Source: Salpingoeca rosetta (taxonomy: Eukaryota > Protista > Choanoflagellata). Taken from it: DNA of 64,000 bases. Position numbers and translations under genes: made by a program. The notes under the pieces are model-generated. The model was not told the origin of the DNA. It made no database searches and saw nothing but the letters and a program-made list of their open reading frames with translations. Location: contig JAWQFM010000027.1 of assembly GCA_033442325.1 (NCBI GenBank), forward strand, positions 873,047 through 937,046, in the 5' to 3' direction. Shown piece after piece: positions 1-64,000 of the stretch. Position 1 is the stretch's first letter. Each line of letters opens with the position of its first letter.

Positions 1-24
1 TCACGGTGGTCATTGCTGTGACAG

Positions 25-873
25 GACAAGATTGAGGCGCAGGCGGCAGACATTGAAGGAGAGGTGATGGACCTGGAGTACTCCAACACGTAAGCACAAC
101 ACCAACAAACGACTGTCCACCAGCCCCTTTCATTGACACATGGCACACCTTTCTGTTGTTTGTTATTCGATCAAACCATCGTCAACTCACCTCATTCTCG
201 TGTTCGTCCACGCATCCGTTTCGCCAGTGTGCTGGAGACCATGTCAACCATTCCGCACTTTGACAACTTGCAGGTTTGATGAACTGCAAGTGTGTGTGTG
301 TATGTGATTGGGTGGGCTTGCATGTTTAGTTCTCGCTCTGTCGTTCCACGTCCGCCCCCCCCCCCCGTGTCAATTCGAGCAACCGGCCAGCTGTCTTTAT
401 CATCGTTACCACTTACAATGTCATCACTGTTGCACGTCCACTCACTGTCGTTGTTCCTCCAACCCACCGTGAAATTGCGTGACTCCTTCTACTTTCGGCA
501 CCAGCGCCACCTCGACGCTGCGCTGGCTGAGGTGGACCCGTCGTCGGTACACGCTGACGAAGAGACGCAGGCGTTCCTGCAGCAGCTGCCGTCCATGTCC
601 CACGCGCCATCACCACAGCGGCGGCCGCGCGAGCAGCAACAGCAGGAAGTGGGGGTGGAGGAGGAGAAGGAGGAGAAGGGTGGGGAGCAACAAGAGAAAA
701 AGGAGAACGAAGGGCACCAACAACAGCAACAGCAACAGCAGCAGCAACAGCAGCAGCAACAAGAGCAACAAGGGGAGCAGGTGCAGGAAGGAAGTGAAAG
801 CGGGCACATCGGTGAAAGACAGACAGACGTATCCGTGTCACAGCAACCAGGCGAAGAGGAGGAGGGGAAGTGA
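25..873 (+). CDS. BORCS8: 3' part of a BORCS8 (MEF2BNB)-like BORC subunit; exons 25-89, 228-273, 505-873; 5' end lies outside the window
   Basis: In-phase GT-AG splicing gives DKIEAQAADIEGEVMDLEYSNTVLETMSTIPHFDNLQRHLDAAL followed by a Q/E-rich tail. By eye this resembles the BORCS8 C-terminal helix (..QGAIYTVEYACSAVKNL..FRSVEGLLKQAI). Recalled similarity, no search run. Confidence 0.55.
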
Positions 874-1140
874 GTTGCACCACAATTGTGGCGGCGTGTG
901 TGTGCTGTTGTGTGTGTGCGTGTTTGCGTGCGTTATTGTACACCCACCAACGCATGATGTAGATATGAGACCCAATTCAATAAACAAAAGCTGTATTGTG
1001 GCACTACTATCGAGGTCAAAACCCACAACACAGACACACATTCACACGTACGCATAGACACGTATGTCCCCTGTCGCGCATTGCGTCTCTGTCTCAGTCT
1101 TAGCGTTGATACTCTCACGACGTATTCCGTCATCATTAAC

Positions 1141-1152
1141 CATTACCATCAC

Positions 1153-1193
<41 letters not shown>

Positions 1194-1226
1194 CCATCAC
1201 CATCATCACCATCACCATCATCACCA
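1141..1226. repeat. (CAT/CAC)n microsatellite
   Basis: Directly visible; intergenic between convergent genes. Confidence 0.95.
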
Positions 1227-1719
1227 CGATGTCTTGAATCGGCTGCAGTCAGACCAGGCGCGCGTGTGCGGCTCCAACTGCGGATATGCGAGCGCCAACC
1301 GCCTGTTGTGCAGCCCGAAGAATCTGCACACCTCGTGCATGAGCGTTGCGTTCAGGTGCTGCGTTTCAGAATGCATGCGCCATCCCGACGTCTCTTCAAA
1401 GCTCGGCCAGACCTCAGATATCCTATGTTGGGGAGGTGGAGGGGGTGGGTGGGGTGAGAAGGGGGTTTGGAGTTGGAAACGATGTCATCAGACAGACAGA
1501 CAGACAGAGAGACAGACAGACAGAGAGATAGACAGACAGACAGACAGGGAGATGGAGAGATCAGGGGACAGAACCAGGCACAAACACAGGCGCACACGCA
1601 CAGACAAACACACACACACAAACAAACAAACAAACAAACAAACACACACACACGCAGACACAGACGCACAGACACAGACACACACAGACACACGCACATA
1701 CACATTGGAACAGCGCCGC

Positions 1720-4294
<2,575 letters not shown>

Positions 4295-4802
4295 AGCCGC
4301 AACCTTCTCTTCTGCTTTCTTTCTCTCTCTCTCTCTCTCGCCCTTTCTCTCGCCCTTTCTCTCTCTCCCTTTCTCTCGCCCTTTCTCTCTCTCCCTTTCT
4401 CTCTCTCCCTGTCCCTCACTGCCCACAATCCAATCTGGCAAGCAGCAAGCAGGTCCAGCTACAACGTGTGTCCCTTCCACATCACACGATAACAACCACA
4501 CGTGGCAAGCAAGCAAGCACCAAAGCACAACCAGCAAGAAGGTCGGTCGGTGTGTGCGCGTCCTCTCTTGTTTGTACTGCTGGTGGTGCGGGTTTGCCAA
4601 GAGGCTAGAAAATACATTCATATCTTTTGTGAATATTCTACAACCGCAAGCAAAACCGCAGCAGAGTTGACTGAGTGGTGTGGCAGTCGTTACAAATCTC
4701 TCGATCCAACCAACTCCTCACAACAGAGCCAGCACCAAGCAAGCAAGCAAGAAAGTAAGAAAGCAAGAAGTCAGCGAGCCAAGAAAGCAAGGCGTCGTCA
4801 TC

Positions 4803-7436
<2,634 letters not shown>

Positions 7437-7642
7437 GCACGCGCGTTTTTTGCTTGCAGGCACTCGTCACGCACACCGCTGCTTGCGTACATGTATGTGT
7501 GTGCGCGTGTGTGTGTGCTGTGTGAGTGCGCGTCAATGCGTGATTTGCGTTGAGCTGCTGCCTAACTGCTGATTGCCATACCGTCTTGTCATCTTGTTCT
7601 TCTCCTTCATGCCGTTGCCACCATGTTTCCCCCTCACCCTCG

Positions 7643-7667
7643 CTGTTGTTGTTGTTGTTGTTGTTGC

Positions 7668-7758
<91 letters not shown>

Positions 7759-7759
7759 G
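7643..7759. repeat. (GTT)n microsatellite
   Basis: Directly visible. Confidence 0.95.
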
Positions 7760-8053
7760 CTTTTCGTCCCTGCTGCTTTCATCGTTACCACCGCACCACG
7801 TTGTGCTGACACTTTCCCCGTTCCTCCCCCTCCCCCCCCCACCACACACACCTGCTCTCTTTTCCGATGTTGGTGATGGTGGTGGTGGTGATTACGAGTG
7901 GGGGGTTGTGTTGTCTTCCGTTACAATGACGTCCATTAAACACATGCATGAGACAATTCAGGACAGCAATATGCACACACAGCCACACCCACAGCCACAC
8001 CCACAGACACAGACACAGACACACACACACACACACACACACACAGAGCCACA

Positions 8054-8103
<50 letters not shown>

Positions 8104-8104
<1 letters not shown>

Positions 8105-9366
8105 TAGTCATCATAATCAACAAGCCCGCCACCACTGCCTCCTTCTCTTGTACTGCTGCTGCTGCTGCTGCTTGACAATTGCCCTTGTCGTGTTGGCTCC
8201 GACACTGTCGTTACCACTCCTGTGGCCGTGGGTTCTGCTGTTGTCGTGGCTCCTGTTGTCGTCGTCGTTGTTGTGTCCACAGCATTGTGGCCGCGTCGCA
8301 CGGGGCGAACAAGTGGCTGCTGCTGCTGTTGGCGTTGATGTTTGTGCGTCTTCAAACCACCACCACCACCAGCAGCAGCGCCACCACCAAGACCAGCACC
8401 AGCACCACCACGTTTGCTCGCCATCATGCCCTTTGCCACCCCTGCACGTGCATGTGCTAAGAGCACTTTCTTCAGGTCACCTGCGCGCGTGGCGCTGTGA
8501 GCAGATGACGACACCAAACTATCGCCACCACTGCGGCTACGATTGCTGCTGTTGTTGTCGCTTTGGCTGTGCTTGCTTGCGCTGCTCGTGTATGCGTGAG
8601 AGAAGATGGACTGGCGTTTGATGGCGTCCCTCGCGGTACGCATGGTGGTTGGCGTGTGCTGCCCAAAGGTGGTGTGCTTGGCCAGGGCAACGTCGCCCTC
8701 GTCCTCGGGAACAAGCTTGATGTCCAGGGATGCCTTGCTCAGGAGCGCGTTGTCCTTGTCTGCCTTGGCCTTGAGCTTCCGCTTCTCTTGGCGGAAGGAG
8801 TTGCGCAGCTTGCTGTTGATGTCGTAGTCGTGCTTGGTGGTCTGCTCCTTGAGCTGCACCAGGCGCACCAGCCGGGGCTGCTGCTCGGCGGCGCGGTGCT
8901 TGTCGCTTGCCTGGTGCTCCAGCATGTACATGGGGTCCTGTGCGCGCTTGTCCTTCTCCTGCTGGTCTGGCACGACGATGCTCTGCGCGTCGTCTGCGTC
9001 CCACGTGTCCTTCTTGCGGCGGCCGCCTTTGGTGATGCGGTAGTCGCAGTTCTTCGGGTCCGTCTCAAACACAATCGTGTTGCTGCACAGGTGGCAGGTG
9101 AAGGTGAAGGCGTAGATTGGGGTGGAGTAGTAGGCGCCGACCTTCTTCTTCTCCGCGTTCCAGCGCACGCCGCGGCCAATGTGGGCACCGCAGCTCTCGC
9201 ACCAGAAGTTCCATGGCGCCTCGAAGCGGATGACCAGGATGCCCTGCTTGATCTTGCGTGCACGCTCGCGCAGCGGGTGCGACCCATGATACGCGTTGAT
9301 GCTCGACGTCTTCTTCGGATCAAAGTCTGGCGGGATCCACTTGTTCGACGCCTTGCGGTCAGCCAT
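8104..9366 (-). CDS. YJU2B: CCDC130/YJU2B (Saf4/Yju2 family) splicing factor, single exon
   Basis: MADRKASNKWIPPDFDPKK, GILVIRFEAPWNFWCESC, GRGVRWNAEKKKVGAYYSTPIY, CHLC...TDPKNCDY, and a C-terminal LVDYDD. Confidence 0.93.
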
Positions 9367-9713
9367 GCTTGACGGGGAGAGATGACAGAGGTGGGAGAAG
9401 AGAGAATGGGGGGGGGGGGTTTGTAGGGAGGAAGGGGGTTTGACGCAGGTGGTGGACGTTCGTCTTCGTCTTCGTCTTAGTCTTCGTCTTGTCTTTCTTG
9501 CTTGTCTCTTCTTGTCTTGCTTGCTTGCTTGCTTGCTTGTTGATTTTCGTGGCTGCTGCGGATGAATGTGACAACTGGCTGCTGTTGATACATCATCATC
9601 GAGTGTTGTGTCCTGCCATCCACCCTCCACACACCAACAGCTGCACAATATCATCCTCTCGTTGACTCTGGCCCACACTACCTGACATACACAACAACGA
9701 CACGCTCGACGTC

Positions 9714-10325
9714 ATGGCAGATCGCCAAACGCCCGTCATCTCCGCACCGCACACGGAAGGTTGGTTGGTGTGTGTGTGTGTATGTGTGTGTGTGTGTGTG
9801 TGTGCTTGTGTGCTTGTGCGTGTGCGTGTGCGTGTGCGTGTGTGTATGTGCGTGTGTGTATGTGCGTGTGTGTACGCCTTGCCGGAANNNNNNNNNNNNN
9901 NNNNNNNNNNNNNNNNNNNNNNNNNNNNNNNNNNNNNNNNNNNNNNNNNNNNNNNNNNNNNNNNNNNNNNNNNNNNNNNNNNNNNNNNNNNNNNNNNNNN
10001 NNNNNNNNNNNNNNNNNNNNNNNNNNNNNNNNNNNNNNNNNNNNNNNNNNNNNNNNNNNNNNNNNNNNNNNNNNNNNNNNNNNNNNNNNNNNNNNNNNNN
10101 NNNNNNNNNNNNNNNNNNNNNNNNNNNNNNNNNNNNNNNNNNNNNNNNNNNNNNNNNNNNNNNNNNNNNNNNNNNNNNNNNNNNNNNNNNNNNNNNNNNN
10201 NNNNNNNNNNNNNNNNNNNNNNNNNNNNNNNNNNNNNNNNNNNNNNNNNNNNNNNNNNNNNNNNNNNNNNNNNNNNNNNNNNNNNNNNNNNNNNNNNNNN
10301 NNNNNNNNNNNNNNNNNNNNNNNNN

Positions 10326-10379
<54 letters not shown>

Positions 10380-11224
10380 CCTTGCCGGAACTGCATGTGT
10401 TGTGTGTGTGTGTGTGATCTACCTTGTTCAATCTGACAATGCCTACCTCACCTTGCCTTGCCCGCCAATTGCTCCCCCTCTCGGCCCCCCCACCCACCCG
10501 CACCCCCACAAGTGCTGGTGACATTCACGGCAGCAGCAGGAGCGCCGCAGCTGAAGGAGTCCAAGCGCAAGATCAAAGTCAAGTCACACAAGGCCTTCCA
10601 GGTGTGATGTCATTGTATCGTGTGTGTTTTGCGTGCTGTTGTGTGGGCGTGCTGTTGTGTGGACGTGCGTTGTGTTTCTCCGCTGCTTCTGACCTGCTTC
10701 TTCACACCTTCTCACAAACGTACGCATTCCCAACCACACCCTCCCTCAACTAGGCTGTTGTACAACACTTGCAAAAGCTCCTTGACAAGAAGACCTTGGT
10801 GCGTTGGGTCGATGCGTGCGTGTGTTCGCCTGCGCCCTGTACATATGTGTGTGTGTGTATGTGTGTGCGTGTTGTTTGCTCCGGGTGACGTCCTGTTAAC
10901 TTTCTTCCCCTTTCTCGCTGACACATCCGTGCCACGAGTCTCCCTCTTCCCCCCCCCCTTTTCTCTCGGTCTCTGTCCCACAGACCCTCTCCCTATCTCA
11001 CCCGCTCACTGCCTCCCAATGTTCCTTGCACTGATGTAGTTTGTGTACATCAACCAAATATCACCGTCGCTCGACGCCACCATCGGCCAGCTCGCAGCGG
11101 TATGCCGTGTGTGTGTGTGTGTGTNNNNNNNNNNNNNNNNNNNNNNNNNNNNNNNNNNNNNNNNNNNNNNNNNNNNNNNNNNNNNNNNNNNNNNNNNNNN
11201 NNNNNNNNNNNNNNNNNNNNNNNN

Positions 11225-11259
<35 letters not shown>

Positions 11260-11349
11260 ACACACCGCATGCAGTTCTATGGGCACGTGACGGCGAAAGG
11301 GACGTACCGCCTTCCTCTGCAGTACTCTGTAACGCCTGCGTGGGGTTGA
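9714..11349 (+). CDS. ATG12: Ubiquitin-like autophagy protein ATG12; exons 9714-9759, 10513-10601, 10754-10798, 11040-11099, 11275-11349
   Basis: Spliced product ...VLVTFTAAAGAPQLKESKRKIKVKSHKAFQAVVQHLQKLLDKKTLFVYINQISPSLDATIGQLAAFYG...LQYSVTPAWG* carries the ATG12 LF(V/I)Y(I/V)NQ..P..D motif and the terminal AWG. Not visible as one ORF in the track. Confidence 0.88.
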
Positions 11350-11905
11350 CCCTCTTTCCTCTCTCATGCATCCGCTCTATCTGCTCACCTCCATTGCAAC
11401 ACCAACAACTCCCTTCTCCTCTCTTCCTCTCTGTTCTCTCCTTTCTCCCTCCACCACTGGCATTAGTCCCCTATAGCTGCACATTGCGAGTTGTTTGCGT
11501 GCTTTGCCTCTTGTGTCGCCTCTTCCTCTTCCCGTCTCGTTCTCAGCGCTCCTCTGCTTCATCGCTCGTGCTGCTGTTTGCTGCCGCTTCCGTCGTTCTC
11601 TCTCCCCTTTGTTACCCTCCCCCCCCCCTTCCATCGAAACGATGCCATGCTACCTTCGAGCTCAAGCGAACGAGGAGAGGGGGGAAGGATGAGTTGAGGG
11701 AGAGGAGGGAGGAGAGCTCTCACACAGTCTCGTCACATGCACAACAACACCATCATCAACAACACCAACAACAACTTCAACAACACCATCAACAACAACA
11801 ACACCAAAAACAAAAGCGCGCACCACACGTCACTGGTGTCATTTCGCAACAAGCAGCACCACCACCACAAGCAGTACCACCACCAGCAACATCAACAGCA
11901 GCAGC

Positions 11906-12679
11906 ATGGCTGGACACGCTGTGAGACGCGTGCTTGTGACGGGCGCAGGCAGCGGCATTGGCCGCGGCGTCGCCTCCTTCCTCGCCTCCAAGGGCCACCA
12001 CGTGTATGTCACGGACCTCAACATCGACCCGGCCATGGCTGTGGTGGACGAGATTGTGGCCAAGGGCGGCAGCGCCTCTGCGCACCAGCTGGATGCGGGC
12101 AACGTCGAGTCCATCGAGTCTGTGATCCGCGGCCTGCAGGAGAAGCCCAACGTCCTCGTCAACAACGCCGGCATCCAGCACGTGTCCACGCTGGAGGAGT
12201 TCCCCATGGACAAGTGGCAGAAGCTGGTGGACGTCATGCTTGTCGGCGTGGCAGCGCTGACCAAGGCCGTCCTGCCCACCATGCGCGATGAGGGCTATGG
12301 CCGCGTCATCAACATCGGCAGCGTGCACTCCCTCGTCGGCTCGCCAGGCAAGTCCGCGTACGTTGCCGCCAAGCACGGGCTCATCGGCTTCTCCAAGGTC
12401 ATGGCGCTGGAGACCGGCAACAGCAACATCACCGTCAACACCCTCTGCCCCGCGTACGTCCGCACCCCGCTTGTGGAGAACCAGGTCGCAGACCAGGCCA
12501 AGCTCCACGGCATCAGCGAGGAGGAGGTGATTAAGAACATCATGCTTCGGCCCATGCCCAAGGGTCGCTTCATCGAGGTGGAGGAGCTCGCCGGCACGTG
12601 CGACTTTTTGATGTCGGACTATGCGCGCAACATCACTGCTCAGGCAATTGCACTCGACGGCGGCTGGACTGCCCAATGA
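11906..12679 (+). CDS. bdhA: D-3-hydroxybutyrate dehydrogenase, bacterial-type SDR, intronless
   Basis: TGAGSGIG, NNAGIQH, GSVHSLVGSPGKSAYVAAKHG, CPAYVRTPLVENQ and DGGWTAQ match the bacterial HBDH subfamily pattern. Confidence 0.9.
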   Translation: MAGHAVRRVLVTGAGSGIGRGVASFLASKGHHVYVTDLNIDPAMAVVDEIVAKGGSASAHQLDAGNVESIESVIRGLQEKPNVLVNNAGIQHVSTLEEFPMDKWQKLVDVMLVGVAALTKAVLPTMRDEGYGRVINIGSVHSLVGSPGKSAYVAAKHGLIGFSKVMALETGNSNITVNTLCPAYVRTPLVENQVADQAKLHGISEEEVIKNIMLRPMPKGRFIEVEELAGTCDFLMSDYARNITAQAIALDGGWTAQ

Positions 12680-12711
12680 GCACGCGTGCGCGCGCGTGTG
12701 TTTATGTGTTG

Positions 12712-12747
<36 letters not shown>

Positions 12748-12969
12748 TGGTGGTGTGTGTGTGGTGTGTGGTGGTGGTGGTGGTGGTGGTGTGCTCAGCT
12801 CTAAGATAGCTCATGCGTTACTGCCCTAACGAAAACCGAAAAGGATGGCTCACACAACCTAGAGGCAACACCTTACCGAACAGAATTAAGTCTGCGTAGA
12901 AGACCCCAATCAATCTGAAGTATAGCTTTTTGAGAACCGTGGTAAAGTATGGGGAGCTTCGACACGCCG

Positions 12970-13010
<41 letters not shown>

Positions 13011-13969
13011 TGGGTGTGTGTGTGGGTGTGTGTGGGTGGGTGTGGGTGTGGGTGCAGGCGTGAAAGAGAGAGAGAGAGTGTGTGTGTTATTGTGTGTGTG
13101 TGTGTGTTGATATGTGCATTGTGTATGTCAACTTGTGTTGATTGTTGCTGTGCGCACCCCTCCCCCGCGTGCGTTTCTTTCTCATGTTTCTGTACGACTG
13201 CGTATGCCTTCACATGGCGCATGTTGATCGCTTGGTGTTGCTCCGTGCACTTGTTTGTTTGTGCCTTGGGTGTTCGTCGCGATAAAGCGCCTCTACATGA
13301 ACTGCCGTCAGTGTGTGTGTGTGTGTGTGTCGGTGCGCTTGCACGTGTTCTCTTGTGCCACACAGTGCACTTCCATCAAACATCCCCCGTGCTGTGGTCA
13401 CTCCTAGCCAAGCGTTCTCCAAACAACAACAACAAACAGCAAAGTACGCACACACACACGCACGCACACAAACACATGTGGCCTGGTCGGATATGGACAG
13501 CATCGCAAGCGCTCACGTCAGCAACACAGCTCATAAGCGCACACAACAGTGAACAACAGCCGGATTGACGACAATTTGTTGTATCATCTTATATTTTTCG
13601 CCTTGGCAACCTTTCTGCTGGCGTATTTTTTTCTTCTCTGCTGCTGCTGTGTGCACTTTCGCCAAGACAACCAAGCTGAACCAACACACACACACAACAC
13701 CCCGCTCCACCACCGCATATCACCGCTCGCTCGCTTGCTATCGACCAGCGTTTCCATTGGCACCAAACCAGTTCCAGTCAGCCAGACCACGAAGAAGCTC
13801 CACGTCGTCATCCTGAGTGATACGCAGCGTGTGATCCGTAGCGACCGCAAACAAGACACCCACGTTTGATTGAGCTTCGCCAAGCCGTTGTTGTTGTTGT
13901 TTCTCGGCACTCCAACTGTTCCCGCCACACAACGTACATACACGTACATCTACCAATCCACCGTCCACA

Positions 13970-14085
13970 ATGTTCAAGAACACATACCAGTCGGGGTTCC
14001 TGTCCATCCTCTACAGCATTGGCAGCAAACCCTTGCAGATCTGGCACAAGGAGGTGTGTTGTTGCGGCAGCGTCGTCATCGTGTG

Positions 14086-14123
<38 letters not shown>

Positions 14124-14593
14124 CTGTGTGTGTGTGTGTGTTTCTGTGTGTGAGTGAAGAGGGAGGGTATTGGTTAGTTACGCCTTCGCTGCGCCTTTCG
14201 TTGTGTCTTTGCGACTCCCCGTTGCGCCTCCTTTTTTTTTTTTTCTTGCTTGTACTTGGTTGCGACGCTCATGACAACACATGGTTTGCACCCGTTTCCT
14301 GCGCGCAGGTGCGGAATGGACACATCAAGCGCATCACAGACGACGACATCCAGTCGCTGGTGATCGAGATCATGGGCACCAACGTCAGCACCACATACAT
14401 CACATGCCCGGCAGACAAGAAGCAGACCCTCGGCATCAAGCTGCCGTTCCTCGTCATGATTGTCAAGAACATGAAGAAGTACTTTACATTCGAAGTACAG
14501 GTGCGTGTGTCTGTGTGTGCGTCTGTGTGTGTGTCTGTGTGTGTGTGTGTGCAAGTGTGTCTGTGTGTCTGTGTGTGCAAGTGTGTGTATATG

Positions 14594-14625
<32 letters not shown>

Positions 14626-15118
14626 TGTATGTATGTATGTATGTATGTATGTATGTATGTATGTATGTACGTATGTATGTATGTATGTATGTATGTATGT
14701 ATGTGTATGTATGTATGTATGTGTGTGTGTATGTATGTATGTATGTATGTGTGTGTGTGTGTCAGTCTGTCAGTCTGTCAGTCTGTCGGTGTGTCTGTCT
14801 CTCCCTGCGCCACAGTTTAATGAGATCCGAAGGCTCATGACCAATGTCGCTGCCGTCTCTTCTCCATCATCATGCTGTGTTGTACGTACAGGTTCTCGAT
14901 GACAAGAACGTGAGCCGGCGGTTCCGCGCGTCAAACTACCAGGGCGCGACACGCGTCAAGCCGTTCATCTGCTCCATGCCCATGCGCCTTGACGAGGGCT
15001 GGAACCAGATCCAGGTGCGCGATTGCGTATATGTCTGTGTGTGTCTCTCTGTGTGTGTCTCTCTCTGTGTGTGTGCGTGTGTGTGTGTGTGTCTGTGTGT
15101 GTGAGTGTGTCTGTGTGT

Positions 15119-15155
<37 letters not shown>

Positions 15156-15731
15156 TGAGTGTGCTTGTGTGTGCGTGTTGCGAGTACCTGTGTCCCCAAC
15201 CCTCTACAACCACTTTGCCGTTCACCTGTCCATCTCACGTGTGTCGTTTACATCATGCCCCGCTGCCGCTGCCGCCAATTCCTTCATCAGTTCAACCTTG
15301 CTGACTTTACGCGACGAGCATACGGCACCACCTTCATTGAGGCGCAGCGCGTCCAGGTGTGTGTGTGCGTGTGCGTGTGTGTATGTGGATGTGTGCGTGT
15401 GCGTGTGTGTATGTGGATGTGTGTGTGTGTGTGCATGCACGTTTGTACCGCCATCACTCCACCCTACCCCACATCGCTCCACTCCACCTGACCCCAACCT
15501 TCCCACCTCATCACCACCACCATCACCACCACCACCACCACCACCACCACCACCACCACCACCACCATCCCCGTGTGTGTGCTCAGATCCACGCCAACTG
15601 CCGCATCCGGCGCGTGTACTTCAGCGACCGCCTCTACAGCGAAGATGAGCTCCCCGCAGAGTTTAAGCTCTACCTGCCCCTCCGCGGCAAGGACAAGAAG
15701 GGACAGGGTGTGTACCATGACGCTTTTGTGC

Positions 15732-15785
<54 letters not shown>

Positions 15786-15832
15786 CCTGCGTGTGCATAC
15801 GTGTGCATGTGTGTGTGTGTGTGTGGCTGTGT

Positions 15833-15872
<40 letters not shown>

Positions 15873-16064
15873 CTGTGTGGCTGTGTGTGTGGCTGTGTGT
15901 GTACCTGTTTGCTTGTCAATGCTTTCTCCCGACGTTACGCCGACTCCTTACACCCTTCGCCCCACAACACCCCCCTCCCCTTCTCCCTTGCCTCTCTGCC
16001 AACAGCCGACGCTGGTCCCGCCACCTCTGCGCCCGAGCCAAGCCAGGCCGCACCCGCGTCCTAA
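13970..16064 (+). CDS. CFAP20: Cilia- and flagella-associated protein 20 (BUG22); exons 13970-14053, 14309-14500, 14892-15014, 15291-15356, 15587-15707, 16006-16064
   Basis: [107 protein letters not shown]. Confidence 0.97.
14588..14750. repeat. (GTAT)n microsatellite in CFAP20 intron 2
   Basis: Directly visible. Confidence 0.95.
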
Positions 16065-16632
16065 ACCCATCCCCACCAGCCCACCATACCTCCTTGTTGT
16101 TGCAGTACACTCACTGCACACATACACACAAACACACATACATGCATCTCAGCCGTCGATCTACCCCTCATGCCCTCTCCACCAGCAGCTCCTTGTATCA
16201 CATCTGTACTTGCTTGCACTGCGTGTGTTTGTACGTGTGGCTGTGCAGCCGTGTTTTGTTGCGTCGTGTGATGTGAGCGCTTGCTTTGCGTCTTCTTCCC
16301 TATCCTGTGTTCACCTCGTCATGTGCCGTTGCTGTTGTTGCTGATGTTGATGTTCCCTTTGCTGTGGTTGTGGTCGTGGTTGTCAAGCAGCGAAATGAAC
16401 CCAGTCATCCCCCCCCCTACCACCACCAGGCAGCCAAGTCCAACATGCCATTGCACTACCCTTTCACCACCACCACCTCCACTTATGGCACGGACCAACC
16501 AACACCATCCACATGCTCCATTCAATCATCCATTCATCATCATCTCATGTCAATCAGCATTGCAGCCCCCAATACAAACACCAACCCAACAGCAAACCAA
16601 ACACACCAGAGCCAACCCACCAGACGAACAAG

Positions 16633-16977
16633 ATGGCCAGGTTGTTGCGTGCGCTGTGCACGGCACGTGGTGTTGCCGCCCTACAGCAACAGCCACAGCA
16701 GCAGGCGCTGTTGCTTGCCACACACAGGTGGCTGTCATCCTCCACCCTGACGTTGCGGGCAAGCGACGGGAGCAGCGGCAGCGCTGGCGCTGGTGGTGGT
16801 GAGGCTCAACACGACAACAAGCACGACGGCGACGGCAACGGCGATAACAAGAAGGCTAAGGCACCAAGCCCACACGAGGTGCTCAAGCAGAAGGAAGGGG
16901 AGCAAGGCGGGCCAAAGGGACCTGAGCCAACGCGATATGGCGACTGGGAGCGCAAGGGCCGCGTCTCCGACTTCTGA
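16633..16977 (+). CDS. SDHAF4: Succinate dehydrogenase assembly factor 4 (Sdh8/DUF1674), mitochondrial
   Basis: Mitochondrial presequence-like N-terminus (MARLLRALCTARG...RWLSSS) and the diagnostic C-terminus GGPKGPEPTRYGDWERKGRVSDF. Confidence 0.93.
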   Translation: MARLLRALCTARGVAALQQQPQQQALLLATHRWLSSSTLTLRASDGSSGSAGAGGGEAQHDNKHDGDGNGDNKKAKAPSPHEVLKQKEGEQGGPKGPEPTRYGDWERKGRVSDF

Positions 16978-17257
16978 TGGCACACGGCTTTTGCTTTGCT
17001 GTACATGCTCACTCTGCTTTGCTGTGCGCGTTTGCTTCGTCTCGTAGTCCCAATCCATCCAAGACTTTGCCTTGCTCGTTTGCTTCCCTTCGCCAGGCAC
17101 CGCTCCCTCTCCCCTCCTTTGCTTGCACGCTTGCACGTTGCCTTGTTTCATTCACCACCCAATTGAAGAACAAGACGAGGAACACGTCGCAGCCAGCAAC
17201 CGTTGACAACAGAAGCGCAAGCAGGTCATCATTCACAACAAACACAAACACGCCAGG

Positions 17258-18607
17258 ATGGGGTGTGGCGCAAGCACGGCAACAAAGGTGGCAGAGGCCA
17301 AGGACCATGACCCGGCCTCCACGCGGCCCGTTACGCCCGCGGCCATCGCCCACCCGGTGGTGATTGACGTGCCACACGGGCAGGGCGCGCGGGAGAAGGA
17401 AGCAGACGCCCAGAGCACAGACACGGTCGTGCTGGCGACGACAACCACCTTGCCGCTTGGCGCAGTCTTGCCATCTGCGGTGAGCGGCAGCAACAGCAGC
17501 GACTATGGTTCCAGACAGAACAAGGAGGGGCACGCCCCCGATAGTGCTGGCAAGCGGAGTGGTGACGGGAATGGTGGTGGCGGCGGGAGCAAGAAGGGCA
17601 AGCGGGCTTCTGCGAGAGCCTCAGCTGTTGTGCACGCATCGCTGCGGCCGCGCACGGCCATGGCAACCAACGTGCTGAAGGTGCTGCTGGTCGGACCTGC
17701 AGGGGCCGGCAAGACCGTGCTGGCCTCTCGCTTGGAGGGCCGCAACTTCACCGACGCGTACACACAGGCAGACGCCGTGCAGTTCTTCCTGGCCACCCTC
17801 CCATATCCGGCTGCCAAGAAGGCCACCAGCAGCAGCAGCCACAACATCGCCGGCACTGGCTCTGCTGTCATTGTTGACCAGGAACAACAGCACACACGGC
17901 TCCAGCCCTCTGACGACGCTGCGAAACCACAACAGGAGGAGGTCAGCCTGCAGCTGTGGGATGTGCCTGCCGCTCTGGTTCAACCCACTCTCCCGTCAAC
18001 CACAACTGCAACTGTAGCTACGACCACAGCAACAGCGACAGCAACAGCGACAGCGGCCAATGTCGCAGGTGGTGATGGAGGCGCACACGGGCAAGACAGG
18101 GATGCCTCGCCGCCAGGGAGGCTGCCGCCGTTTGCGTCCGAGTGGTTTGACGTTGCGCTCATCGCCGTGGAGGCGTCATCACCGACTATGGCCGCGGATG
18201 CCAGAGCATATGTTGAGGCGGTGAAGGCACATGCCAGTCAACCCGAGCCAACCTTCTACCTCGTGCTCACCAAGCAGGATGTGGCAGACGGCAGCGATGA
18301 CGGGGACGGCGTGGATGCAGGCGAGGTGCAGGCAGCACCCACAGACAGCCAAGTCACAGAACAGCCACAGCAGCAGCAACAACAGCCGCAGCAGGACGCA
18401 GATGAAGGCATAGCAGCGACGAATGATGGGTCGTGGCAGGCGAAGCTGAGCAGGGACAAGCAGAGCAGTGGCGAAGGTGACAGCGAAGCCGTGCTCGCGG
18501 CGGGGCTGGTATCACGCGTGTTGCGGGTGTCTGCCAAGTACACGCACAGGCTAGACATGTTTGAGAAGGAGCTCGCGCGCGCCCTCTCACATGACGGTCT
18601 CCTCTGA
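17258..18607 (+). CDS. Atypical Ras/Rab-like P-loop GTPase with N-terminal MGC acylation motif, single exon
   Basis: MGCGAS start; G1 KVLLVGPAGAGKT; G3-like LQLWDVP; G4 LVLTKQD; G5 RVSAK; long low-complexity inserts. Confidence 0.72.
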   Translation: MGCGASTATKVAEAKDHDPASTRPVTPAAIAHPVVIDVPHGQGAREKEADAQSTDTVVLATTTTLPLGAVLPSAVSGSNSSDYGSRQNKEGHAPDSAGKRSGDGNGGGGGSKKGKRASARASAVVHASLRPRTAMATNVLKVLLVGPAGAGKTVLASRLEGRNFTDAYTQADAVQFFLATLPYPAAKKATSSSSHNIAGTGSAVIVDQEQQHTRLQPSDDAAKPQQEEVSLQLWDVPAALVQPTLPSTTTATVATTTATATATATAANVAGGDGGAHGQDRDASPPGRLPPFASEWFDVALIAVEASSPTMAADARAYVEAVKAHASQPEPTFYLVLTKQDVADGSDDGDGVDAGEVQAAPTDSQVTEQPQQQQQQPQQDADEGIAATNDGSWQAKLSRDKQSSGEGDSEAVLAAGLVSRVLRVSAKYTHRLDMFEKELARALSHDGLL

Positions 18608-18930
18608 TAATGCCTTGTGTGTGCGTGTGTGTGTGTATGGCTTGGAGGTGGTGGACATGCTGTCCCTGCCTTGTTCTCTCCCCTCTCTCCCCTCCTCTCT
18701 TCCCCTTCTCTCTTCCCCTCATTGCTCCTATGCCTCCCCAGGAAAAGCAACAGCGGCGTAAACAACCAGCCAAAGCACAACACAGCACAGCACTGCTGGC
18801 ACATCCACATCATCATCATCATCACAGCGCAACCGTCATTTCCACTCACTGATCACCACCAGTCAGCGAAACCGCCAACACACACACAACACGATACACA
18901 CGCGCTCCTCCGCCTCCTTCCACCCATACA

Positions 18931-19176
18931 ATGCGCGCACCTTCATTGCAGGATGTGTTGCAGGTGCGAAGCAGCTCGGCCGTGTATGGCGCCGTGGCAT
19001 TGCACCTCAACGTGATGATGTATGCCTGCTCCTTCTGGCTGACGCAGCCGCTGCTGCCATACATGACGGCACGCCTCGGCGTTGATCGCATCACCTTTGG
19101 CTACCTGCAGTCGGCCCTCGAGGTCGCACAGATCATCTCAAGGTTGTGTGTGTGTGTGTGTGCTTGTGTGTGTGCT

Positions 19177-19268
<92 letters not shown>

Positions 19269-19271
19269 TGT

Positions 19272-19308
<37 letters not shown>

Positions 19309-20265
19309 CTCCAAAGGGAGCGCGAGTGAATATTGAGGTAGAAGGAGAGAATCTTGGACGTGGGGGGGGGGGTGNNNNNNNNNNNNNNNNNNNNNNNNNN
19401 NNNNNNNNNNNNNNNNNNNNNNNNNNNNNNNNNNNNNNNNNNNNNNNNNNNNNNNNNNNNNNNNNNNNNNNNNNNNNNNNNNNNNNNNNNNNNNNNNNNN
19501 NNNNNNNNNNNNNNNNNNNNNNNNNNNNNNNNNNNNNNNNNNNNNNNNNNNNNNNNNNNNNNNNNNNNNNNNNNNNNNNNNNNNNNNNNNNNNNNNNNNN
19601 NNNNNNNNNNNNNNNNNNNNNNNNNNNNNNNNNNNNNNNNNNNNNNNNNNNNNNNNNNNNNNNNNNNNNNNNNNNNNNNNNNNNNNNNNNNNNNNNNNNN
19701 NNNNNNNNNNNNNNNNNNNNNNNNNNNNNNNNNNNNNNNNNNNNNNNNNNNNNNNNNNNNNNNNNNNNNNNNNNNNNNNNNNNNNNNNNNNNNNNNNNNN
19801 NNNNNNNNNNNNNNNNNNNNNNNNNNNNNNNNNNNNNNNNNNNNNNNNNNNNNNNNNNNNNNNNNNNNNNNNNNNNNNNNNNNNNNNNNNNNNNNNNNNN
19901 NNNNNNNNNNNNNNNNNNNNNNNNNNNNNNNNNNNNNNNNNNNNNNNNNNNNNNNNNNNNNNNNNNNNNNNNNNNNNNNNNNNNNNNNNNNNNNNNNNNN
20001 NNNNNNNNNNNNNNNNNNNNNNNNNNNNNNNNNNNNNNNNNNNNNNNNNNNNNNNNNNNNNNNNNNNNNNNNNNNNNNNNNNNNNNNNNNNNNNNNNNNN
20101 NNNNNNNNNNNNNNNNNNNNNNNNNNNNNNNNNNNNNNNNNNNNNNNNNNNNNNNNNNNNNNNNNNNNNNNNNNNNNNNNNNNNNNNNNNNNNNNNNNNN
20201 NNNNNNNNNNNNNNNNNNNNNNNNNNNNNNNNNNNNNNNNNNNNNNNNNNNNNNNNNNNNNNNNN

Positions 20266-20296
<31 letters not shown>

Positions 20297-21018
20297 GTCT
20301 GTGTGTTTGATTGTGTGTGTGTGTGTTTGATTGTGTCTGTGTGTTTGATTGTGTCTGTGTGCGTATGCGTTGATGCCTGCAAGCAGGCATGACTCTGTGG
20401 GTACGCATGTGCTTTCTGCACTGTGCTGCTTCCACTTACTCGCTCACGATCACCCTGTCCCACTCCTCTCTTCCCTATCCCCTCCTCCTCTTACTTCCCA
20501 CTGCCCTCTTGCCCACTCCAACTCTCCCCACCCCCACCCCCCAATGTACAGCTGCTGTTGTGACGAATGCGGTGCTGATTGGGCCGCTGCAACGTCGCTT
20601 CCGCCCACAGCAGCTCATCCTCGCCTCCATCTCCGCGCTCGCCCTCTGCTTTGCCATCCTCACCTTCACCCGCACGTACCAGGAGCTGCTTGTCCTGCTT
20701 GTGCCCGTCTCCATCGCCTCCACCGTCCTGTACACCATCACCGCTGCTTCGCTCAGCAACAGCGTAGACAGCGACGAGACAGGCACAGCCGTCAGCATCA
20801 GTCACTCCATCCGCTCCTTCACCGGTGTTGTTGCACCACCCATTGGCGGCACCCTCTTCACATATGCCCGGCTCGATGGCGTTGGGTTTGCCAGCAGCGG
20901 TCTCGCTGCCATCGCAGCGTTTGTCTACATGCTCCTCACCAACGCAACAGTGGCGGCTGCGCAGGGCGCTGGTGATCACGAACCCGCAGCACGCGCCCAC
21001 GACAAGAAGACGTCGTAA
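18931..21018 (+). CDS. MFS transporter, SLC22A18/TetA-like; exons 18931-19142, [middle in gap 19375-20265], 20552-21018
   Basis: QPLLPYMTARLGVDRITFGYLQS (end of TM1 to TM2, SLC22A18-like). The last exon has several TM helices and the MFS-type ETGTAVSISHSIRSFTGVVAPPIGG. Confidence 0.75.
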
Positions 21019-21269
21019 ACCCCGGGATTGCGTGCGNNNNNNNNNNNNNNNNNNNNNNNNNNNNNNNNNNNNNNNNNNNNNNNNNNNNNNNNNNNNNNNN
21101 NNNNNNNNNNNNNNNNNNNNNNNNNNNNNNNNNNNNNNNNNNNNNNNNNNNNNNNNNNNNNNNNNNNNNNNNNNNNNNNNNNNNNNNNNNNNNNNNNNNN
21201 NNNNNNNNNNNNNNNNNNNNNNNNNNNNNNNNNNNNNNNNNNNNNNNNNNNNNNNNNNNNNNGTACGTG

Positions 21270-21343
<74 letters not shown>

Positions 21344-21537
21344 CTGTCTTTTACTGTGTTGGTGTTACTGCGTTCCTTCCACTGCTGTTACGTGATGACG
21401 TGACAGTCTGTCAGCATTCTCTCTGCTTCCCCTCGACTGCTTCGTGTTCCTTCACGTTCGTGCTGATGCTGTCACCAAGTCAATTCTCTCCAGCGCCACG
21501 TTCTCCTCTGCCGTGTATTACATTGCATACACACACA

Positions 21538-21684
21538 CATCTTGTTGTGTGATTGAGGGCAACGCTGTATTCTACGGGGTTAATCCAACGCTGTGAAAGA
21601 GCAGAGGGGGACAAACAAGCACTTCAGGGGAAGAAAGGGACGTCACCCAAGCACGCATCCGGCTTCGCTTATTCGTCGGCTATC
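21538..21684. repeat. Copy A of a ~125-145 bp non-coding element downstream of LRR-kinase 1
   Basis: Near-identical to 27141-27263 (catcttgttgtgtg...ctgtattctacgggg.taatccaacgctgtgaaagagcagagggg...gaagaaaggg...ccaagcacgcatccggcttc.cttattcgtc). Flanked by CA tracts. Confidence 0.9.
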
Positions 21685-21947
21685 ATACACACGGACACAC
21701 ACACACATCAAAGCAAAGTGGGCATTGAGGTTTCCAACGATGGTCTCACGCGGGTTCTGCACAGTTGGGGTGTGTGTTGTGTGTGCGTGTGTTGTGTGTG
21801 CGTGTGTTGTGTGAGTATGAAATCACGAGACCACAACATCCAATCAACCCTTGAAGCCCGCAGCCACCAATACAATGCAGCAAAGTACCAACGCAGCAGG
21901 GCGACAAAGTCACAGTCCACTCGCTTGGGTAAGGAATGAAGCACATG

Positions 21948-22822
21948 CTATGCAGCCGTCTGCGCTGCCTGCAAGCAATCATCGTGAATTTCTTCAAACG
22001 TGGGTCGTTCGCGGGGATTGATATCCATGCATGTGCACGTCAAACGAGCGAACCATTCGGGCACCATATCTGTGTTGATAGTCGTGCCAGCAGTTTGATC
22101 AGTGAGAATAAGAATAAGTCAATGCAAGCAGTGTGTTGCTGACTTCATTCAGATCAAGGCAGAACACACACACACACACACGTCCACACGTCCACACGCA
22201 CACACACACACACGCACACACACACACACGCGCGCGCGCGCACACACACACACACACACACGCGCACACACACACACACACGCACACACACACGCACACG
22301 CACACACACACACACGCACACACACACACACATACGCGCACCTTCATCTTCGAAGCGAAGCCGCTTTCCTTCGTGCAGGAGGGTGCTGAGTGTTGCCAGC
22401 ATTGGGCCGTGGAAGTCACTTCCCTTCTCCTGCTCAATCAAGTCGGGCACACGCTGTGTCGCGACCTCCCACATCAGCACGCCAAAGCTGAACACGTCTG
22501 CTTTCGCATTGTACTTGCCACCGATGAGGGCTTCTGGTGCCATGTACAGCGGGGTGCCCACGCCAGCCGTCATCGTCATGCTGGGATTCATAGTTGCCGT
22601 GCCCGCCGCCTGCGAGTACAGCAGCGTGCTTCCTCCAATCGTCCACCTCGTGGTTGCCACAGGATTGACAGAGGCTAAGCACTGGCGGATGGACCCAAAA
22701 TCCGTGATTTTGGCGCGCAGCGTGGTGGACACGAGCACGTTCCCGCTCTTCAAATCGCTGTTGGCATTATTGCATGAGTGTGGAATGGCGGGTGAGCAGA
22801 AGAAGAAAGGCAGTGCCTGCAG

Positions 22823-22907
<85 letters not shown>

Positions 22908-25900
22908 CACACAAGCACACACACACAAACGCACACGAAGACACACAGACACCCACCCACCGATGAACTTGGTCGAGGCTGTGGATAAAGGCCATGCCAC
23001 TCGCGACATCGCGCAGTAGCCGCAGCTTCAGGTCCCATACAGTCATTGCGTTTGCCTCGTCATTGTCAGTCACGCTCACCAGAGTCAAGTCCTCGCCCAG
23101 GTCTGCCATCGTCACGTCACCGCCACCTTTCCCCGTGTCTCTCGCTCGCAGGTCCACCAGCACCTCTTCCATGTCCGTCTCCAATAGCTCCTTGAGCGAC
23201 CCCATCGCCACATACTCCAGCACAAGGAAGGGGCTGCCGTTGGGATCTGTGCCCGCGCCAAAGAACCGCACCACGTGCGGGTGCCGTGTACGCTGCAGGA
23301 ACTCCACCTCCTTCTCAAACTCCTGCACCGTGGTCTCGTCAAACATCATCACCCCTTGCTGCAGCACTTTCACCGCCACCATCACTGTGTCCCATTCTGC
23401 CTTGAACACCACGCCAAACGCACCCGCAGCAACACGCTTGATCAGCTTCAACTCATCATACTCAATCTCCCACGCCTTCTTCAGCGCCATCACCTCCTCG
23501 TCTCGTTCTGACAGCAGCCTCTTGTGCAACTTGTCGCTCTTGTGCGAGCGTGCGTATCGGCGATATAGCCAGAGGATCACGGGAACAAGAAGGATTGTGC
23601 CACCGGCAAGGGATCCAACAACGATGGCAGGAATGTTTGCTCCATCTGGCACACACTCGCTGTCGTCGGCATCCCCAGACAGATGGTGTTGTTGAGTGCA
23701 TTTACACCGGAAGCTGTACACAAGCTGAGTGACTTGCACACTGTGATCATTGGCGAGGCGGAGGTCCTGTCGTTCCAGCTCTGCACCACACTCGACCGGT
23801 GACCCTTGCAGTTGGAAAACTGGGGGTGTATCTCGGGAGAGTACAGAGGTGCCACCGGCAGTCTCAAACTGCTGCGATGACAGGGCGACTGGTCCGCCAG
23901 CGACCTGCTCAATTCTTCTGGGAGCGCGCAGCCACGCGTTGTCGGACAAATCCAGCACACGCACTAGCTGGAGACACGTGGCCAAAGCAGCCTCCGCAAC
24001 CCGAGTCTGAAAGTGTGTCTCGGGCAGGTTGCGTGCAAACAGCGCATGGCGGCCCCAGCGAGTACAGAGGGCCGGGCTCGGCGGAAACAAAGTGTTGCTT
24101 ATGTCCAACGCATCGATTGAAGGCACGTCAATTGTCTCCAGCTGCCGGCACCCAGAGACATCGAGCAAGCTCAGCGGGGTGTGAATGCGCACAGATTTCA
24201 GCTCTTTGTTGTTCTGCAGCAGCACAGTGTCGAAGGTGTGGTTTTTGCATTCGTCCAGACGCAGTTCCTCAAAGTCAGTGTTGGACAGCCCAAGCTCGGT
24301 GACAGATTTGCTTAGAAGCGAGCACACGTTCTGAACCTGCAAGGTCTGGTTGTCAGCGCCGGGCCAACCCACATGCAAAATTTCGAGCTGAATCGACAAG
24401 TTCCCGAGGATCTTGAATGCGCGTCGAACGTCAACATTCTCCAATCGCAAGGTGCGCAGATGCAGACTTGTTAAGTTCTTTGCCGCAACAGCTCCCCTGT
24501 CAACGACGAGCTCCGAGTCGACATCGGGTGCTGCATCCAGCTCCAAGACCTCCAGCTTCAGCTGCAGTGCGTCTGTCACGTTGAGCCGTTTGATGCGATG
24601 CTGGTCCAGCCGAAGCTCGGTCAGGTTCGTGAGCTGCGTAAAGTTTGGCAGCTGTGTGAGAGGGTTGTTGCTGAGCCGCAGATGAGCTAATTCTGGGAGG
24701 GGGGTGTCGAAGGTGGCCTGGGTAAGCTCGTTGCCTGCAGCATCAATGGTTTTTAACTGCGCCAGGTTGTTGAACACTCCGTTGAAATGCTTGAGCTTGT
24801 TGTCTTGAAAGAACACTCGCTGAATGTGGGGACACCTGTGAAAGAGGTCTTGGGGCACTTTCTTAAGCTCGTTGCGACTTGAGAAGAAGCCTTCCAGCTT
24901 GGGGCACTTTTCGAGCAACCGAGCAGGCAGCTCGGACAGGCGATTGTCTGTCACGGAAATATTCACCAGCGAAGAAAGGCCATGAAATATGGTTGGCGGC
25001 AACTTCCTCAACCTGTTGCGCGTGAGCCTGAGATTGTAAAGTTCCTGCAGCCCGGAGAACACATCTTCGGGAAGGTAGATGAGAAAGTTGTTCATCAGGA
25101 AAAGCTCTTTGAGCTGCGTATTCCCGTTGAAGGCTTTGGGCGGCAGGGTCTCAAGGAGGATGTTGTTGAGACGAAGGATTTCAAGTGCCTTGAGAGGAGC
25201 GAACACCGTGGGGGCCAGGGCTCGTATGGGATTGAAGTCCAAGGTGAGATGCGTCAAGTTTGAGACCATGCCGAAGGCATCCGTTGAGATGTTGCTGATT
25301 TTGTTGAAGGACACGTTGGTGAATAGCAGCTCGGGCATGCCAGCCAATGATTCCGTGTGTAATGCCGTCAGCAGGTTTTCCGATAGCCAGAGGTGGGTGA
25401 GGGCTGACAGCCCCGCAAACGTCTGCTTGCTGAGACTGTCGAGGCGATTGTGTGTCAGGTTCAGCTTGTTCAAGCCTGTCATGCCCTCGAATGTATTGTC
25501 TGGCAGGCTGATGAAGGAGTTGTGCTGCAGATCCAGAGACCTCAGCTGACTCTTGCGGCTGAAGTTGGTGGTATCGAGACCTTGCAAGCGAAAGTTGTGC
25601 ACCAGCCTCACGTGCTCTATGGAAGAGAACCCGTTGAGCATGCTCATGTCGAAGGTGGAGAACGCGAGCTCTTCACGGATGGTCAGATCGCGACATGTAG
25701 TCCAGTTTCCATTGGCAAAGATCCACTGCAGTGTCTCCTCGCGCAGGTCTCCTCGCAGTGTTAAGGATGCGGTGTTTGAAGACAATTCGTGCAGGGCACT
25801 AACTTCGGCAGCCGTTTCATTCACGGCTACGTCCACATCAATGGTTAGGGCCATTGCATCATTAACATGGCGGCAGTTGTTCTGCAGCACATTGGCCAGC

Positions 25901-26741
25901 GTGCACGTGATTCCTTCTTGAGGTGTGGTTCGCTCCGCTCGCCGCATGCGCTCGAGCTGTTGGCTCGAGTGTGGTGTGGAATATGGCGATTGTGACGCCA
26001 AGATGCTGGCATTTGCGCTTGCACGGGGCTCTTCCAGCAGTGAGGGTACTGAATGATTGGTGGGATCACGCTGCACACGGGCATGCAGGTTGTCGCACCC
26101 GAAACGTTGCATTATCTGTTGGATTGGCGTGAGGTCGATGGGCAGCTCAACATCTTTGGGACCGAGAGAGCTGCGGCTCTCGCCATGCTCATGGAGCTGG
26201 TCTCGGTCAACCGAAGGAGCATTGCCGTGTGCCGAAGCGTGTCGTGTAAACGGTACATCAAAGTGATGGAAGGTGCGCAAAATCCGATTCAGTGTCCCGT
26301 CCACCCGTGCACACAAGTGCATGTCAGCCTGCATTGGTGATGGTGATTGAGGTTGTTTGGTGGGAGGGGGTAGACAAGCATATGAGAGTGTAGCTACAAC
26401 GAGCGCGTGAGACGAGTCAGATCGTGGCGGCGTTGTCGGCTGTTGTGTTGCTGTTGTAAGGATGTCGCCGTTATATCACATCACAGCATGCAAAGTACGC
26501 TGACGAGAACCAACACGCACGCGCACAAGCGCAGGAGCGCAGGACTGCAGAAGCAAGACTGTTGTCGTGTTGTGCGAGAGGAGCACAGACAGAGTGATCG
26601 CATGACCTGATTGCTTGCACGTGTCTGAAGAGGGCCGACAGCAAGTAGCGCCAATGTGCAGCACAGGAGGAGGGTCCCGGGTCGCGATGTCACAGCCACC
26701 AAACCACCACCACACGCATCATCAGCAGCAGCGCGTTTCAT
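21948..26741 (-). CDS. LRR transmembrane receptor kinase 1 (TKL-type); exons 26607-26741, ~22961-26328, ~22342-22757, 21948-22069
   Basis: Hydrophobic signal-like exon 1, many LxxLxLxxN repeats, and [24 protein letters not shown]. Kinase motifs [14 protein letters not shown]|[33 protein letters not shown]. Confidence 0.92.
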
Positions 26742-27140
26742 TTTGGCCACACGTTTCTCTCTGCGTTTAAGTGCTTGCGAGAGGACAAGGAGCTGAGTGA
26801 AGCAAAGAGCCTTGTTTAGAGGTTGGATGGGTGCGTCTTTCCAAGTGAAGAGCAGGAGGGGAGGGGAGGACAGCAGCGTCGCAGGACTCTGCCCTGCCTG
26901 GCTGCCAGGCTGAAGAAGACAGACTGCCTGAGGGAAGATGGAGGATTCTGGGATTGAGAAGGAGAGAAGGAGGACAAGTCGTTGGTGGTGTTGGTGGTAT
27001 GTTTGTGCTTGTTTCGTGGCACATGAGGAAAATTCGCGATGTGGCGACGCCAATTCGTGGTCGTTGCAAGACACACGCGCGCACAGCCACACACACACGC
27101 ACGCACACACACACAGACACACACACAGACACACAGACAC

Positions 27141-27263
27141 ACATCTTGTTGTGTGGCTGTATTCTACGGGGCTAATCCAACGCTGTGAAAGAGCAGAGGG
27201 GGCACTTCGGAGGAAGAAAGGGTCATTATCCAAGCACGCATCCGGCTTCCCTTATTCGTCTAT
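27141..27263. repeat. Copy B of the non-coding element, downstream of LRR-kinase 2
   Basis: Direct alignment by eye with 21538-21684; differs mainly by two short indels. Confidence 0.9.
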
Positions 27264-27298
27264 CACACACAGACACAGACACAGGCACAGACAAACAA

Positions 27299-27335
<37 letters not shown>

Positions 27336-27405
27336 AATACACACACACACACAGAGACAAACACACACGCACATACAACTAATACTGCGACTACAACAAC
27401 TACTA

Positions 27406-27712
27406 CTATCGCTCCTGCGCGGCATTCTGGTGCGCCAAGCGCTTGGTTTTGAGCTCATCAAAAGTTGGGCGGTCGGCAGGGTCGCTCGCCATGCACTGGT
27501 ACGCCAGCTGTGTGTACCACTCCGACACCGACAGCGGCCTTCCCTCTGCGTAGCCGTGATCATGCAAGCAGGAGAGCGCGAAGCAGTGAGATCTCAGCAA
27601 GGAGGGGAATGCGCACCACATGCAAACAGACAGACACACCCGCATGCAACACAAGCAAAGGAGCAAACAAGTCACACAACCAAAGCAAAGAATAAACAAC
27701 CAACACTCAACA

Positions 27713-27763
<51 letters not shown>

Positions 27764-28359
27764 GCACGCACGCACCGTGGTCTTCAAAGCGCATGCGCTT
27801 TCCTTCCTTCAACAGGTTGGCCTGGGTGGCGAGGAGCGGGCCACGATACTTTGGACCCTTTTCTTGGGCAATCAGGTCTGGGTCCCGCTGCGTGGCCACC
27901 TCCCACATGAGCACGCCAAAGCTGAACACGTCCGCCTTGGCGTTGTACTCCTCTCCCAAGAAGACTTCGGGGGCCATGTACATGGGCGTGCCGACGGCTG
28001 CTGTCATGTGGAGATGCATGGTTGCAGCGCCTGCGCCACGCGTGTACAGCAGCTCTGTGATCGCCGACGGCGCCGATGCAGGGTGTGACCTCGACGACTC
28101 TGACCGTGCCAAGCACTGGCGAATGGATCCAAAGTCCGTGATTTTCGCGCGCAGCGACGATGACACCAGCACGTTCCCGCTCTTTAGGTCTCTGTTTTGG
28201 TGTTAGAGGGGAGCAAAGGAGCGAAGGGCTGAGGTGAGCAGTGAACAAGAAGCACATGCCTGCACGCAAGCGCGCGCACACACACACACACACGCACAGA
28301 CACACACACACCCACACCCACAAACACACGCACACCCACGCACATACACAGACGTACAC

Positions 28360-28395
<36 letters not shown>

Positions 28396-28464
28396 CCACA
28401 AACACACAGACACATCCCGCACCCACAAACACGCACCCACACACACAGACACATCCCGCACCCA

Positions 28465-28539
<75 letters not shown>

Positions 28540-31500
28540 CCACCGGTGCATCTGGTCCAGACTGTGGATGAAGGCCATGCCACTGGCAACGTCACGTAGC
28601 AGTCGCAGCTTCAGGTCCCAGACAGTCATGGTGGCAAGTTCACTCTCGTGGGGGTGGTGGGTGCTCTGAGCTGTGGTGTCCATCAGCGGACCTGCGTCAA
28701 AGGCATGGCTGCCCTCTTTGCTCTGCGTCGCCCTCACCTCCCTCAACACCTGTTCCATGTCCTTCCCCAACAGATCTTTCAGTGATCCCATCGCCACATA
28801 CTCCAGCACCAGGAACGGGCTGCCGTTGGGGTCTGTGCCCGCGCCAAAGAACCGCACCACGTTCGGGTGCCGTGTCTTCTGCAGGAACTCCACCTCCTTC
28901 TCAAACTCAATCACGGTGTGTTCATCCAGCGCCATGACGGCTTGCTGCAGCACCTTCACCGCAACCGTCACCGTGTCCCATTTGGCCTTGAACACGGCAC
29001 CAAACGAGCCCGCAGCAACACGCTTCACAATGTGCAGCTCATCGTACTCAATCTCCCACGCCCTCTTCAGCGCCATCACCTCTTCGTCCTTCTCCGACAG
29101 CAGCTGCTGGTGCTTGATCTTGCTCTTCCAGTAGCGGCGGTAGAGCCACAGCACCACGGGCACCAGGATGGCCAGTCCACCCACCAGGGACCCGCCCACA
29201 ATCGCAGCAATGTTGGGGCCCTTTGGCTCGCACACGTTGTTCGAGTTGAGCCGGTATCCCTGCGAGCAGCCGCACTGGAACGAGTACACCACCTGCAGGC
29301 CGACGTTGAGGTCCTCCTCGTGTCGCAGCTCCTTCGTCTGCAGCTCAATCGTGCACTCGACAGGCGTGTCCCGCAGCTGCAGCACGGGGGGCGTTGACCG
29401 CGACCGCACGGGCCCAAAGGCCAGCGACACAAATGTTGTGTCAGAGAGGGCCACGAGCTCGCCGGCAAACCGGGCCAGCTCGCCCGGCTGGTCCAGCCAC
29501 GCGTTGCCAGAAGCATCGAGAACGTCCACGCGCACGAGGCAGTTGCCCAGGGCACGTGCAGCCTGGATGGTACGGAACAGCTCGCTGGGCATGTTGCGCG
29601 CAAACAGCATCCTGAACCCCCACCTGCGGCACAAGGCGACGCTGGGGCGGAGGTAGGTGCTGCTCATGTCGAGCACAGCAACGGAGGGCACGACAATCTC
29701 CGTGAGGGAGGGGCAGCTGGACACGTTGAGCTCGGACAGGGCGTTGTGGATGGTCACCGTTTGCAGGTGCTCGTTGTTCTGCAGGAACACGGCGTCAAAC
29801 GTCTTGGTTGGGCACAGGTCGATGGAGGTAAACCCCGTGCGGGTGAGCGCCAGCTCGCGCACGTTGTCTGCGAGGAGATCACACACTTGGTCGACTACGG
29901 GGCTGACGGAGGCATCGAGGCCCGGCCAGCCAATGTGCAGCGACTCGAGGCTCAGCACGGCGAGCGCTTGCAGCTGGTTGATGATGGGCGTGGCGTCCAC
30001 GTTGATGAGGCGGAGGGTGCGGAGGAGTGGTGGGCGGCTGCGCTGCGGCAGCTGGCTCGCGTCAAACTGGGCAACGGAGCGGATGTGCGGTGCCGCGTCC
30101 AGCTCCAGCGTGCCAATGAGGGTGAGGGAGAGCACGGGGGTGAGGTCGAGGGCGGTGATGTGGTGGTTGCGCAGGCGCAGCGTGGTGAGGTAGGGCAGCC
30201 TGGTCACGTTTGGCAGGTGGGTGATGGGGTTGTTGCTGAGGACGAGGTGGAAGAGTTGTGGCAGGTCAAACGGCGGGAAGCGGGTGAGCCGGTTGCTGTC
30301 CATGTCAAGCATCTCCAGCAGGGGCGTGTCTGCAAACACGCCCTCGATGGAGGTGATGGCGTTGTTGGAGAACACGGCGCGCGCCATCTGCCGGTTGTGT
30401 TTGAAGATGGTTGGCTGCAGCGCGGTCAGGCGGTTGCTGTCTGCCAGCACCAGGAACAGCGGCTCGCACACATCGAAGAAGTTGGGCGGGAACGAGGCCA
30501 GCGTGTTGTGGCCAATGTCCAGGACCTGGAGGCTCGTCAGCGGCTGTAGCAGCGTGGGCGGCAGCGAGGCGAGCCTGTTCTGCTGCAGGTTGAGCAGCTC
30601 CAGCTGCGAGAGGTGCCGGAAAATGCCTGCAGGCAAGGACGTGATGGCGTTGCCGCGAAGGCGGAGGATTTTGAGGCTGGTGGTGGCGGCAAAGACGTCT
30701 GCGTGGATGGTGGAGAGCAGCATATCCGACGCGTCCAGCGACACCAGCGCGTGCAGATGCGAGAACACGAGCGGGGTGAGGGTCTGCAATGGGTTGCCGC
30801 CGAGACGCAGGTCCTTCAGCTGGTACAGGCCGGAGAGGGCGGACTGGGAGAGCTGGGTGAGGTCGTTGAAGCGGACACTGAGCACGAGGAGGGACTTGAG
30901 GGCCGCAAACGCCGCGTCCTCCACGTGCGTGATGATGTTGTTGTTGAGGAAGAGCGTGTGCAGCAGCGGCATGGAGCTGAAGAGGCGCATGGGCACAGTG
31001 CGAATGCGGTTATGGCCGAGGTTGAGGAATTGCAGCGCCGTCATGCCGGCAAACACATCGTCGGAGACCTGTGGCAGCGAGTTGCCCTCCAGGCTGAACG
31101 TGACCAGCTGTGAAGCGAGCGCAAACCCTGAGGCATCGAGGTCGAGGCTCGGGTTGTTGGCAATCACCAGGCTGGTCACACTGGAGAAGCCGTTGAGCCA
31201 CCTGAGCTCGAACACGCGGAACTCCAATCCCTCAATGTCAAGCAGGGTCACCCGCGTCCAGTCCCCGTTGTCGACGATGAAGCGGAAGGGCTGCTCATGC
31301 ACGCTGCCACTCAACACCAAATCGAAGACGTTGGAGGAGATGGCAAGCACGCGCTGGGGGTCTGCGCCCTCCGGCACCTCAGTTTCGTCCTCGAAGGTGA
31401 TTGTCAGGGAGGCGTTGAAAGGCGGGGGAGGGCATGTGCCGTCCACCACGCTGGAGAATGTGCACGAGCCCACTTTGAGCGGGTCCTCTCTTCGTTGCCG

Positions 31501-32179
31501 CTGCAGGCGTCGCTGGGATGACTGCAACAAGGGGGCGGCGGTCGTGCGCGTGATGGTGGCCGCGGAGGGCACGGACAGTGACGTGGTGGTGGGTTCAGTG
31601 GTGTTGCTGGGCGCACGTGTGGCGCGTGGTCGTGGTGGGGACGCGTGATTGTCCCGTGGTTTTGGAGGCAGAAGCACCTGCGGTTGAACATATTCCTCAT
31701 CGTTGACGGGACAGCCAACCACGTCCATCATGTCTCGAATTGAGGACAGGTCAATCTGCGGTCGTCGTTGCTGTTGTTGTTGCGTGGTGTTGTGCGCGGC
31801 ACCAGCAGCAGCACCTTGAGCATGCAGCGCTGCCATTATCTGCGACAGTGTATCGTCCACTCGGTCGCAGAGGGCGATGGTCTTCGCGCACACAGACGGA
31901 AATGGGGAGAGGGATCGGGGTGAGGGTATGAACAATATGAACAATGGCTCGGAGCACGTGACACAGATGCACATGTACACGCAGCAACAAAGCATGCATG
32001 GGATCACAGAAAACGCAGTTGGTGGTTGTGCGTACTTCGCGAGGGGAGAGCAGGCGCAAAATGGGTGGCGCTGCGATGGGTGGCGCTGCGATGGATGGCG
32101 CTGCATCAGTCCATGGTGGACTGCCAGCGAGCAGCACCGCGACAACAGCCAACGCCATTGCCACAGCAGCTGCCCCCAT
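27406..32179 (-). CDS. LRR transmembrane receptor kinase 2; exons 32036-32179, 28544-31881, 27776-28191, 27406-27545
   Basis: Signal peptide MGAAAVAMALAVVAVLLAGS, LRR array, CGCSQGY...C, TM IAAIVGGSLVGGLAILVPVVLWLY, and a complete kinase motif set. All splice phases are consistent. Confidence 0.93.
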
Positions 32180-32192
32180 GATTGATGACGGC

Positions 32193-32360
<168 letters not shown>

Positions 32361-32632
32361 GTGCGCTCTTCCTTTGCTTCCGCCTTGCTTGGCTCCAACC
32401 CAGCAGATAATGAACATTATTAACATCACAGTGAATTATCTACAACTGATGTCAGTCGTCGTCGTTTACGGTGTGCAGCGATGTTTGAACGCAAAGGAAT
32501 GGACAGAGAGGGAAGGAAGACGAGAGAAGGGGAGAGAGTGTGTGTGAGAAGGAGAGAGAGTGTGTGTGTGTGTGTGAGAAGGAGAGAGAGAGAGAGAAGG
32601 GGGAGGGGGCAACTGGTATGTTTGTGTACTAG

Positions 32633-42429
<9,797 letters not shown>

Positions 42430-43107
42430 GGACGAATGTATCGGGCTTTGCGGATCAGGGGCCTTGTGGCACCAAACAAAGAGAGGATAGGAGAACGCGG
42501 TGTTAGCGATCGAAGGACTAGGGGGGGGGGGAGGACCGCGTCAGCATCGCCGAGTGCACAGAAAAAGGGCCCACACAAGCACAGTCAAGCACAGTCAAGC
42601 ACGGCCAAACACCTTCACACACACACACACACACACTTTCACACACGAGGCCGGATTGACAGTGTTCTTACCACTCGTGTGGACCTGCTGTTGCCACACC
42701 CGAGAACAGAGCAGGGCGAAGGGCACCTGGGTATGGTGGAGGAAGGGTGGCGAAGGCGGCCACACAATCACACCTGCCACGCACGCACACACGCTCACAA
42801 AGGTGGTGCCGCGACCAGCAGTGTCAAGACAAAGCAATTCAGCACCCTGTGGAGGCAGGACGCGTGACGCTCGAGGAACGGGCGATGCCACCCAGACAAC
42901 CGCGAGCGAGCGAGGCAGGCGCAGGAAGGTGGCAGCAAGCAAGCAAGGGTGATGTGGGTGGTGCGGGTGGCGAGGGTGAGGGTGTGTGTGTTTGGACGGT
43001 TGCGAGTGCTGCAGCTGTCCTTGGCGTTTTTGGGGTTTTCGAGTTTGACCGAGGAATTTCGTCGCATGCGACACCATATTGTGCAGTGACACCGTTTCTT
43101 CTCCTTT

Positions 43108-44552
43108 GATGCTGACGATGACGATGATGATGATGCTGTTTGTGTTACTGTTGCTGGTGCCGGTGGTGGTGGTGCTGGCGCGCCTGCTGTGGAACAAGGC
43201 ACAGGGCAGGTATGTCATGTGTGTATGTGTGTGTGTGTATGTGTATGTGTGTATGTATGTTTGGTTGTGTGTGTGTGAATTGTTCGAAGTCACCGGCTTT
43301 CCATGTCTCATCACACCCATCAACACACACACACACACATGCACACACGCACACACACACACAAACACACATGCACACACACATGCCACAGGAGACGATA
43401 TGTGTGCGTGCTGGTGCTGGGGGACTTGGGAAGGAGCCCGCGCATGCAGTACCATGTGCTGTCGTTGTCAAAGACGGTGGAGCACGTGTTCACGGTGGCC
43501 TACGCCGGCTCACGGCCCGTGGAGGACATTGTCTCTGCACAGAACATCACCTTCGTCGACATCCCAACACCGCCAACTCTTCCACCAGGTGTGAAGCTTT
43601 GCATGTGTGTGTGTGTGCTGTGTGTGTGTGTGCTCTGTTTGGGTGTGTTATGTGTGTGTATGTGTGTATGTGTGTGCGTGTGAAGTCATGTGAGTGTGTG
43701 TGTGAGTTTGTGTTTACATGTGTATGTTGCGTGCAAGGATGCATGCTTGCGCTCACACAGGTACGTGCTCGCCCGTCATTCGCCTTTTCGCTTTCCATCT
43801 CATCCTCATGTGTGTGTGTGTGTGTGTGCAGGGTGGCCGAGGTTGGCGTTTGTTCTGTATGCGCCAGTGAAGGTGGTCCTGCAATCCGTGCAGCTCGTGT
43901 ACTCGCTGCTCTTTCGCATCCCAGCGTGCACGCACCTCCTCATGCAGGTGTGCTGATATCTACGCCTTTACATGTGCCTGTATGTGTGTGTGTGTGTGAT
44001 CGAAAGGTGACATTGGTGCTTGGTGTCTGTGATGCCTGCCTTCCGTGAGGCCTCCTTTCTGTTGTGCGCGCTTTCTGTTTCCTGTGCTCACTCTGTGCTC
44101 CATGTGCATTTGTGTTGTTTGCGCTGCAGAACCCACCGTCCATTCCCGCCATGCCCATTGCCGTGCTGGTCTGCTGGCTCACCGGAACAACGCTCGTCAT
44201 TGACTGGCACAACTACGGTTTGTTTCGAGCGCCGTGTGTGTGTATTGGGTTGCCGTGCATGGTGCCAAGTGTGCAAACAGCACGTAGTGTTTGTCACATA
44301 CATGTGCGCACTCGCACGCACACACACACACACACTCTCTCTCTCTCCCTCCCTCTCTCTCTCTCTCTTTGCACCATTGTGCAGGGTTCAGCATCCTTGC
44401 GCTGAAGCTTGGCAAGCGCCACGTGTTTGTGCGGTTATCGGAGTGGATTGAGCGCACGTTTGGGCGGCTCGGTTCCCGCCATCTCTGCGTCACAGATGCA
44501 ATGGCCCGCGACCTGCGAGACAACTGGGGAATCACGTGCGTCCACGTGTGTG

Positions 44553-44594
<42 letters not shown>

Positions 44595-45169
44595 ATGTGT
44601 GTGTGTGTGTCCATGTGTGTGTGTGTGTGTGTGTGTGTTCGGTTGTGGACGTACGTTCACCTTGTGCTACTGTTTCCCACGTGTCCGTGATACCATCAGG
44701 GCGACAACGCTGCACGACCGCCCGCCGAAATATTTCAAACCAAAGGCGGCCGCCGTCACACACGACCTCTTCATGCGATTCGAACAGGTGGGATGCTGTG
44801 ATGATGTGGTTGTGATGTCGTGATTGTGTTGTGATGTTGAGTGATGTGTTGTGTGGTGTTGAATTGTGTGTTGTGTGGTGTTGAATTGTGTGTTGCGTGG
44901 TGTTGCGTGATGTGTGGTGCATTGCAGTGGTGTTGTTCTCTGTGTATGAGTGATATTGTGTGTGCATGTTGTGTAGCGTGTAACAAACGGCGGTGTCCAT
45001 GCCTCGTGTGTGTGTGATTGCATCAGGACCACAAGCGGCTGCTGGCGCCGTTGCGGAAACGTATTGGTGTCAGTGCAAACCAGACCCTCCTCACAACCAA
45101 AACGTGAGTCACGCTGAGGGAGCGTGCATGTGTGTGTGTGTGTGTGTGTGCATGTGTGTGTGTGTGTGC

Positions 45170-45227
<58 letters not shown>

Positions 45228-45748
45228 NNNNNNNNNNNNNNNNNNNNNNNNNNNNNNNNNNNNNNNNNNNNNNNNNNNNNNNNNNNNNNNNNNNNNNNNN
45301 NNNNNNNNNNNNNNNNNNNNNNNNNNNNNNNNNNNNNNNNNNNNNNNNNNNNNNNNNNNNNNNNNNNNNNNNNNNNNNNNNNNNNNNNNNNNNNNNNNNN
45401 NNNNNNNNNNNNNNNNNNNNNNNNNNNNNNNNNNNNNNNNNNNNNNNNNNNNNNNNNNNNNNNNNNNNNNNNNNNNNNNNNNNNNNNNNNNNNNNNNNNN
45501 NNNNNNNNNNNNNNNNNNNNNNNNNNNNNNNNNNNNNNNNNNNNNNNNNNNNNNNNNNNNNNNNNNNNNNNNNNNNNNNNNNNNNNNNNNNNNNNNNNNN
45601 NNNNNNNNNNNNNNNNNNNNNNNNNNNNNNNNNNNNNNNNNNNNNNNNNNNNNNNNNNNNNNNNNNNNNNNNNNNNNNNNNNNNNNNNNNNNNNNNNNNN
45701 NNNNNNNNNNNNNNNNNNNNNNNNNNNNNNNNNNNNNNNNNNNNNNNN

Positions 45749-45818
<70 letters not shown>

Positions 45819-45961
45819 TTTTGCGCTTTCATGTGTTCAGTGCGTGGGCTGACATTGCTTCCCTGTCTCCATGCCCTGCCTGCTCCCGTTTTCAGGCAAA
45901 GGACCGATGCGAAAGCAGTTTGAAGAGGTGAGAGGCGGATAACAGCGGTGCAGGAACTCTT

Positions 45962-46006
<45 letters not shown>

Positions 46007-46426
46007 ACACACCACACACACACACACACACTTATGTCTTACCACACCCACTCCTCGTCCACACGCAGCGGATTGCATCACTTGCGTTGCACCATGTGAC
46101 GATTGTGACGGCATGGCTGCGAATCGAAGACTATCCACACATGCTCGCGTCAGCAGACATTGGTGTCAGCCTCCACCTCTCCTCATCGGGGCTTGATCTT
46201 CCAATGAAGGTGACCACACAATTGCTTGTTCACGGATGTGTGTGTGTGTGTGTAAAAAGGAAGCACCACGGCGCCTGCACCTCACATTGCTTACTTGCAT
46301 ATTGTCTCCATGCAGGTCGTGGACATGTTTGGCTGCGAGCTGCCCGTGTGCGCTGTGAACTTTCCTTGGTGAGCAATGTACGGGGGAGTTGCCGGCGCTG
46401 TTGTGATGTGCGATGCCTTTGCTGTC

Positions 46427-46468
<42 letters not shown>

Positions 46469-46990
46469 CACTTGCTTGATCGCTCACGCCGCGTGTGTCA
46501 CACGTGCTTCTGCAGCCTGCATGAGCTGGTCAAAGATGGCGAGAATGGCCGCGTCTTTGACACATCGGAGCAGCTTCATCGACAACTCAAGGTGTGTGGG
46601 GGAGTGAGTGAAGGTGTGGACGTGTCTACTGTGGACGTGGGAGTGAAGGGAGTGCTGTGAGTGAGGAACCTTGCACCAACAACACCGACACACACACACA
46701 CACACACACACGCACGCACACACGCACGCACGCACGCACACGCCAACAACACCCACACCCACAATCACCAACAACACCCACACACTCACACACACGCACA
46801 TATGCACGCACACACACGCACGCACGCACACGCACACACACACACACGCACACACACTGTGTAGGAGTTGCTGGCTGGGTTTCCTGAGAGCGCAGAGCTG
46901 AAACGCATGCGTGCAAACTTGTCTGCCTTCACCGCGCGTGGGTGGGATGTGACATGGCGGGAGCGGGCGAGAGACGTGTTCGCGTCCTAA
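43108..46990 (+). CDS. ALG1: Chitobiosyldiphosphodolichol beta-1,4-mannosyltransferase; 13 or more exons, with a gap at 45228-45748
   Basis: N-terminal TM; [16 protein letters not shown]; MQNPPSIP; IDWHNYGFSIL; LHDRPP; [32 protein letters not shown]; ELVKDGENG. Exact start Met is uncertain. Confidence 0.95.
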
Positions 46991-47182
46991 ATTACAATAT
47001 GGTGTCGCTAACGCTTCGTAGAAAAGTGGAAAACACACCAAACAAAATTCCATATCCAGCACCGGCGACCAGTGCACAAACATCCGCTCCACTCTGACTG
47101 TGCGCTCGTCCATCATCTCCGCGCTTCAAACCCTCTCAAACGCCTAAACGCTCGTTGACCTGTTGACTCTTGGCCAGCCATC

Positions 47183-51667
<4,485 letters not shown>

Positions 51668-52086
51668 ATGTGTGCTTGGATGCTGTGTTTGGATGCTGTT
51701 GGTGTTTGCGTTGTTGCTGTTTCACTCTTGTTTGCTTGTCACAACATTGTTATCGTTGCTTCTGTCGCCGTCACTGTTGGTACCTCCGCGTCCTTGCTTG
51801 CTTGCTTGTTGAGTGTATGTATTCATTGAACGACTGTCGCAGAAGGACAAAGGCAACGTGCTTTGCACAACAAAACGCAAATGAACAGCTGAACAGCATG
51901 ACGCGTCAAACAATTGCAAGAGATGGTGCATTGGGTTGTTTGTGTGCTTGTGTAAACATAATGTAACGAGGAGCACAGGGTCAAAAGAAGAAACATGCTC
52001 TGGTCAATCACCCACCATATTGTCGACACTCCCTCCAGCTCAAACCAGCCATTCCATTCCACATTCCATCTTCCAACATGTCACCA

Positions 52087-52299
52087 TCACTTTGACCTCT
52101 TCTTCCCCACGTTTCGCTTTACGGGGCCCATCTCAATTTTGGCAATGCCCTGCAAGCGAACAAGTGCAAGAACAAGAAGTGAGGGCGGTGCGAGTGGTGA
52201 CATCATGTCGCGCAAGCTTGCAACATACGAGCGCAAAGTATCACACACAGACAGACAGACACAGACAGACAGACGCACACACACACACACACACACACT

Positions 52300-52383
<84 letters not shown>

Positions 52384-53621
52384 AGCAAGGTTGGTGTTAC
52401 CTGTCCAAAGTTGAGTGTGGAGAGCGTTTCCGTGATGTTGCTCTCGGCAGGACTGATGTTGACGAACATGCACGTCTTTGCATCTCCCCCAAGGGAGTCC
52501 GCCAACACGTGTGTCAATTTGCTGTTCCGGTACGGGACGTGTTTGCTGTTTGTCGCCAGCGCTGTTGATGGTCGTGCGGCAGTTTGTGGCAACTATGAGT
52601 TTGGGTTTGTTGTCAAACACAATGCAGGACAAGGTGGAAGCCGAAGAGGACGTGTGTGCATGACAACCAATGTGTGCATGTGTGCGTGAAAGGAGACATT
52701 CAGCACAACGTTTTCTTCACGTAAACCCATCACGCATCAGCACATCACGTGTGCGTGGTTTTGTGTCTTGATTGAACCTTGGAAGACGAGACCGAGGGAC
52801 GTGAGACTCTTGTTGATGGCGGCAGCTTCGACCAATCGTGAACCTGAAGAACATTCAAGGTGTATGTGTGTGTGCATGCGCGCGCGTGTGCGTGTGTGTT
52901 TGTGTGTGCGTGAGTTGAACGTGGTGCGCGTGCAGGGAAAAACGCGCGTGTGTGTGTGTGTGTGCGGCCTCGACAGCCCCATATGCGAGCCAGCACGATA
53001 CCTGTTGCTTGGCTCTTTGCGACGCGTTCTGAACCGGCCAGATCACACAGCGTCAGTTTCCCCTGGTTCATCAAGCACAACAGCACCAAAGGAAACGTGA
53101 GCTGTTGTCGGCACTTTGACGGAATGCGCACGTGCGTGCGTGCACGTGCGTGTACGCGTGGGTTTGGGAAGAGCAGTACATGTGTGTTTGCATCACCACA
53201 GTCCACTCACTTCCCAACTCCTTCACGACACATCCCTGTACCTTTGATGTGACGCCTGTGACTCGATTCACGCCGGACACCGTCAGCTGCAGAAGAAGGT
53301 GGCTTCGCGAACTGTGAATGTTCATCGCAGTGGCAGCAACTGCATGCACGTGTGCGCATGTGTGCGCATGTGTGAGTGAGTGTGTGTGTGTGTGAGGGAG
53401 GGACGAGTAGACCACACCAGAAACAGTGCAATGCTTCCCTGCACACCAGAGCACAGCCACTGCTGCTCACCAGTTCTGTTCTGTTCGCCGTCCTCCAGGG
53501 CCTGCATCGTGGCGGTGGCGATGACATCCGAAGTGGAGAACCATGGACGAGTGAGTGACGAGAGCGTGCACGGCAGACGGGCAAACTAATGAACAAGAAA
53601 CAATGTAAGACCCAAGCACAC

Positions 53622-53664
<43 letters not shown>

Positions 53665-53885
53665 CACATGCAACGGAACGGCACCTTTGTGACGTCATCC
53701 ATCTGCTTGACGGGACGAGCGGTCAAATTCTCCACAAATGAATTGCGCGTTTTCTCGTCCATGCGAATACGCAGCGGTTTCTGCACAGCACGGCGTGGTG
53801 GTGGAGGGTAAGGGTGAGGTGAGTGTGTATGTGTATGTGTTTGTATGTGCGTGAGAGAGAGTATGTTTACGTGTGTATGCATATG

Positions 53886-53982
<97 letters not shown>

Positions 53983-55003
53983 ACTGACGTTGTCACCGGC
54001 GAGGAGGTCGAAGATGTTCTCATTGTAAATTTCCATCAGTGAAATCTGCAGCAGACGCCAACAACATGTGGACGTGAGAACGCTGCGTACCTTGTCGCCG
54101 GGCAGGCATGTGCGCACATTAACAAGTATGTACACACGCCACTCAAGCTTCCACACATGCACACACACATGCACACGTCTGCGTTTGCCTGCACGCACCG
54201 ACATCTCGTAGTCGACGTCTTCCGACTTTTCGCAGATGTTGAACAGCTCTCTGATGGCGCGCTGTTGAGCAGTACGCAGAGCAGGGGACAACGTGCAACA
54301 TCCAACGTGTGGGGGGGGGTGTGTGTGTGGAGGGGGAGGGTGAACGCACGTGCGCCTACAAACATGGATGCCCACACGTGCAATGTTCACACACAAATAA
54401 AATTATACCACTTCCATATGACATTTCAACAGACATCCACATGCATGCAGGCAACCATGTCCGCACCCTGTTTACGCCTGGGTTGTCGGGTGTTCCCATC
54501 ATGGTGTAGGTCTTGCCCGAGCCAGTCTGTCCATAAGCTGCACAGAGCATTTACAAGGGCGTGTTCGTGAACTCGTGTGTGACAATGTTTGTGCGGAAAT
54601 GTGATGCGGTTGTGGGTGGAGCATCACAACTTGCATGTCGACCACACACACACACACACACACAGACACACACACACACACACACACACAGACACACACA
54701 CACACACACCCTTTCCTTCCGCAAGCAAGGGCCACTTGCGTCGTACCGAGGAAGCAGACGTTGTAACCATCGACGCACGAGGTGATGATGGGGGAGGTGT
54801 CTTCGTACACCTGCTCCTGCGTTGTCTCCGGTCCATACGCTTTGTCAAACTCAAACATCTGCACACGACAGCGCGTGAGTTGGCGCGACAGACAAAGCGC
54901 GGCTGTCGTTGCATGTTTGTTGTTTGAAGAGCAACGCACGCACACACAAGCACACACACACACGACACAGCACACAAGGACACAGCACACAAGGGCACAC
55001 ATT

Positions 55004-55063
<60 letters not shown>

Positions 55064-56722
55064 ATGTCATCACCGACCTTGGATCCCTTTGTGTGGGGCA
55101 CGATGAGTTCGCTGTCGCTGATAAACTCAATCACGCACGGTACGCGGTCATCAAAGCGGCAGCGGCAGAACACGCGAATGTTGCCTGCAGGCAATAGGCA
55201 CGTCGGGGAACAGGCGTGTGGGGTGGTTGGTTGGTAACGACGACGTACTAGCGGCCTCAGCGAAGGAGGTCACTTCAACACACGAGCAGCCAAACAGAAC
55301 CACAAACAGGATCGCAAACACAGGTACACAGACACAGACACACAGACACACAGGCAGACACAGACACAGACACACAGGCAGACACAGACACACAGACACA
55401 CAGACAGGCACAGACACACAGGCAGACACAGACACAGACACACACACGCACACAACACACCTCTGAGCTCCTGGATCTTGTTGTAGAGGAGTTTGCGTTG
55501 CAGGCATTCCTTCTGGTAGCGGTTTCGCATAATTTCCTCGCCCGAAATCGCCGCCGTGAGTCGCTTCTCTGCCTGTGCATTGTAGATGCTCAACTTGCCA
55601 AGCAGCCGCCGGAAGGCTGATAAAATTGGGGGTTGGGGGTGTGAGTTGGTGAGTGAGTGTGCATGAGTGTGAGTGAGTGAGTGAGAGAGAGACAGAGAGT
55701 GTGTGCATGTGTGAACAAAAACCAGTGAAACAAAAGCGTTTGCATCACGGACAGCCTCCGCACCTTCTGCGCTTGTATGATACTCTTCCTTCAGCAGCGT
55801 GTTCTGTTGCTTGAGCTCCTGGTGGTGCGTAAAATGGCAGACAAGGTGAGATGGAGTGGGGAATGGCGCGCGTGTGCGGTTTGAGAGTCAAATCACCGGC
55901 AAATACACAGAGACACGCAGACACGCAGACACGCAGACACACAGACACAGACACACGCAGCCACACACACACACACACACACACAGATACACAGACAGAC
56001 ACACAGACACACACACGCAGACACACACACACACACACAGACACACACAGACAGACACACACACACACACACACACACAGACACACACACACACGGACAC
56101 TGACCTCGAGAGCAAAGTGGAGTTTGTTATATTTGGCGGAGCTGGTGACCTGCGACTCCTTTAATTGCTGTCGTAATCTCGATTCGCTCTCACGCAACTT
56201 GGCCATCTCCTCACCCTATCATCGTCATCATCATCGTCATTGTCATTGTCATTGGGTGGGTGGATGGATGAATGAATGGATGCATACACGCATGCATGGG
56301 GTGATGGATGAGTGAACAGCAGATGCAGGGTGGTGATTGGATGGAACAAGCAGGTTGCTTCCTCGATTCAAACAAACGAGTATCATGATGACAAACACTC
56401 AAACCCCTGGCAACGCCAACGTCCAGACACGCAGCGTGAACGCAAGTGCGCACCTGTTGCTTGAGGAGGCCTTGCATAGCTTCGTCTTTGCCCTGTTGTG
56501 TCATCTCCAGCTGTGCCTGCAGGCTCTTGATCTTGTCCTCGTAGTGCTGCACATCCTCAGCACTCGGGCCCTTGTGCACGCTCTCCCGCTGATGCAAAGG
56601 AGATAACAGAGAGTGTGTGTATGAGGGAGTGCGTGTGTGTGTGTGCGTGTGTGAGCGTATGTGAGGGAGTGCGTGCGTGCTTGTGTGTGTAAACAAAACC
56701 TTACATGCAAGCAGCGTGACTG

Positions 56723-56780
<58 letters not shown>

Positions 56781-56800
56781 GCAGCAGCAGCAGCAGCAGC

Positions 56801-56835
<35 letters not shown>

Positions 56836-57043
56836 CTACAACAACAAACAAACAACAACAACAACAGCAGCAGCAGCACCTGCGCCTGTTCGAGTTGTTC
56901 CTCCAAGTTGAAGATTCGCGTCGCCTGTCGCTCCACCAACTTGCGGCTGTTCTCAAGCTGATGGCAAATGTGACATGGTACAAGAGTGTGCGCGAGTGAG
57001 TGAGTAAGTGAGTAAGTGAGTGAGCGAGTGAGTGTGTGAGTGA

Positions 57044-57084
<41 letters not shown>

Positions 57085-59126
57085 TGTGAGTGTGAGTGAG
57101 TGAGTGAGTGAAACAGTGCTGTGCAACACATGGCCATGTGACGGCACCATCCACACCAGAACTCACATCGCGCGCAACGCCGGCCTTTTCGTCCTCAATG
57201 TTTTCAATCTTCGCCTGCAGTTCCAGCACGCGTCTGTTAAGATCCGCAGCCTGACACGCGGAGGAGGTGATGGAGGGGTAATGAGCGGTGAGCAGGGGTC
57301 GCGCGTTGGGAAGAGATGCAAGCATGTAGATGACACGTGACACATTGGCGCACACTGGACTGCTTCCACAATCAACACAGCACTGCATTGCTTCCACATA
57401 CAATCACACACAATCACAATCACACACACACACAATCACACAATTACATAAGCACACCACCACCACACCTCCTGCTGCAGGGATTCGTGCTTTTCCTTGA
57501 GCGTGCGGAGAGCCGTGAGGTCGTGCACTGTTGCCCCTTGGCCGTGCTCCCCTTCAACGTCGCCCGTGAACGCGCCCTCCTCCCGCTGGCAGCAGCGACG
57601 CAGGATGTTGTTTGGGGGTGAGGAATGATGGTGTGGAGTCAGATAGCAAGCAATGCATCCAGCACTTCATCATTATCCAACACGCACGCATGCACATACG
57701 CACGCATGCACGCACATAACACGTGTCTCCACACACCATGTCCAGAACACTGCCAACGCCTCCACCCCCCTCCCTCAACGTCCCCCTCCCTACCATCCAC
57801 TCGATGGTCTTGTCAACGTCGTAGTTGTTGAGTCGCAGCGCCAGCACTTTTTCCCGCGTGTTCGACCACTTTGGAAACGCCTTCGGGGACGGGATGGATG
57901 GGTGGGTGGCGTTGAGTGGTTGTTTACAGGCTGAGCTGATCATGTTGAGACAAGATGGACAGACAGGGGAACACTCGCAAGAGCAGCACAGACATATGCA
58001 CAAAGGCACAAACAAATGAGCACACAACACAGCACAACACAACACACAACACAGCACAACACACACAACACACCACAACACAACACACCACAACACAACA
58101 CAACGCCACGAACCTGTTCAATTTGTGCGAGTGCGTGCTCTGTTGCTGGGATGACGGCCTCCCACTGCGTCGGCAGCGGTTTGAGCTGCGATGTCTTTGG
58201 ATCCGCATAGAACCGCACGTCTCGCTCCTCTTTGCTCACACACGTGAACACAGACTGCCGGAATGTGCGTAGCAAGCGGGAGACGGGTCGGTGAAAGTGT
58301 GTGAGTGTTTGCACGTGTGGGTGTACGTGTGGTGGTGGTACGTTGTCGACGTGAGCGGACAAGAGCATGCTCATGGGTGGCACAGCCCATCGCCACAGCC
58401 CACCACTTCACCGCCATCACTGATCACAGCACCCATCACCACGCCGCTCATCAGTGTTGAAGCCGCACCTCGCCCGTGATTGGGTTCTCGATGGTGTCGA
58501 ACGAGAGGCCGGCCAGCGTGCTGATGCCGCCTTGCGCACCAGACCTGAACAACAGTCGCGGTGTTGCCGAGGGGGGGGGGGATGAAGTGGCGGTGGGAAG
58601 AAGTGGCCGTGAGGGAGAAGGTCTAAAAGTAAATGGTAAACCGACGCTTGAAGTGCACGCACACACACACACACACACAGATGTATACACACACACACAC
58701 GCACACACACACACAGACGTACACACACGCGCGCACACAGACGTACACACACGCGCGCACACACATACACACACGAGCACACAGACGTACACGATGTTCT
58801 GTGCAGTACTCACCCCTTGTCTGCGTGCGTGTGTGTGCTGTCGTAGACGTGACCGCCGCCCGCCGCCCACACGTCGCCGCTGTCGTCCTCATAACCGTTG
58901 TCGAGCGGTTGCAATTCTGCCTCCATCTCGGGAGTCACCGGCACCCACGACTGCACATTGGTCAAGATATGGTGGTGGGGCGTGGTATGGTGACGGTGTG
59001 AAGTGGTGATGTGGTGGTGGAATTGTTGCGTAAGAGCACATGGCACTGCATCGTGTCCACATGTATCACCACAACCAAACACCAGGGCCACATCCACATC
59101 CACACACACACACACACACACATCCA

Positions 59127-59196
<70 letters not shown>

Positions 59197-61702
59197 ACTC
59201 ACGCACCCACACACACAGCCACACAAACACACACACAGCCACACAAACACACACACACACACACAGAGCCACCCCATCCCCTCCCCCACCTCCCTGACCT
59301 GCGTGTCCATGTCGAGGTAGTGGCGCGTGCCATCCTCTGCCGTGCACGTCGTCACGATGCTGCCGTCGCCCGTCGTGAAGTACTCAAACTGCTGCGCTGG
59401 GTCCTGTCGTGCGTGGAGAGAGAGAAAGGCGATGTGAGTGTTGTGTGTGTGTGTGTGAATGTGTGTGAGTGTGTGAGTGCGTGTGTGAGTGTGCGTGTGT
59501 GTGTGAGTGTGTGTGTGTGTGTGTGAGTGTGAGTGTGTGGGTCCAAGAGTCATTACCATGCAGTCCATGGTCACACTGACCACCCTCCTCATCACAACTA
59601 CAACGCGTCACCATCACCATCACATACCACCACCACCACCACTACGAGCACGCGTGCACCTCGTCGAGACTGATGTATGACTGCGGGGTTGTGTATGTCA
59701 TGGTACCGGTCCTCCTGTTGAAGAACAGCGGCAGTGCATCGTCCTCCTCCCCAGCGAATCCAATCCGCACCCACGCCTCCTCCTCTGCAGCCACGACGAT
59801 GGTGGTGAGGGTGAGGGTGGTGGTGGTGACGGTGTATTGTTATTGCGTGAGGGAAGGCTGATAAGTCATTCAATGAAAAGCACACATGGCTCATCTTCGC
59901 ACGTGTGGCGCACCACCATCGCTCCTGCCAGCCCCATTCACCTCATTCAAACCACCTCCTCAATCAACCACATCCACCCCTGCATCCCCTCCTCTTGTCT
60001 GCAACCCCACCTGAGCCGAGCTGGCTGTATGCGCAGCACATGAGCATGTTCAGCAGCGGTTCAAACTCCGAGAACGAGAGGGCGCCGTCCTGTTTAAGTG
60101 CGCAGTGGCAGTATGGTGAAAAATTGTGCGCGCGTGTCTGTGATTGTGCGTGCATGCATACGTGTTGTCGTGGTTGTCAGCAAGCAATCATCAACACAAA
60201 ACGCAACCACACACCTTATCGTGGTCGTATTGATAGAAGAGGTCAATGGCATCCTGAAGAAGAAGAGAAGCAGCGAATGGCTTGCACGTGAGGCCGAAGT
60301 ACTCAACACACACACACATGTACACATGCACACACACGCGCGCACACAGCACACAGTACACACACACACACACATGCACACACATGCACACACATGCACA
60401 CACAAAACACACCCACCCACACACTCAGAACACACGCACGGCGTCTGAGATGCTGAGGTTGAGGGACGGGGAGCGGAGGACGGCGTCATATTCGTTCATG
60501 TCCAATCGCGCGTTTGCATTCAAATCTGCGCGGCGGAAGATGATGGCCGCAAACTCCTGATGATGGTTAAGTGGTTGGTTGCGTGAGTGGTTGGTTGGTT
60601 GATTGTGTTGTGAGTGATTGGTTGGTTGATTGTGTTGTGAGTGGTTGGTTGCGTGAGCACGAATGCAAATGCATACAAACAAGCATGCCCTGCGCCCCCC
60701 CCCCCCACACACACACATCACCGCACCCTGAAGATGGCTTCGGAGTCCTCGATAAACGCTTCGGATGTGCGCGATTGGCCAATTGCTGCCGCCGACCCGT
60801 CGTCACCCCAGGCTTGGATTGGTGCAACCATCCCATCGCCGCTATGACCACCACTGTCAGCGCCGCCATTTCCCTCGCCCTGCTCGTGTCTCTCGACCGT
60901 CAACTCAGCATCAGAGTCGACACCATCCTCCTCCTCCTCCTCCTCTCCCATGGCATCTGGTGACATGGCAACAGCAGAGACCGGGCGGTGCATGGCGCCA
61001 TTGCTACTGCTGTCGCTGCTGCGTGTACTGGTGCTGTCGCGGGGCGCTGTCGCGGTCCCGTTTGTGTCTGCATCATCACTGCCATGCGGTGGCGCTGCAG
61101 CGACATCTGTGGATTGCGAGTGACTGTCGCCTTCGTCAACAACACCATCACCGTCAACACCTGTGCCGTCCACTGTCAGGGACATGAGCGTGGCCTTTTT
61201 GCGAGCCTTCTTCTTGCCGCCGTCAGCAGCAGCTGTGTTATCGTCCTTGTTGGGTTTGTTGTCGCTATTGTTGTTGTCGTCGTCGTTGTTGTTGTTGTTG
61301 GTGTCAGTGGTCGTGCCTGCTGCAGTACCGGCATCAATGTCTTGCAGGACCAGGGATTCGTCCGCTGTTGGGCCTGAGGCCTCTGCAGACGCTGGGTCGC
61401 TTTTCGCTTGGCCGCGGCTGGCAGGCCGTTCAAGGTGTGCTGGCACGGCGTCGCGGGTGGAAGTGACAAGGCGCTGCTGTGTGCTGGGTCGAGACCCAGG
61501 CCCACTGGACCCACTGGTGACGCTTGATCGCCGTGACCGACGGGAGTGTGGCTTTGACGTCGAAGCGCTCCCAACATCATCATCCTCCCCACCCACATGT
61601 TGCTGCTGTTGCTGCTGCTGTTGCTGCTGCTGTTGTTGTTGTTCTGGCTGGTTGGTGTTGGGCGATGCCGCGTGAGGGGGCACTTTCACCGGAGGCAGTT
61701 CA

Positions 61703-61734
<32 letters not shown>

Positions 61735-61833
61735 TTCGTCGTTGGCTTTCGGCTGCACTTGGATGCTTTGCCGGCTGCCTGCAGAAGGCTTTGCTGGTTT
61801 CTTCTGCTTTGCCTTGCTTGCCCCACTCCCCAT
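52087..61833 (-). CDS. Kinesin-14 (KIFC3-like C-terminal motor) with N-myristoylation motif, EF-hands, WW-like and CUE/UBA-like modules and coiled coil; about 29 exons
   Basis: Neck [22 protein letters not shown]; [10 protein letters not shown]; MEIYNE; NIHSSRSH; DLAGSER; [10 protein letters not shown]. Every upstream exon from MGSGAS (61833) splices in phase into the motor by manual tracing. Confidence 0.85.
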
Positions 61834-62058
61834 GGTGACCACACCACTTCAAGCAAGCAAGCAAGCAAGCAAGCAAGGGGAGAAGAAGGAGAGCGAGCGA
61901 GCGAGCGAGGGGACACAAACGCAACCACAACAACACGAAGCACCACCAAACAACAACAAGGTCGCTGTTCTGTTGCTGTTTGTGTTTTGGTTGTTTTTGA
62001 TGGCGATTCGCAATATCTTCCGTGAACATTCACCAGTATTTGGGTTTGCGGAAGGAAG
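61834..62058. promoter_or_regulatory. Very short head-to-head intergenic region (putative bidirectional promoter) between the kinesin and the CREC gene
   Basis: Only 225 bp separate the divergent ATGs; contains (GCAA)n at 61850-61877. Promoter function is inferred. Confidence 0.5.
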
Positions 62059-63755
<1,697 letters not shown>

Positions 63756-64000
63756 AGTCCTGTCTTGACGAAAATCATAAACGATGCACAGTAATTCTCC
63801 TCAATGAAAACACAGACGGAGCATTGCGGTGCGCTGGTTGGATACTCGTGTTGCTGCTGTTCCCTCTCCTGCTGTTCTTCTCTTGTCGCTCAAAGCAAAG
63901 AAGCTAAAGAAGCAAAGAGAATGTCACAATCCCCCGCTGTCTTGGGTTTCTGGAGGCTGCAAAAGCTGTTGCTGTTGGCTTTGCCCTTGCTGGTGGTGGC

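What the first reader, a model, noticed from the sequence alone, without database searches (positions are those of the whole stretch)
52087..61833. Kinesin-14 with myristoylation signal, EF-hands, WW-like and CUE/UBA-like modules
Seen: about 29 exons splice in phase from MGSGASKAK (MGxxxS plus basic residues) through a disordered region to the motor. On the way are two EF-hand loops ([26 protein letters not shown]), a WW-like stretch (AWVRI...[15 protein letters not shown]), a CUE/UBA-like segment (LAQIEQAFPKW...[17 protein letters not shown]) and a coiled coil. Established: C-terminal-motor kinesin-14s move toward minus ends. Inference: a membrane-anchored, Ca2+-gated and possibly ubiquitin-reading motor, an architecture I do not recognise from characterised kinesins.
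Basis: partly seen in the sequence, partly recalled or inferred. Interest (0 to 1): 0.7.

Follow-up and report, generated by a model that had tools for sequence, protein, structure and literature searches.

The report
Lipid-anchor-motif kinesin-14, divergent family member
This is a real 29-exon gene for a minus-end-directed kinesin whose tail starts with a fatty-acid (myristoyl) anchor signal and carries calcium-binding, WW and ubiquitin-associated-like domains; it is a divergent copy within an uncharacterised motor family that I found in choanoflagellates and ray-finned fishes.

Summary
On the minus strand, 61833..52087, 29 exons join in phase through 28 GT-AG introns into a 1244-aa protein. 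It has an MGSGASK start, a 360-aa disordered linker, two EF-hand loops and one divergent WW domain.

It is not unique. The genome is Salpingoeca rosetta or a very near strain, which has two paralogs; one is NCBI's 'Kifc3 protein'. About 40 transcriptome and metagenome relatives and the Monosiga brevicollis protein share the architecture. A short form without EF-hands and WW occurs in 75 ray-finned-fish proteins. Nearly all full-length members start MG(S/A/N)G(A/T)S, which argues strongly that the N-terminal signal is functional.

The window gene is the most divergent member: its tail module is 24-29% identical to the others and its motor 54-64%.

EF-hand, WW and UBA-like calls have profile or fold support, mostly through the family. 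Ca2+ gating, lipidation and ubiquitin binding remain inference.

Another first-reader note (s1-439043) describes a paralog elsewhere in this genome.

The parts
52087..61833 (-). Whole coding region: 29 exons, 1244 codons plus stop
   Evidence: One search gives exon coordinates, phases and GT-AG at all 28 introns. Homology across the junctions is shown.
61789..61833 (-). aa 1-15: MGSGASK plus a Lys-rich patch (myristoylation consensus with a basic cluster)
   Evidence: PS00008 pattern at Gly2. In-frame stop 18 nt upstream. The same start occurs in paralog P0015, in most choanoflagellate relatives and in 50 of 75 fish relatives.
60754..61788 (-). aa 16-360: low-complexity, disordered linker specific to this paralog (Q, S, D, N, G runs)
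   Evidence: Hydrophobic fraction is 0.11 against 0.30 for the rest of the protein. It is a stop-free 369-codon exon. No relative was found among 1.84 billion representative proteins. Family members have only 25-75 residues here.
60011..60753 (-). aa 361-447: EF-hand pair (end of exon 1 and exons 2-4, with introns 1-3). Loop 1 is at 60488-60526. Loop 2 is at 60215-60226 plus 60063-60089.
   Evidence: Loop patterns. For exon 2, all 25 PDB sequence hits are EF-hand proteins, best E 0.0023. The region aligns colinearly with the paralog's EF pair, which scores 49.4 bits on Pfam EF-hand_7 against a cut-off of 30.
59660..59784 (-). aa 448-489: divergent WW domain (exon 5). The first Trp and the final Pro are kept; the second Trp is replaced by Tyr; loop 1 is longer.
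   Evidence: No Pfam hit on the exon alone. By protein-language-model features, 28 of 30 nearest named clusters are WW, top score 0.90 with 191 of 256 features shared. AlphaFold on the exon alone gives a three-stranded sheet, pLDDT 80. The family profile that includes this exon mostly hits WW domains in the PDB, best E 0.008.
58918..59403 (-). aa 490-535: beta module copy 1 (exon 6 and the start of exon 7)
   Evidence: Aligns to the family motif FEY..DG..TT..G.R.Y.D.D.Q.W. In the paralog model it is four strands with pLDDT 79-92. It is homologous to copy 2 by hhalign: probability 95.9%, E 6e-9.
58469..58917 (-). aa 536-595: acidic and Gly-rich insert specific to this paralog (rest of exon 7, exon 8)
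   Evidence: No counterpart in P0015 in the colinear alignment.
58150..58254 (-). aa 596-630: beta module copy 2, shortened at its N-terminal side (exon 9, first 35 codons)
   Evidence: Keeps the invariant P..WE and the R.Y.D core of the family. About 8 residues of the family's first strand are missing.
57794..58149 (-). aa 631-671: UBA/CUE-like three-helix domain (end of exon 9 and exon 10, with intron 9)
   Evidence: Exon 10 keeps the family-invariant Pro and Tyr. Its nearest feature clusters are CUE (0.84) and then UBA. Pfam gives only UBA_NBR1_C at E 0.095. The family profile hits the UBA structure 1wj7 at E 0.0077. The paralog model, residues 251-305, matches more than 15 UBA or CUE structures at Z 6.0-6.8, mostly rmsd 1.3-2.9 over whole domains.
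55461..57585 (-). aa 672-916: coiled-coil stalk ending in the kinesin-14 neck (exons 11-17)
   Evidence: Heptad periodicity of 3.52 residues, reached by 0 of 500 shuffles, with one Pro in 226 residues. The neck ...IQELR|GNIRV is identical to the family's across junction 17.
52401..55184 (-). aa 917-1224: kinesin motor domain (exons 18-28)
   Evidence: Pfam PF00225 hits exons 19, 20, 25 and 28 at profile positions 43-79, 81-103, 191-217 and 270-322. P-loop, SSRSH and DLAGSE are intact. The best PDB hits of exon 28 are kinesin-14s: KCBP, KIFC1 and Kar3, with KIFC3 also listed.
52087..52149 (-). aa 1225-1244 and the stop codon: short basic C-terminal tail (exon 29)
   Evidence: The family shares the motif GI.KIELGP followed by basic residues (junction 28).

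Best explanation
What it is. The locus is one expressed-looking gene of Salpingoeca rosetta (or a very near strain). It encodes a 1244-aa dimeric, C-terminal-motor kinesin-14 of the KIFC3 type. It is the most divergent of three paralogs in a conserved family.

Family tail, in order:
- an N-terminal MGxGxS myristoylation signal
- a disordered linker
- an EF-hand pair
- an atypical WW domain
- two copies of a family-specific four-stranded beta module
- a UBA/CUE-fold three-helix domain
- a coiled coil

Most likely mechanism (inferred). N-myristoyltransferase acylates Gly2. The lipid together with the adjacent Lys patch holds the tail on a membrane. The coiled coil pairs two motors, which walk to microtubule minus ends. 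The protein would therefore drag or tether the membrane it sits on toward the minus-end organiser, or anchor cortical microtubules.

The EF pair would make tail engagement or motor activity respond to Ca2+. The WW, beta and UBA-like domains would bind adaptors or cargo. In this paralog a 345-residue flexible spacer separates the anchor from the folded tail.

Shown: gene structure, domains, family membership and conservation of the N-terminal signal. Inferred: lipidation, direction of movement, Ca2+ response and ligands.
For: Gene and motor:
- Gene model and splice sites.
- Motor and neck motifs.
- The paralog's motor is closest to human KIFC3 among solved structures: 274 bits against 250 for KCBP and 237 for Ncd.

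Family membership:
- The window module aligns end to end with the family module, E 1e-31 to 1e-34 at 24-29% identity. The motor is 54-64% identical.
- In the tree the gene sits inside the family clade (SH-aLRT 94) on a long branch.
- P0015, named 'Kifc3 protein [Salpingoeca rosetta]', is encoded at 91-99% identity on contig C2 of the window's genome. A third paralog is on C12.

N-terminal signal:
- M1 and G2 are at least 90% conserved in the family alignment.
- 18 of the 31 first-search relatives and the window gene fit the NMT pattern; most of the rest start inside the conserved domains and look truncated.
- 50 of 75 fish proteins start MG..[AS]S.
- The C12 paralog starts MGTAASA.

Domains:
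- EF-hand.
- WW.
- Duplicated beta module.
- UBA-like.
- Stalk.

Expression hint: eight probable RNA runs from two studies hold 0.24-0.34 of the sampled 31-mers. A fully spliced mRNA that includes exon 1 would hold 0.295, and one without exon 1 would hold 0.184.
Against: - No read-level evidence for any junction or for the 5' end.
- On the window's own exons, Pfam finds none of EF-hand, WW or CUE. Their support comes from weaker tools and from the family.
- EF loop 1 has Ala at position 6.
- The WW domain lacks the second Trp, so classical PPxY binding is doubtful.
- Beta module copy 2 is truncated in this paralog.
- The very long branch could mean relaxed constraint.
- The UBA-like and ubiquitin complex test gave no answer.
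- N-myristoyltransferase was not detected exon-wise in the genome. The tool itself calls this no answer.
- No deposited protein containing exon 1 was found, so an existing annotation may model the 5' end differently.
Confidence: 0.55

Rival explanations
1. Relic paralog. The gene is a fast-evolving duplicate whose tail domains have lost ligand and Ca2+ binding. It works, if at all, as a generic kinesin-14 microtubule crosslinker or slider, and its N-terminal signal and folded tail are inherited baggage.
For: It has the longest end branch of the choanoflagellate-type members of the family: 1.96 against a median of 0.31. The module is only 24-29% identical to relatives that are about 50% identical to each other. 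EF loop 1 is non-canonical, beta copy 2 is truncated and two large low-complexity inserts are present. No ortholog of this particular paralog was retrieved.
Against: All 29 exons are open and all splice sites are canonical. The catalytic motifs are intact. The family-invariant residues of the WW domain (W, N, R, P), of the UBA-like domain (P, Y) and of the P..WE motif are kept. The exact MGSGASK start is kept. EF loop 2 is fully canonical.
Confidence: 0.2
2. Regulatory tail rather than cargo tail. The EF pair and UBA-like domain fold back on the motor or neck and autoinhibit it. Ca2+ relieves or imposes the block, as Ca2+/calmodulin and KIC do for plant KCBP. The lipid only concentrates the motor at a membrane.
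For: Exon 28 of the window motor has KCBP as its best PDB match, and KCBP is second after KIFC3 for the paralog's motor. The EF pair lies in the same polypeptide as the motor. The fish short form keeps the lipid signal, beta modules and UBA-like domain but lacks EF-hands, so Ca2+ control is an add-on and not the core function.
Against: No contact between tail and motor was tested or predicted here. KCBP's regulatory helix lies C-terminal to the motor, whereas here only a 20-residue basic tail follows it.
Confidence: 0.15
3. Mis-joined model. Exon 1 belongs to another transcript or is untranslated, and the kinesin starts at or after exon 2.
For: Exon 1 has no relative in the representative library. 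No read evidence was obtained.
Against: Exon 1 opens with the same seven residues as paralog P0015 and the family. It is a 369-codon stop-free frame. Its last residues supply the conserved Phe of the first EF helix, so the family alignment runs across junction 1 without a gap in the window gene and in 9 of 10 relatives. The donor leaves phase 0 and matches exon 2. Shares of up to 0.34 of the sampled 31-mers in the probable RNA runs exceed the 0.184 possible without exon 1.
Confidence: 0.06

Closest known systems
Animal KIFC3 (kinesin-14B)
   Same: C-terminal motor, a long coiled coil and the neck ...LRGNIRV. The paralog's motor scores best against human KIFC3 (5wde) among solved structures. 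NCBI names the S. rosetta paralog and many fish members KIFC3. From my own knowledge, KIFC3 moves membranes toward minus ends in epithelia.
   Different: From memory and not tested here, mammalian KIFC3 has no MGxGxS start, EF-hands, WW, beta modules or UBA-like domain. The tail described here is therefore a different cargo or regulatory end.
Choanoflagellate 'Kifc3 protein' family (P0015 of S. rosetta, MONBRDRAFT_37437 of Monosiga brevicollis, EukProt and MMETSP transcripts)
   Same: The same domain order from the MGSGAS start to the motor, aligned colinearly. The window gene falls in this clade.
   Different: The window gene has a 345-residue disordered insert after the lipid signal and a 55-residue insert between the beta modules. 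Copy 2 is truncated and Tyr sits at the second-Trp position of the WW domain. It has 29 exons, against about 5 coding blocks for P0015.
Ray-finned-fish short form (for example Sebastes fasciatus LOC141766895; labelled KIFC3, KIN-14E, klp-3 or uncharacterized)
   Same: MGSGAS start, two beta modules, UBA-like domain, coiled coil and kinesin-14 motor.
   Different: It has no EF-hand pair and no WW domain. It groups with metagenome contig L008, apart from the window gene.
Plant KCBP (kinesin-14 regulated by Ca2+/calmodulin and KIC)
   Same: A Ca2+-linked kinesin-14. It is the best PDB match for motor exon 28 and second for the paralog's motor.
   Different: KCBP senses Ca2+ through separate proteins that bind a helix after the motor, and its tail is MyTH4-FERM (established knowledge). 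Here the EF-hands are built into the tail and nothing comparable follows the motor.
Myristoylated EF-hand sensors (recoverin, hippocalcin, GCAP)
   Same: A myristoylation signal and EF-hands in one chain. Several of these proteins are among the weak PDB hits of exon 2.
   Different: Those have four EF-hands packed directly against the N-terminus to hide the lipid. Here only one pair is present, and it lies 30-70 residues from Gly2 in the family and about 360 residues in the window gene. A true switch is therefore unproven.

Membership tests
Kinesin-14 | Kinesin motor domain with P-loop, switch I and switch II | tested here: met
   Pfam PF00225 hits four exons colinearly, with exon 28 at 76.9 bits. 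[13 protein letters not shown] and DLAGSE are present.
Kinesin-14 | Motor at the C-terminus, preceded by a coiled coil and the class-specific neck ending in GNIRV | tested here: met
   Motor is aa 917-1224 of 1244. The neck is RGNIRV at aa 916. Heptad stalk. The neck consensus is from established knowledge.
Kinesin-14 | Closest relatives are kinesin-14 motors | tested here: met
   The top PDB hits of exon 28 are KCBP, KIFC1 and Kar3, with KIFC3 also listed. The paralog's motor scores best on KIFC3.
Kinesin-14 | Minus-end-directed motility | not testable with these tools
   Needs a gliding or single-molecule assay.
N-myristoylated proteins (NMT substrates) | Gly2 with a permitted residue 3 and a small or hydroxyl residue 6 (PROSITE PS00008 at the N-terminus) | tested here: met
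   MGSGASK fits, with Ser6 and Lys7.
N-myristoylated proteins (NMT substrates) | The motif is at the true translation start | tested here: inconclusive
   An in-frame TGA lies 18 nt upstream and the context is caccATGg. Homologs start identically. No 5' RNA evidence was obtained.
N-myristoylated proteins (NMT substrates) | Conservation of the signal among homologs | tested here: met
   M1 and G2 are at least 90% conserved in alignment A2. 50 of 75 fish members and the C12 paralog carry the signal.
N-myristoylated proteins (NMT substrates) | Covalent myristate on the protein | not testable with these tools
   The exon-wise search for NMT in the genome gave no answer. NMT is general in eukaryotes (established knowledge).
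EF-hand pair | Two 12-residue loops with ligands at positions 1, 3, 5 and 12, flanked by helices | tested here: met
   Loop 2 matches PS00018 strictly. Loop 1 matches except for Ala at position 6.
EF-hand pair | Match to EF-hand profiles | tested here: inconclusive
   Window exons alone have no Pfam hit. For exon 2, all 25 PDB hits are EF-hand proteins, best E 0.0023. The homologous region of the paralog passes Pfam (49.4 bits against 30) and folds as an EF pair with Z up to 7.6. The joined EF region of the window gene was not searched.
WW domain | Match to Pfam PF00397 | tested here: not met
   Exon 5, which holds the whole domain, has no hit. Relatives reach 24.9-25.1 bits, just under the cut-off of 26.9.
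WW domain | Three-stranded sheet of about 35 residues | tested here: met
   AlphaFold on exon 5 alone gives strands 4-10, 17-22 and 27-30, pLDDT 80. Foldseek matches are not significant, but the whole-domain matches are WW domains.
WW domain | Two signature Trp residues and a C-terminal Pro | tested here: not met
   The first Trp and the Pro are present. The second Trp is Tyr here and Lys, Val, Arg or other residues in relatives. I therefore call it a divergent WW fold and do not assume it binds PPxY.
WW domain | Profile similarity to solved WW domains | tested here: met
   The family profile that includes exon 5 gives 37 PDB hits at E up to 1, nearly all WW domains, best E 0.008. Feature search: 28 of 30 clusters are WW.
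UBA-like clan (UBA or CUE) | Compact three-helix bundle of about 45 residues | tested here: met
   Met for the paralog: helices 259-271, 278-287 and 292-302 with pLDDT above 90, matching Dsk2, EDD, FAF1, TDP2 and UBAP1 UBA and SMARCAD1 CUE1 at Z 6.0-6.8. Window exon 10 aligns with the invariant residues kept.
UBA-like clan (UBA or CUE) | Match to Pfam UBA or CUE profiles | tested here: inconclusive
   Exon 10 gives only UBA_NBR1_C at E 0.095. L008 hits CUE at E 0.028. No family member has E at or below 0.01. The family profile against the PDB hits 1wj7 UBA at E 0.0077.
UBA-like clan (UBA or CUE) | Binds ubiquitin | not testable with these tools
   Needs a binding assay. The fold alone is not proof (PMC6688830).

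The most novel reading that the evidence does not exclude
This family would be the first kinesins that carry their own covalent lipid anchor. That would make them an ancestral choanozoan, myristoylated minus-end motor, kept in choanoflagellates and ray-finned fishes. In the choanoflagellate form, including this gene, the built-in EF-hand pair would gate membrane engagement or motor activity with Ca2+. One polypeptide would then couple a Ca2+ signal directly to minus-end-directed pulling on a membrane.
Probability: 0.25. Interest if true: 0.8.

Novelty: new variant of a known kind. Interest (0 to 1): 0.6.

Why it matters
Kinesins are known to reach membranes through adaptors or lipid-binding domains such as PH and PX domains or amphipathic helices. 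Four phrase searches of about 8.4 million papers found no mention of a myristoylated kinesin, and a search combining KIFC3 with myristoyl listed no such paper among its top results.

A kinesin-14 subfamily whose first six residues are kept from choanoflagellates to fishes points to a direct lipid anchor as an old solution for minus-end membrane transport or cortical microtubule anchoring.

S. rosetta is genetically tractable, from my knowledge, and has three paralogs of graded divergence. Lipidation, Ca2+ control and the role of the unexplained beta modules and UBA-like domain are therefore directly testable. The result also tidies annotation: the fish genes now carry four unrelated names.

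Tried and rejected
I sent no reference covering those places to any search tool afterwards and worked beside them. Direct splice and 5'-end evidence is therefore missing.
- The exon 1 search of 1.84 billion representatives gave 0 hits.
- The first metagenome scan, with exon 9, found nothing (after a size slip).
- Own-genome searches with exons 5 and 9 found only themselves, plus one weak hit at E 0.11 that later proved to be the P0015 gene.
- Pfam on single tail exons found no EF-hand, WW or CUE. PDB sequence searches with exons 5, 10 and 17 were blank.
- Foldseek of the exon 5 model gave nothing significant.
- The beta-module profiles have no credible PDB sequence match. The OspA hairpin hits (E 0.003) and the N-myristoyltransferase hits (E 0.17-0.25) are taken as chance.
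- WW against beta module by hhalign gave probability 6-10%, so I do not call the beta modules WW domains.
- Complex prediction of the UBA-like domain (alignment A3) with S. rosetta ubiquitin gave no answer, score 0.01. This is no evidence either way.
- NMT families PF02799 and PF01233 gave no exon-wise match in the genome. The tool itself says this shows nothing.
- Profile search A1, which carried window exons as rows, did not return a deposited protein of the window gene. I cannot say how, or whether, it is annotated.
- Left out by rule: Pfam or InterPro, homology searches and structure prediction on the joined 1244-aa model. It was only translated, pattern-scanned and aligned locally in scripts.

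Full report
**Observation**

I read the minus strand from 62100 to 51900 and built the exon chain by hand. A script confirmed 29 exons from ATG 61833 to the stop at 52089-52087. It also confirmed 28 introns of 125-348 nt, all GT..AG, with consistent phases and one 1244-codon frame.

An in-frame TGA lies 18 nt upstream of the ATG, whose context is caccATGg.

Pattern tests gave the following:
- The start fits the N-myristoylation pattern: Gly2, Ser6, Lys7.
- Five Lys lie in residues 7-15 and no acidic residue lies in the first 20.
- One EF loop, at aa 418, matches PROSITE PS00018 strictly. The other, at aa 380, deviates only by Ala at loop position 6.
- P-loop, switch I, switch II and the RGNIRV neck are intact.
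- The stalk, aa 690-915, has a 3.52-residue hydrophobic period that none of 500 shuffles reaches, and a single Pro.

**Exon-by-exon tests**

- Motor exons 19, 20, 25 and 28 hit Pfam Kinesin at colinear profile positions.
- Exon 28 is nearest to kinesin-14 structures: KCBP, KIFC1 and Kar3, with KIFC3 also listed.
- Tail exons gave no Pfam family apart from UBA_NBR1_C at E 0.095 for exon 10.
- Exon 2 (EF-hand 1) matched 25 PDB sequences at E up to 10. All are EF-hand proteins aligned on their loops, best E 0.0023.
- Exon 5 (the whole WW-like stretch) had no PDB sequence hit.
- By language-model features, 28 of the 30 nearest named clusters to exon 5 are WW, with top score 0.90 and 191 of 256 features shared.
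- AlphaFold folds exon 5 alone into a three-stranded sheet at pLDDT 80.
- Foldseek matches of that model are not significant, though the whole-domain ones are WW domains.
- The nearest clusters to exon 10 are CUE (0.84) and then UBA families. This is a lead only.

**RNA evidence**

I sent nothing covering those places to any search tool afterwards.

What remains is indirect. Eight runs guessed to be RNA, from two studies, hold 0.24-0.34 of the sampled 31-mers of the locus. A fully spliced mRNA with all 29 exons would hold 0.295, and one lacking exon 1 at most 0.184.

**Finding relatives**

Exon 1 has no relative among 1.84 billion representative proteins, as expected for a disordered low-complexity stretch.

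A metagenome scan with motor exon 28 returned 80 loci. A local tblastn of the model showed that L006, a 3.5-kb cDNA-like contig, aligns in one HSP from model aa 368 to the end. L007 aligns from aa 345 in two HSPs and L008 from aa 588 in one.

The 947-aa ORF of L006 starts MGSGASK. It carries Pfam Kinesin, WW (E 1.8e-5) and EF-hand_7.

A word search with its tail region found 30 proteins, all kinesins of 599-992 aa. One is P0015, which NCBI names 'Kifc3 protein [Salpingoeca rosetta]'.

P0015 is encoded at 91-99% identity on contig C2 of the window's 55.4-Mb genome. The genome is therefore S. rosetta or a very near strain. A third paralog lies on C12, and an upstream ORF there starts MGTAASA.

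A profile search added the partial Monosiga brevicollis protein MONBRDRAFT_37437 (Pfam EF-hand plus WW) and a fish protein. A search seeded with the fish tail found 75 ray-finned-fish proteins, from sturgeon and gar to percomorphs. They are named KIFC3, KIN-14E, KIN-14S, klp-3 or uncharacterized.

**Place of the window gene**

Its tail module (aa 370-680) aligns end to end with the family module at 24-29% identity, E down to 6e-34. Its motor is 54-64% identical. Family members are typically about 45-70% identical to each other in the tail.

A colinear alignment with P0015 shows every sub-domain. It also shows two window-specific inserts and a truncated first strand in the second beta module.

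At 19 of the 28 splice junctions none of ten family proteins has a gap within 5 residues. These include junctions 17, 19, 20 and 23-28, several with near-identical sequence. At junction 1 the conserved Phe of the first EF helix is supplied by exon 1. This is strong homology support for the splice model and for joining exon 1.

In a quick maximum-likelihood tree the gene lies inside the family clade (SH-aLRT 94). It sits on a long, unresolved branch of 1.96 against a median of 0.31. The fish proteins and L008 form their own clade. No ortholog of this particular paralog was retrieved.

**Family anatomy**

In a 24-sequence alignment of the tails, M1 and G2 are at least 90% conserved, and W, P, W, E, P and Y in the distal part are invariant. 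Of the 31 first-search relatives and the window gene, 18 fit the NMT pattern. Most of the rest start inside the conserved domains and look truncated. Among the fish proteins, 50 of 75 start MG..[AS]S.

- Pfam finds EF-hand_7 in 18 of 24 tails, best E 4.9e-13. P0015 scores 49.4 bits against a cut-off of 30.
- Pfam finds WW in 4 of 24, best E 5e-6 and just under the cut-off. It finds no CUE or UBA at E 0.01.
- AlphaFold of P0015 1-320 with this alignment gives pLDDT 83. Residues 6-31 are disordered and the EF pair is helical (residues 34-110).
- A small sheet covers 119-134. Two four-stranded units cover 158-191 and 214-249. Three helices cover 259-302.
- An exhaustive structural search matched residues 28-123 to EF-hand pairs at Z up to 7.6.
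- It matched residues 251-305 to more than 15 UBA or CUE domains at Z 6.0-6.8, mostly rmsd 1.3-2.9, usually over the whole target. These include Dsk2, EDD, FAF1, TDP2, UBAP1, Rad23 and SMARCAD1 CUE1.
- The beta region was hardly tested by that search.

**Sub-domain profiles, each including the matching window exon**

- The UBA-like profile hits the UBA structure 1wj7 at E 0.0077, and FAF1 UBA more weakly.
- The WW profile gives 37 PDB hits, nearly all WW domains, best E 0.008.
- The two beta-module profiles have no credible PDB sequence match.
- They are homologous to each other: hhalign probability 95.9%, E 6e-9. They are not detectably related to the WW domain, at 6-10%.

The tail therefore holds one atypical WW domain (second Trp replaced) followed by a duplicated, family-specific beta module. 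Another first-reader note on a different piece of this genome (s1-439043) describes the same duplicated module in a paralog.

**Mechanism**

Shown:
- a single intact gene
- a kinesin-14 motor of KIFC3 type; the paralog's motor scores best on KIFC3 (5wde) at 274 bits
- a dimerising stalk
- a folded tail with an EF pair, WW, two beta modules and a UBA-like domain
- an N-terminal NMT consensus conserved across the family

Inferred: Gly2 is myristoylated and, with the Lys patch, holds the tail on a membrane. The motor pair moves to microtubule minus ends, so the anchored membrane is pulled toward, or tethered to, the minus-end organiser. The EF pair adds Ca2+ sensitivity, and the other domains bind adaptors.

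The fish short form keeps the lipid signal, beta modules and UBA-like domain but lacks EF-hands and WW. The anchor plus the beta-beta-UBA core therefore looks like the family's essential part, and Ca2+ sensing looks like an accessory.

For this paralog, a 345-residue disordered spacer between anchor and folded tail, degenerate EF loop 1 and a truncated beta copy leave room for the rival reading that it is a relaxed, partly decayed duplicate.

Ubiquitin binding is open. The complex test gave no answer, and a CUE fold can bind other partners (PMC6688830).

**Literature**

- Two kinesin repertoire papers mention no such tail (PMC2867816, PMC1434745).
- Phrase searches for a myristoylated kinesin returned no paper.
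- The top-listed results of a search combining KIFC3 with myristoyl, UBA or CUE included nothing on KIFC3.
- The one paper holding S. rosetta, kinesin and EF-hand together is about spectraplakins.

**Verdict**

The thing is a new variant of a known kind: a kinesin-14 with a conserved lipid-anchor signal and a composite tail. Its sequences are present in databases under inconsistent names, and I found no paper characterising it. The window gene is the divergent third copy in S. rosetta.

Noticed in passing
window 62756-63112 (+): An ORF on the opposite strand just upstream of the kinesin start carries a canonical EF-hand loop ([12 protein letters not shown]). It is probably an exon of a divergently transcribed neighbour.
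   Followed up: no
window 50848-51667 (+): Protein-kinase catalytic-domain exons (HRDLK, DFG and APE motifs) end about 400 nt from the kinesin stop codon on the other strand. This is a convergent neighbour that bounds the 3' end of the gene.
   Followed up: no
window 56589-56879 and 54859-55077 (-): Introns 13 (291 nt, mostly a TGC/TGT trinucleotide repeat) and 18 (219 nt) are multiples of three and stop-free in frame. Retaining them would not break the reading frame. Most other introns are filled with TG/CA microsatellites.
   Followed up: no
G000:C2:2711923-2716170 and L092 (G000:C12:1664800-1671200): The two S. rosetta paralogs have far fewer coding blocks than the 29 exons here: about 5 for the C2 gene (P0015) and about 8, plus an MGTAASA first exon, for the C12 gene.
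   Followed up: partly
P0037 and P0077-P0151; L008:140-2500: A short form of the family occurs in 75 ray-finned-fish proteins that carry four unrelated names. It has the MGSGAS start, two beta modules, a UBA-like domain, a coiled coil and a kinesin-14 motor, but no EF-hands or WW. No tetrapod protein was returned, but the search was word-limited and seeded with a fish query.
   Followed up: partly
alignment A6 (beta module copy 2): The best PDB sequence hits of this profile are N-myristoyltransferases at E 0.17-0.25. This is not significant and I take it as chance, but it is odd beside a myristoylation signal.
   Followed up: no
L007:15-2492 and L008:140-2503: In both metagenome contigs the ORF breaks inside the motor and the match continues in another frame. 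This could be a frameshift or an unspliced intron. L007's ORF starts MSIGGG rather than MG.
   Followed up: no
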